A stretch of DNA of 64,000 bases from positions 2,085-66,084 of the IMG/VR virus record IMGVR_UViG_3300025769_000005; one strand, written 5' to 3'. A program made the translations under genes and the position numbers. Positions 1 through 64,000 of the stretch are shown piece after piece. Under the pieces are notes generated by a model that was not told where the DNA came from, ran no database searches, and saw only the letters and a list, made by a program, of their open reading frames with translations. Each line of letters begins with the position of its first letter. Within the stretch, counting starts at the first letter, position 1. Source of the DNA: a virus (lineage: Duplodnaviria > Caudoviricetes).

Positions 1-3
1 ACA

Positions 4-492
4 ATGCGTTACAGAACTGGTACGGAGTATGTAGAGGTTGATGGGGTTGAATTAATAGTAAATGGGGATTTTGCCACTGATAGTAACTGGTCTAAAGGTG
101 CTAACACAACAATAAGTGGAGGAACTTTAAATTCAACATCTGCGGGTGTTTATATTATAGCTAGTCAAACCAATGTTGCTACACAGAATAAATATTATAA
201 ATGGGAAGCTACATACACTGTAACTTCAGGTGGGGTACGTTTAGGGTTTAGTAGCGGAGTATTTACTGGTTCTAGCCAAACATCTTCAGGAACATATACA
301 GGCGTCTTTCAAGCGCCTTCAGGTATTAATGGGCAGATTTACATAACCTCACCTAGCAGTGATTTTGTAGGTTCAATAGATAACATATCAGTAATTGAAG
401 TAGTACCAGAAGACGCAAGCTACGCAGACATGTGTATGCAAACAGGTGCATCAACATACGAATGGGTTAACATAGTAAGAAACACATATTAA
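4..492 (+). CDS. C-terminal part of a tail fibre/structural protein, probably truncated by the window edge
   Basis: ELIVNGDFATDSNW carbohydrate-binding-like segment; directly upstream of a tail fibre gene; frame is open at position 1. Confidence 0.55.
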   Translation: MRYRTGTEYVEVDGVELIVNGDFATDSNWSKGANTTISGGTLNSTSAGVYIIASQTNVATQNKYYKWEATYTVTSGGVRLGFSSGVFTGSSQTSSGTYTGVFQAPSGINGQIYITSPSSDFVGSIDNISVIEVVPEDASYADMCMQTGASTYEWVNIVRNTY

Positions 493-3489
493 ATGGGTAC
501 AGGAAAAACATATTCAACAAAATATTTACTAGATAGTAATAATAACTCTGGCGTTGCAGGCCAAGTTCTTTCAACAACCTCAACAGGTATAGACTGGGTT
601 GACGCTAATACAGTGCCAGGAACAGGTCTTTGGCTAGCTAATGGTAACGATATATACAATAGTAATTCTGGCAACGTCGGGATTGGGACAACTTCACCTT
701 TAGGTAAGCTACACGTATATAATACAGCTACTACTTCTAATGGTAATGGCACTGCTTCTGAAACAGCAATTGGACAAGATAGTATTACACTATATGGACA
801 CGGTGGTACTAACGGTCAAACTTACGGTAGTATAACTTGGATGGGTGGTTCTAGAAGACGTGCTATGATTAGTGCAGTTGCTGAAAATGCAGATACTGAC
901 TATATAGGCTTAGCGTTTTACACTCAAGGAACAGATGGGTCTGGAAATTACAACGAGTCGATGCGTATATCTAGAAGTGGCAACGTCGGGATCGGGACAA
1001 CTAGTCCTGGGGCAAAACTTGAAGTTGGAGCAAATGTGGCAAAAGGAGTTTTAATAAATAGAACTTTTACTACAAGTAGTCAAACGCTAGCTAACGTAAG
1101 AGCGTATTATGGTTTAGCAATAACACCGCTAAGAACCGGAACAGGCGGATTATATTTTACAAATTACGATGCTGATACACCTATTATACAATCTGTTAAT
1201 ACAAGTGATGTAGCACAGTTCTTATTGTTAAATCCTTTTGGCGGCAACGTCGGGATTGGGACGACTAGTCCTGATGGTAACTTAGAAGTTATTACAAGCA
1301 CAATTGTTAGTGGAGCGTCAGATACCGTAAACAATGTTCTTATAGGTTTACAAGCGGCAAACAGACCTACTATTATATTAGATACGGCAGATACTACATA
1401 TACAAATAGAACTTGGAATATAACAAACGTTGGTTCTGCAGGTAAATTATTTATTGGCAGAAATGGACTTGATGTTATGGTAATGGACAATAGCGGCAAC
1501 GTCGGGATCGGGACGAGTTCGCCTCAAACGTATTTACAAATAGGAGATTATCCTAGTAATAATATAGACATAACTACATATCCAGATGTTCCAAGTGAAC
1601 ATATGATTCATTTAACTGCTCCTGAAACAACCAACAGATACGGAGGGGGTATAAGTTTTGGAGAAAATGCTTTTACTGCTGCAAACATTACCGTGCAAGA
1701 TGCGGGCGGTGGCGGTTCACTGAATATGTTATTTGGTACAAGACATACTTCAGGAATAGTGCAAGAAAGAATGCGTATCACTTCCGCAGGCAACGTCGGG
1801 ATCGGGACGACTAGTCCTAATAGTAAGCTACAAATAAAAGTAGGTACTGATCAAAATATAGGTTTTAATTCACATTCAAGTGTAGCTAGAATATCTTCTT
1901 ATAATGACGCGTTTACAGCTTCATCTCCGTTAAAAATTAATGGTTCAGATTTAAGATTTGATATCTCTAGTGTTGAAAAAATGCGTATCACCTCTACAGG
2001 TAACGTCGGGATTGGAACGACTACTCCTAGCCAAAAACTTGAAGTAGCTGGTAGAATTAGAGTTACTACTGACCCAACACTTGAAGTATATGAAGCAGCT
2101 AATAAAAGAGGTGGTTTTCAATGGGATTCTACTAATGATTGGGTAAATATATTTTCTACAGGTGGTGATATAAGATTTGATCTTGGTGGTGAAAAAATGC
2201 GTATCACAACAGGCGGTAACGTCGGTATTGGGAGAACCAACCCAGCAGTTCCACTAGACGTTGAAGGTAAAATAAGAAGCAATGACAGCAGTAGCGGTGA
2301 TTACCTTGAAATATTCTGTGACGGAAGTGTTTCTGGTGATTCTTATATAGAAAACACTAATAATAACATACAAATAAAATCAGCATTTGCTACTAGTTTT
2401 TCTACATCAGGTAGTGTAGCTATGTTTATAAAAAATAATCAAAACGTCGGAATAGGAACGACTAGTCCTAACAGGCAATTAACTGTTTCTAAAGCAGATA
2501 CAGCAACAGGCTTTGGAAACCATACAGGCCCAGTTATAGCTATCACTCAAACAAATACGACCGTTAACAACCAAGCAAGTCTTATTTTTCAAAGCGTAAA
2601 CGGAGCGGTTGCTGAGATAACATCAAAAATAACTAACCATAGCTCTTATTATGGGGATTTGCTTTTTGGGACAAGAAGTGCAGGAGGCTATACTGCTAAA
2701 ATGACTATATTGAGCACAGGCAACGTTGGTATCGGGACTACTAGTCCAGGTGCTAAACTTGATGTTGCAGGTATTATATTTGCAGGTGATGGAAATAAAG
2801 CTACACCAGGTTATTCTTTTGCTAGTGACCCAGACACTGGTATGTTTAGAGATTCTGCCAATGTTTTAACCTTTGGAGTAGGCGCAGATAGAAGAATGTC
2901 AATATCAAACACTGTTATTACAACCGCTTTACCACTAGGTGTTAATACCACAGGAGTCACTTCTGGCATTAAGCTACAAGTTCAAGGAAATGTTTTATTT
3001 GGAAGTTCTGGTGTTGGTGATTTTTATTTAGGTAATTACGCAACAGCTAATCACTTTAGGTTCCACACTAACAATTCAAATACTTATTTTGATATGAATT
3101 GTGGTGATATATACTGGAGACAAGGAACTTCTACTAGATATCAGTTCTTCCCTTCAACTGCAAACATGACAGTTCAAGGTACTATAACTCAAAACTCTGA
3201 CGCAAGAATTAAGGAAAATGTAGTTGAAATAAGTGATTGTATTAGTAAGGTTCAAGCAATGAGAGGTGTTTATTATAATAGAACTGATTTTAATACAGAT
3301 GTTACTAAAGTTGGTGTTATAGCACAAGAAGTTGAAGCTGTGTTACCAGAGCTTGTATTAGAGTCACCTGAAACAGGATTAAAATCTGTAGCTTATTCAG
3401 AATTAACATCAGTACTTATAAACGCAATAAAAGAACAACAAGAAATAATAGAAGATTTAAAAACAAGAATAACTAAATTAGAAAACTAA
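493..3489 (+). CDS. Tail fibre with 9 GNVGIGT repeats and C-terminal intramolecular chaperone (peptidase S74-like)
   Basis: Repeated (E/K)RMRI..GNVGIGTTSP modules; C-terminal SDARIKENV...GVIAQEVE...coiled coil. Confidence 0.9.
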   Translation: MGTGKTYSTKYLLDSNNNSGVAGQVLSTTSTGIDWVDANTVPGTGLWLANGNDIYNSNSGNVGIGTTSPLGKLHVYNTATTSNGNGTASETAIGQDSITLYGHGGTNGQTYGSITWMGGSRRRAMISAVAENADTDYIGLAFYTQGTDGSGNYNESMRISRSGNVGIGTTSPGAKLEVGANVAKGVLINRTFTTSSQTLANVRAYYGLAITPLRTGTGGLYFTNYDADTPIIQSVNTSDVAQFLLLNPFGGNVGIGTTSPDGNLEVITSTIVSGASDTVNNVLIGLQAANRPTIILDTADTTYTNRTWNITNVGSAGKLFIGRNGLDVMVMDNSGNVGIGTSSPQTYLQIGDYPSNNIDITTYPDVPSEHMIHLTAPETTNRYGGGISFGENAFTAANITVQDAGGGGSLNMLFGTRHTSGIVQERMRITSAGNVGIGTTSPNSKLQIKVGTDQNIGFNSHSSVARISSYNDAFTASSPLKINGSDLRFDISSVEKMRITSTGNVGIGTTTPSQKLEVAGRIRVTTDPTLEVYEAANKRGGFQWDSTNDWVNIFSTGGDIRFDLGGEKMRITTGGNVGIGRTNPAVPLDVEGKIRSNDSSSGDYLEIFCDGSVSGDSYIENTNNNIQIKSAFATSFSTSGSVAMFIKNNQNVGIGTTSPNRQLTVSKADTATGFGNHTGPVIAITQTNTTVNNQASLIFQSVNGAVAEITSKITNHSSYYGDLLFGTRSAGGYTAKMTILSTGNVGIGTTSPGAKLDVAGIIFAGDGNKATPGYSFASDPDTGMFRDSANVLTFGVGADRRMSISNTVITTALPLGVNTTGVTSGIKLQVQGNVLFGSSGVGDFYLGNYATANHFRFHTNNSNTYFDMNCGDIYWRQGTSTRYQFFPSTANMTVQGTITQNSDARIKENVVEISDCISKVQAMRGVYYNRTDFNTDVTKVGVIAQEVEAVLPELVLESPETGLKSVAYSELTSVLINAIKEQQEIIEDLKTRITKLEN

Positions 3490-3507
3490 TAATTAAACAA
3501 AAACAAA

Positions 3508-3888
3508 ATGGCAATTACTTACAAATGGGACATCCCACAAATGAACGCTCACATTCAGGCAGAGGGTGAAGACAATGTAATATACACGGTACATTACAGA
3601 TACACTGGCTCTGAAGAATCTGGAGGAAAAACTTATTCATCAACTAATATCGGAACACAAAGTTACACGTACGTATCTGGAGATCCTTTTGTACCTTACG
3701 CAGATACAGAGGCTTTTGAAAACGTAGTTATTGGGTGGTTAGAAGATTCTTTAGATGTACCTGCAATGCAAGCTAGCATAGCTGCAACTATTCAATCTGA
3801 GATTACACCAGTAAACGAAGACTTATATTTTACATGGCAAAATCCAACTCCACCGGTACCACCAGTAGAAGAGGAAGAAGAAGAATAG
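3508..3888 (+). CDS. Tail-fibre-associated small acidic protein
   Basis: Follows the fibre gene; ends in a Pro/Glu-rich tail. Confidence 0.55.
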   Translation: MAITYKWDIPQMNAHIQAEGEDNVIYTVHYRYTGSEESGGKTYSSTNIGTQSYTYVSGDPFVPYADTEAFENVVIGWLEDSLDVPAMQASIAATIQSEITPVNEDLYFTWQNPTPPVPPVEEEEEE

Positions 3889-3917
3889 GTAAATTTCACT
3901 TAAAACAAGTGATAATA
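3889..3917 (+). promoter_or_regulatory. Class II promoter-like motif GTAA-N16-GT(A/G)A
   Basis: gtaaatttcacttaaaacaagtgataata; same 20-nt offset between the GT boxes as at 25524, 58574 and 50787(-). Confidence 0.5.
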
Positions 3918-3926
3918 AAAACTAAG

Positions 3927-3962
3927 CATATATCTGATTTTTTGGTTCGCCTCAGATATATG
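3927..3962 (+). other. Perfect 11-bp inverted repeat (hairpin) in a 5' leader
   Basis: catatatctga-N14-tcagatatatg. Confidence 0.6.
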
Positions 3963-4001
3963 TAAACAACAGTGAACCTTAATCCATTAAATATATATAA
4001 A

Positions 4002-4478
4002 ATGGCAGACAAATTTTTAAACATGACTTTAAGCTCGGGTATTGTAACTCCGCTTAAAATTAGCGATGTAGCAACAATCGTAGCAGGAGCAGACGCAGGA
4101 TCTGGCGCTACACTACAAGTAAAATTCGTAATTACTTACGGAAACGGTGGAACAGCAACTATCTTATCTCAAGCAAGAGGTGGAGCAGATGCAGTATTTA
4201 TCCCTTCTACAGCAGCTCAAAAAACAGCATTTATCAGAGGTCTTTGGGAACAAGTAATCGAAGGTGTAGCAACTCCTTGGAATCAACCAGTTTTACCAGG
4301 AGCATCTGACTCATGGGACATGACAACTTCACCAGCTGCGCCTCAAGGAAGTGAATACCGTAAGCAAAATGCTAATCCTGCTGGATCTGCAACATTTGCT
4401 GCTAAGCAATCAACTGCGTTATTAGGAACAGGATCAGCAACAGTACAAGCTGTATCTCCGTTCTTATCAATTGCGTAA
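4002..4478 (+). CDS. Hypothetical Ala/Gly/Thr-rich protein, probably structural
   Basis: ORF; ATG at 4002 with A-rich leader preferred to GTG at 3972. Confidence 0.6.
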   Translation: MADKFLNMTLSSGIVTPLKISDVATIVAGADAGSGATLQVKFVITYGNGGTATILSQARGGADAVFIPSTAAQKTAFIRGLWEQVIEGVATPWNQPVLPGASDSWDMTTSPAAPQGSEYRKQNANPAGSATFAAKQSTALLGTGSATVQAVSPFLSIA

Positions 4479-4512
4479 TACCTTATTTTATTAACCAATA
4501 AATTTTAAACCA

Positions 4513-4803
4513 ATGACCTTTTATTACCAGACTAGTTCGTGGAATAGTCAACCACAACCCAATGAAGAAACTATTAATTTTTGGAAACATCTTTCAGAGA
4601 AAAAACACTGGAGAATAGTACAATTACCAAATGGCTTTTTTCAAACCGAGTACCAACAACCTGTAAAGGAAGATACTTGGATCGACGTAACCCGAAGAGA
4701 AACACTTGAAGCAGCAGAAACAGCTATTGATTCGTCAGTAGACCATTATGCTAAGAAAGTAGATTTCTTGAAAGGACCAAAAGTCGTAAAAACCTTTAAA
4801 TAA
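4513..4803 (+). CDS. Hypothetical protein upstream of groEL
   Basis: 96-aa ORF in operon context. Confidence 0.6.
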   Translation: MTFYYQTSSWNSQPQPNEETINFWKHLSEKKHWRIVQLPNGFFQTEYQQPVKEDTWIDVTRRETLEAAETAIDSSVDHYAKKVDFLKGPKVVKTFK

Positions 4804-4830
4804 ATAAATCAAATTTAATCTAATCTAATT

Positions 4831-6384
4831 ATGTCAGACAAACTTGTCAAGAATCTTAACTTCGGTAGCGATGCCAAAGATAAGATATTTAAAGGGATAG
4901 ATAAACTCACAAAAGCTGTTAGCTCCACATTAGGAGCTAGCGGCAAATGTGTTATCCTTGAAGATGAATCCGGTAAACCAATTATTACAAAAGATGGTGT
5001 TACCGTTGCTAATTCAATAGTATTATTCGATGCTGTTGAAAACATGGGAGCAACATTACTAAAAGAAGCTGCTAGAAAAACTGTAGAAGAAGCCGGTGAT
5101 GGTACAACTACAGCAACAGTATTAGCTCAGTCAATACTAACTAAAGCAAGCTCTAAAGATATTAATTCAAGAGAATTAAAATTAGGTATTAACGCAGCTG
5201 TTAAAAAAGTTGTAAAATATCTTGAAGATAATTCCATCGAAGTTACAGGCGATATGATCGACCAAGTAGCCACAATCTCCTCAAATAACGATACTGAATT
5301 AGGTAAACTAATCGGTGGAGCTTTCAAAAGTGTAGCAAACACGGGAGTTGTGATGATGGAAGAATCTAATGATATAACTTCATCTGTTGAAGTAGTTGAT
5401 GGTATGCAATATCATAAGCCAGTTAAAAGCATGCACTTTGTGACTGACCAAGCTAAGAAAACATGTGAATTAAATAATCCATTAGTTTTAATCGTTGAAT
5501 CACAAATTGATAGTATAAGAAAAATACAAGGTGTGTTAGAATATGCTATAAAAAATAATGAATCACTTTTGATTATTGCAGATGTTGATCCTCAAGTTTT
5601 AGCTGCATTAGCTATGAATAAGATGAAAGGCAATATTAAAGTGTGTATAGTAGATGGACCAACATATGGTTTTACTAAAAAAGAAAAACTAAACGATCTA
5701 GCTATGATGACTGGAGCAACAGTTATTAATGAAGATTTAGGAGATGATATGGATTTAATTGAAGTTCAACATTTAGGTAGAGCTAAAAAATCTATAAGTG
5801 GACAACAGGATACTATTATTCAAATAGAGGAAACTCCTGATGAAGCAAAAGATCTAGTTGAACAAGTTAAGAAAAGATTAGCTACAGAAAAAGTTCCTGG
5901 ATTTATAGTAGCGCTAGAAAGAAGATTAGCGCTGTTAGCAGCTAAAGTTGCTATAGTAAAAGTTGGTGCTAATTCTGAAATTGAATTAAAAGAAAAAAGT
6001 GATAGAGTCGAAGACGCTATCTGTGCTACAAAAGCCGCAATCAAAGAAGGTATTGTATCTGGTGGAGGAATTGCTCTGCTAAATGCATCTTCATCTATCA
6101 AAGCTGAGTCAGAAGCTGAACAAACACTTCTAGACGCTATTAAAGCTCCTTTTAAGACAATATTAGATAACGCTGGTATATTAGACTACAAAGCGCCTAA
6201 AGTTCAAGGAGAAGGATTAGATGTGGTTACGGGAAATATGGTAAATATGATTGATAATGGTATCATCGATCCATTGTTAGTTACAAAAAGCGCTCTTTTA
6301 AACGCGGCTTCAGTAGCAACTACTATTTTATCAACTGATTGTATAATTAACAATATAAGAATACATGAGGGCGATAGGAAATAA
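4831..6384 (+). CDS. groEL: Chaperonin GroEL (Cpn60)
   Basis: ITKDGVTVA, AGDGTTTATVLAQ, GGGIALL, GIIDP motifs; no GGM tail. Confidence 0.97.
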   Translation: MSDKLVKNLNFGSDAKDKIFKGIDKLTKAVSSTLGASGKCVILEDESGKPIITKDGVTVANSIVLFDAVENMGATLLKEAARKTVEEAGDGTTTATVLAQSILTKASSKDINSRELKLGINAAVKKVVKYLEDNSIEVTGDMIDQVATISSNNDTELGKLIGGAFKSVANTGVVMMEESNDITSSVEVVDGMQYHKPVKSMHFVTDQAKKTCELNNPLVLIVESQIDSIRKIQGVLEYAIKNNESLLIIADVDPQVLAALAMNKMKGNIKVCIVDGPTYGFTKKEKLNDLAMMTGATVINEDLGDDMDLIEVQHLGRAKKSISGQQDTIIQIEETPDEAKDLVEQVKKRLATEKVPGFIVALERRLALLAAKVAIVKVGANSEIELKEKSDRVEDAICATKAAIKEGIVSGGGIALLNASSSIKAESEAEQTLLDAIKAPFKTILDNAGILDYKAPKVQGEGLDVVTGNMVNMIDNGIIDPLLVTKSALLNAASVATTILSTDCIINNIRIHEGDRK

Positions 6385-6625
6385 TTTAATAATAAAAAAG
6401 ATAGAAGAGTCAAACCAGTCTACAAAGGGTGGTTTACTTCTTACAGAAAAACAAAGAGAAGATGTTAGATTCCAAAAAGCTGAAGTTATTAAAGTAGGTG
6501 ACGGAGTTAACGCAGTAAAAAATAAAGATATAATTTATTTTGATAAAGCATCATCACATAGAATAGAAATAAATAAAGAACCTTATCACGTTATTCGACA
6601 AGAAAACGTTGTCGTTGTTTTATGA
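6365..6625 (+). CDS. groES: Co-chaperonin GroES (Cpn10)
   Basis: TKGGLLL mobile loop, AEVIKVGDG; overlaps the groEL stop. Confidence 0.9.
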   Translation: MRAIGNNLIIKKIEESNQSTKGGLLLTEKQREDVRFQKAEVIKVGDGVNAVKNKDIIYFDKASSHRIEINKEPYHVIRQENVVVVL

Positions 6626-7068
6626 AAAAGCTAACAGCAAGAGATTTAAAAGATCTTAGTTTGCTTAAACATTATCGTATAATACGTAAATGGGCTTGTA
6701 AAAACAACGGCTTAAATGACGCAGATCTTGAGCTACTAATTTATTTTGATTGTATGGATCTTTTTACTAAGCATGATTTTGAAATAGGTACATATTCTTA
6801 TAGTTGGGATAACAGGCGCTGGAACAGATTACTTAAAGAAGAGTGGATTGTAGTGTGGAGACGCAGAAACAGAACAACTCAAAAGTATAATATCTATAAA
6901 GTTTCATTCAAGTGCAAACAACTTATAAGTAGAATGTATCGAATCATGTTAGGTGAAGATGATATACCTTCTAGTGAAAGAAGAAATAAATTAATTAAAG
7001 GAGATAGCTACACAGACAAAGTACTGACAAGAGCTATTTATAATGTAAACAAAGATAAAGAAAGATGA
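6622..7068 (+). CDS. Basic hypothetical protein, possible winged-helix DNA binder
   Basis: GLNDADLELLIYF...RLLKEEWIVV resembles MarR-type wHTH. Confidence 0.45.
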   Translation: MKKLTARDLKDLSLLKHYRIIRKWACKNNGLNDADLELLIYFDCMDLFTKHDFEIGTYSYSWDNRRWNRLLKEEWIVVWRRRNRTTQKYNIYKVSFKCKQLISRMYRIMLGEDDIPSSERRNKLIKGDSYTDKVLTRAIYNVNKDKER

Positions 7069-7445
7069 GTAATAGTCCAATAAACTTTTTAGGAGCTTTA
7101 GGCGCTGCTGGTGCTATAATGGGTTCTAGAAGATCTAAAAAATCTAGACGTAAAATAAAAGCTAGAGTTTCTAAGTTAGAAAACCAAGTGCAAGCTATGC
7201 AAGCAAAAGAAAACGCAGGACCTACTCAAGTAGAACAACCTATAGAGATACAACCAGAACCTCAACTAGGTGTTGTTCCTCAAGCATTTGATGGATCAAC
7301 AGAAGAAGAGCCAGAACTATTAAGTAACACACCAACAATAGCTTCACCTTTTACGCCAGGAGCACAGAAAGCAGCTGGCGGAATGTTTGGAGCACCTATG
7401 CCAGGATCTTTTGATAGAAGCATGGGAGAAGAAGAAATATATTAA
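7065..7445 (+). CDS. Hypothetical low-complexity protein
   Basis: ORF with hydrophobic/basic N-terminus and P/E-rich tail. Confidence 0.55.
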   Translation: MSNSPINFLGALGAAGAIMGSRRSKKSRRKIKARVSKLENQVQAMQAKENAGPTQVEQPIEIQPEPQLGVVPQAFDGSTEEEPELLSNTPTIASPFTPGAQKAAGGMFGAPMPGSFDRSMGEEEIY

Positions 7446-7456
7446 AAAAATAAACT

Positions 7457-7666
7457 ATGATTGAAGATAAATCACACACGCACGCGTCAAAGAAAAACTC
7501 AGTAGGTATAGTAGGTGAAACTCGTATATGGGACGGACCACTAGATCAAGCTGGAAGACCTCATGGTAAAGGATCAAGTAATGGTTCTAGAGGTATGAAA
7601 CTAAAACTAGCAGCAGTTCCTATGGAAGCATGTTGCCAACCAATAACTCAAGTAGCAAAAGGATAA
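7457..7666 (+). CDS. Small hypothetical protein
   Basis: ORF tightly packed in the operon. Confidence 0.55.
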   Translation: MIEDKSHTHASKKNSVGIVGETRIWDGPLDQAGRPHGKGSSNGSRGMKLKLAAVPMEACCQPITQVAKG

Positions 7667-7668
7667 TT

Positions 7669-8223
7669 ATGGCATATACACAAAAATACAAAGGACTTTC
7701 AAGAAAAGGTAAGGGTTTTTCAATATCTTTAAGTGAAGAAGACATTAAAAACGAAAAATCAGCATCACCAGAAAAAGCTAAAGAAATAAGCTATGAAGGT
7801 CAAGGTGGAAAAGACTATGAAAACTTACCGAAATATGCTATTAATCCAGAAGGTCAAGGAGGTAGAGATTATGAAGCAAAAGATTATAAGCCAAAGAAAA
7901 ATGGTATGTCTAGAAAAGAGACAGGAGGAAATGTAGTTGGAAATGTAATGTCTCAGGTTATAGGACAAAAAGCTGCATATTTTGGTCTTGGAGAAGATGA
8001 TGGAAAAGCAAGAAAAACTAAAAAAGCTGACAAGACAGCTAAGCAGATTATTAAAATGCAAAATAAAAGAAGCAGTGTAAAAAATGTGTATCTTGGTGAT
8101 CCTGACGATTTACAAGGAGAAATGGTAAGAACTGCAGACAAACCTGCGGGGAAAAGAGAAAAAAGAAAAGTAAAAAAATTAAAGAAAACAAAAGACCAAT
8201 TAGGTGTCTCTAGAAAAAAATAA
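7669..8223 (+). CDS. Lys-rich hypothetical protein with G(L/M/V)SRK motifs
   Basis: Likely start MAYTQK at 7669; internal EGQGGxDYE duplication; contains the 52-bp copy of 30578-30629. Confidence 0.6.
   Translation: MAYTQKYKGLSRKGKGFSISLSEEDIKNEKSASPEKAKEISYEGQGGKDYENLPKYAINPEGQGGRDYEAKDYKPKKNGMSRKETGGNVVGNVMSQVIGQKAAYFGLGEDDGKARKTKKADKTAKQIIKMQNKRSSVKNVYLGDPDDLQGEMVRTADKPAGKREKRKVKKLKKTKDQLGVSRKK
7921..7972 (+). repeat. Exact 52-bp direct repeat, copy 1
   Basis: acaggaggaaatgtagttggaaatgtaatgtctcaggttataggacaaaaag, identical to 30578-30629. Confidence 0.95.
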
Positions 8224-8226
8224 ATC

Positions 8227-8811
8227 ATGATAATAAATACAAGCTCATATACTAGCGCAATACCGGTAGCTCCTAGTGACACTATAAATATTCCGGGACC
8301 TAGCGTAAGAGTTAGTTCAGCTTCTACAGCTACAACGCCAGATGGTACTCCTAATCAATTAATTGATGCTAATGCTAATTTTATAACTACTTATAACGCT
8401 GATGGATCAATTCTTAACGAAGGTGTTTCAAGAGGTATGGTAGTTTATAACATGTTTGCTACAATTGCTTCTAGCACTAATTCACCTTTAGTAGCTACTA
8501 TAGTTGAAGTTGTAAACAATACTACATTATTACTTTCTGCAGATATATTTCCATTTGCTGGAGGTACAGCTGTATCAGCTTATAAAATATACGATGCAAA
8601 TGACATATCTTCTCCAGGAGCCCAAATATATGTTGGAACTGCAGGTAATTTATACGTAGAAACTATTAATGGAGATTTAGTATTTATTGAAGATGTACCA
8701 GTTGGTGAAGTATTACCAGTTGTTGTACAAAAAGTATTAGTTGGTGCTGCTGCTGCTGGTGGTCAACCAAACACGCGTACTACAGCAGGAAAATTAACAG
8801 CATTTATATAA
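8227..8811 (+). CDS. Putative virion structural protein
   Basis: Beta-rich T/V/A composition; AIPVAPSD and IYVGTAGNL motifs. Confidence 0.5.
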   Translation: MIINTSSYTSAIPVAPSDTINIPGPSVRVSSASTATTPDGTPNQLIDANANFITTYNADGSILNEGVSRGMVVYNMFATIASSTNSPLVATIVEVVNNTTLLLSADIFPFAGGTAVSAYKIYDANDISSPGAQIYVGTAGNLYVETINGDLVFIEDVPVGEVLPVVVQKVLVGAAAAGGQPNTRTTAGKLTAFI

Positions 8812-8829
8812 CATTTAAAAAAAACAATT

Positions 8830-9207
8830 ATGCACCCAATACACAAACACGGTAGCGGTATGAGATCTGCTGAAAGATACGACGCTAAAGAAGCTTATAA
8901 CAAAAAACTATCTAGCAAAGCTAGAATGCATTATTTAGAGAATGATATCGCAGATCATAAAGGATCTCCAGCAGAGCTTACAGCTGAAGGAAAAAAGAAA
9001 ATAATGGCTAGCGATGCTAATCCAGCTTTTAAAAAAGCAATAGCATCTTCACCAATAGACAACGTTTCTTATGGAGACAAATCTGGTAAAACAGGATATA
9101 TAGGTGGTATGTCTAGAGAATCAGCTAAACAAGAGAAAAAAGATCTTATGAAATACAACGCTGTAGATGATAAAGCAGGTATGTCAAGATATAAGTGTAA
9201 AAAATAA
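8830..9207 (+). CDS. Small basic protein with SP and GMSR motifs
   Basis: Two GMSR and two SP motifs. Confidence 0.55.
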   Translation: MHPIHKHGSGMRSAERYDAKEAYNKKLSSKARMHYLENDIADHKGSPAELTAEGKKKIMASDANPAFKKAIASSPIDNVSYGDKSGKTGYIGGMSRESAKQEKKDLMKYNAVDDKAGMSRYKCKK

Positions 9208-9210
9208 TAA

Positions 9211-9534
9211 ATGGCATTTAAACTTAAACCACCATTTGAGCTAAGCAGTTCTCCTATTTACGTAAGAGATCTAGAACACGGTGTTTTAGGTAAAGGCAAC
9301 AAAAACGGTACTATATTAGTAGCGCCTAACTTAAACGATAAGGCAGAAAAAAGTGTTATAGAACATGAAGAAATACATATAGACCAAATTAAGCGTGGTG
9401 ATTTAGATTATGATGATGACAACGTATATTGGAAAGGTAAAACTTACCCTCGCTCTAAAATGAAAGAGGGTAGTCCTAACCTGCCATGGGAAAAAGAAGC
9501 TTACAGTAAAACAGATCCTTACGAAGCATTATGA
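9211..9534 (+). CDS. Small HExxH zinc metallopeptidase-like protein
   Basis: VIEHEEIHIDQ and downstream PWEKEAY third-ligand motif. Confidence 0.7.
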   Translation: MAFKLKPPFELSSSPIYVRDLEHGVLGKGNKNGTILVAPNLNDKAEKSVIEHEEIHIDQIKRGDLDYDDDNVYWKGKTYPRSKMKEGSPNLPWEKEAYSKTDPYEAL

Positions 9535-9995
9535 GCAAAAAGAAATTTCATGAAACTAAAGTAGGTCAGTTTTTATCTAAAACTGCGCCAGGTATATTAG
9601 GCACTGTTGGTGAAGTATTACCAAACAATGGCGTGTTAGGTTTAGTAAAAAACTTAATACACAAAGACCCTGTGTTACCTGCAGAGGATAAAGAAAAAGC
9701 ATTAAAATTATTAGAACAAGATATGATTGAAATGCAAGAAGTATCAAAGCGCTGGGAAAGCGATATGAAAAGCGATTCATGGCTTAGTAAAAATACACGC
9801 CCTTTGTCTTTGATATTTTTATCTGTAATGACTATTGCTTTTATATGGGTTGATAGTCATGAAAGTATATCTTTTACAGTAGAGCAAGAGTGGATAAGTT
9901 TATTAAAAACTTTAACTACAACAGTTTACGTAGCGTACTTTGGTTCGCGAGGAGCGGAAAAATTTAAAACTATAAGTAATAATAATAATAAGTAA
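9531..9995 (+). CDS. Holin-like membrane protein (GTA 3TM holin-like)
   Basis: RWESDM.SDSWLSKNTRP, two hydrophobic helices, YFGSRG.EK. Confidence 0.7.
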   Translation: MSKKKFHETKVGQFLSKTAPGILGTVGEVLPNNGVLGLVKNLIHKDPVLPAEDKEKALKLLEQDMIEMQEVSKRWESDMKSDSWLSKNTRPLSLIFLSVMTIAFIWVDSHESISFTVEQEWISLLKTLTTTVYVAYFGSRGAEKFKTISNNNNK

Positions 9996-10025
9996 AACAA
10001 ATAATAACAATTTAAATTAAATCAA

Positions 10026-10286
10026 ATGAGTAAAGATTCAAAAATTACAGACAAAGAGTTAGAAACAATTAAAGAACAACAACAAAAAATTCAAACAGTT
10101 GTTTATGACTTAGGAGCATTAGAAGCTAAGAAATTTGAAATTTCTACAGCGTTAAAAGAGTTTAATGATGCTTTAAACGAAACTAAAAAAGAATTAGAAG
10201 AAAAGTACGGGCAAGTTAATATTAACTTACAAGACGGATCTTACGAGGAAATTGTACCTGAAGTAGAAGCTGAAGAAGTAAAGTAA
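10026..10286 (+). CDS. Coiled-coil hypothetical protein
   Basis: Heptad-rich; EKYGQVNINLQDG. Confidence 0.6.
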   Translation: MSKDSKITDKELETIKEQQQKIQTVVYDLGALEAKKFEISTALKEFNDALNETKKELEEKYGQVNINLQDGSYEEIVPEVEAEEVK

Positions 10287-10287
10287 A

Positions 10288-10515
10288 ATGAACTCTATTA
10301 TAAGAAAGATAAGTATAGGCGCGGACTATAAAAACGAAGCTATGCATTATTCTGTAGGACAATCAGTTTATGGTGGTCATACAATTAATAACATAACTTT
10401 AGACGAATCTGATAATTCTTATAATATATACATTAAAAAAAACGACGAGGTAATGCCGTGGAAGAAATTTAATTCTAACATGGCTATCTCTGTTGAATAC
10501 GATTTAGAGTATTAA
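10288..10515 (+). CDS. Hypothetical protein
   Basis: 75-aa ORF, translationally coupled to the next gene. Confidence 0.6.
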   Translation: MNSIIRKISIGADYKNEAMHYSVGQSVYGGHTINNITLDESDNSYNIYIKKNDEVMPWKKFNSNMAISVEYDLEY

Positions 10516-11120
10516 TGAACAGTGTATATGACTTTATTATATCTCCTAAAAACAAAAGATATAATAACGAGAAAAAAGTTGGTGATAAAACTTTAGTATT
10601 AAATACTAACATTGAAGATCACAAACTGGTTAGCAAAGAAGCAATTGTAGTTTCTGTGCCATTAGCGTTTAAAACTATTTTAAAAGTTGGAGATGAAATA
10701 ATGGTGCACCATAATATATTTAGAAGATGGTATGATGTTCGTGGCGAACAAAGAAACAGTGGTCAATATTTCAAAGAAGATTTATATTTTTGTAAACCAG
10801 ATCAAATTTATCTATATAAAAAAGATAATAAATGGTTAGCAATTGGTCAAAGGTGTTTTATAAAACCTATAAAAAACATTGACAATTTAACGCTTGATAT
10901 TGAACAAAAACATATTGGTATACTAAAAATAGGTAATAGTTCATTAGAAGCGCTAGGAATTAACGAGGGAGATCTTGTAGGTTTTAGAGCTAACAGAGAA
11001 TGGGAATTTATTGTAGGCGATCAGCGTCTTTATTGTATGAAATCAAATGATATTATTATAGAGTATGAATACCAAGGAAACGAAAAAGAATATAATCCAA
11101 GCTGGGCACGTAGCGGTTGA
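10515..11120 (+). CDS. GroES-like tandem beta-barrel protein
   Basis: AIVVSVP...LKVGDEIMV and GINEGDLVGF...LYCMKSNDII resemble two Cpn10 units. Confidence 0.5.
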   Translation: MNSVYDFIISPKNKRYNNEKKVGDKTLVLNTNIEDHKLVSKEAIVVSVPLAFKTILKVGDEIMVHHNIFRRWYDVRGEQRNSGQYFKEDLYFCKPDQIYLYKKDNKWLAIGQRCFIKPIKNIDNLTLDIEQKHIGILKIGNSSLEALGINEGDLVGFRANREWEFIVGDQRLYCMKSNDIIIEYEYQGNEKEYNPSWARSG

Positions 11121-11340
11121 GGAACTTATTAAAGTTGCTAAAGAAGCTATTGTAGATTCAGACGATGATATATCAGCTGACAGACTTAAAAATGCTGCCG
11201 CTACTAAAAAGCTAGCTATATTTGATGCTTTTGAAATACTTAACCGTATTAACGAAGAACAAAGTATGTTAGAAGAAAAACCTAAGGAAGTCAAAAAAGA
11301 AACTACATTTCGTGGTTTTGCTGAAGGGAGGTCTAAATAA
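11065..11340 (+). CDS. Probable terminase small subunit
   Basis: Small helical protein directly upstream of and coupled to terL. Confidence 0.45.
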   Translation: MNTKETKKNIIQAGHVAVEELIKVAKEAIVDSDDDISADRLKNAAATKKLAIFDAFEILNRINEEQSMLEEKPKEVKKETTFRGFAEGRSK

Positions 11341-13550
11341 TGTACAAGCAAACTTTATATAAGGTATTACCTGATTATATTAAACCTAAAATTCTTAAAA
11401 GAATGAATAGGTATAATAAATGGGAGTATGGATATAATGATGATTATGATATGGTTGTTATATCTAAGACTGGACAAATTGGAGAGATTTATGAAATACA
11501 AAATCTTAAAATAGCTTTACCTAAACAAAACAATGTTCATAAGTTTGAAAAGAACAAATGGACTAGGTTTGATTATCCTAAAGTATTAAGTAAAATAAAA
11601 ACAGTATTTGATTGGAGAGAATACCCTGAAGATTTTAAAGAACAATGGTATGACTATATTGATCTTGAGTTTAAAAGACGTGAAGAAGGTTTTTGGTATA
11701 TAAACAAAGATAAACCTATATTTATAACTGGCACTCACTACATGTATTTACAATGGTCAAAAATTGATGTTGGCCAACCAGACTTTAGAGAATCAAACAG
11801 ATTATTTTTTATATTTTGGGAAGCCTGCAGAGCAGATAACAGAAGCTATGGTATGTGTTATCTAAAAAACAGACGATCTGGATTTTCATTTATGGCATCT
11901 GGTGAAACTGTTAACATGGCTACAATATCAACTGACGCGCGTTTTGGTATATTATCAAAGTCAGGTGCTGATGCTAAAAAAATGTTTACAGATAAGGTAG
12001 TACCAATATCGGTTAACTATCCTTTCTTTTTCAAACCAATACAAGATGGTATGGATCGACCGAAAACAGAACTAGCGTATCGTGTGCCAGCTTCTAAGTT
12101 TACAAGAAGGTCTATAGTTTCTACAGACAAACAAGAAGACATAACAGGACTTGATACAACTATTGATTGGAAAAACACTGGTGACAATGCTTATGATGGT
12201 GAAAAACTAAGATTATTAGTACATGATGAAAGTGGTAAATGGGAAAAACCTAATGACATACAAAACAATTGGCGTGTTACTAAAACAACATTAAGACTAG
12301 GTTCTAGAGTTATTGGTAAGTGTATGATGGGATCAACATCAAACGCTTTAGATAAAGGTGGTAGAAACTTTAAAAAATTATATGATGACTCAGATGTTAC
12401 AAAAAGAAACGCAAATGGACAAACACGTTCAGGACTCTATTCTTTGTTCATTCCTATGGAGTGGAATTACGAAGGATACATTGATTCTTATGGCTACCCT
12501 GTCTTCGAAACCCCATCAGAAAAAGTGTATGGACCTCATGGAATACCAATCAAAATTGGAGTCATTGAATATTGGGAAAATGAGGTAGAAGGTCTTAAAG
12601 AAGACCAAGATGGTTTAAACGAATTTTATAGACAATTTCCTCGTACAACTAAACACGCATTTAGAGACGAGTCTAAAATGTCTTTATTTAACTTAACAAA
12701 AATATATCAGCAAATAGATTACAACGAAGAAGCGTCATCTGCCGCTGTTGTAACTGCTGGAAGTTTCCAATGGGAAAATGGTATTATTGATACTAGAGTG
12801 GTTTTTTCACCTAACAAAAACGGTAGATTTCTTATAACATGGGTGCCACCAACAAATTTACAAAACAGATTTATAATTAAAAATGGTATTAAATATCCAG
12901 GCAATGAGCATATGGGTGCTTTTGGTTGTGATAGTTATGATATATCAGGTACAGTAGATGGAAGAGGCTCTAAAGGAGCTTTAAGTGGTTTAACTAAGTT
13001 TAGCATGGAAGATGCTCCTGTTGATCATTTTTTCTTAGAGTATATCGCTCGCCCACAAACCGCTGAGTTGTTTTTTGAAGATGTATTAATGGCTTGCGTT
13101 TTTTACGGTATGCCAATACTTGCAGAGAATAACAAACCTAGATTATTATATCATTTTAGAAGAAGAGGTTACAGAGGTTTTAGTATGAATAGACCAGACA
13201 AAGTCTATGCTAAACTATCATTAACAGAAAGAGAGATTGGTGGAATACCTAACTCTAGTCAAGATATAATACAAGCGCACGCTGCTGCTATCGAAACATA
13301 TATAGAAAATGCTGTAGGATTTGATGGTGATAGTTATGGGGATATGTATTTTCAAAGAACACTTGAAGACTGGGCTAATTTTGACATAACAAGAAGAACA
13401 AAATACGATGCATCTATAAGTTCTGGACTTGCTATTATGGCTTGTAATAAAAATAGATATGCTCCAGTTAATAGAACCATAAGAAAAACTATAGACCTTG
13501 GGATAAAAAGATATAACAACAAAGGTACATTATCAAAAATAATTAAGTAA
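11340..13550 (+). CDS. terL: Terminase large subunit
   Basis: Walker A-like KNRRSGFS, Walker B LVHDESGKW, MGST coupling motif, RNase H-like GCDSYD. Confidence 0.9.
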   Translation: MYKQTLYKVLPDYIKPKILKRMNRYNKWEYGYNDDYDMVVISKTGQIGEIYEIQNLKIALPKQNNVHKFEKNKWTRFDYPKVLSKIKTVFDWREYPEDFKEQWYDYIDLEFKRREEGFWYINKDKPIFITGTHYMYLQWSKIDVGQPDFRESNRLFFIFWEACRADNRSYGMCYLKNRRSGFSFMASGETVNMATISTDARFGILSKSGADAKKMFTDKVVPISVNYPFFFKPIQDGMDRPKTELAYRVPASKFTRRSIVSTDKQEDITGLDTTIDWKNTGDNAYDGEKLRLLVHDESGKWEKPNDIQNNWRVTKTTLRLGSRVIGKCMMGSTSNALDKGGRNFKKLYDDSDVTKRNANGQTRSGLYSLFIPMEWNYEGYIDSYGYPVFETPSEKVYGPHGIPIKIGVIEYWENEVEGLKEDQDGLNEFYRQFPRTTKHAFRDESKMSLFNLTKIYQQIDYNEEASSAAVVTAGSFQWENGIIDTRVVFSPNKNGRFLITWVPPTNLQNRFIIKNGIKYPGNEHMGAFGCDSYDISGTVDGRGSKGALSGLTKFSMEDAPVDHFFLEYIARPQTAELFFEDVLMACVFYGMPILAENNKPRLLYHFRRRGYRGFSMNRPDKVYAKLSLTEREIGGIPNSSQDIIQAHAAAIETYIENAVGFDGDSYGDMYFQRTLEDWANFDITRRTKYDASISSGLAIMACNKNRYAPVNRTIRKTIDLGIKRYNNKGTLSKIIK

Positions 13551-15935
13551 ATGAATATATACACAAATCCAAACAGTTCTTTTCCTAGCCAAGTTGTGCC
13601 GGACGAAGTAAAAAACTCGTTGAAATATGGAGAGCAAGTTGCTCAAGCTATTGAAGGTGAATGGTGGAGACAAGGTGGTAATGGAACTAGATTTGCTACA
13701 TCATATAATAGATTTCATAGTTTAAGATTATACGCAAGAGGTGAACAACCTGTGCAAAAATACAAAGACGAGTTAGCTATTAATGGCGACATGTCTTATC
13801 TTAATTTAGACTGGAAGCCAGTACCTGTATTATCTAAGTTTGTTGATATCGTAGTTAACGGTATGACAAATAAAGTTTTTGAAATAAAAGCTAGTGCTCA
13901 AGATCCTATATCATTAAAGAAAAGAACAGACTACGCTACAGCTATATATGAAGACATGTTAGCTAAACCTTATTTAGAAGAATTAAAAACAAAACTAGGT
14001 TTAGATTTATATCAAAGTCCTAACCCTGCAGGTTTACCAGAAAATGAAGAAGAGTTAGATATGCATATGCAACTAACGTATAAGCACGCTGTAGAAATAG
14101 CTGAAGAAGAAGTTATAGATAATATATTAGCTAAGAATAAATTTATTAATATAAAGAAAAGATTTAATTATGATTTGGTAACATTAGGTATTGGTGCGGT
14201 TAAAACAAACTGGAACAAAGCTAATGGTATTACTATTGACTATGTTGATCCTGCTAGATTAATATTTTCTTATACAGAAGATCCAAACTTTGAAGACATA
14301 TATTATGTAGGAGAAGTTAAGTCACTTACTATTGGTGAAATAGCTAAAGAGTTTCCTGATCTTACAGAAAGTGAATTAGATAAAATATCTAAACAAACAG
14401 GTAACAGAGATACTTTATATGGTTGGTCTACTTACGATCCTAACACTATACAGGTTTTATATTTTGAATATAAAACATATAATAGTCAAGTATTTAAAAT
14501 AAAAGAAACAGATCAAGGTTTAGAAAAGTCATTAGTAAAAGATGATAACTTTAATCCACCAAAGTCTGATACGTTTTCTAAAGTATCTAGAAAAATAGAA
14601 GTATTATACAAAGGAGCTAAAGTAATTGGTAACAATGAGCTACTAAGATGGGAACTTGCCGAAAATATGACAAGACCTTTTGCTGACACTACAAAAGTAG
14701 AAATGAGTTACGCTATTGTAGCGCCAAGGATGTATCAAGGAAGAATTGAATCTATTGTTAGTAAAACTACTGGTTTTGCTGATATGATTCAATTAACACA
14801 TTTAAAGCTACAACAAGTTATGTCCAGAATAGTACCAGATGGTGTATTCTTAGATATGGATGGTTTAGCAGAGGTTGATTTAGGTAATGGTACAAACTAT
14901 AATCCAGCAGAAGCATTAAATATGTATTTCCAAACTGGTAGTATTGTTGGTAGATCATTAACTCAAGAAGGTTCACTTAACCAAGGTAAAGTACCTATTC
15001 AAGAATTAACTAGTTCTAGTGGTCAAGGTAAAATACAAAGTTTAATACAAACTTATCAGTATTATTTACAAATGATACGTGACGTGACCGGACTTAATGA
15101 AGCTAGAGATGGTAGTGATACAGATAAGAATAGTTTAGTAGGTTTACAGAAACTAGCTGCTAATGCATCTAACACTGCTACAAGACATATATTAAACTCT
15201 AGCTTATGGTTAACACTTAGAACATGTGAAAACATTTCTTTAAAAGTAGCTGATTCATTAAGTTATCCTTTAACTTTAAACTCTTTAAAAAGTTCTATAT
15301 CTACTTACAACGTAGGTACGTTACAGGAAATACAAAACTTAAACATACATGATTTTGGTATTTACTTATCATTAGAACCTGAAGAAGAAGAAAAAGCACA
15401 ACTAGAGCAAAACATACAAATGGCTTTACAGCAAGGTGGTATAAACCTTGAAGATGCTATTGATATACGTCAAATTAAAAATTTAAAACTAGCTAATGAT
15501 GTTTTAAAACAAAGACGTAAAAAGAAAGAAGCTAGAGAACAAGCTAACCAACAAGCCAACATACAAGCTCAAGCAGCGGCTCAAGCTGATTCAGCTGAAA
15601 AAGTAGCATTGTCAGAAGTACAAAAACAAGAAGCTATATCAGGTTCTAAAGTACAGTATGAGCAAGCTGTTAATCAAATGGAAATACAACGTATGCAAAT
15701 TGCTGCTCAAATAGAACAACAAAAAATGGAGATCCAACATCAATATGATATGGCCTTGAAAGGTATGGATGTCCAAGCTATGGAGAAAAAAGAAAATATG
15801 ATCGAAGATCGTAAAGACAAACGTAGTAAAATGGAAGCTACACAACAAAGCGAATTAATCAGTCAAAGACAAAATGATTCTTTGCCTAAAAACTTTGAAC
15901 AACCAGACATGGCATCTATGACGCCAAGTGTCTAA
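13551..15935 (+). CDS. Portal protein
   Basis: Follows terL; 794 aa; RDVTGLNEARDG segment; Q-rich C-terminal coiled coil. Confidence 0.85.
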   Translation: MNIYTNPNSSFPSQVVPDEVKNSLKYGEQVAQAIEGEWWRQGGNGTRFATSYNRFHSLRLYARGEQPVQKYKDELAINGDMSYLNLDWKPVPVLSKFVDIVVNGMTNKVFEIKASAQDPISLKKRTDYATAIYEDMLAKPYLEELKTKLGLDLYQSPNPAGLPENEEELDMHMQLTYKHAVEIAEEEVIDNILAKNKFINIKKRFNYDLVTLGIGAVKTNWNKANGITIDYVDPARLIFSYTEDPNFEDIYYVGEVKSLTIGEIAKEFPDLTESELDKISKQTGNRDTLYGWSTYDPNTIQVLYFEYKTYNSQVFKIKETDQGLEKSLVKDDNFNPPKSDTFSKVSRKIEVLYKGAKVIGNNELLRWELAENMTRPFADTTKVEMSYAIVAPRMYQGRIESIVSKTTGFADMIQLTHLKLQQVMSRIVPDGVFLDMDGLAEVDLGNGTNYNPAEALNMYFQTGSIVGRSLTQEGSLNQGKVPIQELTSSSGQGKIQSLIQTYQYYLQMIRDVTGLNEARDGSDTDKNSLVGLQKLAANASNTATRHILNSSLWLTLRTCENISLKVADSLSYPLTLNSLKSSISTYNVGTLQEIQNLNIHDFGIYLSLEPEEEEKAQLEQNIQMALQQGGINLEDAIDIRQIKNLKLANDVLKQRRKKKEAREQANQQANIQAQAAAQADSAEKVALSEVQKQEAISGSKVQYEQAVNQMEIQRMQIAAQIEQQKMEIQHQYDMALKGMDVQAMEKKENMIEDRKDKRSKMEATQQSELISQRQNDSLPKNFEQPDMASMTPSV

Positions 15936-15962
15936 TTATTAATTATTTAATTATATTATATT

Positions 15963-17162
15963 ATGTCAGAAGAAACAAAAACAACTGAACCTGTTAAACA
16001 GGAGGGTGACTTTAAAATAAAGTCAAAAACAAAAGTTAAAAAGTTTACTGAAAAAAAAGAAGAACCAGTTAAAGTAGATCTTACAAAAGATCCAAACGTA
16101 AAAGCTGAAGAACCTATTAAAGTAGATTTAACACAGAAAAAAGAAGAAACAGATGCCATTCAAATCGGAGAAACAGAGAAGGTGGATGTGGGCGAACAAA
16201 CCGGAGATGGCAAAAGCGTGGACGTTGGAGGAGACAAACCAGTTGAAGAGTCCAGCCCGATTATTGAAGAAATTCAAGAGATGGGAGAAAAGCCACTACC
16301 AAAACAAGAAGAAATAGTTAAACCAACAAAGGTTGAACTACCAGATAATATAGAAAAACTCGTAGAGTTTATGAAAGAAACTGGTGGCACAATAGAGGAT
16401 TACACAAGACTCAACGCTGATTATTCAAACGTTGATGAAAATACTTTATTAAAAGAATATTATAAAAATACTAAACCACATCTTTCGGATGATGATCTTG
16501 CGTTTGTAATGGAAGAAAATTTTTCGTTTGACACTGATTTAGATGAGGAGCGAGATATCCGCAGAAAGAAACTCGCAAAAAAAGAAGAAATTGCAAAAGC
16601 TAAAAAGCATTTAGAAGATTTAAAGGTTAAATACTACGATGAGATTAAGTTAAGACCATCGCAAAACCAAGATCAACAAAAAGCTGTAGACTTTTTCAAT
16701 AGATACAACAAAGATCAAGAGTTAGCTACACAGCAACACGAAAGATTTGTTAACGATACTAAAAGTTTATTCTCTGATGATTTCAAAGGTTTTGATTTCG
16801 AAGTTGGAGAAAAGAAATTTAGATATGGCGTTAAAGATCCTAATTCAGTTGCAGAAAATCAATCAAACATTAACAACTTCGTCGAGAAGTTCTTAGACAA
16901 TGAAGGTAATGTTAAAGATACGAAGGGTTATCATAAGGCTATGTACGCTGCTCAGAATGTAGATCGTATTGTAAAACATTTTTATGAACAAGGTAAAACC
17001 GATGGGATTAAAAACGTAATGCAAAGTTCTAAAAATCCTACACTAGATGCTCCGCGTCAAAGTGCAGGTGAAGACATATCATTAGGTGGTTTTAAAGTAC
17101 GTGCTATAAACGGAGTAGATAGTTCTAAGTTGAAAATTAAAACAAGTAAATTTAACAATTAA
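15963..17162 (+). CDS. Capsid scaffolding protein
   Basis: Acidic, disordered N-terminus; lies between portal and capsid. Confidence 0.65.
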   Translation: MSEETKTTEPVKQEGDFKIKSKTKVKKFTEKKEEPVKVDLTKDPNVKAEEPIKVDLTQKKEETDAIQIGETEKVDVGEQTGDGKSVDVGGDKPVEESSPIIEEIQEMGEKPLPKQEEIVKPTKVELPDNIEKLVEFMKETGGTIEDYTRLNADYSNVDENTLLKEYYKNTKPHLSDDDLAFVMEENFSFDTDLDEERDIRRKKLAKKEEIAKAKKHLEDLKVKYYDEIKLRPSQNQDQQKAVDFFNRYNKDQELATQQHERFVNDTKSLFSDDFKGFDFEVGEKKFRYGVKDPNSVAENQSNINNFVEKFLDNEGNVKDTKGYHKAMYAAQNVDRIVKHFYEQGKTDGIKNVMQSSKNPTLDAPRQSAGEDISLGGFKVRAINGVDSSKLKIKTSKFNN

Positions 17163-17174
17163 AACTAAAAAAAA

Positions 17175-18641
17175 ATGGGTGTATTAAGTCCTCAATTTGG
17201 AAGTTTAGTACCTTCACTACAACCTCAAGCTTTAGTAAGCAATTACTTAAACTTTAATAGTGGTGGCGGGAATGACTTCGCACAACAATATCTACCGGAA
17301 ATTTATGAAGCAGAGGTAGAGCGTTATGGAAACAGAACGTTAAGTGGCTTCTTAAGAATGGTTGGCGCTGAAATGCCAATGATGTCTGATCAAGTGATTT
17401 GGTCTGAACAAAACAGATTACATATATCTTACGAAAACGTAACTTGTGGTAATGGTGGTACAGATAATACTTTAACTATTCCTTTAGTTGCAGGAAGTGT
17501 TTTTAACACTATTTTTGCTAACATGACAGTAGTAATAATGGATCCTGCTAATCCTGCGTTTACAGTAAAAGCTATAGTTGTAAGCTCTAACGCTGCAACT
17601 GGAGTTGTAGTAGTTGAACCTTACACTAGAACATCGGTTAATGCTGGTGGTGCTAATTTAACTGGTTTGAAAATGTTTGTATATGGTTCTGAATTTGCAA
17701 AAGGTTCTACATTAGGAACTACATCAGGTCAGTCTATTCAACCTCAGTTAACTACTTTTAGTAACAAACCAATTATCATCAGAGACAGATACGCTGTAAG
17801 TGGATCTGATACTGCTCAAATCGGTTGGGTTGAAGTAGCTTCTGAAGACGGAACTTCTGGATACTTATGGTATTTAAAAGCTGAAGGTGAAACTAGATTA
17901 CGTTTTGAAGATTACTTAGAGATGAGTATGATTGAAGGTGAATTAGCTTCTGCTGGTCAAGTTCCTAATATAATCGCTGCTGTACCTTCATTTGCAGGTC
18001 TTCCAAATGGTGGAGCTGGATCAATAGGTACTGAAGGTTTATTTGCTGCTATTAATAATGGTGGTAATGTACTTTCTGGTTACGCTGGATCATTACAGGA
18101 TTTTGATTCTGTACTAGAGAATTTAGATTCTCAAGGAGCTATTGAAGAAAACATGCTTTTCTTAGACAGAAAAACTGAGTTATTATTTGATAACATGTTA
18201 GCACAACAAAACTCTTACGGAGCTGGAGGTACATCTTACGGTGTATTTGAAAACTCTGAAGATATGGCGCTTAACTTAGGTTTTTCTGGATTCAGAAGAG
18301 GTTCTTATGATTTCTATAAGACTTCATGGAAATATTTAAACGATGCGTCAACAAGAGGTGGTTCTGCTAACTTTGTTAACGGTGACAACATTGATGGTGT
18401 ATTAGTTCCTGCTGGAACTTCTACAGTATACGATCAGTTACTTGGAACAAACATCAGACGTCCTTTCTTACACGTAAGATATAGAGCTTCTCAAGCAGAT
18501 GACAGAAGAATGAAATCATGGTTAACAGGTTCTGTTGGCGGTGCTCAAACTTCTACGTTAGATGCTATGGAAGTAAACTTCTTATCTGAAAGATGTTTAT
18601 GTGTACAAGCTAGAAATAATTTCGTATTATTTACAGCTTAA
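17175..18641 (+). CDS. Major capsid protein
   Basis: 488 aa after the scaffold; strong codon bias; followed by a hairpin. Confidence 0.8.
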   Translation: MGVLSPQFGSLVPSLQPQALVSNYLNFNSGGGNDFAQQYLPEIYEAEVERYGNRTLSGFLRMVGAEMPMMSDQVIWSEQNRLHISYENVTCGNGGTDNTLTIPLVAGSVFNTIFANMTVVIMDPANPAFTVKAIVVSSNAATGVVVVEPYTRTSVNAGGANLTGLKMFVYGSEFAKGSTLGTTSGQSIQPQLTTFSNKPIIIRDRYAVSGSDTAQIGWVEVASEDGTSGYLWYLKAEGETRLRFEDYLEMSMIEGELASAGQVPNIIAAVPSFAGLPNGGAGSIGTEGLFAAINNGGNVLSGYAGSLQDFDSVLENLDSQGAIEENMLFLDRKTELLFDNMLAQQNSYGAGGTSYGVFENSEDMALNLGFSGFRRGSYDFYKTSWKYLNDASTRGGSANFVNGDNIDGVLVPAGTSTVYDQLLGTNIRRPFLHVRYRASQADDRRMKSWLTGSVGGAQTSTLDAMEVNFLSERCLCVQARNNFVLFTA

Positions 18642-18656
18642 TATTTATTGTAATAT

Positions 18657-18683
18657 TTACCCTCGTAAAAACTACGGGGGTAA
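18657..18683 (+). terminator. Hairpin after the capsid gene (probable terminator or stabiliser)
   Basis: ttaccctcgta-aaaac-tacgggggtaa followed by T-rich sequence. Confidence 0.6.
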
Positions 18684-18726
18684 TTATTACTCTTATATTT
18701 TTTTAACTATTTAATTATATTATATC

Positions 18727-19500
18727 ATGTCAAAAACAAAAGAAAAAGAACCTAAGGCTAAAAGCACTTGGGAAATAAAAGATAGAAACTATTTTTTAAC
18801 AGGAGATAAAGAACCTTTAACATACACGTTAAAATCAAGACACACGGAAAAATATCCGTTGTTATATTTTGATCCACAATCAAACACGCAAAGAGCGTTA
18901 AGATATGCTACTAATCAAAACTCGCCATTTGTAGATGAACAAAAAGGAGAAGTTACATTAAAGCATATTATGTTCAAAGACGGGTCTTTATTTGTACCTA
19001 AAGAACAACAAGCTTTACAAAAGCTTTTATCATTGTATCATCCAGATTTAAATGGTAGATACGCAGAATTAAAACCTCAGGCTATTGCTCAAGATGAATT
19101 GGTTGATTTGCAACTAGAGATCATGGCATTAAACGCTGCAAGAGATATGGACGTAGAACAAGGGGAAGCAATCCTAAGAGTTGAAATAGGATCAAGCGTT
19201 TCTGATTTATCGTCTAAAGAAATAAAAAGAGATTTATTATTATTTGCTAAAAGAAATGCTAAATTGTTTATTGATTTAGCTAAAGACGAAAATGTAATGC
19301 TAAGAAACTTTGGTATTAAAGCAACTGAAGCAGGTATTATAAGTTTATCTCAAGATCAAAGAACCTTTGTTTATGGTTCAAACAAACGTAAATTATTTAC
19401 AATACCATTTGATGAAAACCCTTACTCAGCATTAGCTGCATGGTTTAAAACAGATGAAGGAGTAGAAGTTTACAAAACTATAGAGAAAAAAATCTCTTAA
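18727..19500 (+). CDS. Hypothetical protein in the virion module
   Basis: 257-aa ORF after the capsid gene. Confidence 0.6.
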   Translation: MSKTKEKEPKAKSTWEIKDRNYFLTGDKEPLTYTLKSRHTEKYPLLYFDPQSNTQRALRYATNQNSPFVDEQKGEVTLKHIMFKDGSLFVPKEQQALQKLLSLYHPDLNGRYAELKPQAIAQDELVDLQLEIMALNAARDMDVEQGEAILRVEIGSSVSDLSSKEIKRDLLLFAKRNAKLFIDLAKDENVMLRNFGIKATEAGIISLSQDQRTFVYGSNKRKLFTIPFDENPYSALAAWFKTDEGVEVYKTIEKKIS

Positions 19501-19519
19501 CCTGTAATACTAATATATA

Positions 19520-19539
19520 GGGCTCGTTCAATCGGGCCC
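19520..19539 (+). terminator. GC-rich intergenic hairpin
   Basis: gggctcg-ttcaat-cgggccc; no U-tract. Confidence 0.4.
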
Positions 19540-19563
19540 ATATATTATAATAAATACACTAGA

Positions 19564-20256
19564 ATGGCAATAAACGTAGACGCTGTATATAAAACAGTCT
19601 TATTAATACTTAATCAACAACAAAGAGGATATATGACACCTGATGAGTTCAACAAGGTTGGAACTCAAGTGCAATTAAATATATTTGAAAAGTATGAAGA
19701 TGATTTAAACCAACAGTATCGTATGCCACAAAATGATACTGAATACGCTAATCGCGTAAAAAATATTGAACAAAAATTACAATTTTTTCAAAGAACAGGT
19801 GCTACAGCTTACGTAGGACCTCACTTTACTTTAACACCTAACGATATATATAGACTTGGTAGCGTTTATTATAATGGTGAAGAATTAACACAATATTCAC
19901 AAAGAAACGAGATAACACAACTTCTATTATCTCCACTTACAAAACCAACAACTGATTTTCCTGTTTATTTATACGAGCAAGATTTATTATACTTGTATCC
20001 TACAACAATACAAGCAGGGGTTACTATATCTTATCTTAAAAAACCTGCAGATATAAACTGGGGTTATAGCGTAGGTGCTCTTGGTCAGTTTTTATACAAC
20101 TCTGCTGGATCTGTTAACTTTGAGTTAAGCGTTACTGAACAAACAAATGTTGTAACTAGAATATTAGCATATGCTGGAGTTATAATAAACGATCCTACTA
20201 TTATACAAGTAGCAGCGCAAGAGATAGCACAAGAAGAACAAAATTCAAAAATGTAA
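19564..20256 (+). CDS. Head-tail adaptor/tail ring-like protein
   Basis: Position and size; GYMTPDEFN N-terminus, YLKKP motif. Confidence 0.55.
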   Translation: MAINVDAVYKTVLLILNQQQRGYMTPDEFNKVGTQVQLNIFEKYEDDLNQQYRMPQNDTEYANRVKNIEQKLQFFQRTGATAYVGPHFTLTPNDIYRLGSVYYNGEELTQYSQRNEITQLLLSPLTKPTTDFPVYLYEQDLLYLYPTTIQAGVTISYLKKPADINWGYSVGALGQFLYNSAGSVNFELSVTEQTNVVTRILAYAGVIINDPTIIQVAAQEIAQEEQNSKM

Positions 20257-20259
20257 AAC

Positions 20260-21477
20260 ATGGCAAGACCTGATGGTGGATTAATCCAAGAAACAAACTT
20301 ACAATATTACGCGGGCGCGCAGATCATATATACTTCAGTTGCTGCAACCACTGTTTATACGTTTACCTTTAATACTCAATTGGTTTTAGGTAGCGCAACT
20401 AGCTTTGCACCAGCAGACCCAGAATTTGGTTTAAATAATTTTAGAATATATACTAGCCCAAATGGTATAAACAACTGGACCGAATATATAACTACATATA
20501 CTTTAGTTAATAACTCTACCGGTAGTAAAATAACTTTAGGTAATGGTCAAAACATAGGTACTTATGTAAAAGTACAATTAAAAGAAACGGCCGTACAAAA
20601 TAACTACGGTGGTTATGAATATATAAAATTAAAAGATATTATAAACAACTTTATAGTTGCTTATGTTGGTCAAGATAAACTTATACCAAACGTAAGAAGA
20701 AGCGATGTTATATTTCACGCTAAACGTGGTTTACAAGAATTTAGTTATGATACGTTAAAAAGCATAAAAGCTCAAGAACTAAGCGTGTCTTCTAGCTTAT
20801 CAGTAGTTATACCTCAAGATTACGTTAATTATGTTAAACTATCTTGGATAGATGGACTTGGCGTTAAACATACTATATACCCAACTCAACTAACTAGCAG
20901 CCCTTCTAATGCTCCAATACAAGATAATCTTGGAAATATAGTACAGGATAATTTTGCTGAAAATATAGACGGTACATCTATAACAAACGAAAGATGGGAA
21001 AAAGCAAACCCTAATTTGATAACAGGTTTAAGTCCTACTGATTCTAGTAATCCACTTGTCTTTATGAATGACTGGTGGGGAGAAAGTTCTTGGGGATTTG
21101 GCGGATGGTATGGCCAAAGATATGGAGGTGATCCAGTTAACATGCAAGTAAACGGTTGGTTTAACATAGATGAAGCGAGAGGTACATTTAATTTTTCTAG
21201 CGATCTAGCAGGTAAAATAATAATGTTAGAATACATATCTGACGGCTTAGCTTATAATTTAGATAGTAAAGTGCCAAAGATGGCAGAAGACGCAATGTAC
21301 GCTCATTTGAACCATGCGATACTTTCAACTAGAGCAAACACACAAGAATATATAGTACAAAGATACAAACAAGAAAGATACGCTAAACTTAGAAACACTA
21401 AAATAAGATTGTCTAATATTAAATTAGATGAAATAGTGCAAGTGATGAGAAATAAATCTAAATGGATTAAATCATAA
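20260..21477 (+). CDS. Tail ring/tubular structural protein
   Basis: IPQDYVNYVKLSW, EYISDG; lies in the tail module. Confidence 0.55.
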   Translation: MARPDGGLIQETNLQYYAGAQIIYTSVAATTVYTFTFNTQLVLGSATSFAPADPEFGLNNFRIYTSPNGINNWTEYITTYTLVNNSTGSKITLGNGQNIGTYVKVQLKETAVQNNYGGYEYIKLKDIINNFIVAYVGQDKLIPNVRRSDVIFHAKRGLQEFSYDTLKSIKAQELSVSSSLSVVIPQDYVNYVKLSWIDGLGVKHTIYPTQLTSSPSNAPIQDNLGNIVQDNFAENIDGTSITNERWEKANPNLITGLSPTDSSNPLVFMNDWWGESSWGFGGWYGQRYGGDPVNMQVNGWFNIDEARGTFNFSSDLAGKIIMLEYISDGLAYNLDSKVPKMAEDAMYAHLNHAILSTRANTQEYIVQRYKQERYAKLRNTKIRLSNIKLDEIVQVMRNKSKWIKS

Positions 21478-21480
21478 TAC

Positions 21481-24400
21481 ATGGCAGAAATTAAAAATAC
21501 CTTTTTAAAAGGTAAAATGAATCAAGATCTTGACTCTCGATTACTGCCAAACGGTGAGTATAGAGAAGCTATAAACTTAATGATTAGTAGATCAGAAGGA
21601 TCAACTGTCGGTGAGTTTGAAAATGTATTAGGTAATACTGTTATAAGAGATATTGATGGTAACGAATCTGTTGTTATAGGTCATTTTATAGATGAAACAA
21701 ATAACATAGCTTATTTTCTTTGGACTGACTTTGATAGTCCATCAGGCGCTAGAGCTACAAACTCTAATAACTGTGGTATAACACAAATAAGTTTAAACGC
21801 TCCTTACACACCTGTAATATTAGTAGAAGGTTGGTTTTTAAATTTTAATAAATCATTTCCTGTTACAGGTATTAACATGGTAGAAGATTTATTGTTTTGG
21901 ACAGACAATAATAATCAACCTAGAAAAATAAACGTACAATTAGCTCAAAACACTGGTCATTATACTAATGAAGATCAAATATCAGTAGCTAAATATGCGC
22001 CATGCGAACCTGTTATTGTTTTAGACAGATATAACACCGCTATAAACGGTACAGTTTCTAATAGCGTTATTGTTAATATAAGTGGAAATACTAGTAATGT
22101 AAAAATAGGTGATATAGTAAGTGAGTTTGAAACAATTACTATTCCTACTGAAATCACTGAAAAAAGATTTGTTGTAGCTATAAATAGCTCTACTCAAGTT
22201 ACATTAAACAAAGCAATAACAGCCACTACTTCAAATTTAAAAATTGTATTTGAAAGACCAACAATGACTAACAAAGCGCAAGAGCAAAATTCTAATGGTG
22301 CTACATCTTCAATTACTTCTGTGGCTGGCAGTGGATTAACTGCCACTTATCTTTTTAACACTGGCTTTGATCAAGTGTTACCAGAAGTTGGTATGATAGT
22401 AACAGGTCCTAACGCTACCGCCGCTAGTAATATAACTATAACATCTGTTGTTGCTAATTATGCGCCTGCCCCTGCTTCAGGTGATAGCGACTATCCTTTG
22501 GCTTATAACCAAATAACATTAAAGTTTTCTAAAGATGTATCTGCCGCTCCATATTCTTGGGTAGCAACAAATTCTATAACTATAGGTGTTAATCAGTTTT
22601 ACGATGGTAATTGGAAAGGTGATGATGCTTTTTTAGAAGATAAGTTTGTAAGATTTAGCTATAGGTTTAAATTTGAAGATAATGAGTATTCTTTAATGGC
22701 TCCATTTTCTCAACCAATGTTTATTCCAAAACAGGAAAGCGCTTTTGGTAAAGGAGAAAATTATGTAGAAAAAGACATGGACAATGCTTACAAGTCTACT
22801 ATATTGACTTGGTTTGAAAACTCTATAAACAATATATTAGTAAAAGTTCCTATGCCACAAACTAGTTCTGCGCTTATGCAAACTAAATTGTTAGTCACGG
22901 ATGTTGATATTTTATATAAAGAATCAGATGCTTTAGCTGTAAAGGTTTTAGATACTGTACCACTTTCCAGCATATCAGGTAATTTTTCTACAATAGCTTG
23001 GTCTGACCCAGTACATGGCGTTAGCTCTACAAGTTATTTAAGTTATGATTATACTTCAAACAAACCATATAAAACATTACCACAAGGTCAAACTACTAGA
23101 GTGTATGATAAAGTGCCAATTAAAGCTTTAGCTCAAGAATTAATAGGTAATAGAGTTGTGTATGGTAATTATGTTGACAAACATACACCACCAAAATCAA
23201 TAGCTTATAACGCTAGTATACAAGATAAAAAATATTATTTTCACGATACTGTTCAATATCCTTATCATAACTTAAAACAAAATAGAACCTATCAGGTTGG
23301 TTTTGTATTGTCTGATAGATATGGTAGGCAATCAGATGTTATATTATCTTCTTATGATAGTGTAGAAAATTTAGCAGGATCAACAGTTTATTCTCCATAT
23401 AGAAGCTCAAGCTTAGCGTCTACAGAGCCAGTTATTGATTGGTTTGGTGACGCATTGAATATTACTATAGACGAAGCTATAAACAGTACAGCTAGCACTG
23501 CGACTGGCGAACCAGGAATATATAACGAAGCTTTAAGACCATTAGGTTGGTATTCATACAAAGTTGTTGTTAAACAGCAAGAGCAAGAATATTATAATGT
23601 TTACTTACCTGGGTTTGTAAATGGAGCTCCAGTTAGAAATGCAGAAGACGTTAACACTGTTGCTTACATGTCATTACTTAGTGATAACATTAACAAAGTA
23701 CCAAGAGATTTAAAAGAAGTAGGTCCTACTGACTTAGAATATAGTAGTTCTGAAGTTTTATACATAAGAGTTAATAACCCAAATATGTTAACCATAGGTA
23801 CAAACGCTAGTTTAGTTCCTTGGAATCAGCAGTATTATCCTAATCTTAAAAAACAAAATATATTATCTATAGCCTCAGTAAGAGATATGGAAATAGCAGC
23901 AATACCTTTTGTTGCAAATGCTCCAGAAGGAGACTATGGTCAAGTTGGATCGCTTGTTTCTGGAAACAATACAACCCCTGTTAGTATTGGGTCTATTCCT
24001 TGGGGTCAATGTGGACCAGATGCTAGTTTATATAATTCTGACTTAAATCCTTTTGTTGGTAAAATAAGTACATCATCTAATGGTTTGTCAAATCCTGTAG
24101 GCTCTATAGTAACTCAACATAGTGTTAACAGTCCTGGTTCTGGAACTAAGATTTTATCAATGGTACCTTTTTTAAGTGTAGCAGAAACTAAACCAGTATA
24201 TTCTTTATTAGAAATATTCTGGGAAACTTCTTTACAAGGTAAAATACAAACTTTAAATAGCTTAATAAACGCTCAAGACAATAACGTAATTGGCACAACT
24301 GTTACTTCGGTTAACTTTGCTGAAAGCTTAGGTAACGCAAATGAAATAACTCCTTTTAATTTCGTAACAGGATCAAGCGGTAATATAAACACGCAACTAA

Positions 24401-25527
24401 CAAGCGCAGCAATACTTCAAGTTGTTGATCAAACAGGTGCAGATAGAACTTCAGAAAACTTATTTACTTTAACTTATAGTGGAGGTGGCGGAATATACAA
24501 ATTAAACACTAGTTCTTATTTTACTTTTTTAGCAAGTTCTGGAGGATCACCATCAACAGATATATATACGTTTACGTTTAGAACTGTTTATAACCCAGGT
24601 ACAGGAGCGGAAACAAGAGACACGTCTACTTTAACAGCTACTTTAACTAATGTTGTTCCAACTATAACTAGTTTTAGTAACCCAACAAATATAACGACAG
24701 CTAGCACTACTATAAATCAATTTGCTGGATTTAATGGTACTAATTCTAGTAACACAACTTCTAATAAAACAGCGCAACTTATATGGGATTTAAACCCTGC
24801 TCACGCAAATTACTTTGCTAATAGTTTGTTATTTTCTATGAGTTCAACTGGATTGTTAAGTGTTACAGGCACTATAGTCGAAGGAACTACTTATAACGTA
24901 GGCGTAAGACTTAGAGATTCTGATGGTTTAACAGGTTTTAATCAAGCTGTAGCTGTTATAAGCTTTACTGTTGGTGTACAACATACGCCCAAAGCTATAT
25001 GTGAAGGTAGAAAAGGCACTGTAGCCGCGGCATGTGGACAAAGTTATGCAACTTATTTCTTAGCATCTGCAACAACTCCAACTTTTTCTTGGCCTATTAC
25101 TGTTGGTGGAATTTCATTTCCAACACCTACATATAATTATAACGTTAGAAATAACGCTACAGGAAGTGGTACCTATACAACTGGAGCTTTAACACAAGGT
25201 GTAATGACTATAACACCAACTATAACATCTACAGGTGGTAGTGGTGGTGGAAGCGTATCAGCTTATTACACAATACAATATAGAGCTAATACAGGATCTG
25301 CATGGTCACAAGCTATAGACACTGGTAACAACAGCATTGGCGCAATACAAATATCAGCAAGTACTGGTTCACCTGGAACAAGTACTAAAACATTTAGTAT
25401 TTTAGGAGAATATAGAGTTGTAACAACAGATGTTGCTGGCGAAGGTTGTTCTGATGGATCTACTGTACAACTATACGTAAACTTTGCGGACGCTACATAT
25501 CCAGGAAATTGCACTGGACCACTGTAA
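21481..25527 (+). CDS. Large tail (stabilisation/nozzle-like) protein, part 1
   Basis: KMNQDLDSRLLPNGEYREAIN N-terminus, LFWTDNNNQPRKIN; Ig-like T/S-rich C-terminal domains. Confidence 0.7.
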   Translation: MAEIKNTFLKGKMNQDLDSRLLPNGEYREAINLMISRSEGSTVGEFENVLGNTVIRDIDGNESVVIGHFIDETNNIAYFLWTDFDSPSGARATNSNNCGITQISLNAPYTPVILVEGWFLNFNKSFPVTGINMVEDLLFWTDNNNQPRKINVQLAQNTGHYTNEDQISVAKYAPCEPVIVLDRYNTAINGTVSNSVIVNISGNTSNVKIGDIVSEFETITIPTEITEKRFVVAINSSTQVTLNKAITATTSNLKIVFERPTMTNKAQEQNSNGATSSITSVAGSGLTATYLFNTGFDQVLPEVGMIVTGPNATAASNITITSVVANYAPAPASGDSDYPLAYNQITLKFSKDVSAAPYSWVATNSITIGVNQFYDGNWKGDDAFLEDKFVRFSYRFKFEDNEYSLMAPFSQPMFIPKQESAFGKGENYVEKDMDNAYKSTILTWFENSINNILVKVPMPQTSSALMQTKLLVTDVDILYKESDALAVKVLDTVPLSSISGNFSTIAWSDPVHGVSSTSYLSYDYTSNKPYKTLPQGQTTRVYDKVPIKALAQELIGNRVVYGNYVDKHTPPKSIAYNASIQDKKYYFHDTVQYPYHNLKQNRTYQVGFVLSDRYGRQSDVILSSYDSVENLAGSTVYSPYRSSSLASTEPVIDWFGDALNITIDEAINSTASTATGEPGIYNEALRPLGWYSYKVVVKQQEQEYYNVYLPGFVNGAPVRNAEDVNTVAYMSLLSDNINKVPRDLKEVGPTDLEYSSSEVLYIRVNNPNMLTIGTNASLVPWNQQYYPNLKKQNILSIASVRDMEIAAIPFVANAPEGDYGQVGSLVSGNNTTPVSIGSIPWGQCGPDASLYNSDLNPFVGKISTSSNGLSNPVGSIVTQHSVNSPGSGTKILSMVPFLSVAETKPVYSLLEIFWETSLQGKIQTLNSLINAQDNNVIGTTVTSVNFAESLGNANEITPFNFVTGSSGNINTQLTSAAILQVVDQTGADRTSENLFTLTYSGGGGIYKLNTSSYFTFLASSGGSPSTDIYTFTFRTVYNPGTGAETRDTSTLTATLTNVVPTITSFSNPTNITTASTTINQFAGFNGTNSSNTTSNKTAQLIWDLNPAHANYFANSLLFSMSSTGLLSVTGTIVEGTTYNVGVRLRDSDGLTGFNQAVAVISFTVGVQHTPKAICEGRKGTVAAACGQSYATYFLASATTPTFSWPITVGGISFPTPTYNYNVRNNATGSGTYTTGALTQGVMTITPTITSTGGSGGGSVSAYYTIQYRANTGSAWSQAIDTGNNSIGAIQISASTGSPGTSTKTFSILGEYRVVTTDVAGEGCSDGSTVQLYVNFADATYPGNCTGPL

Positions 25528-25553
25528 TAATCAATAAAAACAAGTAATTAATA
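25524..25553 (+). promoter_or_regulatory. Class II promoter-like motif
   Basis: gtaataatcaataaaaacaagtaattaata just upstream of ATG 25558. Confidence 0.45.
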
Positions 25554-25557
25554 TAAT

Positions 25558-26964
25558 ATGTCACTAACATTACAAGTAGGATTTTTTAACTCATATTACG
25601 TGAAGAGATTAGCAGATGTTCCTGACATACCTAATATTGGCGATCCTAGTTGGGACGCTCCTCAAGTTGCAGTACCTGCACAAGACTGGTACGTTGAAGA
25701 ATCTAGAATAAGAGGAGGTTATAATAATGTATCTACTGATTACGGTGTAAAAGCATATATAGTTGAAGAGCAAGCAGATCAAACACGTAGAGGATCATCT
25801 CTTATATACTCAGGTATATTCAACTCAAGAACAGGCATTAATCAAACTAATCAATTTAGTGTAGCAGAAGAAATAACTAGAAGTGTAGATCCAATAAGCG
25901 GTAGTATACAAAAGTTATTTGCAGAAGATACAAACTTACTAGTATTCCAAGAGCGTAAAGTTAACAATGCTCTTATAGATAAAGACGCTATATTTACAGC
26001 AGAAGGTTCTGCTATAACAACTTCAGGTAAATTAGTAATAGGACAAATAACACCTATATCAGGTGAATGGGGTATTGCTACAAACCCAGAATCATTTGCT
26101 GATTATGGATATGCTAAATACTTTGTTGACAGACATCGTGGAGCTGTTTTGAGATTAGCAGGTGGACAGATAACAGAAATATCAAACTATGGTATGATTG
26201 ATTTCTTTAGAGATCAGTTATCAGCGGTTACAAGCACAGGAGCAATATTAGGTTGTTTTGATAATTATAATAAAAACTATGTATTATCCATACAACCAAA
26301 CAATAGATATGACTACGGAGTATATAAAACTTTATCTTTTGACGAAAGATCAAAAGGCTGGACTAGTTTCTTTGATTTTAAACCTCAAGACATGTTTAGT
26401 TCTCAAGGTCAGTTTTATTCTACTAAGCTAAGATCAGGCGAAGATATTAACGAATTATACCAACATTACACTAACCAAACTAGAAATAGTTTTTACGGAA
26501 CTACTACACCATCATCAATACAATTTGTATTTAACCCAGCACCTAACAACATAAAAACTTTTCAAACTATAAACTACGAAGGTACTAATGGTTGGGAAGT
26601 TACAGCTTTAGTCTCTGATGAAACTGGGTTTGATGCTAGTGGCGGTAACTGGATTAACCATGTTGATACAATTGTTGAAGGTCCAGGCGCTACGCAGTAT
26701 AGAAAAATATATAGCTATGATGAAGGCGCTTATGTAGATAATAACGTCCAGTATCGAGCTGGATTTAATAGAAAACAAAATAAATACATGGCAGTTATAC
26801 CTAATAATACGCAAACACCTATTGCGGGTGAGGTTGTATTTGGTAACCAAACAACAGGTATAAAAGCTTATTATGCAACAGTCACAATGAAGACAGATGC
26901 AACTACTGATCCTAACGGATTAAAAGAGTTGTTTGCTGTAAGTAGTACTTTTGCACCAAGATAA
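25558..26964 (+). CDS. Tail (stabilisation/nozzle-like) protein, part 2
   Basis: EESRIRGGYN, GIATNPESFA, GWTSF beta-propeller-like motifs. Confidence 0.65.
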   Translation: MSLTLQVGFFNSYYVKRLADVPDIPNIGDPSWDAPQVAVPAQDWYVEESRIRGGYNNVSTDYGVKAYIVEEQADQTRRGSSLIYSGIFNSRTGINQTNQFSVAEEITRSVDPISGSIQKLFAEDTNLLVFQERKVNNALIDKDAIFTAEGSAITTSGKLVIGQITPISGEWGIATNPESFADYGYAKYFVDRHRGAVLRLAGGQITEISNYGMIDFFRDQLSAVTSTGAILGCFDNYNKNYVLSIQPNNRYDYGVYKTLSFDERSKGWTSFFDFKPQDMFSSQGQFYSTKLRSGEDINELYQHYTNQTRNSFYGTTTPSSIQFVFNPAPNNIKTFQTINYEGTNGWEVTALVSDETGFDASGGNWINHVDTIVEGPGATQYRKIYSYDEGAYVDNNVQYRAGFNRKQNKYMAVIPNNTQTPIAGEVVFGNQTTGIKAYYATVTMKTDATTDPNGLKELFAVSSTFAPR

Positions 26965-26983
26965 TTAATTAAAACAAATAGAT

Positions 26984-27850
26984 ATGCCAGCAATAGCAGC
27001 GATAGGAGCAGCAGTAAAAATAGGTGGAGCTATCTTTGGAGCAGGAAGAGCTAAACGAGAAGCTAGACGACAAAGAAAAAGAGCAAGAGCCTTAAACAAA
27101 AAAATAAATCATTTAGAAGCAAATAGACAAGATGTCATAAATCCTTATGATCAAGTAACAAGTTTAGCTAGTATGGCTACAGACTTGTCTAGCACCATGT
27201 CTAACCCTATGGCTAATTTATCTGTTGCAACAAAAGCTGCTGAAATGAAAATTGAACAAGCTGATATATCTTTAGCAAATACTTTAGATACATTAAGGGC
27301 TACAGGGTCTGGAGCTGGTGGAGCAACTGCTTTAGCACAAGCTGCTTTACAAAGTAAAAAAGGCGTTGCTGCTAGCATAGAAGGTCAAGAAAAAGCTAAC
27401 GAAGATAAAAGAGCAGCTGGTGAAGAAAGACTAGAACAAAGAGTTGCTGCAGAAAAACAAAGAATACAACGTATTAACATTAGCGAAGGCGCAAGAGAAC
27501 AACAAGCTATGGCGCAAGGTAGAGCATTTGAATTCCAAGCTCAAGAAAGTAGAGATAATACTAAACTAAGTAGATTGTACGGGCAACAACAACAAGCTCA
27601 AGGAGCTGCCGCTGCTGCTAGACAATCAGAAACTTCAGCAATTATGGGTGGTATAAATGCTTTAGGTGGCGCTATTGGTAGTGGTGCTTTTGGTGGTTTA
27701 GGTGGTGGAGGAAATAACCCTGTAGATAACATGTCTGAAAGCGCTGTATTAAATAGAATAACTCAAGATCCAGGTGGTGTTGGTGTTGAAGATATGAACG
27801 CTGAAGATTTAGGATTAGTATTAGATGAAAACGGTGATATGATTGATTAA
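26984..27850 (+). CDS. Internal virion/ejection protein
   Basis: Ala/Gly/Gln-rich helical protein with glycine-zipper termini. Confidence 0.6.
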   Translation: MPAIAAIGAAVKIGGAIFGAGRAKREARRQRKRARALNKKINHLEANRQDVINPYDQVTSLASMATDLSSTMSNPMANLSVATKAAEMKIEQADISLANTLDTLRATGSGAGGATALAQAALQSKKGVAASIEGQEKANEDKRAAGEERLEQRVAAEKQRIQRINISEGAREQQAMAQGRAFEFQAQESRDNTKLSRLYGQQQQAQGAAAAARQSETSAIMGGINALGGAIGSGAFGGLGGGGNNPVDNMSESAVLNRITQDPGGVGVEDMNAEDLGLVLDENGDMID

Positions 27851-27853
27851 ATT

Positions 27854-28957
27854 ATGGATAAAATAAAAAACATACAAAAGAATTTATTGATTAAGCAAAT
27901 TAATCAAAGTGATGCTATAGCTTATAATAAAAGCTTTTTGCAAAATCCAGTTGACTCTAATTTTAATGTATTACGAGCTTTTGAAGGTACAGAAAAAGAA
28001 TACGCTAGATTAGAACTTGCTATTAAAGATGGCAAATGTGAAGAACAGGGTTGTCAAATGGAAATGGATAGATTACAGTATCTAACTAATGCTCCTACTA
28101 TATTTATGGATTTTATGGAAAATGTTATGGGTGAGCTTTCTGTTACTGATGAAGAAAACTTTGATCCTAATAACAATGCTGATTACACTATAGCAAATTG
28201 CATGTTAAATGATAGACCAGGTTTTACTAAAACATCTGGTTACGATATTGAACTTAGATTATTAGGCGATGGATCACAACAACTAACATTTACTGGTCCT
28301 GGTTTTTATGAGCCATTAATATTAAATAGCTCTAGCTTACAAATATTATTAGAAAGTGGAACTTTTTTAATTGCATCAACACCTAATATAGGTAAGATGA
28401 TGTCTAGATTATTAACTGAAGTAAATGTATTTAGCCCTGAAATGGTAAATGCTGAAACAGAAGAGTTAATGCCTAATGCTAAAATAAGTGAAGAGTTTAT
28501 TGTGATGACACCACAAGGTGATTTTGATTATCAAATAATAGACATAGGCGGTGGTAAAGGTAGAAACGTACTTAGATACGATATGGATAAAATAGAAAGA
28601 AAAGTAACTCCATTTATAAACGCTGAAGTTGCTGGTATTTTAGATAGTGAACAAGAAGCTGTAGCTGCTTGGAACATGTATATAAGCAAAGGCACTAGTG
28701 ATGAAGAAGACGATCAAATGGTACAAGACGCTAACGCTTACGGATCTAGTTGGTCATACGAAACTGACCTACCATTATCACAAGATAAAAAAGTTTTATT
28801 CATGAAAAAATATAAAGAGTATTTTATGAAAAACTATTTAGTACAGTTCACAACTAATCAATTACCTAGCGTACAAGCTGACGCTGCTGTATTTGATATG
28901 GCTGAAATTAAAAAAGCTAAAGCACAAAAATTTGCAGAAGAAAACCCAGTAAAATAA
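27854..28957 (+). CDS. Acidic hypothetical protein, possible ejection protein
   Basis: Lies between an ejection-like gene and the giant gene. Confidence 0.5.
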   Translation: MDKIKNIQKNLLIKQINQSDAIAYNKSFLQNPVDSNFNVLRAFEGTEKEYARLELAIKDGKCEEQGCQMEMDRLQYLTNAPTIFMDFMENVMGELSVTDEENFDPNNNADYTIANCMLNDRPGFTKTSGYDIELRLLGDGSQQLTFTGPGFYEPLILNSSSLQILLESGTFLIASTPNIGKMMSRLLTEVNVFSPEMVNAETEELMPNAKISEEFIVMTPQGDFDYQIIDIGGGKGRNVLRYDMDKIERKVTPFINAEVAGILDSEQEAVAAWNMYISKGTSDEEDDQMVQDANAYGSSWSYETDLPLSQDKKVLFMKKYKEYFMKNYLVQFTTNQLPSVQADAAVFDMAEIKKAKAQKFAEENPVK

Positions 28958-28963
28958 AATTAA

Positions 28964-31900
28964 ATGACTAGAGAAGAATTTATAGAATCATTAGACGAGT
29001 CATTATCTTACAATGCTAAACAAAAACTTTTAGCTCAGTGGGATATTGACAATCCTCAAACTGAACAAGTTGTTGAAGAAGTAAAGATAGACGTTGTTGC
29101 GGATCCAGTGGATGCAACTGTAGCAACGAAACCGGAAAATGCATCCGAGATAAAAGATACGGAATTAGAATCGGAGAATGGTTCTTTGGAGTCACAAGAA
29201 ATATATCAACCGTATTATATTCTAAGTAACGATAAAACAGTTAGTAATACTTTTGATATTATAAATCAAAGAACTAAAAGATATGTTGACCAAAAAAACA
29301 TTACTAAAGAATATTTAGATAGAATTAGCGGTAAAATAGCGCCAAATAGTTTGTTGATTGAAGAAGGAAAAAAACAAAAAGAATTTTCACTAGAAAAAAC
29401 CTTAGATTACAACGAAGATTATTATAATCAAAATCAATCATCTGAAAAAATAAAACCAATAATAGATACTAGGTTTAAAACAAAAGTAGATCCTTTAGGT
29501 TTAAACAAAGATTCTAAAGAAGAAAACAAAGTTGATTTATTTAATGAAATTCTTAAAGAAGAAGAAAAAAGAGTTTTAAATGAAGACACTTTTATAAACT
29601 ATGTTGATGGTTTTATAGAAGAAAATGATTTAGATATACCTTTGCCATATTTGTATTTTAATCCAAAAAAACAAACTGGCTTTATAGATCAATATTACGG
29701 TGGAACAAAAGTTTTAGAAGAATTTGGAATAAACACTGTTGACTTTGAGGGTTTTTTAACATCAAATGGTTATGCAGAAGATTTCTTAAATGCTATTGAC
29801 TCTGGTGAATACGATCAGCAAGGTGGTGATTTAGCTAAAGAAAGAGACTTAGAAGGTTATTTAAATTTTTATACTAGAATAATGGATTCTAGATTAAATC
29901 AAAACAAAAAACTTGATTTAATTAAAGAAGATTTAAAAGGAGAAAACAAAGTAGAAATATTTGGTTCAGCACAAGAAAATCTAAAAAAAGCTCTTAAAGA
30001 TTTTAAACCTGGGGACGCTTCTTATACTTTATTCGATCAAAGTTTAATGAAAGAATATAAACAGTCTAAGTTTAAACTTGCGGCAGATAAAGATAAAGAA
30101 TATCAATTAGCTAGAATTAAATACGCAAAAGAACTAGACAAAAGATCAGATGCTATGTCTGCTGCTGCAAACATAGGTCAAATGCTTGTAGAATCAGGAA
30201 AAGGTCTTTACCAAGGTTTTGAAGATTTATTTGATTTTGGTCTTAAAATAGCGGGCTTTGATGATTCGCTGGCTATTTCTCAAAACTTAAGAATGGAAGA
30301 AGAAAGAGCTAAAGATAATTCTTATTTTTTAAGTATAACAGGTAAAACTATAGAAAAATACGCTAAAGACGATGATGGTAATTTCTTATTAGATAAAAAC
30401 GGTGAAAAAATTAAAATAGTTTATGCTAAAGATTCTGATACTGGTCAAATATACAATGTAACTAAAGGCTATAATATGGGTGGTATTATAGATGCTTTTG
30501 AATTAAAAATGTTAAATGATGAAATAGAAAAATCTGATAGAATTGAAGATCATTATTCTGCTAGAGGTTTTTTAACTACAGGAGGAAATGTAGTTGGAAA
30601 TGTAATGTCTCAGGTTATAGGACAAAAAGGTGTAGGATACTTAACAAATGCTGTTAAGCTAAAAACTCTTGCCGCTGCTAATGGTTTTACTTCGATAAAA
30701 AAATATAAAAACATACGTGATCTGAGTGTTGCTGTTGGAGGGAAAGCACCTACTAGAATACCTGTTAAAAAATCTGTAGTAGATGCTATGTTATTTCAAT
30801 CAACATACGGGGGAGCTATAGGTTACAAACAAACTTTAGATTCAGCAAAACAAGCTGGTTTTACAAATGCAGAGGCAGAGGCTTTAGCTTCTTCAGCCTC
30901 ACAAAACATGGCGGTTTGGTATGCTGCAACTGGCCCATTAAACACTAGAACTGGATGGTTAGATGGAACTCTAGGTAAATTAGGAATAAATAGAATAGTT
31001 AATTCATCTATTTTAGCTGCTAGAAAAGAATCACAAAAAGCTAGCACAAATGCTTTTTTAAATAAATCCTTTACAAAAAACTTACAACTTAGATTATCTA
31101 ACTTGTCAACAAAATTAGCTAACAATGGTATAGTTTTTGTTAAAGAAGGTTCTAAAGAATTTGTTCAAGAAAACACTCAGCAAGCTGGAGAGTATTTGTG
31201 GATAAATAAAACGTTAAACATGAAGACAGGTATAAATTTTCTTAAAGATACTTATACTGACAATGATATAAAATCAACATCTATACTTTCTTTTGTTACC
31301 GGTGGCTTACTTTCACAAATGCAAGTGCCTAATTTTAAACCTAACTCTGCTGCTCAAGTAGATAATTACATTTATATTGCAAATAATAGCAATGACGCAG
31401 AGATAGAATTAAATAAATTAGTAGAATCTGGTTTAGCAACTCAAGAAGAAGCTGATCAAATAATGAAAAACGCTCAAGCAATTTATAACAATGCAGCTTC
31501 AATACCCGCTTGGATGCTTGAAACAGATTTTGTGCTAGAATCTAGTCTTTTACTTCAAGAAAAAAAAGATATAGAATTAAGAAAAAAGAAAACTGACCCA
31601 GCTTTTCACGGTCCTGATAATGATAAATTACAAGAAATTGACAACAAGTTAAAAGAAATTAACCTTGAGGCTTTAGCTTCTACAGACGCAGCTGCTGCTG
31701 TAGAAAAAGATGTTGAAAGCGTAACTAAGATTGTTGGTGAAGAAAACATAGAAACATTTGATACTACTGAAAAGTGGAAAGCTAGATTAGATGAATTAGA
31801 TATACCAGATGGTTACGATGCAGATGCTTTGTTCCATGAAAAAGATGGCAAAATATATATTAACAAACAAAGAGCCGCTGAAGTAGAAGCTGTAACGGCA

Positions 31901-34900
31901 GCTAATCACGAGTTATTACATAAAATAACAGCTTCTTTATTTAACGATCCTGAAAAAGGTAAAGAATTAGTAGAAAAATTTAAGAAAATATTGAGTCCGT
32001 CTGAAATGAAAGTAGTACAAAAACGTATTGACGACAATTATAAATTTAAAAGAGATGATGATGGTAATATTTTATTAGACGAAGACGGTAAAAAAATTGA
32101 AAATGACGAATCTACTTATGACAAAGAATGGTTTACAGCTTTTTCTGATGCGTTAGGTAAAAAAGAAATTAATTGGTCAGATAATTTAGGTGAAAGTTTT
32201 TTAAGATTAAAAGATAAATTTTTAAATGTATTTAAAGAAAAAGGTTTTGAAAATGCTGATTTTAAAACAGGTAGAGATATTTACAACTTTATAAGAGACT
32301 ATTCTTATAACATGAGAAAAGGAAAAGGCATTGACTCTAAAGCTAAAGCTTTATTAAAGGCTCCTGTTATACTTTCTAAAGAAGTTTCTTTATCACAAAC
32401 AGCCTCAGATAAAGTACAAAATATATTTGACAATCAAGGAACTGATGGAACTTTTGAAATTATAAAAGAATATGAAGGTATGGCTAATAAAATAGCTAAT
32501 AAATACCAAGATGTTCCTGGTTTTGATAGACAACTACTTGTTGATGAAATATTAACAGGTAGGCGTGGTGTTTTAGATATGATTAGTGAGTACGATCCTG
32601 CTACCAATGTGCCTCTTGCTGCTTATATAAACAAATATTTAAGATCTAGAGCGATAGAAGCTGCTAATAGAATATTAAAACAAGAGTTTGAAACTGATGT
32701 AACAGAGGCTAAAGGTGTTGTAGCAGAAGAAACTAAACAACCAGAAGTCGTTAGTAGAAAAGTTAAAAAACCTAGCGAAACTACAGGTTTTGATAAAGCT
32801 ACTGAAACTAGAATTGATGAAGCTGTAAGTGAAAATTTTAAAGGCAATGACGTTAAGTTTTCAGATACTAAAAACGTTCCTAAAGAAGTAGCAAATGTGT
32901 ACGCAGAAAAGCTAGGTCTTAATCCACAAACAATTACAGATAAAACAAGAAATTACTCTAAAAAAGACGCACAAGGTTTAACTAAAGCAAAACAATTTTT
33001 ACTTAAAAACGCTAAAGATGATTATGCTCGTTTACCTAAATTAAAAGATGACTTTGGTAAAGGTACTTTTGTTCCTAAAAACGTTAAAGATGCTTTATAT
33101 ACTGATGGTAAATTAACAGGTAGTTTAAAAGACTACATTAATCTTATTAGAGAAAAGCCAATTAAACCTATATACAGAGATCGCGTAGGTCAAACTATTA
33201 GAGGTTTATTAAACTTAGCTATTAGAAATCGTATGCTTGAAACAGCACAACCCTCACGAGCTAAAAGATTACAATCAGGGGCTTTATTTAGCAGATCGAC
33301 TTACGGTATTTTTGATTTAAAATTAAAAGGCACGTTAAAAGTAAATACTCTTTTAACAGGGAAAGGTTTAAAAAAATCTTTAGACTTTAAAACTTTAGTA
33401 AATACTCCAGAGGGAAGAGAAGAAATAATAAAAACTTTTAAAAATGAAGTTGTTGTCCTTGGACCAAAAGAGATGTGGATGGGTAAGCGTGGTGCAAACG
33501 TATTTACTACAAGTGGTGCTGATTGGGGTATAAGCATGTCCCCTACAATAACAAGAGGACCTAATAAAGGAAAACCAAATCCTAGATATGATAAAAAGAA
33601 AGCAGATGCACTTACTGAATTAAGAAAAGGTTTTAACAAAATGCTTAATGACAAGAAAACTAAATTTGGCAAACCTATTACCTACAAGGATGCAAATGGT
33701 AATACAAAAACTTTAACTGATTTTACATTATCTTCTTATGGAACTATTTTTAAAGGCGCGCCTGAAGAAATAAAAAGCAAATCAAAAAAGTTTAATACTA
33801 AAACAGGAGCTATACACAAAGCTCTATGGAGTCGCATTGCAGAAAGAATTAAAAAAGACAAAAAACGAGCTCCAGCTATAGCTTCTTATTTAAAATTAGT
33901 AGCTAATCACACTGGTCACTGGCACAAATTAGGTGCTCAAATTTGGGGTTACTCACCTAAACCAAGAGGGAAAAACGGTACTTTGTACGAATATGAACAT
34001 GCTATGCCAGCAACGGCAGCATATTTATACCTACTAGACAACGCTATTAATAATTTTGGTTCCAGTAAAAGTAATTTTAATAAAGCTTATAAATTAGTAA
34101 TAAAAAATTATAAGCTTATTGCTTTAGACGCGTCTCAAAATGCTAAACTTGGACTAGCTAGACTAGGTAGAACAATGCCTCAAGGCTGGAATTTAATAGA
34201 CAATTTTTGGTGGCAAAGATATTTTAACGATAAAGTAGCGCAATTTAATGGTGGTATTGATCCTAGCTCTGTTGTAGATTTAGATGGTCAAACAATGGCA
34301 AATGTTTTTAAAATAAAAGCCAACGGTCAACCAACTACTGAATCTTTAATTAACGAAGCAAAAACTGCAGTTACTTTAAATGATAATACTTTTGGAGATA
34401 AGTCTTCATTTAGCAAAACAACAATTGGCCAAATACAAAACTTAAGTAATTATGACAAAGCTGCTAAAAAAGCTAGAAGTTTAAATACAACTGAAAGAGG
34501 TATTAGCGTGTTTGATTTTGATGACACATTAGCTAGAACTAAAAGTAAAGTTATAGTAACTATGCCTAATGGCAAAACATTTAAAATAGACGCTACAGAG
34601 TTTGCAAAAAATTCTGTAACACTAGAAGAGCAAGGCGCTAAATTTAATTTTGATGAATTTAATAAAGTTATTGATGGTAAAAAAGGACCACTAGCAGATC
34701 TTGCTTTAAAACGTCAAGGTAAATTTGGCAGCCAAAATATATTTGTGTTAACAGCTAGACCACAACTTGCCGCCGAAGGTATAAAAGCTTTTTTAGATGG
34801 TATAGGTTTAAATTTACCGTTAAGTAATATTACAGGATTAGAAGACGGATCACCGCAAGCTAAAGCTAACTGGATTGTAAGTAAAGCCGCTGAAGGTTAT

Positions 34901-37162
34901 AATGATTTTTATTTTGCAGATGACGCTATCAAAAACGTTAAAGCGGTTAAAGAAGTTTTAGATCAGGTGGATGTCAAATCTAAAGTGCAACAAGCTATTT
35001 TTAGTAAAACTAAAACTTTTGATAAAATTATAAATGATATTCTTGAAAGTGGCACAGGTATAAAATCTGAAGCTAAGTTTTCTAAAGCAAGAGCACAAAC
35101 AGTTGGAGCTGGTAAAGGCAAGTTTACTTTCTTTACAACACCATCAGCAGAAGACTTTGTAGGTTTAATATATAAGTTTATAGGTAAAGGAAAAGTTGGT
35201 GATGCGCAGTTACAGTTTTTTCAAGATAATTTAATTGATCCTTATAATAGAGCAGAGCAAGCCGTAACTAGAGCTAAGATAACTGCTGCTAATGATTTTA
35301 AAGCACTTAAAAACAGTCTTAAGACGTTACCTAAGTCATTATCTAAGAAAACAGGTATTGGAGGGTTTACGTTTGGTCAAGCTGCTAGAGTTGCAGTGTG
35401 GACAAGACAAGGTGTGGAAGTTCCTGGTCTATCTAAAAGAGACGCAAAAGAATTAAACGCTTTTATAGATAATAATGCTGAGCTTGATGTTTTTGTAGAT
35501 GAATTAATAAACATACAAAAAGGTAAACCATATCCTAAACCTAGTCAAACTTGGTTAGCTGGTAATATAACATCGGATATTGTTAACGAAATAAATAAAG
35601 TTAACAGAAAAGAATACATGCAAGAGTTTAATGAAAATATTGATATAATATTCTCAGACAAAGTTATGAATAAGCTTGAAGCTGCATACGGTCCTAAATA
35701 TGTAGAAGCTTTGCGTGATATTATTCGTAGAATGAAGTCAGGTTCTAATAGACCTGTAGGTAATTCAAGAATTGTAGATGGATTACTAAACTGGTTAAAT
35801 AATTCTGTTGGTGCTATAATGTTCTTAAACACAAGATCTGCAGTGTTACAAACTATATCTGCAGTAAACTTTATAAACTTTGGTAACAATAATCTTTTAG
35901 CTGCTGGCAAAGCATTTGCTAATCAAAAGCAATATTGGAAAGACTTTATGACATTATTTAATTCACCTTACTTAGTTGAAAGACGTGATGGATTAAAGAT
36001 CAATGTTAGTGAATCTGAAATAGCAGATGCTGTAGCAGAAAGTTCTAATAAACCAAAAGCATTTTTAAACCTATTACTTAGCAAAGGTTTTGTTCTTACA
36101 AGATTTGCAGATAGTTTTGCTATTGCGGCTGGTGGTTCTACATTTTATAGAAATCAAGTTGCTGCTTATGTTAAAGGTGGTATGGATCAAAAAGCTGCAG
36201 AAAAACAAGCGTTTGATGATTTCTACGCTATTGCAGAAGAAAGTCAGCAGTCAAGTAATCCAAGCAAAATATCACAACAACAAGCATCAGGTGCTGGTCG
36301 TGTGATACTAGCTTTTGCTAATACGCCAATGCAATATGCTCGTATAATAAAAAGATCTAGTCAAGATCTTGTAAATGGTAGAGGTGATTGGAAAACTAAT
36401 GTTTCTAAAATAGTGTACTACGGAGCAATGCAAAACCTTATATTTAACGCGTTGTCTAACGCTTTATTTGCTTTAGCTTTTGACGAAGAAGATGAAGAAC
36501 AAGAAGATAAAACAGGTAGAATAGCAAATGGTATGGCTGATTCATTATTAAGGGGTCTTGGTATACGAGGCGCTGCTGTTTCCGCTGTTAAAGACGCTTT
36601 AATAACTGTATATGAAGAAGAAAACAAAGAAAAAGGCGCGCCTGAACTTAGAAAAGCTATAACTGATCTATTTGGTTTTTCACCACCACTTGATTCTAAA
36701 ATTAGAAAACTAACAAGTGGTCTTAATACATTATCATGGGAACGTGAAAAAATGAATCAAGAAGGTTTTAACTTAAACAACCCTGCTTATTTAGCTTTTG
36801 CTCAAGTAATTTCTGGTTTAACAAACGTACCATTAGATAGAGCAATAACAAAGATAAATAACTTAAGAGCTGTAACAAGTGATAGTTCTGATAAATGGCA
36901 AAAAGTTGCCTTATTAATGGGTTGGTCAGCTTGGGATCTTGGTTTACCATATTATGGTGTTGAAGACAAAGTAGAGATGACACCGCAAATGATACTTAAA
37001 GAAAAGGTAAACAAAATGAAAAAAGAAACTAGCACTAAACAACAAAAAGAAACGTTGTTAAAGCTAGGACTAACTAAGCAACAAATAAAAGCTTTAAAAT
37101 ACGAAGAAGCAAGAGTTAAAAAAATAATTGAACTACAAGAAAAAAAAGATGGTAAAAATTAA
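28964..37162 (+). CDS. Giant polyvalent (probably ejected) protein: zincin HExxH, sigma70 region 2/4-like and HAD phosphatase domains
   Basis: NHELLH (~31907); GVLDMISEYDPATNVPLAAYINKYLRSRAI (~32570); DFDDTL..TAR..K..FADD (~34510-34930). Confidence 0.75.
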   Translation: MTREEFIESLDESLSYNAKQKLLAQWDIDNPQTEQVVEEVKIDVVADPVDATVATKPENASEIKDTELESENGSLESQEIYQPYYILSNDKTVSNTFDIINQRTKRYVDQKNITKEYLDRISGKIAPNSLLIEEGKKQKEFSLEKTLDYNEDYYNQNQSSEKIKPIIDTRFKTKVDPLGLNKDSKEENKVDLFNEILKEEEKRVLNEDTFINYVDGFIEENDLDIPLPYLYFNPKKQTGFIDQYYGGTKVLEEFGINTVDFEGFLTSNGYAEDFLNAIDSGEYDQQGGDLAKERDLEGYLNFYTRIMDSRLNQNKKLDLIKEDLKGENKVEIFGSAQENLKKALKDFKPGDASYTLFDQSLMKEYKQSKFKLAADKDKEYQLARIKYAKELDKRSDAMSAAANIGQMLVESGKGLYQGFEDLFDFGLKIAGFDDSLAISQNLRMEEERAKDNSYFLSITGKTIEKYAKDDDGNFLLDKNGEKIKIVYAKDSDTGQIYNVTKGYNMGGIIDAFELKMLNDEIEKSDRIEDHYSARGFLTTGGNVVGNVMSQVIGQKGVGYLTNAVKLKTLAAANGFTSIKKYKNIRDLSVAVGGKAPTRIPVKKSVVDAMLFQSTYGGAIGYKQTLDSAKQAGFTNAEAEALASSASQNMAVWYAATGPLNTRTGWLDGTLGKLGINRIVNSSILAARKESQKASTNAFLNKSFTKNLQLRLSNLSTKLANNGIVFVKEGSKEFVQENTQQAGEYLWINKTLNMKTGINFLKDTYTDNDIKSTSILSFVTGGLLSQMQVPNFKPNSAAQVDNYIYIANNSNDAEIELNKLVESGLATQEEADQIMKNAQAIYNNAASIPAWMLETDFVLESSLLLQEKKDIELRKKKTDPAFHGPDNDKLQEIDNKLKEINLEALASTDAAAAVEKDVESVTKIVGEENIETFDTTEKWKARLDELDIPDGYDADALFHEKDGKIYINKQRAAEVEAVTAANHELLHKITASLFNDPEKGKELVEKFKKILSPSEMKVVQKRIDDNYKFKRDDDGNILLDEDGKKIENDESTYDKEWFTAFSDALGKKEINWSDNLGESFLRLKDKFLNVFKEKGFENADFKTGRDIYNFIRDYSYNMRKGKGIDSKAKALLKAPVILSKEVSLSQTASDKVQNIFDNQGTDGTFEIIKEYEGMANKIANKYQDVPGFDRQLLVDEILTGRRGVLDMISEYDPATNVPLAAYINKYLRSRAIEAANRILKQEFETDVTEAKGVVAEETKQPEVVSRKVKKPSETTGFDKATETRIDEAVSENFKGNDVKFSDTKNVPKEVANVYAEKLGLNPQTITDKTRNYSKKDAQGLTKAKQFLLKNAKDDYARLPKLKDDFGKGTFVPKNVKDALYTDGKLTGSLKDYINLIREKPIKPIYRDRVGQTIRGLLNLAIRNRMLETAQPSRAKRLQSGALFSRSTYGIFDLKLKGTLKVNTLLTGKGLKKSLDFKTLVNTPEGREEIIKTFKNEVVVLGPKEMWMGKRGANVFTTSGADWGISMSPTITRGPNKGKPNPRYDKKKADALTELRKGFNKMLNDKKTKFGKPITYKDANGNTKTLTDFTLSSYGTIFKGAPEEIKSKSKKFNTKTGAIHKALWSRIAERIKKDKKRAPAIASYLKLVANHTGHWHKLGAQIWGYSPKPRGKNGTLYEYEHAMPATAAYLYLLDNAINNFGSSKSNFNKAYKLVIKNYKLIALDASQNAKLGLARLGRTMPQGWNLIDNFWWQRYFNDKVAQFNGGIDPSSVVDLDGQTMANVFKIKANGQPTTESLINEAKTAVTLNDNTFGDKSSFSKTTIGQIQNLSNYDKAAKKARSLNTTERGISVFDFDDTLARTKSKVIVTMPNGKTFKIDATEFAKNSVTLEEQGAKFNFDEFNKVIDGKKGPLADLALKRQGKFGSQNIFVLTARPQLAAEGIKAFLDGIGLNLPLSNITGLEDGSPQAKANWIVSKAAEGYNDFYFADDAIKNVKAVKEVLDQVDVKSKVQQAIFSKTKTFDKIINDILESGTGIKSEAKFSKARAQTVGAGKGKFTFFTTPSAEDFVGLIYKFIGKGKVGDAQLQFFQDNLIDPYNRAEQAVTRAKITAANDFKALKNSLKTLPKSLSKKTGIGGFTFGQAARVAVWTRQGVEVPGLSKRDAKELNAFIDNNAELDVFVDELINIQKGKPYPKPSQTWLAGNITSDIVNEINKVNRKEYMQEFNENIDIIFSDKVMNKLEAAYGPKYVEALRDIIRRMKSGSNRPVGNSRIVDGLLNWLNNSVGAIMFLNTRSAVLQTISAVNFINFGNNNLLAAGKAFANQKQYWKDFMTLFNSPYLVERRDGLKINVSESEIADAVAESSNKPKAFLNLLLSKGFVLTRFADSFAIAAGGSTFYRNQVAAYVKGGMDQKAAEKQAFDDFYAIAEESQQSSNPSKISQQQASGAGRVILAFANTPMQYARIIKRSSQDLVNGRGDWKTNVSKIVYYGAMQNLIFNALSNALFALAFDEEDEEQEDKTGRIANGMADSLLRGLGIRGAAVSAVKDALITVYEEENKEKGAPELRKAITDLFGFSPPLDSKIRKLTSGLNTLSWEREKMNQEGFNLNNPAYLAFAQVISGLTNVPLDRAITKINNLRAVTSDSSDKWQKVALLMGWSAWDLGLPYYGVEDKVEMTPQMILKEKVNKMKKETSTKQQKETLLKLGLTKQQIKALKYEEARVKKIIELQEKKDGKN
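30578..30629 (+). repeat. Exact 52-bp direct repeat, copy 2
   Basis: Identical to 7921-7972 and encodes the same peptide, TGGNVVGNVMSQVIGQK. Confidence 0.95.
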
Positions 37163-37235
37163 AAAACTTTGGAACTCATTAATGTACAAATTAATGTTTA
37201 AGAATTACGAATGCGAATGCAAAAACAAAAAATAA
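37149..37235 (+). CDS. Possible 28-aa peptide MVKIKKLWNSLMYKLMFKNYECECKNKK
   Basis: Fills the gap between the giant gene and 37237; not in the ORF track. Confidence 0.35.
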   Translation: MVKIKKLWNSLMYKLMFKNYECECKNKK

Positions 37236-37236
37236 A

Positions 37237-37692
37237 ATGGGAGGAATAAAAATACCAAACTTTTACGCGTCACCTTTAAATAAAAACGGCATAACAGTTG
37301 GGGAAAACACTGGTGGAGTACAAAAAGATAAAAAAGGAGAGTATGTTTTACGTACTTTTGAAAGTGTTGGTGGGCAAAAAGGTGATACCATTAGACCTGC
37401 TAATAATAAAACGTTTAAGCCAGCTGTTATAGGAAAATCTTTAGGTTCTAAAGATGGTTATTTAATAGGTGGTGATTATAAAACTAAAAAAACAGGAGAT
37501 AAAAACTACAATATAATCCCTACGAATAGGAATAAATTTGGTGGAACACCTGACAATACAGACAAACAAGCAGCTTATGAAAAAGCTACTGAAGAGCTTT
37601 ATGCAGAAGGTAAAATAACTGAAACTGACGACAAGGCTGTAAAGTTAATTAAAAGAAGAGTTAAGAAAAACGCAAAAAAACTTTCAAAATAA
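37237..37692 (+). CDS. Basic hypothetical protein
   Basis: Lys-rich ORF with a YASPLNK motif. Confidence 0.55.
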   Translation: MGGIKIPNFYASPLNKNGITVGENTGGVQKDKKGEYVLRTFESVGGQKGDTIRPANNKTFKPAVIGKSLGSKDGYLIGGDYKTKKTGDKNYNIIPTNRNKFGGTPDNTDKQAAYEKATEELYAEGKITETDDKAVKLIKRRVKKNAKKLSK

Positions 37693-37997
37693 TGGCACAA
37701 GAAATAAGTGAACAAACTAAAGTAACACTTGACCTTAAAACTATAGGAACAATAGTAGGATTTACTATAGCATTAGCTACAACTTATTTTACATTAAAAG
37801 CAGACATAGCTATCGCTATGGAAATGCCTGAACCTGAAATATCTAGTGTAGAGTTTAAATACAAAGACGAACTAATACGATCTAATGTAGAAAAAGTTAT
37901 AGAACAAGTAGATAACATTGAAAAAGATGTTGATGAAATTAAAGAAATGATGAAAACTTTAGACGCAAGATTGTATGAAATACAAAAAAGACCATGA
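37692..37997 (+). CDS. Single-TM plus coiled-coil membrane protein
   Basis: Hydrophobic TIGTIVGFTIALATTYF followed by heptads. Confidence 0.6.
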   Translation: MAQEISEQTKVTLDLKTIGTIVGFTIALATTYFTLKADIAIAMEMPEPEISSVEFKYKDELIRSNVEKVIEQVDNIEKDVDEIKEMMKTLDARLYEIQKRP

Positions 37998-38332
37998 AAC
38001 ATGTAATAATAATAGTAGGGCTTTTATTCACAACCTTAAGCTTTGGCCAATATAAAGATGACATTAGCGTAGTACAGTTTAGCGCTAAGTTTTTAGTTGA
38101 CAAGCAAATCTCATTAAAAAAGTTTAAAGAATTTAATACGCATACTTTATTTATAAGCGAGCATGGTAAGTTTTTTAAAGAAGAAAAGGTGGAGTATTTA
38201 CCAACTGTTATAATATACAATAACGGTGACGTTGTTTTTAGAATAAATGGTGGTTTATCATTAGAATTACCTGAAGACACTATTAAGCAATTGCAAGAAC
38301 ATTTAAACGAAGTACAATCAAATAAATTTTAA
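37994..38332 (+). CDS. Secreted thioredoxin-fold-like protein without CxxC
   Basis: Signal peptide; ISVVQFSA...VEYLPTVIIYNNG. Confidence 0.55.
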   Translation: MKHVIIIVGLLFTTLSFGQYKDDISVVQFSAKFLVDKQISLKKFKEFNTHTLFISEHGKFFKEEKVEYLPTVIIYNNGDVVFRINGGLSLELPEDTIKQLQEHLNEVQSNKF

Positions 38333-38334
38333 AT

Positions 38335-38952
38335 ATGAAAAAACTTATATTATTAGTTATGCTACTATGTAGCTGTGGAAGTTATCAATATGTTAATGAT
38401 ACTATGCTTATAACAGAGACAACAGACGTTTCTATGTTTAGCAACTACGATACTAATATTATACGTTTTGTTATTAAGCCAATAAAACCAAGATTTTATT
38501 TTGCTAATGATTATGGTTACTGGGGCATGAGACCTTTGTGGTTAGATTTTAATTTTTACCATGGTAACTATTATTCTTATTACTCTCATTTTTATAGACC
38601 GTGGAATTACTGGGATTATTACATGAGACCTTGGACACAAGGACCTTTTAATAATCAAGGTTATAATGTAGTTTATAATTCTAGCAGAAGAAATAGTATT
38701 AAAAATAATGTAATTACTAAACCAAAAAGATCTAGACTGATTTTAAATAAGAAACCAGTTGTAAGTTACAAACCAGTTGCAAAGCCAAGAGTTAATTATA
38801 ACAAGCCAAAACCTATTTATAATAAACCTAGTTATAACAAACCTAGCTTTAATAGCAAACCTAGTTTTAATTCTAGACCAAGTTATAATTCAAAGCCAAG
38901 TACTAACTATACACGTCCTGTTGTTACAAGAAGTGTTAAAAAAGGAAATTAA
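38335..38952 (+). CDS. Lipoprotein with Y/W-rich core and KPS(Y/F)N repeats
   Basis: MKKLILLVMLLCSC lipobox; C-terminal pentapeptide-like repeats. Confidence 0.65.
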   Translation: MKKLILLVMLLCSCGSYQYVNDTMLITETTDVSMFSNYDTNIIRFVIKPIKPRFYFANDYGYWGMRPLWLDFNFYHGNYYSYYSHFYRPWNYWDYYMRPWTQGPFNNQGYNVVYNSSRRNSIKNNVITKPKRSRLILNKKPVVSYKPVAKPRVNYNKPKPIYNKPSYNKPSFNSKPSFNSRPSYNSKPSTNYTRPVVTRSVKKGN

Positions 38953-40034
38953 TGAAAAACTTATTATTACTAATAATGATGTTTAGCTTAAATGCTAACG
39001 CTCAATTTTTAAAAGACATATTTAAATACAGTACATTGTACGCTAGTTATGATCAAAGTAATGCTTTACAACCTACAAAAACATTTTATGTAACACAGGG
39101 TAATGAGTTACAAGAAACTACACCTAGAGTTCCTAATGATGCTACTTATACTTTTGGTTTAAGAAAATTAGCATTTTTTGATTATGAAGATAAAGATAGA
39201 TTTTATGATGGTACAGAAACTAACATAGGACAAAAAAGTAACGAAGGTAATACTAATGGCCTAGAGTACTTATTTGAAATGTCTAAAGGTAAACAACAAG
39301 GAGATGATTTTAAGAACTCTAAGATCTTCTTAAGATATCTAGCTGATCATTATATTATAAAGCTTGAACAAACTAAAAATGAATTAGTAGATTTAGATTA
39401 TAGATCTGCAGATGTAAGACTTAGATTACCAATAGGTAAAAAACTTAGTTTATCAATTGGTGGAATATATAGAACATATCAAAAAGCTTATGGCGTAAAT
39501 CCTATACAATCTTACTTAGAAGAAAACCAATGGTGGAATTTAAGTAGAGATTACTATGGACATAGTGATATACCTTATTCGTGGGAAAATCTTCAAACAG
39601 GAGAAACAGGTATTGATTACTTTTGGTATGACAATCAGGGAACGTTACTCTCTAACTCAGATCTTGATTACAGAAACAATATCTTTGGCCAACTAGTTAA
39701 TAGTTATAATGATGAGCAGTTAGAATTAATATCAGGTGGTTATGCTAATTTATCAGGTATTATCGGTTTAGACTATTACCATTATCGTAAGTCTTTTTGG
39801 TTTCACGCATATGGATCAGTGTTGCCAATACATAAAACTTTTTCTGAATCAGATAAAGATAAATATTCTTACGAATCATTTATAGGTAAAAACGATTGGA
39901 TTGATTATTCTGTTGGTGGACAATTTGGAATTAAGCTAAATAAAAAATTAGGATTATTTACAGAAGTAGCAATACAAAAATATTGGGATAGAAAAATAGA
40001 AGTACTTAAGGCAGGTATTAACTTTAAATTCTAG
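38952..40034 (+). CDS. Putative outer-membrane beta-barrel protein
   Basis: Signal peptide ending ANA-QF; amphipathic strands; C-terminal AGINFKF beta-signal. Confidence 0.6.
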   Translation: MKNLLLLIMMFSLNANAQFLKDIFKYSTLYASYDQSNALQPTKTFYVTQGNELQETTPRVPNDATYTFGLRKLAFFDYEDKDRFYDGTETNIGQKSNEGNTNGLEYLFEMSKGKQQGDDFKNSKIFLRYLADHYIIKLEQTKNELVDLDYRSADVRLRLPIGKKLSLSIGGIYRTYQKAYGVNPIQSYLEENQWWNLSRDYYGHSDIPYSWENLQTGETGIDYFWYDNQGTLLSNSDLDYRNNIFGQLVNSYNDEQLELISGGYANLSGIIGLDYYHYRKSFWFHAYGSVLPIHKTFSESDKDKYSYESFIGKNDWIDYSVGGQFGIKLNKKLGLFTEVAIQKYWDRKIEVLKAGINFKF

Positions 40035-40036
40035 TT

Positions 40037-40498
40037 ATGAAAATAAGCGATCATATTACTTTTGCTGAAGCGATACACTCGAATACAGCTAAAAGGTATA
40101 GTATAAAAAATATACCTAACGAAGAGCAAACTAACAACATGAAAATGTTAGCTGAAAAAATATTTGAACCACTAAGACTATGGGTTGGTGGACCGATAAA
40201 GATCAATAGTATGTTTCGTTCTGAAGAATTAAATAAAGCCATAGGAGGATCATCTAGCTCTCAGCATTGTAAAGGTATGGCAATGGATATTGATGACGTC
40301 TATGGACATAAAACTAATGCAGAGATGTATGAATGGATATGTAACCACTGTAATTTTGATCAAATCATATGGGAATTTGGTAATGACAAAAATCCAGCGT
40401 GGATACATGTTAGTTACATAAGTGTAGATAAAAATAGAAACAGAAAACTACTCGCTGAAAAAGAGTTTGGTAAAACAGTATATAAAATAATAAAATAA
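40037..40498 (+). CDS. Endolysin, peptidase M15A family
   Basis: INSMFRS..LNKAIGGS.SSQH..G.A.D, WIHVSY. Confidence 0.88.
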   Translation: MKISDHITFAEAIHSNTAKRYSIKNIPNEEQTNNMKMLAEKIFEPLRLWVGGPIKINSMFRSEELNKAIGGSSSSQHCKGMAMDIDDVYGHKTNAEMYEWICNHCNFDQIIWEFGNDKNPAWIHVSYISVDKNRNRKLLAEKEFGKTVYKIIK

Positions 40499-40501
40499 AA
40501 A

Positions 40502-40948
40502 ATGCACAAAGGTAAAAAACACACGGAAAGTTCTTATCAACCTATTAAAGACAAAGGTGGTAAAGTAATTTTAACTTCAAAACAAGCTAGAGATGTAGAT
40601 GAAGATTTTCCTTCAAATGACGAAAATAGTCACGAGTTTGATCATAAGCCATCTCAAACAGATGTTAAACAAGCTGATTTTATTAATAGTAAGATGCAAA
40701 AAATGAGAAAAGAATCTCAAGGCAGAAAAGCTGTTACTGATTTAAACAAAGCTTTAGAAACTATAAAAGGTCCGCAAAGAAAATCTGCATTGAATATGTT
40801 AGGTGTATCTAGTCCTTTAGATAAAAAAGTTTCTTGGAAATATGGTAAAGGAACTTATTCAGGTGATTTAATTCCTAGTATGGAAACTAGTACTCATAGA
40901 TACGCTAGAACACATAATGGCAAAATAAAATCACTGCCTAAAAAATAA
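40502..40948 (+). CDS. Basic hypothetical protein
   Basis: ORF with VSSPLDKK. Confidence 0.5.
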   Translation: MHKGKKHTESSYQPIKDKGGKVILTSKQARDVDEDFPSNDENSHEFDHKPSQTDVKQADFINSKMQKMRKESQGRKAVTDLNKALETIKGPQRKSALNMLGVSSPLDKKVSWKYGKGTYSGDLIPSMETSTHRYARTHNGKIKSLPKK

Positions 40949-40953
40949 ACAAT

Positions 40954-41241
40954 ATGTATACTCAAAAATTTGGAATATCTAGAGGCTCTAGTAATGAACC
41001 TAGAAAAACTACTAAAGGTAAAGGTAGAAACTTTAGAACTACTAAAGAAGGTGCAGGTATGACTGCTAAAGGAGTTGCTGAATATAAAAGAAAAAATCCA
41101 GGTAGTAAATTAAAGACTGCAGTAACAGGTGATGTAAAGCCTGGTAGTAAAGATGCTAAACGTAGAAAATCATTTTGCGCAAGATCAAAAGGTTGGACTG
41201 GAGAAAGAGGTAAAGCTGCAAGACGCAGATGGAAATGTTAG
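40954..41241 (+). CDS. Small very basic phage protein
   Basis: RRKSFCARSKG...ARRRWKC; last gene of the + arm. Confidence 0.65.
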   Translation: MYTQKFGISRGSSNEPRKTTKGKGRNFRTTKEGAGMTAKGVAEYKRKNPGSKLKTAVTGDVKPGSKDAKRRKSFCARSKGWTGERGKAARRRWKC

Positions 41242-41291
41242 GAACAAAATAAAACTGGGCGTACCATACCCAAAAGTTCCTGTAACCGAAG

Positions 41292-41326
41292 AAGGGGATC
41301 ACGCAAGTGGTCCCCTTTTTCTTTTT
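41292..41326 (+). terminator. Rho-independent terminator at the convergence of the two arms
   Basis: aaggggatcac-gcaa-gtggtcccctt followed by a T-tract. Confidence 0.85.
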
Positions 41327-43022
41327 ATCCATCACAAGCAACACAGTCTTCCATAGCTTGATTGGCAATATCGCCACGCAAGACTGATTCTGTTCGCATA
41401 TAGTATAAAGTTTTAATTCCTTTATGCCAAGCATCCATGTGGACTTTATTAATCCACTTTGGTGTTGCTTCGCTAGGAAAAGCTAAGTTTAAACTTACAC
41501 TTTGATCTATATACTGCTGGCGGATACCAGCTTGCCTAACCAACTCTAGCTGGTTAAGTTCTTTAAAGGTTTTAAATACTTCTTTCGTATCTTCGCTTAA
41601 ACCTTCTATATCTTGTACCGAACCTCCATCGGCCAATATTTTGTCCCATATCTCTTTTGTATTTAGTTTTTGTTTTTTGAGAATGTTTTCCAGAGTAGGG
41701 TTTTTACGTATAAAAGTACCCTTAGCGCTTTGCTCGGTAAATATATTGGCGGCCCAAGGCTCAATACCTGGTGACACATTTCCACTAAGCTTGCTATTGC
41801 TAACAGTAGGAGCAACAGCACGTAAGTGAGTATTACGCATACCAGTTCCAACACACCATAAAGGTTCTCCATAAGCTTCTGCAAGTGCCATACTAGCTCT
41901 TTCGCTTTCAATTTTAATTTGACTGAAAATTCTTCTTGTTTCATATTGTGCTAATAGACCTTCAAATGGTAAACCTTTTTCTTGTAAATACGTATGCCAT
42001 CCGAGTACACCTAAACCTAATGCTCTACCTTTTTCAGCAGATCTTACAGAGTTTTCAAATCCTTTTCTGTATTTAGCTTTTTGTATAAACTCTTCTAACA
42101 CACCGTCAAGAAACCATATCGAGTCATGTATTATATTAGTATTTTTCCACTCATCATATTTAGCTAGGTTTAAGCTAGACAGGCAACATATAAAGCTATG
42201 ATTTTCATCTGTATGTAATGTTATTTCACTACAGATATTTGTCATATGTACTTTTAATGCGTTTTGTTTATAGGCTGCGGGGTTATTTTTATTTGTGTTC
42301 CCTTTAAATAAGACATATGGTTCTCCAGTAGCTTTACGCTTTTGAAGTAATTTTCCCCAACGTTTTCTAGCCTCTGCATCTCCTTGTTCAAGTCTTCGCA
42401 TGAACTTATCGCCGACAACAGCGCACTGATGCAAGTTAAGTGACTGTCTATTGACGTCTCCTTTAGGCTCACGTATTTCGATCCAGTCTTCAAAATCGGG
42501 GTGTTCAATGTTAATATTAACCGATGCAGCTCCTCGTCTGACAGATCCTTGATTAGTGGCAAGTATTGTTGAATCGTATATTTTACAAAAAGGCACAACG
42601 CCGTCACTTGTTCCATTTCCTTTAATTTGAGCGCCAGCGGGTCTAATTTGATTTACTCCGATACCAACTCCACCGCCGTGCTTAGCAAGTAGCATCATCT
42701 CTAAATTTTTCTGTCCTATATCTATTATGCTATCAGCTACATCGATACCAAAGCAACTAATAGGAAGGCCGCGATCAGTCCCAGTATTACTGAGAACAGG
42801 ACTAGCAAGACAGAGCCAACCATTCCATATATACTCAAAGAAAGTTTCTTCAAGTTCAGGTTTGTCAAGTCTATTTGCGACTGTTTTACATACCCTTTCA
42901 TAGGCATCTTTAGGAGACTCGCTGCCAAGTAAATATCCCCCGGCGATAGTTTTTTTGTAGACTTCAGTGTCTCCCCACTCTGGATAGTCTTTTCCTTTTT
43001 TCCATTCATTATTCCACATCAA
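41325..43022 (-). CDS. nrdA: Ribonucleotide reductase class I alpha subunit (no ATP cone)
   Basis: PISCF, TNICSEI, CCLSSLNL, APTVSNS, KTLYY, C-terminal CVAC. Confidence 0.95.
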   Translation of the reverse strand: MMWNNEWKKGKDYPEWGDTEVYKKTIAGGYLLGSESPKDAYERVCKTVANRLDKPELEETFFEYIWNGWLCLASPVLSNTGTDRGLPISCFGIDVADSIIDIGQKNLEMMLLAKHGGGVGIGVNQIRPAGAQIKGNGTSDGVVPFCKIYDSTILATNQGSVRRGAASVNINIEHPDFEDWIEIREPKGDVNRQSLNLHQCAVVGDKFMRRLEQGDAEARKRWGKLLQKRKATGEPYVLFKGNTNKNNPAAYKQNALKVHMTNICSEITLHTDENHSFICCLSSLNLAKYDEWKNTNIIHDSIWFLDGVLEEFIQKAKYRKGFENSVRSAEKGRALGLGVLGWHTYLQEKGLPFEGLLAQYETRRIFSQIKIESERASMALAEAYGEPLWCVGTGMRNTHLRAVAPTVSNSKLSGNVSPGIEPWAANIFTEQSAKGTFIRKNPTLENILKKQKLNTKEIWDKILADGGSVQDIEGLSEDTKEVFKTFKELNQLELVRQAGIRQQYIDQSVSLNLAFPSEATPKWINKVHMDAWHKGIKTLYYMRTESVLRGDIANQAMEDCVACDG

Positions 43023-43230
43023 GTTCTAGTTTTTTTTCTTTTGGTTTTGACTCTTGTTCTCTTTCTTGTAATTGTTTAAATACTTTTTTCCACTCTTCTT
43101 CACCTATGTGTAATTGAAAAGCTGTTAATGTTCCTCTAGTCATACTATCTAACTTTATAAAATCTTCTATAAGCTGTTTTACAGTTTTAGTTAGTATTTC
43201 TACTTTTTGTTTTAATTTGTTTTGTGGCAT
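43009..43230 (-). CDS. Hypothetical protein
   Basis: 73-aa ORF between nrdB and nrdA. Confidence 0.55.
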   Translation of the reverse strand: MPQNKLKQKVEILTKTVKQLIEDFIKLDSMTRGTLTAFQLHIGEEEWKKVFKQLQEREQESKPKEKKLELDVE

Positions 43231-43231
43231 A

Positions 43232-43501
43232 TTAATTTATTAAATGATTAATCCACGCTGTTAAACCATTAAGGTTTAGCGCTACTAAATTCCATTGTTT
43301 TCTTGACGCTGTCTGTATCATTACACAAATAAAACCTACTATAAATAATTTAGGTTCTAACGTCCATTGTCCAGCGATTAAAAAAGCTGCACCAAAATAT
43401 CCTATACGTGATGCAACTTTTTGATATGCTGTAAGTTTATTTGTATATCTTAAAAACTTTATAAGTCTATACTTCCATCTTCTTTTTCTTTCCATTACCA
43501 A
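43232..43501 (-). CDS. Small membrane protein
   Basis: Basic N-terminus and 2-3 hydrophobic segments; KQWNLVALN. Confidence 0.55.
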   Translation of the reverse strand: MVMERKRRWKYRLIKFLRYTNKLTAYQKVASRIGYFGAAFLIAGQWTLEPKLFIVGFICVMIQTASRKQWNLVALNLNGLTAWINHLIN

Positions 43502-44463
43502 ATGTCTTCGAAATCTTCACCTTCATTTGCTTTACTATAGTCAGTTGGCCTAACAGCGAAAAAATCAGTGTGAGTGTGACCCCCTGTAAGATGGAAGAAC
43601 CAATCCAGATTAGCCGCTGCTTCTTTGTCATAGTGGAATAATCTTCTTTTATCCGTGTAACCAAGTTCTTGTAATTTGTCATTAGCTCTTTTTCTTATAA
43701 ATTGTTTTAAGTCAAATGATCTCATACCTTCAATATCACCCATTTCAAACATCTTGTCTATATACTTTTCTTCTAGCTCAACCATAGTCTTAGCAGCTAA
43801 ATATATATCTTCTTTACAAGCATCTAGTAAGCTATTGTCTTCTTCGCACATATGTCTAAACAACTGACAACCCATTTTACTGTGTAAGCTTTCGTCTCTT
43901 ACAGACCATTTCATTTGTTGTCCGATGCCTTTAAGTAGATTACGTAACTGAAAAGAATAAAGTACAGCGAAGGCACTATATAAGCTAACACCTTCTGCAA
44001 AAGCGGAGAAGATAGCAAGGGAGGTTCCGATACCCACAGCATTGTTGCCATCATAAGCAACCAAGTTATCAAAACGATCGGCTGTCGCAGGTTCGTGTAA
44101 AAACGCTTCATAGTTTTCTAGTTTTAAAGTTTCATTTAAATAGCTATAAGCTACAGCATGTATAGTTTCCTGTGATCCAAACATCATAGCCATTTGTTGT
44201 ATCTCATGTTTAGGAAACCAACCAACCACTTTTTGTGTCCAGTAATCACTTACAGCGCATTCAGTCTGAGCAAAACCTAATAGTATATTACCTACTAAAT
44301 GTTTTTCTTCTGCTGTTAGCTTTTCGTTCCAGTCTTTTACATCACCTGACATAGGTATTTCTGTATGTAACCAAAACGCCTGAGCTTGTTTTAACCAACC
44401 TTCTGTATAGTACTCAGGATACTCAAAAGGTTTATACGGTATTCTATTATCAAATAGTCCCAT
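43495..44463 (-). CDS. nrdB: Ribonucleotide reductase class I beta subunit
   Basis: ETIHAVAY, EGVSLYSAF, RDESLH, DFFAVRPTDY. Confidence 0.95.
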   Translation of the reverse strand: MGLFDNRIPYKPFEYPEYYTEGWLKQAQAFWLHTEIPMSGDVKDWNEKLTAEEKHLVGNILLGFAQTECAVSDYWTQKVVGWFPKHEIQQMAMMFGSQETIHAVAYSYLNETLKLENYEAFLHEPATADRFDNLVAYDGNNAVGIGTSLAIFSAFAEGVSLYSAFAVLYSFQLRNLLKGIGQQMKWSVRDESLHSKMGCQLFRHMCEEDNSLLDACKEDIYLAAKTMVELEEKYIDKMFEMGDIEGMRSFDLKQFIRKRANDKLQELGYTDKRRLFHYDKEAAANLDWFFHLTGGHTHTDFFAVRPTDYSKANEGEDFEDIW

Positions 44464-44612
44464 TAGTTATCGTGTATTTCTAGTGATATATCAACAAAAG
44501 GTATATATAAAACATAAGTTGTTTGATCAGGCTCTTCGTATGTTCTTATACCAAAACATATTCCAGGGTAAAAACCTATACTTAAAGTCCAGTTTTTTAT
44601 TTCTTTATCCAT
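44463..44612 (-). CDS. 49-aa hypothetical protein
   Basis: MDKEIKNWTLSIGFYPG...; stop overlaps the nrdB ATG (TAATG); not in the ORF track. Confidence 0.5.
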   Translation of the reverse strand: MDKEIKNWTLSIGFYPGICFGIRTYEEPDQTTYVLYIPFVDISLEIHDN

Positions 44613-44880
44613 TTATTGTTTTTTTATTAATTACTATAGGTGAACCATCTTTGTGAGATGATACAAAATAAACCACATCGTTTTCCTCTACTATAACGTC
44701 ACTAACATCTTTAAATGTTTTAGGATAATTTGTTACAGCATATTCTTTTATTTTATCCATAAACTTTTATATTATATTTATCTTGTTGTTCTACTAATTC
44801 TTTATATTTAATTTTGTTTCTCATTTCAAAGCTCCATTTCCACCATTTGTCGATTTGACGCTCTCTGTATTTACATCTTG

Positions 44881-45348
44881 CTAAGTGTTTTGCTTGAGCA
44901 GGATTAATCTTATTGTTTCGTCGCATTCTTTTTGATTTTGTGGTTTGTATAATGTCCAGTTAACTGGTTGTTGAGTTATAAAATTGTTTTCTATTAGTAA
45001 TCTTTTAAATAGTTTCCAACGTAGTGGAAATGATTCATTAGCTCTACCTTTAGTTTCAATAATAAAATCTTTACCTATAAAATCAGGTGTATACTTTATG
45101 TTAAGTATTTTTTTATTACCTCTATTTTTATATTCTCCTTTTCCGTTGCTTTGTCTTTCTATAGACTCTAAATCAAACTCAAATGATGGTATTAATTCAA
45201 ATGTTTGTCCTTCATATTTAGCTTTGATTTTAGCTTTTTTTAAAGCCATATACATATATCGCTCTAAACCTGAGGCAAACTTAATACCATCGTAAGTTAT
45301 TTTCTTTGATTGTACTGGACCTTTTTTACGTTTAAAAGATCGTTTCAT
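44881..45348 (-). CDS. PD-(D/E)XK endonuclease (T7 endonuclease I/DUF1064-like)
   Basis: FASGLE...YTPDF...IIETKG. Confidence 0.8.
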   Translation of the reverse strand: MKRSFKRKKGPVQSKKITYDGIKFASGLERYMYMALKKAKIKAKYEGQTFELIPSFEFDLESIERQSNGKGEYKNRGNKKILNIKYTPDFIGKDFIIETKGRANESFPLRWKLFKRLLIENNFITQQPVNWTLYKPQNQKECDETIRLILLKQNT

Positions 45349-45628
45349 CGTATATGTTTATATCATTTATGTTTTCATTTACTCTTCTAGCTTTAGCATA
45401 TATAGCTTCTTCAATTTCATCACGTAAACAATGTCTAGCTGATTCAAGATATAGTATTGCATCCATTAATTCTTCTTGTACGTCAACAATAAATCTACCT
45501 AGATCTTTCTTTTGACCTTCAATTTCTTGCATCATTGTAGCGCCATATTTCTTCTGACCTATTAAACTACGTTCGTCCATCTTCCTTAGTACGTTTTGTA
45601 CTATCTTATCTTGTGTTTTAATCTGCAT
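45332..45628 (-). CDS. Small helical protein, possible nucleotide pyrophosphatase-like
   Basis: GQKKYG...VQEELMDAILY. Confidence 0.5.
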   Translation of the reverse strand: MQIKTQDKIVQNVLRKMDERSLIGQKKYGATMMQEIEGQKKDLGRFIVDVQEELMDAILYLESARHCLRDEIEEAIYAKARRVNENINDINIYDETIF

Positions 45629-46379
45629 CTTTCACGAATGTTCCGTTAATCATTTTACCTGTTCTTGTTGCTATAACTTTATAAGCTTCATCAATACAGT
45701 ATTCTATATCATACCCTTGTAAGTGAGCTAAGTTTGTAAGTACTACAACCATATCACCTATTGCATCTACAATTTCTGGTTGATCATTTTTAAGTAATGC
45801 TTTAGCAAGCTCACCAGCTTCTTCTTGTAATTTAACATATTGCGTATGTGGATTACCTTGTTGGTACAAACCTCTTGTTGCTGCCCAGTCTCTTATAAGA
45901 TCAAATCTTTCATCTGTTTTTACAGGCGTGTGATCTGTATTGTAATAGGCCTCATAAAAAGCTTTGTTGTAGATATAAGATCTGTCATTGTTAAACATAG
46001 ATGTTTTAACATTTTGCATAATCCATGGTATGTTCTTTTCTGTTATTTCAAACTGGCCGAACTCTGTTTGCCATTTTAAACCTATGTTATCCATCAGTTG
46101 TCCTTTTAATTTATTAACCGGACACGGGAAAGTTGAGGTCTGCTCTGTAGCGTTTATTTTCATTTTATTAAAGTTTAGATTTTTATATTTTTTTAAATCA
46201 ACCTTATAGCCATAAGACTTTTGAAGTTCTATTTCACGGTCTGATATATAATCTATATCGTCTGACTGTTCAAGAACTTCATACTCTGTCTCCTTATAGC
46301 CTTGCATAAGGGTTACTCTGTTCTTAAGATTACGCGTTACGCCTATCTTTTTACCTGGTATGTGGTATAAATAATACAT
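45618..46379 (-). CDS. MazG-like NTP pyrophosphohydrolase with N-terminal GIY-YIG-like domain
   Basis: C-term KLQEEAGELA...DAIGD; N-term YYLY...KIGVTRNLKNR...E. Confidence 0.75.
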   Translation of the reverse strand: MYYLYHIPGKKIGVTRNLKNRVTLMQGYKETEYEVLEQSDDIDYISDREIELQKSYGYKVDLKKYKNLNFNKMKINATEQTSTFPCPVNKLKGQLMDNIGLKWQTEFGQFEITEKNIPWIMQNVKTSMFNNDRSYIYNKAFYEAYYNTDHTPVKTDERFDLIRDWAATRGLYQQGNPHTQYVKLQEEAGELAKALLKNDQPEIVDAIGDMVVVLTNLAHLQGYDIEYCIDEAYKVIATRTGKMINGTFVKDAD

Positions 46380-46382
46380 ATT

Positions 46383-47027
46383 TTAAAGTTTGTTATTATA
46401 TAAATGTAAGTTGTGTGCAAAGTGGTAATAAGTACCTATTTCAATAGACAGTCTCTTAGCAATCATTTGTTGTAACATTGAGAATTGATATTGATCATTA
46501 CAGAAACCGTACCAGATGTCATTAGAACGCATCAGAACTGACATGTTTAACTTATTGTCTAGTATTGTAAACTGTACTGCGTAAGTACACGGTGTGTCTT
46601 TTCTATATGATCCCCACTCTTTTGCATCATATATACTTATTGCCGCGTGTCTTGTATTTTTATTTTGTCTAAGTTTAGCACATACATAATCTATTTGATT
46701 ATTACGTTTCCACTGATAACCATAGTTAGAATTAACGTTACGATTACTGTCTGCCATCTTTTCCCATATCGGTGGTATCTTGCCATATATTTGACCAAGC
46801 TTATCTATACTACGATCACCTGATTTATACCACTCCCACTCTGCTTCAGCATATTCTAAGCTCCACTTACGTTCTTTATTTGTAATGTGGTTATCCATAG
46901 GGTTTGCAATTGTAAAACCTATATTGAATAAAGCTTTAGTATCATCAAAGTCTACACCATCAATTAATATTCTATTAAGTTGATAAGCATAAGCTTCGTT
47001 TGCGTTTTTAAATAGTGTTCTTGCCAT
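46383..47027 (-). CDS. Thymidylate-synthase-fold enzyme, probably dCMP (hydroxy)methylase-like
   Basis: Catalytic PC; MRSNDIWYGFCND with Asp at the E. coli Asn177 position; HLY. Confidence 0.8.
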   Translation of the reverse strand: MARTLFKNANEAYAYQLNRILIDGVDFDDTKALFNIGFTIANPMDNHITNKERKWSLEYAEAEWEWYKSGDRSIDKLGQIYGKIPPIWEKMADSNRNVNSNYGYQWKRNNQIDYVCAKLRQNKNTRHAAISIYDAKEWGSYRKDTPCTYAVQFTILDNKLNMSVLMRSNDIWYGFCNDQYQFSMLQQMIAKRLSIEIGTYYHFAHNLHLYNNKL

Positions 47028-47259
47028 ATTTATTGTAATAGTATTTGTAATAATTAAATATTTGTTCCCATAAATCCTTTTTAGTGTGAACGTGTGGAGA
47101 TCTGTTTTTTCTGCCGTTTATTTCTATGTCTACGTACCATTCATATGTGCTTTTAGCAAATGGTGATATTTTTATTCCATTGTTTATACACCATCTCATA
47201 TGTTCTCGCTGTTTTGACGTAGCCATAAAATGACCCATGTTAATTTTTCTTACTCCCAC
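47008..47259 (-). CDS. Hypothetical protein
   Basis: 83-aa ORF overlapping both neighbours. Confidence 0.55.
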   Translation of the reverse strand: MGVRKINMGHFMATSKQREHMRWCINNGIKISPFAKSTYEWYVDIEINGRKNRSPHVHTKKDLWEQIFNYYKYYYNKYGKNTI

Positions 47260-48956
47260 GGCATTGCTTCGTTTTCATTTACAGCATTTACATGAGGAAC
47301 AAAACAACCAGATCTTGGTTCCCACGTGAAATGAGCTTCAGCTCCGTTTTCACCTAAGTTTTGGAACTTAACTTTTAGTATCTTTGCTTTAACGGTTTTT
47401 TCTTCATAGTTCCTGTGAACTAATATACCGTGATAACTAGCATCATACCATTCACCGCCACCTTTTATGTTATACATTGTAGGCTCTTCCATTCTACCGT
47501 CTTTGTCTTTGTACATTTTTGTAGGATGCGCAACTACAAATACAAGCACATCATACTTCTTAGCAAACGTTTCTATTTTAGTTAGATATTCCATTGTGTA
47601 ACGATTAACATCTTCTGTCTTACAGTCTACATCTCTAACTTTATTAAAAGGATCAATGACTAAACATTTAATACCTTTACGTTTTACTAGCTCAGCACCT
47701 TTACGTAATACAGATTCTAATGTATATCTTTCCATGTCAATAAAGAAATAATTATCATTAACATGATTAGCAACTCTATTCCATTTGTCTCCGTGTATAT
47801 CTTTAGACGATGGCATACCTTGCCAAGTCTTACGCATTAACTTATGCGCATGTAAATACGTAGGAGCATTTTCAGGTGATGCAAAAGCTGTTTTCCAACC
47901 ATAGTTGTTATTATAACCTACAACCATCTGGTCAACAAAATCAGACTTACCGCTACTAGGTATCCCAGTAACAGTGATAAACTGACCGGTATACGTTGAG
48001 AATATTTCGTCAAAGTTACTAAGGCCGACTTGATATCCTTTCTTAAAGCCATTACGAACAAAGTCTGTGACTTCATCTTCAATGTCTTTGAACGTTGTAA
48101 CGTTTTCAAGCGGTACAGGTCTTGCTGTATTGATACGCTCTTGTAGTTTTTCTTTGCCATGTTTCTGTAAATATTCATTAGCATCTTTACAATCATCAAA
48201 TGATACTAGGTAACATACTTCAGCACCTAGTCTACGAACTAACTCTGATTGTAATGCTTGACCTGCTTCATCTGAATCAACAGCTAATATGATTTTTTCT
48301 TTATCTTCAAAATAATCTATACAATTATCAAGATAATCTAGGTTGTTAGAATTTAATGTAGCACCATTAGGAACTGATATAGAGTTTTTAATACCAGCTT
48401 CGTGTAACGCTAACACATCCATCTCGCCCTCAGTTATAACGCAAGTGTCATAACCTACTATACTATTTATATTGTAGAATACTTTTTCAGCACCCTTATA
48501 TAATTTAAAGTTCTTTCTGCCATCGCGATACTTAACATTAATAAGTTGATCGCCCATAAAGTAATTAAACTTTATAGTATTCTCGGTCTTACCGGTTTGC
48601 GGCATAAACTCAGAACCTTCACCGACATTTAAGTCAGTCAAGGTTTTCTGAGATATCCCTCTTGTTTCAAACCAACCAATTACTTTAGTTGCTGGTGGTT
48701 GATATGCTGAGACTGTAGGTCTTACATATACTTTTTCACTAGCACCTTTACGTTGATACGTATGTAATTGAAAGGTTGTGTTACAATTGTGACAAGTACC
48801 GAGACCACGTTCCCAATCATAAGACGCACATTTGGCCTTTTGATTTTTAGGTTTCCTATCATGAGAACACAAAGGGCATATACCCTGTGTCTTCTCTTCT
48901 AGGCCATGTTGATTGAATTCATCAATCAAAAATCCATTGATCTCTCTGTCCTGCAT
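47250..48956 (-). CDS. Twinkle/T7 gp4-like primase-helicase
   Basis: Zn finger CPLC...CHNC; TOPRIM TEGEMD and DSDEAG; Walker A GIPSSGKS; VAHP. Confidence 0.93.
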   Translation of the reverse strand: MQDREINGFLIDEFNQHGLEEKTQGICPLCSHDRKPKNQKAKCASYDWERGLGTCHNCNTTFQLHTYQRKGASEKVYVRPTVSAYQPPATKVIGWFETRGISQKTLTDLNVGEGSEFMPQTGKTENTIKFNYFMGDQLINVKYRDGRKNFKLYKGAEKVFYNINSIVGYDTCVITEGEMDVLALHEAGIKNSISVPNGATLNSNNLDYLDNCIDYFEDKEKIILAVDSDEAGQALQSELVRRLGAEVCYLVSFDDCKDANEYLQKHGKEKLQERINTARPVPLENVTTFKDIEDEVTDFVRNGFKKGYQVGLSNFDEIFSTYTGQFITVTGIPSSGKSDFVDQMVVGYNNNYGWKTAFASPENAPTYLHAHKLMRKTWQGMPSSKDIHGDKWNRVANHVNDNYFFIDMERYTLESVLRKGAELVKRKGIKCLVIDPFNKVRDVDCKTEDVNRYTMEYLTKIETFAKKYDVLVFVVAHPTKMYKDKDGRMEEPTMYNIKGGGEWYDASYHGILVHRNYEEKTVKAKILKVKFQNLGENGAEAHFTWEPRSGCFVPHVNAVNENEAMPWE

Positions 48957-48966
48957 TTAATTTAAT

Positions 48967-49281
48967 TTAAAATGGTAAATCGTCTTCTACTTCTTGTTTA
49001 GCTGGTTGTGCTTGTTGTTGTGGTTGATCTGTTCTAGGTGCTGCGTTTACATTATCACCATTAGTCCATACCACTTTTACATTTCCTAAATAAGTTTTAG
49101 CTACTTTAGCCTCACGTTCTTCTTTAGTTTGATCCACTATTACTGGACCTTGATTACCAAACTGATCAACTTCGTCGTTCAGTGTAATCGTAATTGGTAA
49201 GTATTTACCTTTTTTACCTATGATAATTTTATCTTTAGGTATTTCATTAAGGTTAATACTAGCTTTAATTATTGATGCCAT
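48967..49281 (-). CDS. Probable single-stranded DNA-binding protein
   Basis: OB-fold-sized; acidic C-terminus EDDLPF. Confidence 0.65.
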   Translation of the reverse strand: MASIIKASINLNEIPKDKIIIGKKGKYLPITITLNDEVDQFGNQGPVIVDQTKEEREAKVAKTYLGNVKVVWTNGDNVNAAPRTDQPQQQAQPAKQEVEDDLPF

Positions 49282-49282
49282 A

Positions 49283-49450
49283 TTAATATGCGTTTACTTG
49301 GTTAAACATTCTTGTTATTTGTTGTTTTGTTGCACCTGTGTTTCTTCTTAAGTTATCTACTGCTTTTACGTGGTTTTGTCCTGTGTAAAAGTTGTTGATG
49401 CTTGTGTTGATTCCTGATACTGTGCAAATTTGTTTTCTAGTTCTTGCCAT
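49283..49450 (-). CDS. 55-aa hypothetical protein
   Basis: MARTRKQICTVSG...; fills the gap; not in the ORF track. Confidence 0.5.
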   Translation of the reverse strand: MARTRKQICTVSGINTSINNFYTGQNHVKAVDNLRRNTGATKQQITRMFNQVNAY

Positions 49451-49453
49451 GGT

Positions 49454-50185
49454 TTAAAGGGTTTTAGTTAAAAAATATTGTTTAGGATCAAAGTCCTCTG
49501 ACTTATAAAATAATTCATAAGCCTCGACTGCTCTTTTTACTTTATCTTGACCTCGTTCATAGAACTCAGGTGAGCAATCAAAGATACCTATTTGATGTGT
49601 GTTTTTGTCTATTGCAATGAATAGCATTTCGTAACCAAATAGTTTACTGTAAATATAAGCTTGACTATCATAGTTGTACTTAGATGCTGAATACTTAAAC
49701 TTTGTAATGTCTGCTGTCGTCTTTAAATCGATAATCAGTTTTTCATCATGGTTTACAATATCAGCTTTACCTTTCCACATTTGACCTTCAAGCTCTGTAA
49801 TTTCAGGTTGTTCATATTTAACATTGCCTGATCTTATTAAATCTCTACATACTTCGTTGTCTAGCATCTTTTCTGTCATTAATTCAATTTGATCAACCTC
49901 ATGTTTTAATAAACACATTTCACCCCCTGAAATCTCCTTATATGCTTTAGTATTTCTAGTTGTAGCTTCTACTATCTTAAAATTCTTAAGCTTGTCTGGC
50001 TCAAGTATTGCTGTGTGAAAGTATCCACCGACTAGAAACGCAGGTCTTTGTGCTTGCTGCTTTCCTAAAGCTAAGGGATTGGTTAAGAGCGTACCGATGT
50101 CTGAATTACTAAGATACTTTTTACCAAAGTCTCCGTAATAATTAGCATCATCTTCTAACGCTTTTAATACCTCTTGCTTTTTCAT
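49454..50185 (-). CDS. RecE/exonuclease VIII-like PD-(D/E)XK nuclease
   Basis: LSNSD, FHTAILEP, KGKAD, IDLKTT, YDSQAYIY. Confidence 0.85.
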   Translation of the reverse strand: MKKQEVLKALEDDANYYGDFGKKYLSNSDIGTLLTNPLALGKQQAQRPAFLVGGYFHTAILEPDKLKNFKIVEATTRNTKAYKEISGGEMCLLKHEVDQIELMTEKMLDNEVCRDLIRSGNVKYEQPEITELEGQMWKGKADIVNHDEKLIIDLKTTADITKFKYSASKYNYDSQAYIYSKLFGYEMLFIAIDKNTHQIGIFDCSPEFYERGQDKVKRAVEAYELFYKSEDFDPKQYFLTKTL

Positions 50186-50186
50186 A

Positions 50187-50732
50187 CTACAGTGTTGTTA
50201 ATTCTTGCTCTGCTTCTTTAGACAGGGCATACTTAGCTTTAATAGCTTCGATTTTACCTCCAGCTTTTACATAGTCTTTAGCTTTAGCTAACTGGTCTGC
50301 TGTTATAGAGGATTTAGTTTTTGGCACAAATTTCTTTTTGCCGTGATCATTAGTAGCGTCACTATCAGCTGTATCATCAATTAGAAATAAATTACCTAAC
50401 GCGTACTTTTTTGCATACGAAGATGCTGAACCAAATTGTTGTGGTACGTTCATACCCTTTTGGTTTAAGTCTACACCGACAATTGCTTTTGCATGAATCA
50501 TGTCTTTACCATCGCTGATAGTTGCTGTAGATTCCATGACAGGCATATTGTCAAATAATACGTTAAGTTCTTCATTGATCGTAACTGTTACTCCTAACTC
50601 TAATAGAAAGGGTTTTGTTGCTTCTAGGATGTCTTCGGCTGATCTGAAGTTGTACTTGCCGAAGGAGTTAAATCTACTCTTTTTCGATTTAAACTTTGTT
50701 TGGATTGTCGCTAATTTTTCGTTTATGTTCAT
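50187..50732 (-). CDS. ERF-family ssDNA annealing protein
   Basis: YNFRSAEDIL, QQFGSASSYAKKYAL.NLF..DD..D.D. Confidence 0.88.
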   Translation of the reverse strand: MNINEKLATIQTKFKSKKSRFNSFGKYNFRSAEDILEATKPFLLELGVTVTINEELNVLFDNMPVMESTATISDGKDMIHAKAIVGVDLNQKGMNVPQQFGSASSYAKKYALGNLFLIDDTADSDATNDHGKKKFVPKTKSSITADQLAKAKDYVKAGGKIEAIKAKYALSKEAEQELTTL

Positions 50733-50758
50733 TCGTTCTTAGTTAAATTGCTTATTAA

Positions 50759-50787
50759 TATAATTACATGTATTAGATTTAATTTAC
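50759..50787 (-). promoter_or_regulatory. Class II promoter-like motif upstream of the ERF/replication operon
   Basis: Minus strand gtaaattaaatctaatacatgtaattata. Confidence 0.5.
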
Positions 50788-51536
50788 AGGTAGTCAAGCA
50801 CTTGCGAGTGATCTACGTTGTCTATTAATTTCTGTACTGCTTGTTTTTTTAGTTCTGATACTCTTACATAATCACTTGCTCCTGTTATACCTAAAGTTAA
50901 TGCTATATCTTTAGCTGAGTGTTTATCACAGTCTAAACCATAGCTCAATCTTAGTACTTCAAACTCTTTATCAGTTAAATGTTTTCTTAATAAACCTACT
51001 AAATATATATTTAATAACTGTATGTTATAAGGCTCAGACTTATCAGGTATTTGATACATAGAGTTTTCATCGTCTGTAGGTTGTGCGTCAATAGATAAAA
51101 ATATACTATTAAAAAACATTGCAACCATTTTTTGATCTTTACCATTGTCTTTACGTATTTCATTTAGCTTATGTTCAGGTATACGTATATCACCTCTGTT
51201 TTTATCTATAGCTCTACGTATAGCGCCTTTAATTCTTTTTGATAGAAATGATTTTAAAGTTTTTTCTACGTCTTCGGATTGTTCTAATGTTTCCCAGTCT
51301 AATCTATCTACAGCTTTTGTAAGACCTGCGCTACCTTCTTGTATGATATCATTAATACTCATAACGCCTGAAGCTTGTTGTGTTGTTGAAAACTTACGCG
51401 CTATATTTTCTACTAAAGGTAAAAACTTAGTTATAAGTTCTTTTCTAGTATATTGATCATAAGGCTTATCATCAGGCATACAAGCCTTAACGTCTTCTTT
51501 GTATCGTATGTAATTCTTTACATTATATTTTTTCAT
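50784..51536 (-). CDS. Phage sigma70-family factor
   Basis: Region 2 LPLVENIARKF...DIIQEGSAGLTKAVD...RIKGAI; region 4 VLRLSYGL..AKDIA..LG...RVSELKKQAVQKL. Confidence 0.9.
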   Translation of the reverse strand: MKKYNVKNYIRYKEDVKACMPDDKPYDQYTRKELITKFLPLVENIARKFSTTQQASGVMSINDIIQEGSAGLTKAVDRLDWETLEQSEDVEKTLKSFLSKRIKGAIRRAIDKNRGDIRIPEHKLNEIRKDNGKDQKMVAMFFNSIFLSIDAQPTDDENSMYQIPDKSEPYNIQLLNIYLVGLLRKHLTDKEFEVLRLSYGLDCDKHSAKDIALTLGITGASDYVRVSELKKQAVQKLIDNVDHSQVLDYL

Positions 51537-52134
51537 TTAATAGTTTTTTTTCATGTTTAAGTTCTTCATTAATGTTTCTTAATACTGTTCTTACAGAGCA
51601 GTCTAATAGTCCTGCAACACGAGACCAAGTTATCTTGTTGCCATTGTCGTTAAGATCAATCATACATTCATACACATCGTCTTTATGTATTTGTTTAGAC
51701 TTACCTAACAACTGTCCTACGATTTGCATTTTAGATTTAAAATCTAAACCACAAAAGTCTTTAAATATTATTTTACGTGCTTTGTTTTTAGGAGCATAAA
51801 TTCCACCCCAAAACGTACTTTGTATTATGTTTTCAATGCTAGCTTCACCGATTTTAAATGTAATAAATCCATTAGACTTATCAGCTATAAATCTGACGAT
51901 TTTAGCATGTGTATTCATGTTGTATCTGTTTAAATAACATAATACTAATGCGTGCCAAGTTAATGACTTATAGGACGTTATTTTAGACTTACTATTAAAT
52001 AAATGATAATGCTCATGAGTACCATCTTCGTAGTAATCGAAGTGCTCGGTACTATAAGTAGGATCATCATTTACAGGATTACGCCTGTATATAATCCTAT
52101 TGTCATTTAAATATTCTATTTTCCTATGTGACAT
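51523..52134 (-). CDS. DNA-binding protein with C-terminal HTH (possible replication initiator or regulator)
   Basis: KITWSRVAGLLDCSVRTVLRN HTH. Confidence 0.6.
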   Translation of the reverse strand: MSHRKIEYLNDNRIIYRRNPVNDDPTYSTEHFDYYEDGTHEHYHLFNSKSKITSYKSLTWHALVLCYLNRYNMNTHAKIVRFIADKSNGFITFKIGEASIENIIQSTFWGGIYAPKNKARKIIFKDFCGLDFKSKMQIVGQLLGKSKQIHKDDVYECMIDLNDNGNKITWSRVAGLLDCSVRTVLRNINEELKHEKKLLNEKI

Positions 52135-52172
52135 TAGCCTATTACTCTTTTATTCTTATTAGCTTTTGTCAC
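52128..52172. promoter_or_regulatory. Inverted repeat GTGACA-N33-TGTCAC, site 1
   Basis: Overlaps the start codon of the HTH gene; same geometry at 58507-58551. Confidence 0.55.
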
Positions 52173-52224
52173 CCTTGGCTTAACAAAATTTTTAATTTTG
52201 GTTCTTGTGTTGAAAACGTCTGTC

Positions 52225-52740
52225 TCAACTAAATGTTTGTATAATTTTCTTCTCATCTGGTCTAAATATTAATGGTTCGTCTTTTGCTGCTACTGTATGC
52301 TTTTCTTGTTCATAGTAATTCCAATAAGCTGTAATACTACAACCTGGAACTTTGTACTGATCAGGCATACATTGTGGAGGTTCGTTAAACTCACCGCCTA
52401 ATGGCATACCGACAGGACAATCTTTTAATACGTTAAAGCATTTAGTTATACTTAAATGTACTTTATTATAACGTTTAGTATACTCATCACCTAGAGCCAA
52501 CATGTGATGAAACAACCAATAGTACTGTCTACTGTTTTGTCTACACCATATAGTTGATGGGTGATTGTAATGCGCTTTTTTGTAAGGCACATAACTATTG
52601 TCATACTCACGTTCTTCTGCGTAATGATGATGCGCAGTACAAAGCATCTGGGCTGATTCTAAGATCATTTTAACCACATGCTTATTGTATTGTATCTGTG
52701 CAGCTTTTACAGGGTCTGAATCTAAATAAAATATATTCAT
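52225..52740 (-). CDS. Pyrimidine-dimer DNA glycosylase-like protein
   Basis: MNIFYLD..P...A....KHVVKMILESAQML, HPSTIW. Confidence 0.75.
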   Translation of the reverse strand: MNIFYLDSDPVKAAQIQYNKHVVKMILESAQMLCTAHHHYAEEREYDNSYVPYKKAHYNHPSTIWCRQNSRQYYWLFHHMLALGDEYTKRYNKVHLSITKCFNVLKDCPVGMPLGGEFNEPPQCMPDQYKVPGCSITAYWNYYEQEKHTVAAKDEPLIFRPDEKKIIQTFS

Positions 52741-52815
52741 CTGTAGTGTTCGTCTAGTAACTGATTAGCAACTTCTATGCTTATCAAGTTGTTGTTATAT
52801 AATTTCCATATTAGT

Positions 52816-53667
52816 CTACTCATAGTTTCTGATGCATTTGTAAAATGGATGTCTGTAACTACCAGCTTTAGTACGTTCGAAATATGTAAACGTTGCTGTT
52901 TGGCCTATGTAGTCATGAATGTTGTTTTGTATATCAGCTAGATCTTTGTAAGTAAAGCCTTTGCCTGGTGGACAACCGAACTTAACACCTTGATCGTCCA
53001 TCATAAAGAACTTACCTAGTGTACCTTCGCGCTTGCCTTTACCTGCTTCATAGCCTACAATTGTAGCTTCAGCATCGTGAAAGTCTTTGAACTTTTGTAA
53101 GTTGTAAGAACGTTTGCACTGATAAGGACCGTCAAGACGTAAGATAGAACCTTCGTAACCTTGAGGTAGAAAAGCATTGTGATGTAAGTCTAAAGCTTCT
53201 TCGTGCTTGTTAACTAGATACGATGGCACATAGCGTACAGAATCTGTATACATATCGCTTGTACATAATTGATCCATTCTGTAACTGTATGGCATATTCA
53301 TCACTGTTTCTACATAGTCATAGCAATGAAACTGTACTAGTTTTGCTGCTTCAGATCTGTCATCGTCTGTAGGTTTTTGTTTACGAACAAGAGATATAAT
53401 CTTTTCGAAGTCGTCACGTAGATCGTGGTTGTATAATTCACCATCGAGCACTACGTCAGGATGTATTTCGAAGAAATATTCTAGATCTTCTAGTATGTGC
53501 GCAATGTTGAGCCACGGTTTACCTGTACGAGAGTATGCATATACTTCGCCTTTGTCATTAAGTTGGATTAGACAACGTACGCCGTCAAGTTTTGGTTGCA
53601 TGTAGACTTTTTTAGTCCAGTCGACTGGTTTTGAGTCAACTTTGTATGCGAGCATTGGTTTTATCAT
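52816..53667 (-). CDS. lig: ATP-dependent DNA ligase
   Basis: QPKLDGVR, LDGELY, EGSILR, LQKFK motifs. Confidence 0.93.
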   Translation of the reverse strand: MIKPMLAYKVDSKPVDWTKKVYMQPKLDGVRCLIQLNDKGEVYAYSRTGKPWLNIAHILEDLEYFFEIHPDVVLDGELYNHDLRDDFEKIISLVRKQKPTDDDRSEAAKLVQFHCYDYVETVMNMPYSYRMDQLCTSDMYTDSVRYVPSYLVNKHEEALDLHHNAFLPQGYEGSILRLDGPYQCKRSYNLQKFKDFHDAEATIVGYEAGKGKREGTLGKFFMMDDQGVKFGCPPGKGFTYKDLADIQNNIHDYIGQTATFTYFERTKAGSYRHPFYKCIRNYE

Positions 53668-53924
53668 TTATATTTATTTAATTGGTTTTCTATTTTTATT
53701 ATTTGTTCTTGTAATTCTGCGCATCTTGCGTAGTCTTCATTGCTAAGAGCGAAGTCTAGCTGAGTCATAGCTGTAGCTAATTGAGCCAACAGTTGTTGCT
53801 CTGTATTTTGCTCGTGAAGATCAGCAACGAGAGCTTTATCCCACTCTTGCTGCTTATCTTCTAGAGCTTGTATAACTATGTCTGCTACACGTATTGCCAT
53901 TTGTTCGATTTGTCTGTCTGTCAT
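53664..53924 (-). CDS. Small coiled-coil protein with a UVR (UvrB/C) motif
   Basis: ALSNEDYARCAELQEQI; start at 53924 lies just downstream of a promoter motif. Confidence 0.55.
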   Translation of the reverse strand: MTDRQIEQMAIRVADIVIQALEDKQQEWDKALVADLHEQNTEQQLLAQLATAMTQLDFALSNEDYARCAELQEQIIKIENQLNKYK

Positions 53925-53929
53925 ATTTA

Positions 53930-53962
53930 TATTATCCAGCTTTGTTCGTATTATGTTTGTAA
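53930..53962 (-). promoter_or_regulatory. Early promoter-like motif, copy 1
   Basis: Minus strand TTACAAACA-N15-TGGATAATA. Confidence 0.75.
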
Positions 53963-54408
53963 TTCCAGTCTGTATAATCATAACCATGATTTGGACTCGA
54001 CCATTTTTTAATTATTTTATCAGGTGTTGATACAAATACACACTCTTCAGTGTATTGATTCCAACAACTTACCCACACGTCAGATTTACCTATCCATATA
54101 ATATAAGTATAGTTGTGATCAATACTGTCTACGCTAGGGTATAAATATTGTGAGTTATAATGCATATCTTTAACTAAATGAGCTGCAATTCTTGAGCCAT
54201 CGCCAAAGTTTGTAAAACCTTTAGTATCTTGCATATACTTAATCCAGTTAGCTGTCTGAACACCTTGGTATTCAGGATAACCATCATGATGTAAGTACAT
54301 ATTTACATAGCTTTTGTCTGCTACTTCAGTTGGATTTACAGCAAAACCTTTTACGTATTTTTCTGATTCTTGTCTATGGACTACCATAGTTATGTTTCTT
54401 GTTGCCAT
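53932..54408 (-). CDS. Hypothetical early protein
   Basis: MATR...YLHHDGYP motif. Confidence 0.65.
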   Translation of the reverse strand: MATRNITMVVHRQESEKYVKGFAVNPTEVADKSYVNMYLHHDGYPEYQGVQTANWIKYMQDTKGFTNFGDGSRIAAHLVKDMHYNSQYLYPSVDSIDHNYTYIIWIGKSDVWVSCWNQYTEECVFVSTPDKIIKKWSSPNHGYDYTDWNYKHNTNKAG

Positions 54409-54409
54409 A

Positions 54410-54919
54410 TTATTCGTTGTTTGCTATTAAGTTTAACATATCTATTGATTTAGGCTCGTCAAAACCTTCATCTGTTAATTCATCTTTACATAAATCTGTG
54501 TATAGTTCTACTAGTTCTAGATAAATATCTTGTATAGTATCTTGAATCCAGTATTCGTTATCGAATAGCATAGATAAGTATATTTTAACGTCACTGTGAT
54601 CGTTATCGTAAATAGCTTGTTTAAGCTCTGCAGACAAGTCATTGTCATAGTAGAATATGTTTTCGCTTACACACACGTTTGCATTAGCTTCATATAAACT
54701 TACATACACAGTATAGCCATCAGCTGTACTTTCTTCGTATATGTAGTGATCACAGTCGCTTGACCATGTGTCTGTTAATTCTAGATCGAAGTGTTTGCAC
54801 ACTACTTTCATTACGTGTTCTTCATCGTGTGAATCTACTTCACCGAAGCCTTTGCTGATCATTTTTTCTTCCAGCTTTTTGTCGTACATTTCTTCGTACT
54901 TTTTAATTGAGTCTGACAT
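54410..54919 (-). CDS. Very acidic early protein
   Basis: D/E/Y-rich 169-aa ORF. Confidence 0.6.
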   Translation of the reverse strand: MSDSIKKYEEMYDKKLEEKMISKGFGEVDSHDEEHVMKVVCKHFDLELTDTWSSDCDHYIYEESTADGYTVYVSLYEANANVCVSENIFYYDNDLSAELKQAIYDNDHSDVKIYLSMLFDNEYWIQDTIQDIYLELVELYTDLCKDELTDEGFDEPKSIDMLNLIANNE

Positions 54920-54931
54920 AGTTTATTTAAT

Positions 54932-55162
54932 TTAATTGTTATTTATTAAGATTTTGTCGCCAAATAGTATATCTGCAGATGACCATTCGCTAAGATTTAG
55001 GTTAGCAAACATTACAATTTCACTAAGCTCGTATATAGTTAGTTGACTATAAACTTCTTTGTTAGCTAGTGTGTTATAAATTTCATTTACACTTGTGTTA
55101 TACTTTTCATAGTCTTTGTTTAGACTTAGTAATACTTCTGGTTTGATTTTGTCTATTAGCAT
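54932..55162 (-). CDS. Hypothetical early protein
   Basis: Start at ATG 55162, downstream of promoter copy 2. Confidence 0.55.
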   Translation of the reverse strand: MLIDKIKPEVLLSLNKDYEKYNTSVNEIYNTLANKEVYSQLTIYELSEIVMFANLNLSEWSSADILFGDKILINNN

Positions 55163-55176
55163 ATTATTGTTTATTA

Positions 55177-55209
55177 TATTATCCAACTGTTATTGTATTT
55201 TGTTTGTAA
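55177..55209 (-). promoter_or_regulatory. Early promoter-like motif, copy 2
   Basis: TTACAAACA-N15-TGGATAATA. Confidence 0.75.
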
Positions 55210-55293
55210 CTAGATGAGGAATCGAACCTCAATACTCGTCAGTAGTCGCATATAGAGCACCTCTTTTTAGAACTATATAAACCATACCTAGTT
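55207..55293 (-). ncRNA. tRNA-like RNA B (87 nt, no D-stem)
   Basis: AACUAGG/UCUAGUU acceptor stem plus A; T-arm UGAGG-UUCGAUU-CCUCA; UAUGGU linker; two internal hairpins. Confidence 0.6.
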
Positions 55294-55433
55294 AGTCAGC
55301 TAGTTAGTGTGACTATTGTCTCCTATTTCTAGCATGTGCTAGCAATTCAGTTATGTGATTAGGTACCATTTATCGTGGTATCTTTGCGGCATTCGCCCAC
55401 CTAACCCTAATTAACCTACTCGTCTAGCAATGT

Positions 55434-55462
55434 GCTCACCTTTGCTTTCGCCGCGGTTGAGC
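55434..55462 (-). repeat. Hairpin module CAACCGCGGCGAAAGCAAAGGUG, copy closed by GCU/AGC
   Basis: 55437-55459 identical to 55840-55862. Confidence 0.85.
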
Positions 55463-55616
55463 TAACTCCATTCTTGGAGCATTATAATTGCCATATCTTT
55501 TATGGACTTCATTTCTTCATCAGTTAGATCATTATAGTTTACTATACGTTCTAACGCGTGTTCTATTGTGTCTATTAAATAGCAAGCTTCACGCTCTACT
55601 ATTTCCATTTCTTGTT

Positions 55617-55796
55617 TTATTCCGCTATCCATGTTAATCCTTTATAGTTAAACCAATTTGAAATACCTGCTTGTTCTTTTTCTTCATTATATATAAAGCC
55701 AAATGTTGGAAGTAATTCGCCTACAGCATAACCTTTATACTTTAGACCTTCGCTAGTTTTAGCGGTAGTTTTTGATGTGAATTTTATTCTTTGCAT
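55617..55796 (-). CDS. 59-aa hypothetical protein
   Basis: MQRIKFTSK...KGLTWIAE; directly after tRNA-like RNA A; not in the ORF track. Confidence 0.55.
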   Translation of the reverse strand: MQRIKFTSKTTAKTSEGLKYKGYAVGELLPTFGFIYNEEKEQAGISNWFNYKGLTWIAE

Positions 55797-55809
55797 ATTT
55801 ATTATTTAG

Positions 55810-55882
55810 TGGACGTGGCAGGATTCGAACCTGCGTTGACACCTTTGCTTTCGCCGCGGTTGTCGCTTACCATTTCACGCCC
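55810..55882 (-). ncRNA. tRNA-like RNA A (73 nt), resembling the tRNA-like domain of tmRNA
   Basis: GGGCGUG/CACGUCC acceptor with G3:U70 and A73; AAAUGGUAAGCGAC 5' loop; T-arm GCAGG-UUCGAAU-CCUGC. Confidence 0.7.
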
Positions 55883-55885
55883 ATT

Positions 55886-55964
55886 TACCACCTGTCACTA
55901 CGACTGGCTTTGTACAACTGATACCTTAAGGAAGCCAAGGCGTCGGTTTACTGTTAGGGTGGTA
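55886..55964 (-). ncRNA. Long interrupted hairpin in the leader of RNA A
   Basis: Nested stems UACCACC/GGUGGUA, CGAC/GUCG, UGGCUU/AAGCCA. Confidence 0.45.
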
Positions 55965-56153
55965 TTATTTTCTACGCCATGCTTTGTGTACTGCTGCAGA
56001 TAGTTCTTGTGATACTATTTGTAGCTCGAGCACTTGTTTGTTACCGATAATTGGTATATAACTATAAAGCTCGGTTGTGCTACAATTGACACAGGTTCTA
56101 TAACCTAAGGCTAATCGACCTTGAGGAATTACATTTGTACATTTACATTTCAT
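55965..56153 (-). CDS. TraR/DksA-type C4 zinc-finger protein
   Basis: CKC...IPQGRLALGYRTCVNC. Confidence 0.6.
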   Translation of the reverse strand: MKCKCTNVIPQGRLALGYRTCVNCSTTELYSYIPIIGNKQVLELQIVSQELSAAVHKAWRRK

Positions 56154-56168
56154 ATTGTTTGTTTATTA

Positions 56169-56201
56169 TATTATCCAATAATTATTGTATTTTGTTTGTA
56201 A
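56169..56201 (-). promoter_or_regulatory. Early promoter-like motif, copy 3
   Basis: TTACAAACA-N15-TGGATAATA. Confidence 0.75.
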
Positions 56202-56389
56202 TTGAGTCATTATAAGTGTTCATCATTACATACATCTCATCCCAGCTATGATCTTTGTAGCAAGATGCGCAAAAACCTACGTCATATACTTTAACTTTAA
56301 CAGTTTTTTCAACTATTATAGGATTACCTTGTCCTAACTTATAACAACTATATGACAATAGAGCTATAAGTATTGATAGTTTTATATAT

Positions 56390-56668
56390 TTAGAAGCAGA
56401 CATAACATTCGCCTTTGTTACCATATTTTTCCCATTCTTCATGGTTGCTACCATCACAAGTTAATTCATTTGTAATAGTATGCTTAAAACCTTCAGCTTC
56501 ACCTTGACATATCCATTCTTTTATCTTTTCAGTGTAATTATCAGGGTGATATTTAACGTCTAGCTTTATTACATCATCATTATGACCTGTGCATTTCTTG
56601 TAACACACTTTGTCATCTACTTGTCCTGTTAAGGATATCGCTAGCGCGATAGCTAGATTAGTAACCAT
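56390..56668 (-). CDS. Cys-containing protein with a signal-peptide-like N-terminus
   Basis: MVTNLAIALAISLTG, then six Cys. Confidence 0.5.
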   Translation of the reverse strand: MVTNLAIALAISLTGQVDDKVCYKKCTGHNDDVIKLDVKYHPDNYTEKIKEWICQGEAEGFKHTITNELTCDGSNHEEWEKYGNKGECYVCF

Positions 56669-56846
56669 TTATAGATTCATTGTTTACTATTCTTTCTACG
56701 TCTTGCCATTGATACCAATCCATGTCATGATCACTTAGTTTATTTAAGATTTCAGTTCTTTTTTGTTCTTTACCATTTGTGTTACCTGCGAAGTAACCAC
56801 CGATAAATACTAAGCACGCTAGTGCAATTGTTTTCTTTTTGTCCAT
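56658..56846 (-). CDS. Small membrane-anchored early protein
   Basis: N-terminal hydrophobic helix. Confidence 0.5.
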   Translation of the reverse strand: MDKKKTIALACLVFIGGYFAGNTNGKEQKRTEILNKLSDHDMDWYQWQDVERIVNNESINGY

Positions 56847-56848
56847 AT

Positions 56849-57037
56849 TTAAAATTTATTTGTCATTAATTTATTTATTACGAGTGTCATTACATAGTCA
56901 TGAGCATCATGCAGCTCATCACCTTCAAAATCAAAATCGCTGTATGCTAATTCAGTATTGATTGTATTATATATTTTGTGTAGTATTTGAGGAACTAGCT
57001 TGTTAGCCATTTCATCGAGTTGTTTCATTTTTGCCAT
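56849..57037 (-). CDS. Small early protein
   Basis: ORF coupled to neighbours. Confidence 0.5.
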   Translation of the reverse strand: MAKMKQLDEMANKLVPQILHKIYNTINTELAYSDFDFEGDELHDAHDYVMTLVINKLMTNKF

Positions 57038-57243
57038 TAGTCACCTGTGTAATTAGTTGGGTTATTATTATACATGCTTTGCATTGCTTTGTCATGTAAT
57101 ACTTTGATTTCTTTGTAATACTCTGCGTTTGGTACATTGTCATCTCGCCACTGCATTACACTGTTGTAATCTGGGCTAGTAAATGATATGTTATCAATAC
57201 TGCAAGTATATAATTCTTGTGATTTATGTTTTATTATTTTCAT
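57037..57243 (-). CDS. Small early protein
   Basis: ATG just downstream of promoter copy 4. Confidence 0.55.
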   Translation of the reverse strand: MKIIKHKSQELYTCSIDNISFTSPDYNSVMQWRDDNVPNAEYYKEIKVLHDKAMQSMYNNNPTNYTGD

Positions 57244-57250
57244 ATATTAT

Positions 57251-57283
57251 TATTATCCATTTAACATTTGATTTTGTTTGTAA
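57251..57283 (-). promoter_or_regulatory. Early promoter-like motif, copy 4
   Basis: TTACAAACA-N15-TGGATAATA. Confidence 0.75.
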
Positions 57284-57525
57284 TTATTATACTTTAACCA
57301 GTATGCTCTTTCCATTGCTTCTATCTGTTGTTTACTTATTTTAAACAGTGGATCTCTTTGTCTTGCTTTTGCAAATCTATACAAATCTTTTTTCATATTA
57401 TACATTGTTTATTAGTTTCTATTATACCTAAGACATCTTGTCTTGTTAGTATTCCTTCACTTTGAAGATTTATTATGTGAGTCATATCAATCACTGTATT
57501 ATTTATTGTTTGAGTTATTATCATA

Positions 57526-57696
57526 TTATTGTATTGTATCTACTAGCATATTTAACTCATCAAATAGATTACCATAAGGTGAATCATATACATTATCTAG
57601 TGTGAATGTTTTGCCATTGATTGTTAATTCATATAAGTCATTGTCATCATCTACTAGACATTGAATAAAGAATGCTTTTTGTATTTTTGTTATCAT
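57526..57696 (-). CDS. Small acidic early protein
   Basis: Likely start MITKIQK at 57696, after tRNA-like RNA C. Confidence 0.5.
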   Translation of the reverse strand: MITKIQKAFFIQCLVDDDNDLYELTINGKTFTLDNVYDSPYGNLFDELNMLVDTIQ

Positions 57697-57710
57697 AGTT
57701 ATTATATTAG

Positions 57711-57751
57711 TTGACATAGTGAGAATCGAACTCACATTAACCATTATGTCA
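57711..57751 (-). ncRNA. tRNA-like RNA C (41-nt minihelix with GG loop)
   Basis: UGACAUA-AUGGUUAAU-GUGAG-UUCGAUU-CUCAC-UAUGUCA-A; all 12 pairs Watson-Crick. Confidence 0.65.
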
Positions 57752-57754
57752 GAT

Positions 57755-57772
57755 TGTCATGACAGTTTGTCA
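57755..57772. promoter_or_regulatory. Operator-like TGTCATGACA-N3-TGTCA, copy 1
   Basis: Same arrangement at 58131-58148. Confidence 0.45.
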
Positions 57773-58000
57773 CTACACTAACTCTTTATCTCTTAGTATT
57801 ACTGGAATATTATTAGATGAAGTGTAAGATTTATACTTAGTGAAACAATTCATAGCATTTAATTTATCTTTCATTATTTCATAAGCAATATCATGATTGT
57901 ATTCAATAGTGATACCTTTTTTGTTAGTGAAGTTAATGATTTGGTTTTTACCAATTAGTGATTTTCTGATTACAAATCTTTTAGAATTTAAAGTTGACAT
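57773..58000 (-). CDS. Small basic early protein
   Basis: 75-aa ORF downstream of promoter copy 5. Confidence 0.6.
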   Translation of the reverse strand: MSTLNSKRFVIRKSLIGKNQIINFTNKKGITIEYNHDIAYEIMKDKLNAMNCFTKYKSYTSSNNIPVILRDKELV

Positions 58001-58033
58001 AGTTATTATTATTTAAGTTATTATTTATATAGT

Positions 58034-58066
58034 TATTATCCAGTTAGTTAAGAGTTTTGTTTGTGA
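58034..58066 (-). promoter_or_regulatory. Early promoter-like motif, copy 5
   Basis: TCACAAACA-N15-TGGATAATA (one mismatch). Confidence 0.7.
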
Positions 58067-58130
58067 TTTATACAAGTGTATATTTATTTATGTGTTATAA
58101 ATGTGGAGGAAGTATAAGTCAGTGACTCTT

Positions 58131-58148
58131 TGTCATGACATATTGTCA
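58131..58148. promoter_or_regulatory. Operator-like TGTCATGACA-N3-TGTCA, copy 2
   Basis: tgtcatgacatattgtca. Confidence 0.45.
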
Positions 58149-58310
58149 TTATATTCTATCAATAATGACTTGTTGAATATCATTAATATCAAATATATCT
58201 TCATTGATTATAAAGTCTTGTAATTCTTTGTCAAAAAACACTGTGTCATGTGTTAAATAAATTGGTGAATCTTGGTTTTTTAAGTAGAATGTAAATTCGA
58301 ATTGTATCAT
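58149..58310 (-). CDS. First small early protein
   Basis: Likely start MIQFEF at 58310, downstream of promoter copy 6. Confidence 0.45.
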   Translation of the reverse strand: MIQFEFTFYLKNQDSPIYLTHDTVFFDKELQDFIINEDIFDINDIQQVIIDRI

Positions 58311-58336
58311 TGTATAGTTTTTATTAGTTTCACTTA

Positions 58337-58369
58337 TATTATCCAAATGTTTTAATGATTTGTTTGTAA
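58337..58369 (-). promoter_or_regulatory. Early promoter-like motif, copy 6
   Basis: TTACAAACA-N15-TGGATAATA. Confidence 0.75.
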
Positions 58370-58506
58370 AAGTTGTATATATAGTTGTAAAACTGTATAA
58401 AAAGTGGTGGGTTGGGTTAAAAAAAATGAGTTTTGTGAGGAAAAAGCAAAGAAAAAAGTGAGGGGGAGCGCTACACCCCTCTATTTGTGACAACTTTTTA
58501 ATTTTA

Positions 58507-58551
58507 GTGACAATAGGTAGTTATAAGTATATAGTAGTACCCTTGTGTCAC
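58507..58551. promoter_or_regulatory. Inverted repeat GTGACA-N33-TGTCAC, site 2, in the divergence region
   Basis: Same half-sites and 33-bp spacer as 52128-52172. Confidence 0.55.
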
Positions 58552-58573
58552 TTTTTCTATTTCCTCTTCACTT

Positions 58574-58602
58574 GTAAATATCACTAGATATATGTAAGTA
58601 TA
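58574..58602 (+). promoter_or_regulatory. Class II promoter-like motif at the start of the structural arm
   Basis: gtaaatatcactagatatatgtaagtata; shares GTAAAT.TCACT with 3889. Confidence 0.5.
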
Positions 58603-58638
58603 TAGAGTATACAAATATACATACTAAATACTTAACAA

Positions 58639-59091
58639 ATGGCAATAATATATAGCTATCCTCAAGGAACACCTACATTATCAGACAATGTAATAGGTTC
58701 ACAGATAGATCCAATTACAGAAGAAAACAAAACAGTACAATTTACAGTAGGTCAAATAGCAGCATTTGCTAATTCATACAGTCTAGGTTATACAGTTTAT
58801 ACAGCATTACTTACCCAAGCTGGAACAGCAGCACCAGTTGCTACAATATTACAAAATACTACAGGAAAAACATTTACATACGCTAGAACATCAGGCGGTG
58901 ATTACACAATAACAGCATCGTCAAGTTTATTTACAGCTAACAAGACTATAGTTTTCTTAAATGGTGGTTCTGCAGAGAATAACCACGATATTGCTTGGGG
59001 TAGAGCAAGTGATACTGTTATAAATCTTGGTACACATAACAGTGATGGTAAATTTACAGCTGGTTCTATAGAAATAAGAGTATACGCATAA
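58639..59091 (+). CDS. Tail/fibre-associated structural protein
   Basis: MAIIYSY N-terminal module shared with the next gene; ends IEIRVY. Confidence 0.6.
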   Translation: MAIIYSYPQGTPTLSDNVIGSQIDPITEENKTVQFTVGQIAAFANSYSLGYTVYTALLTQAGTAAPVATILQNTTGKTFTYARTSGGDYTITASSSLFTANKTIVFLNGGSAENNHDIAWGRASDTVINLGTHNSDGKFTAGSIEIRVYA

Positions 59092-59100
59092 ACAAAACAC

Positions 59101-59679
59101 ATGGCAATAATCTATACTTATAATACAGTACTTCCTGCACTTGACGATATACTGTTAGGTACAGAGAAAGATGCTACACTTAGAAATCCTACAAAGAATT
59201 TTAAGGTAAGTGATTTAGCTAAGTTTATAATTGATAGCGTAAATGGTACAAATCTAACTGTACCATTATTTTTTGATGTAACTGATCCTATAACAGGTTT
59301 AACATCTACTACACTAGCAGATTCCATATTAACACAAAACGCTAACCCCGGCGGAACAACTCTAACAGTCGCGGGTAATCTATATGTAACTGGTGCTTTA
59401 AGAGATAGCACAAATAAACCAGGCGCATTAGGTGAAGTACTAAAATCTACAGTTACAGGTACAGAGTGGGGTTTAGTTTCTGGTTCTACAGAAGTTATAC
59501 CTTTTAACAATGTAACAACAATCACAGCAACTCATACTGGAGCATTAGGAACTTTTCCTTCTATTACAGTAGTAAATAACAATAATATAGTTGTATATGG
59601 TGAAATAGCTTATGTAAGCACAACACAACTAACAGTAACATTTGCCTCAGCACAGACAGGTAAATTATATCTAAACTAA
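59101..59679 (+). CDS. Tail/fibre-associated structural protein
   Basis: MAIIYTY module; LRDSTNKPGALGEVLKST resembles the N-terminus of the 493 fibre. Confidence 0.6.
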   Translation: MAIIYTYNTVLPALDDILLGTEKDATLRNPTKNFKVSDLAKFIIDSVNGTNLTVPLFFDVTDPITGLTSTTLADSILTQNANPGGTTLTVAGNLYVTGALRDSTNKPGALGEVLKSTVTGTEWGLVSGSTEVIPFNNVTTITATHTGALGTFPSITVVNNNNIVVYGEIAYVSTTQLTVTFASAQTGKLYLN

Positions 59680-59684
59680 AAAAA

Positions 59685-61316
59685 ATGGCAATTAATTTTT
59701 TAAATAACGTTAACTTAAACTCTATACAAGTAGAGAACATAGTTATAGAAAAGTTCGCAAGTGACGCTGCGGCAGGCACAGGTGTTGTTGGTCAATTATA
59801 TTTTGACACAACAGCAGACACATTAAAACAATATGTATCAGATACTGGAGGCGGAGCAGCTGGTTGGATAGAAGTAGGCGCAACAAGTGCTGTAGAATCA
59901 ATTATAGCTGGAACTGGTATAGGTGTAAGCTCTGCTACAGGAAATGTAACAGTAAGAAACACAGGACTTGTAACTGTATTAGATGGCACGTATATAGATC
60001 TTACTAAAGGCGGTGGCGGTGACAACACGCGTTTGCAAGCAGATCTTTCCGCTGTTGATGGAACTTCTATAGCTAGTGATAGATTTTTAACTAAAAACAA
60101 TAAATGGGCAACAATACCATTTGGTGATATAACAGAAGTACAAGGCGGTACTTATATAAGTGTAACAAATCAAACTGGTCCTATACCAATAGTTAATCAC
60201 GATGCAACATCTAGATCAAATACAACATCGACTGCATCTCCTGGTTACGGAGTTTCTTTCACGGCTATTGATAGTGTTACAACAAATGCTACAGGTCACG
60301 TTACCGCTACAAATCTTAAAACAATAACATTACCAGCAGATACAAACGAAACATATACATTACCAGTTGCAGCAGGTGCTTCAAATTCTGCTATAATGAA
60401 TTTAACTGCTGGTGGAACTGGATCGGGTATAAAATCTTCGGTTACAGTATTTGGTACAACAGGTAGAATAGCAATATCAGAACAAACAGGTAACAACGGT
60501 AGTATAACTGTTGATTTTCCAGACGATGTAACTATTGTAGATGATTTAACTGTTGGTGGTGTAATTACTCAAAGCCAAGCAGGTGAAACAAATAGTTTTG
60601 CTAGTCAGTTAAACATGAACAACAATAAGTTGCAAAATGTTAAAACTGGTACAGCTTCTACAGACGGTGTTAATTTAGGTCAAGTAGAATTACTAGTTGC
60701 AGGTGTTGGTGTATTTAAAGGGTCTTATAATGCTGCTACAAATTCTCCAGCTTTAGAAGGTTCAAGCAATATAGCTTTAGATCAAGGTGATTACTTTGTT
60801 GTTTCAGTTGCTGGTAGTTTCTTAGGCGAAGCTTTAGAACCAGGTGACTTTATATTTGCTAACAATGCTATTGCAGCAAACTCATCTCCAGCTATATCAA
60901 ACTATACAGTTGTACAAGCTGATGCTAACATAGCAGGTGCTGGTAGTACTGATGGTGGTACACAAAAAGGTGTTGCTGGTTTTGATAGTGCAAACTTTAC
61001 AGTATCAGCAAATGGTTGGGTACAATTAAAATCTCAATCAAACGCTAACGGTAGAAAACAAACATTAAATAACACTCCTCCTTGCGCAAGAGTTGAAGCA
61101 AACGGTCTTACAACATTTACTATAGATTTAGCAAACGCTAGTTTATTTGGAACTGGTGCTTTAGCAGAAAACGTTACAGCAGAAGTAACACAAAATGTTT
61201 CACCATACCAAACAGTATACGCAGACGTAACAAGAAGTGGATCCGCAAGTATAAGCGTAATATTTTCAGGTAGCGTAGCAGTAGACATATATAGAGTGTT
61301 ATTAACACACGTATAA
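59685..61316 (+). CDS. Tail fibre/baseplate-like protein
   Basis: G/T/A-rich beta repeats; GQLYFDT, TNATGHVT, FKGSYNAATNSP. Confidence 0.7.
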   Translation: MAINFLNNVNLNSIQVENIVIEKFASDAAAGTGVVGQLYFDTTADTLKQYVSDTGGGAAGWIEVGATSAVESIIAGTGIGVSSATGNVTVRNTGLVTVLDGTYIDLTKGGGGDNTRLQADLSAVDGTSIASDRFLTKNNKWATIPFGDITEVQGGTYISVTNQTGPIPIVNHDATSRSNTTSTASPGYGVSFTAIDSVTTNATGHVTATNLKTITLPADTNETYTLPVAAGASNSAIMNLTAGGTGSGIKSSVTVFGTTGRIAISEQTGNNGSITVDFPDDVTIVDDLTVGGVITQSQAGETNSFASQLNMNNNKLQNVKTGTASTDGVNLGQVELLVAGVGVFKGSYNAATNSPALEGSSNIALDQGDYFVVSVAGSFLGEALEPGDFIFANNAIAANSSPAISNYTVVQADANIAGAGSTDGGTQKGVAGFDSANFTVSANGWVQLKSQSNANGRKQTLNNTPPCARVEANGLTTFTIDLANASLFGTGALAENVTAEVTQNVSPYQTVYADVTRSGSASISVIFSGSVAVDIYRVLLTHV

Positions 61317-61340
61317 TATTAATTTAATCCAGTATAATAA

Positions 61341-64000
61341 ATGGCATTAAAGTTTTTAAATGATGGATATTTCGCCGGCAAGGTAGGTATTGGAACTGAA
61401 AGTCCTACAGCTAAGTTACATGTTTCAACTGGGTCAAGCGGTGCTACTGTTTACTCAGGTTATAATGACATGGTAATAGAAGGAGGAAACGGGGCGTCGT
61501 TAAGTTTTTTAACACCGGATGCTAATCCTGTAGATATTAATTTTGGTACTCCATCAAGTCAATTTGCTGCTGGTATTAGAGCTGGATATAATAGTGGTAC
61601 AGAGTTTATTGCTTTTAAGGTAGTAGATAGTGAAAAAATGAGAATTATTGATACCGGTAATGTCGGTATTGGAACGATTAATCCTGGTGCTAAGTTAGAG
61701 GTTGCAGGTACTGGTGACTTATCTTTTAAAATAAATAACACACAATACAATAGGTCACTAATTATAGAACAAGGTGGTGGTTATTCACATTTAAAAGCAT
61801 CACATGTTTCAGGGATCGCTATTAATTACGGCCAAGGGAATCCTGGTATTCTTTCATTGTTTAACAACACAACACAAGCTGTAAAAATAAACACGAATGG
61901 TACTTCTTATTTAAATGGTGGCAACGTCGGTATCGGAACGACTAGCCCAGGAGAAAAACTAGATTTAGCTGGAACAAATGTAGGCGTTAAAATAAATGGA
62001 ACTCAATCTTCAAGAGTATACTACAACAGGTCAGGCACATATACTTGGTCTACAGGATTAAGATCAGGAGATACTAAATTTCATATTTTTGACGAAAGAA
62101 CTGGCGACAGAGTTATAATAGATGACGCAGGCAACGTCGGCATAGGGACGACTACACCTACGGCTAGGTTAGATGTAAGGTTATCTGCAGCAACAGGCAG
62201 AGTTGCTGAACTTCACAACAACACGGGTTATGGTATTGGATTTACCGTAGAAGGCGATGGGGGCGTTAATACTATAAATTCAGAAAGCAACCAAGCATTA
62301 GCGTTTGCAACAAATGGAGCATCAAATGAAAGAATGCGTATCACAACAGGCGGTAATGTTGGGATCGGGACGACTAGTCCTGATTATCAATTAGAAGTAG
62401 AAAACACAAGCGCACAAGCTACTGTTGGAATTACGGGAGGAAACACAGATGCAAGATTACATTTAAAAAATAACGAGGGTACTTGGCTAATTCAAAACGA
62501 CTATTCTAATACAGGTGCTTTAAGTTTTTACAATTCTACGCATAGAGTTGTTATAACAGAAGGCGGCAACGTCGGGATTGGTACTACTAGTCCTGTTTCT
62601 AGTTTAAATATAACAACTACCAAAACAGTTGCTCTTGATACAGCTGCTAAATTCTTAACGCTTGGTTTAACTGTAGACGATTTAACAGCGGGTAATACAG
62701 CAGGTGGTGGTGGTGGAATAGCTTTTAGATCTAAAAACACAAACGCAGGAACCCAAATAGTTTTCGGGGCAATTGATGCAATTAAAGAAAGCGCAAATGT
62801 TAGTGACTTTAGAGGTTCTTTAAGATTTTTTACAAATCAAAATTCAACGGGAATACCTTTAGAAAGAATGCGTATTGATTCTTCAGGCAACGTCGGGATC
62901 GGGACGGATAGTCCTAGTGGTATTCTTCACGTAAAAGGTTCAACTGATGATACGGTTGTTTACATAGATACCAATAATAATGCGTTAGGAGATTCTGCTA
63001 AAATAAGTTTTAACGATAGGGCGCAAGTTGGTTGGATAGACGCTGCAGTAACTTTAACAGATGGCGGAGGTAATAAGGATATTAAGTTAAAAGTAGCTAC
63101 AGGTTCTGTATTTGTTCAAACCAACAACACAACTAGACTTACTGTTGCAGACGGCGGCAACGTTGGTATTGGCACAACTTCACCTACAGCTAAATTACAC
63201 GTAGCAGGTACAGGATTATTTACAGGTTTAGTATCTGGTATAACACCAGTTGCTGCAGCTAACTTTGTAACTAAAGCTTATGTAGACGGATCAGGCGGTG
63301 GTACAGGACCTTTCTTACCACTGGCTGGTGGTACAATGACTGGAGTTGCTGGCGTTGTATTTCCTGATGCTTTCAAATTAAACTTAGGTACAGGTTCAGA
63401 CCTTGAAATATATCATAATGGATTAAGTGGTAATAATAATATAGACAATATAAATGGAGATTTATATATGTCTCAATACGCAAATGACAAAGATATTATT
63501 TTCAGAAGTGATAATGGTGGTGGAGGAATTGCTGAATATTTTAGATTAGATGGTAGTTTTGAAAAAACAGTATTTTCAAAAGATATTTTCTTGAATGATA
63601 GTGTAAAAGCTTTATTTGGAAATTCATCAGATTTACAAATATATCACAACGGAAGTAATAATATTAGCTTTATAACAAATTCAAACGCTGCAGGTCTTAG
63701 ATTACAATCAGATGAGCTTATAATTTTTGCAGCTAATGGAACTACTGCTCGTGCAGACTTTGATATTGCTGTTAAATTATTTTATAATGACTCTAAAAAG
63801 TTTGAAACCACAAACACAGGTGTTACTGTAACAGGTGCAGCTACTGCAACAACATTCTTAGGTGATTTAAACGGTACAATAAATACAGCAACTACGGCTG
63901 TAACAAAAGCAAACGCTACAAACGACACTACGGTAGCTACTACAGCCTTTGTACAAAACTTAATAGGTACAATACCTGCAGGTTTAGTATTTCAAGGTAC
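61341..64000 (+). CDS. Second GNVGIGT-repeat tail fibre, 3'-truncated by the window
   Basis: MALKFLNDGYFAGKVGIGT...; about 8 repeats; FLPLAGGTMTG; frame open at the window end, so absent from the ORF track. Confidence 0.85.
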   Translation, partial: MALKFLNDGYFAGKVGIGTESPTAKLHVSTGSSGATVYSGYNDMVIEGGNGASLSFLTPDANPVDINFGTPSSQFAAGIRAGYNSGTEFIAFKVVDSEKMRIIDTGNVGIGTINPGAKLEVAGTGDLSFKINNTQYNRSLIIEQGGGYSHLKASHVSGIAINYGQGNPGILSLFNNTTQAVKINTNGTSYLNGGNVGIGTTSPGEKLDLAGTNVGVKINGTQSSRVYYNRSGTYTWSTGLRSGDTKFHIFDERTGDRVIIDDAGNVGIGTTTPTARLDVRLSAATGRVAELHNNTGYGIGFTVEGDGGVNTINSESNQALAFATNGASNERMRITTGGNVGIGTTSPDYQLEVENTSAQATVGITGGNTDARLHLKNNEGTWLIQNDYSNTGALSFYNSTHRVVITEGGNVGIGTTSPVSSLNITTTKTVALDTAAKFLTLGLTVDDLTAGNTAGGGGGIAFRSKNTNAGTQIVFGAIDAIKESANVSDFRGSLRFFTNQNSTGIPLERMRIDSSGNVGIGTDSPSGILHVKGSTDDTVVYIDTNNNALGDSAKISFNDRAQVGWIDAAVTLTDGGGNKDIKLKVATGSVFVQTNNTTRLTVADGGNVGIGTTSPTAKLHVAGTGLFTGLVSGITPVAAANFVTKAYVDGSGGGTGPFLPLAGGTMTGVAGVVFPDAFKLNLGTGSDLEIYHNGLSGNNNIDNINGDLYMSQYANDKDIIFRSDNGGGGIAEYFRLDGSFEKTVFSKDIFLNDSVKALFGNSSDLQIYHNGSNNISFITNSNAAGLRLQSDELIIFAANGTTARADFDIAVKLFYNDSKKFETTNTGVTVTGAATATTFLGDLNGTINTATTAVTKANATNDTTVATTAFVQNLIGTIPAGLVFQG

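What the first reader, a model, noticed from the sequence alone, without database searches (positions are those of the whole stretch)
55810..55882. RNA A looks like a tmRNA tRNA-like domain with no mRNA domain
Seen: GGGCGUG-AAAUGGUAAGCGAC...AAC-GCAGG-UUCGAAU-CCUGC-CACGUCC-A with G3:U70 and A73. Established: G3:U70 and A73 are AlaRS identity elements, and tmRNA begins with an acceptor strand followed by a stem-less loop of the form ..UGG..UCGAC. Here the tag ORF and pseudoknots are replaced by a short hairpin. Inference: an alanylatable SmpB ligand that inhibits or hijacks trans-translation.
Basis: partly seen in the sequence, partly recalled or inferred. Interest (0 to 1): 0.8.

Follow-up and report, generated by a model that had tools for sequence, protein, structure and literature searches.

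The report
Phage tag-less mini-tmRNA gene
This marine Flavobacteriaceae-type phage carries a real, conserved 73-base gene that copies only the alanine-accepting, tRNA-like end of the bacterial ribosome-rescue RNA (tmRNA); one such RNA is already known from mycobacteriophage DS6A, so this is a further member of a known kind, with an unusually swappable middle piece.

Summary
On the minus strand, 55882 to 55810 fold as a 7-bp acceptor stem with G3:U70 and A73, a stemless D-loop analogue, a 27-nt GNRA hairpin and a canonical T arm. It is the only significant Rfam match in the window: tmRNA, 32.4 bits, below the gathering score of 47, with both model ends matched and 326 central positions replaced by 27 nt.

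It is not a decayed tRNA, an att fragment or a permuted half. In 48 phage loci retrieved only through the neighbouring DNA ligase, 42 carry such an RNA at the same place, and 38 of 43 copies keep G3:U70 and A73.

The kind is in print. Mycobacteriophage DS6A has a "TLD only" tmRNA, and a similar molecule is reported to inhibit tmRNA, perhaps by titrating SmpB. My model of the family finds the DS6A RNA. This scan has reported phage mini-tmRNAs on other DNA before.

I found two things in no paper. The RNA is conserved across a whole lineage. Its central insert behaves like a cassette: 58 insert types among 100 unique RNAs. The same structured modules also stand free beside RNA A in this window.

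Alanylation, SmpB binding and any effect on trans-translation remain untested.

The parts
55810..55882 (-). RNA A: the 73-nt tag-less mini-tmRNA (tRNA-like domain only), from G1 at 55882 to discriminator A73 at 55810
   Evidence: Sequence; Rfam tmRNA 32.4 bits, E 2.7e-9 window-wide; own family model R1 72.6 bits; fold
55876..55882 (-). 5' acceptor strand GGGCGUG (nt 1-7), with G3 at 55880
   Evidence: Pairs 7 of 7 with 55811-55817. G3:U70 is kept in 38 of 43 ligase-anchored relatives
55865..55875 (-). Stemless D-loop analogue AAAUGGUAAGC (nt 8-18), with the GG doublet
   Evidence: Aligned to model positions 8-19 of RF00023; unpaired in the MFE fold; G12 nearly invariant in alignment A1
55838..55864 (-). 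27-nt insert hairpin (nt 19-45) standing where helix P2, the tag frame and the pseudoknots of a full tmRNA would be. It holds the 22-nt module M (55840-55861) with a GC-GAAA-GC cap
   Evidence: Module M was found exactly in 7 viral stretches, 5 of them as a TLD insert
55818..55834 (-). T arm GCAGG-UUCGAAU-CCUGC (nt 49-65)
   Evidence: The three T-stem pairs left free by the search patterns covary: 43 cells changed on both sides and 1 unpaired cell
55810..55817 (-). 3' acceptor strand CACGUCC (nt 66-72, U70 at 55813) and discriminator A73 (55810)
55807..55809 (-). Trailer CUA. CCA is not encoded, so maturation would need 3' trimming and the host CCA-adding enzyme (inference)
   Evidence: The same CUA trailer follows most relatives
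55887..55963 (-). Module X: a conserved structured RNA lying between the stop of the 62-aa ORF and G1 of RNA A. In the close relative L005 the same module is the insert of the TLD itself
   Evidence: RNAalifold on 23 unique copies shows covariation in the outer stem and in the CGAC/GUCG stem
55437..55458 (-). Second exact copy of module M, on a different closing stem (GCUC/GAGC), directly after the stop of the 56-aa ORF
   Evidence: 2 matches in the window, 0 expected. L005 has the same context

Best explanation
RNA A is a functional gene for a tag-less mini-tmRNA. It is a homologue of the tRNA-like domain (TLD) of tmRNA in which helix P2, the tag reading frame and all pseudoknots are replaced by a short hairpin.

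Shown here: it has the TLD architecture. It is an orthologous, syntenic early-region gene in a large lineage of phages related to Flavobacteriaceae phages. Its acceptor, D-loop analogue and T arm are conserved while the insert is not.

Inferred: it is cut out of the early polycistronic transcript by RNase P at the 5' end and by a 3' endonuclease, then receives CCA from the host enzyme. Host AlaRS charges it with alanine through G3:U70 and A73, and it binds host SmpB; the phage encodes no SmpB. Because it offers no resume codon, it cannot complete trans-translation. Most likely it competes with host tmRNA for SmpB, and perhaps for EF-Tu and stalled ribosomes. That would damp SsrA tagging and the linked mRNA decay during infection.

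The variable insert takes the place of P2. It may be only a cap, or it may carry a second function (see the novel case).
For: - **Architecture and chance.**
- **Family.** Exact scans of IMG/VR with the 3' half gave 15 stretches, with the insert module 7, and with the 5' 14-mer 21 TLDs among 115 matches. All gave RNAs with the same ends and different middles.
- **Sample not selected on the RNA.** There were 54 loci found through the ligase protein, 48 of them with at least 2 kb upstream. The model R1 hits 43 RNAs in 41 loci, and one 161-nt form was found by pattern, giving 42 of 48. All lie 1.4-3 kb upstream of the ligase on the same strand.
- **Identity elements.** 38 of 43 copies have G3:U70 and A73, while pair 4:69 is C:G, A:U or G:C.
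- **Folds of the 38 unique RNAs.** The acceptor is 7 of 7 in 36, the T arm is intact in 37, and a helix next to the T stem closes the insert in 32.
- **Covariation.** The T-stem pairs covary: 99.7% of cells are paired, the score is 0.404 against 0.070 in shuffles, and 0 of 500 shuffles reach it.
- **Divergence of neighbours.** The ligases are only 56-79% identical in protein.
- **Link to the described kind.** R1 finds the published DS6A TLD-only RNA at JN698994 28478-28557, at 39.3 bits and E 2.7e-7.
- **Homology to host tmRNA.** One subtype in the same lineage has a D-loop analogue very like that of Bacteroidetes tmRNAs.
[quoted passage not shown] 2009, which I could not read). PMC11915505 says the same (passages read). 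Peptidyl transfer to a TLD-only truncated tmRNA is discussed in PMC3895274 (passage read).
- **Phage genome.** It has no SmpB and no tyrosine integrase.
Against: - No experiment or raw-read RNA evidence bears on this RNA. The RNA-library data are contigs that cover the whole 5.5-kb region alike and show no ends.
- The score is below Rfam's gathering threshold, and ARAGORN is blank.
- Five of 43 relatives have A3:U70, which should abolish alanine identity. Four of them are the only copy in their locus, so charging is not universally required.
- The inserts are far from neutral-looking. Exact modules recur on different TLD cores and outside TLDs. A pure SmpB-decoy model does not predict this.
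- Two other tRNA-like elements without Ala identity lie nearby, which suits a processing or scaffold role.
- None of 5 cultured relatives has a clear mini form, and Cellulophaga phage phi38:1 has a full-size tmRNA call instead.
- Why a lytic phage should gain from blocking ribosome rescue is not explained.
Confidence: 0.6

Rival explanations
1. tRNA-like chassis for RNA modules. The conserved TLD ends serve mainly as a processing and stability scaffold (RNase P, 3' trimming, CCA, nuclease resistance). They would also separate the cistrons of the early transcript. The working part would be the swappable insert (modules M, X, Y, Z and others), for example a protein- or RNA-binding decoy. Any engagement with AlaRS or SmpB would be secondary.
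For: - Among 100 unique mini-TLDs in all fetched loci, the inserts fall into 58 similarity clusters, 39 of them singletons. There are only three major cores, and 6 insert clusters sit on more than one core type.
- Module M is exact over 22 nt on four different closing stems, and sits inside and outside TLDs.
- Modules X, Y and Z stand free in this window but are TLD inserts in other phages.
- X has its own covarying stems and lies before, after or inside TLDs and before tRNA genes.
- The window and its close relative L005 differ by exactly such a swap.
- RNA-library contigs show variants lacking X or Y at precise module borders.
- Five of 43 copies lost G3:U70.
- RNA B and a 41-nt acceptor/T-arm minihelix without Ala identity occur in the same region.
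Against: - A scaffold needs neither G3:U70 and A73 (kept in 38 of 43) nor a tmRNA-type D-loop analogue.
- Many inserts are plain hairpins.
- No partner for any module is known, and no module matches an Rfam family.
- This rival does not exclude the main explanation.
Confidence: 0.22
2. One part of a split tmRNA.
For: - Two-piece tmRNAs are common in marine phages (PMC9004378, passages read).
- Longer relatives of 143-185 nt exist, and ARAGORN calls one a tmRNA with a short, atypical tag.
- Module X directly upstream holds an open frame that ends just before the TLD (read).
Against: - The gene order is 5' acceptor strand, then insert, then T arm, then 3' acceptor strand, so it is not permuted.
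- No match to RF01849-51, RF04321 or any second piece of RF00023 anywhere in the window.
- No frame with a usual ssrA-type C-terminus, apart from one antisense chance hit in a structural gene (a narrow test).
- X has covarying stems, is absent in some strains and lies in varied positions. That suits a structured RNA better than a tag template.
Confidence: 0.05
3. Alanyl donor for something other than ribosome rescue. The charged RNA, which has no anticodon and so stays out of normal decoding, would supply alanine to a non-ribosomal transferase, for example in cell-envelope or protein modification.
For: The alanine identity elements are conserved and there is no anticodon arm. This is only an analogy, from my own knowledge, with dedicated non-decoding tRNAs in cell-wall synthesis.
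Against: No Fem-type, MprF-type or L/F-transferase gene was looked for or seen. The ten neighbouring ORFs tested match no Pfam family above cut-off apart from a pyrimidine-dimer glycosylase, and match no PHROG. The tmRNA-type D-loop analogue points to SmpB.
Confidence: 0.05
4. Non-functional remnant: a decayed tRNA-Ala gene, or a copy of the host ssrA 3' end left by integration (an attP-type fragment).
For: tmRNA genes are frequent integration sites. 55 of 121 matches to the degenerate 3' pattern in viral contigs have no 5' partner and may be such fragments.
Against: - Both halves are present and pair perfectly.
- 42 of 48 ligase-anchored relatives keep the RNA, although their ligases are only 56-79% identical.
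- The genome has direct terminal repeats and no integrase.
- The 3' half occurs in only 12 stretches of 185,579 species genomes. Five are tRNA genes or fragments and seven are mini-TLDs on MAG contigs. None is a bacterial tmRNA.
Confidence: 0.03

Closest known systems
TLD-only (CDS-less) tmRNA of Mycobacterium phage DS6A (tmRNA Website tmID 11587; Hudson, Lau and Williams 2014, PMC4131195; Mao et al. 2009 as cited there; PMC11915505)
   Same: Phage-encoded. It has a complete tRNA-like domain with G3:U70 and A73, a stemless D-loop analogue, a canonical T arm and a short hairpin in place of the tag frame and pseudoknots. It is 80 nt against 73 nt here. My model, built without DS6A, finds it at JN698994 28478-28557 at 39.3 bits. 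It is unannotated in its record, like this one.
   Different: The host phylum differs (Actinomycetota against Flavobacteriaceae-type), as does G+C content (0.70 against 0.58). DS6A is temperate, with an annotated integrase, whereas this genome has none. The insert here is a module that also occurs elsewhere in the same genome and is exchanged among relatives. Nothing of that sort is described for DS6A in the passages I read.
One-piece tmRNA (SsrA), Rfam RF00023, including the Bacteroidetes forms and the full-size call in Cellulophaga phage phi38:1
   Same: The acceptor stem with G3:U70, A73, the D-loop analogue ending in GAC, the AC linker before the T stem and the T loop all align to the model ends. 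They resemble two Bacteroidetes tmRNAs fetched here.
   Different: There is no resume codon, tag frame, pseudoknot or long P2 (27 nt instead of 326 model positions). The score is below gathering (32.4 against 47). It cannot complete trans-translation on its own. phi38:1 has a 360-nt ARAGORN tmRNA call at NC_021796 26805-27164 on the minus strand.
CDS-less organellar tmRNAs (jakobid mitochondria, Rfam RF02544; two Mallomonadaceae plastid genes of about 65 bp; PMC11915505, passages read)
   Same: Reduction of tmRNA to the tRNA-like domain without a tag frame, with a similar length.
   Different: Those are resident genes of reduced organelle genomes that co-occur with an imported SmpB. This one is a phage gene that must act on the host's SmpB. 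RF02544 did not outrank RF00023 here (clan competition keeps only the best match).
tRNA-Ala and alanine minihelices
   Same: 7-bp acceptor stem with G3:U70, A73 and a T arm. From general knowledge, these suffice for AlaRS recognition.
   Different: There is no D stem and no anticodon arm. ARAGORN calls no tRNA. True tRNA-Ala genes caught by the same 3' pattern have ordinary cloverleaves.
Permuted two-piece tmRNAs of Alphaproteobacteria, cyanobacteria and marine phages (RF01849-51, RF04321; PMC9004378)
   Same: Phage-borne tmRNA relatives in marine viromes, with a tRNA-like domain separable from the coding part.
   Different: The gene order here is not permuted. There is no coding piece and no match to those models.

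Membership tests
tmRNA (SsrA, RF00023) | 7-bp acceptor stem with a G3:U70 wobble pair and A73 discriminator (AlaRS identity) | tested here: met
   GGGCGUG pairs with CACGUCC, followed by A. Kept in 38 of 43 relatives not selected on the RNA
tmRNA (SsrA, RF00023) | T arm with a 5-bp stem and a 7-nt T loop | tested here: met
   GCAGG-UUCGAAU-CCUGC; the stem covaries
tmRNA (SsrA, RF00023) | D-loop analogue without a D stem, with a GG doublet, running into a helix that starts at GAC; no anticodon arm | tested here: met
   Aligned to model positions 8-19; unpaired in the MFE fold; the hairpin loop is GAAA, not a 7-nt anticodon loop; ARAGORN finds no tRNA
tmRNA (SsrA, RF00023) | mRNA-like domain with a resume codon and tag reading frame | tested here: not met
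   Only 27 nt lie between the two TLD halves. No other tmRNA part is in the window and no usual tag ending
tmRNA (SsrA, RF00023) | Pseudoknots PK1-PK4 and long helix P2 | tested here: not met
   326 model positions are replaced by a 27-nt hairpin
tmRNA (SsrA, RF00023) | Score at or above Rfam's gathering threshold (47 bits) | tested here: not met
   32.4 bits
tmRNA (SsrA, RF00023) | Alanylation by AlaRS; binding of SmpB and EF-Tu; entry into stalled ribosomes | not testable with these tools
   No RNA-protein tool is available. The phage has no SmpB of its own
TLD-only / CDS-less tmRNA (DS6A type) | Complete TLD with the coding and pseudoknot body reduced to a short hairpin; total length about 60-110 nt | tested here: met
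   73 nt here against 80 nt in DS6A. The same model R1 scores 72.6 bits here and 39.3 bits on DS6A
TLD-only / CDS-less tmRNA (DS6A type) | Encoded by a phage as a free-standing gene, not an att fragment | tested here: met
   Complete virus record with terminal repeats; no integrase; both halves present; syntenic in 42 of 48 relatives; no bacterial tmRNA shares the 3' half
TLD-only / CDS-less tmRNA (DS6A type) | Inhibits host tmRNA when expressed (reported for a similar molecule; Mao et al. 2009 as cited in PMC4131195) | not testable with these tools
   An experiment is needed. The primary paper is not held
Canonical tRNA (RF00005) | Cloverleaf with D arm and anticodon arm | tested here: not met
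   ARAGORN finds 0 genes. tmRNA is the best match within the tRNA clan
Permuted two-piece tmRNA (RF01849-51, RF04321) | 3' acceptor/T-arm piece encoded upstream of the 5' acceptor strand and coding piece | tested here: not met
   Standard order; no match to these models

The most novel reading that the evidence does not exclude
The tRNA-like domain is a conserved chassis, and the insert is a cassette. A lineage of marine Flavobacteriaceae-type phages would use a tmRNA-derived, alanine-type tRNA-like frame to process, stabilise and perhaps deliver a fast-changing set of small structured RNA modules to SmpB, AlaRS or the ribosome. The modules (M, X, Y, Z and dozens more) also work as free-standing hairpins between early genes and are shuffled by recombination within the invariant TLD halves. 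That would be a natural counterpart of the laboratory tRNA-scaffold trick, with the modules acting as decoys for host factors or defence proteins.
Probability: 0.22. Interest if true: 0.75.

Novelty: new member of a known kind. Interest (0 to 1): 0.42.

Why it matters
A phage RNA that copies only the alanine-accepting end of tmRNA is a ready-made natural probe of trans-translation. It should take up AlaRS, SmpB and perhaps EF-Tu, yet it cannot resume translation.

The one described example (DS6A) could be read as an oddity. Here the RNA is a conserved early gene, present in 42 of 48 ligase-anchored relatives. In one sample of IMG/VR hits the mini forms were about as frequent as full tmRNAs: 21 mini against 24 ARAGORN tmRNA calls among 121 matches. 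This suggests that interference with ribosome rescue, or some other use of this frame, is a common phage strategy that standard annotation misses, since both ARAGORN and Rfam at default settings are blank.

The cassette-like inserts raise a further testable question: is the frame merely capped, or does it carry cargo?

Tried and rejected
- **Decayed second TLD half.** I first read window 55960-55990 as a decayed 5' half of a second TLD. Comparison with L005 showed it is simply the 3' end of the 62-aa ORF, so I dropped the idea.
- **Core identity across pattern-found loci.** The TLD core is 32-41 of 41 positions identical across 27 loci found by pattern. This is inflated by how they were found, so I replaced it with the ligase-anchored sample.
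- **Pair 4:69.** Its covariation in alignment A1 arises by construction, because my script required perfect acceptor pairing. Only the T-stem pairs count.
- **Cultured phages.** blastn of an 801-nt stretch against cultured phages found nothing. With 79 nt it gave only T-arm-length pieces in 595 records, none covering 80%.
- **Cultured relatives.** R1 on 5 cultured relatives gave no clear mini-TLD. The best hit, in Tenacibaculum phage Gundel_1 at 28.2 bits, has G3:C70.
- **RNA libraries.** Four RNA-library runs were laid, but they are contigs. They cover all 30 bins in two runs and show no ends, strand or level. Contigs that stop near 55808 are best explained by assembly breaks at a sequence shared by many strains. 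They are not evidence of expression or processing.
- **Neighbouring ORFs.** Pfam and PHROG scans of the ten neighbouring ORFs gave nothing useful.
- **Promoters and terminators.** The scan gave no minus-strand terminator and only weak promoter-like sites.
- **Search for a tag frame.** It used only a narrow list of usual C-termini.
- **Papers.** Searches for a phage TLD-only or mini tmRNA found only the DS6A mentions in PMC4131195 and PMC11915505. Mao et al. 2009 is not held. The supplements of PMC9004378 and PMC11915505, which list phage tmRNAs, are closed and may hold more tag-less forms.
- **Not done.** I did not compare with tmRNAs of named Flavobacteriaceae hosts. The two Bacteroidetes tmRNAs used come from MAGs.

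Full report
**What is there**

The window is 64 kb of a 66,084-bp virus record with direct terminal repeats. It is AT-rich. It encodes a terminase, portal, GroEL-like chaperonin, ribonucleotide reductase and primase-helicase.

Its terminase is 64% identical to an uncultured podovirus. It is 44% identical to the Flavobacterium 'elemo' phages, 36-39% to Cellulophaga phages and 29% to a Tenacibaculum phage. The host is therefore most likely a member of the Flavobacteriaceae (inference).

The finding lies on the minus strand among small early-region ORFs that all run the same way. Read from 55882 down to 55810, the RNA is:
- GGGCGUG, the 5' acceptor strand;
- an 11-nt unpaired stretch with a GG doublet;
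- a 27-nt hairpin capped by GC-GAAA-GC;
- a 3-nt linker;
- GCAGG-UUCGAAU-CCUGC, the T arm;
- CACGUCC, the 3' acceptor strand;
- A, the discriminator.

The pair at 3:70 is G:U, and the trailer is CUA rather than CCA. The unconstrained fold gives just this structure: -28.0 kcal/mol, z -2.95, and 1 of 200 shuffles folds as well.

**Is it more than chance?**

ARAGORN finds nothing in the window. Rfam finds nothing at gathering thresholds. With E-value reporting, the tmRNA model RF00023 aligns end to end at 32.4 bits (gathering score 47). Its 326 central positions are replaced by 27 nt. Over the whole window this is E = 2.7e-9 and the only significant match.

**Relatives**

Exact scans of IMG/VR returned many contigs in which the same two ends enclose quite different middles of 20 to about 140 nt:
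- the 3' half: 15 stretches;
- the insert module: 7 stretches;
- the 5' 14-mer: 115 matches examined, of which 21 are TLDs and 94 are chance hits in coding DNA.

The five TLDs found through the insert alone all have G3:U70 and A73, with pair 4:69 either C:G or A:U. One of them, L006, has an imperfect T stem.

They comprise 24 ARAGORN tmRNAs of 244-446 nt, 16 ARAGORN tRNAs, 21 uncalled mini forms of 70-101 nt, 5 longer uncalled forms and 55 with no 5' partner. That pattern fixes U70 and A73, so it says nothing about their conservation.

**A sample not chosen on the RNA**

I retrieved 54 loci through the DNA ligase protein that lies about 2 kb downstream. The ligases are mostly 56-79% identical, and three are about 35%. 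Forty-eight loci have at least 2 kb upstream.

A covariance model (R1) built from 32 mini forms hits 43 RNAs in 41 of these loci. All are on the ligase strand, 1.4-3 kb upstream. A 161-nt form in a 42nd locus was found by pattern.

Of the 43 RNAs, 38 have G3:U70 and A73, and 5 have A3:U70. Among the 38 unique sequences, the free fold shows:
- the full acceptor stem in 36;
- the T arm in 37;
- a helix that closes the insert next to the T stem in 32.

In the first alignment, the three T-stem pairs left free by my patterns covary: 99.7% of cells are paired, and 0 of 500 shuffles reach the score.

A homologue of the 62-aa ORF lies upstream on the same strand in 40 of 75 loci that hold a mini form.

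This is an orthologous gene under selection. It is not a decayed tRNA.

**Not an att fragment and not a half**

The genome has no tyrosine integrase.

The 3' half occurs in only 12 stretches of 185,579 species genomes. Five are tRNA genes or fragments and seven are mini forms on MAG contigs. None is a bacterial tmRNA.

The order of the parts is not permuted. No other piece of any tmRNA model is in the window. A narrow search for usual tag endings gave one antisense chance hit.

**What is known**

Hudson, Lau and Williams (PMC4131195, passages read) list "Mycobacterium phage DS6A (TLD only)". [quoted passage not shown] 2009. That paper is not held.

PMC11915505 (passages read) repeats this. It adds CDS-less forms in jakobid mitochondria and two plastids.

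My model, which was built without DS6A, finds that RNA at JN698994 28478-28557. It is 80 nt, scores 39.3 bits at E 2.7e-7, has G3:U70 and A73, and lies in an unannotated gap.

PMC9004378 (passages read) counts tmRNA genes in 402 of 18,146 phage genomes. It does not mention tag-less forms. PMC3895274 (passage read) refers to peptidyl transfer to a TLD-only truncated tmRNA in vitro.

Seven literature searches found no other phage example. Closed supplements may hold some.

Earlier notes of this scan report the same kind on other DNA, with the same DS6A precedent. I had reached DS6A from the papers before that look-up.

**How it most likely works**

Shown:
- the TLD architecture;
- the alanine identity elements and their conservation;
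- the absence of any tag template;
- the absence of a phage SmpB.

Inferred:
- excision from the early transcript, because the RNA sits 13 nt before the next ATG and directly after module X;
- CCA addition;
- charging by AlaRS;
- binding of host SmpB;
- competition with host tmRNA.

One subtype in the same lineage has a D-loop analogue almost like that of two Bacteroidetes tmRNAs fetched for comparison. This supports descent from, and mimicry of, host tmRNA.

I put 0.6 on this reading. That the RNA is a tag-less tmRNA homologue is much more certain than what it does.

**What does not fit a plain decoy**

The inserts are extremely diverse. Among 100 unique mini forms there are 58 insert clusters, 39 of them singletons, on three main cores. 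Six clusters sit on more than one core.

Yet some inserts are conserved to the base:
- **Module M** is exact over 22 nt in seven viral stretches and twice in this window, on different closing stems.
- **Module X** (55887-55963) stands free just upstream of RNA A. In L005, L022 and L215 it is the TLD insert.
- **Module Y** (55359-55403) matches the insert of 107-nt forms.
- **Module Z** (55302-55330) matches the insert of L010.

Reading the output by eye, X occurs in 28 viral stretches:
- inside a TLD (4 loci);
- just 5' of one (3 loci and this window);
- just 3' of one (5 loci);
- just 5' of a cloverleaf tRNA gene (at least 10 loci).

Its stems covary.

The close relative L005 has neighbouring ORFs that are mostly 75-99% identical, with a few small ones at 60-68%. 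It has the layout ORF62, then a TLD with insert X, then ORF59. The window has ORF62, X, a TLD with insert M, then ORF59.

Contigs from RNA libraries include variants that skip exactly X (55882 to 55965) or exactly Y (55333 to 55430).

These facts support a second reading, in which the TLD is a frame for swappable RNA modules. I give it 0.22 as a rival.

**Limits**

No raw reads were available. The laid RNA-library runs are contigs that cover the whole region and cannot show expression, strand or ends. No RNA-protein prediction tool exists here. The five A3:U70 relatives show that charging is not kept everywhere.

**Verdict**

This is a real gene and a further member of a kind already described (DS6A). 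The lineage-wide conservation and the cassette-like inserts are the parts worth following up.

Noticed in passing
window 55887-55963 (-): Module X is a ~77-nt structured RNA with covarying stems and no Rfam match. It occurs in 28 viral stretches beside or inside TLDs and in front of tRNA genes. An internal 8-nt palindrome changes while staying a palindrome (CCUUAAGG, CCUUGAGG, CAAGCUUG).
   Followed up: partly
window 55437-55458, 55359-55403, 55302-55330 (-): The ORF-free tract between the 56-aa ORF and RNA B is a chain of modules: a second copy of M, then Y, then Z. Each of these is the central insert of a mini-tmRNA in other phages, and each has a closing stem that differs by context.
   Followed up: partly
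window 55211-55289 (-): RNA B is a second tRNA-like element, with acceptor AACUAGG/UCUAGUU, a canonical T arm, a GG-bearing loop and a long insert, but C3:G70, so no alanine identity. It scores only 16.7 bits with the mini-tmRNA model. Similar elements occur in relatives (L318, L343, L344).
   Followed up: partly
window 57711-57751 (-); L346 2933-2979: A 41-nt acceptor-stem plus T-arm minihelix sits between small ORFs. A 47-nt counterpart stands in a related phage. Together with RNA A and RNA B, this gives three classes of tRNA-like elements in a genome where ARAGORN calls no tRNA in the 64 kb examined.
   Followed up: partly
NC_021796.1 (Cellulophaga phage phi38:1) about 26805-27164, minus strand; locus L263 1492-1851: ARAGORN calls a full-size 360-nt tmRNA with an atypical tag. 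The RefSeq record annotates none here, only small hypothetical CDSs.
   Followed up: partly
JN698994.1 28478-28557 (+); locus L255: The published DS6A TLD-only tmRNA lies in an unannotated gap between gp33 and gp34 of the GenBank record. DS6A also encodes an RtcB-like RNA ligase (gp76).
   Followed up: no
L324 2703-2782, L323 2498-2562, L306 3298-3382, L310 3309-3370, L340 3533-3594: Five relatives have A3:U70 instead of G3:U70. One of them stands in tandem with a G3:U70 copy. Three are 62-85 nt and lack the GG of the D-loop analogue. They may be uncharged derivatives.
   Followed up: no
window 55333-55430 and 55882-55965, in contigs of RNA-library runs X15 and X16: Strain variants lack exactly 96 nt (module Y) or exactly 82 nt (module X, with one other letter in its place). 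The second joint falls precisely at G1 of RNA A and at the stop of the 62-aa ORF.
   Followed up: no
window 4831-6384 (+): A phage-encoded GroEL-like chaperonin of 517 aa (PHROG 5725, E 2.8e-129).
   Followed up: no
L361 (G001:C16) 53388-53478 and 53545-53650: Two different mini-tmRNAs stand in tandem on a 56-kb contig binned into a Bacteroidetes MAG. That MAG also has a normal 400-nt tmRNA on another contig. One 'Aliivibrio' MAG holds four different mini forms on short contigs, which are probably phage DNA binned by mistake.
   Followed up: no
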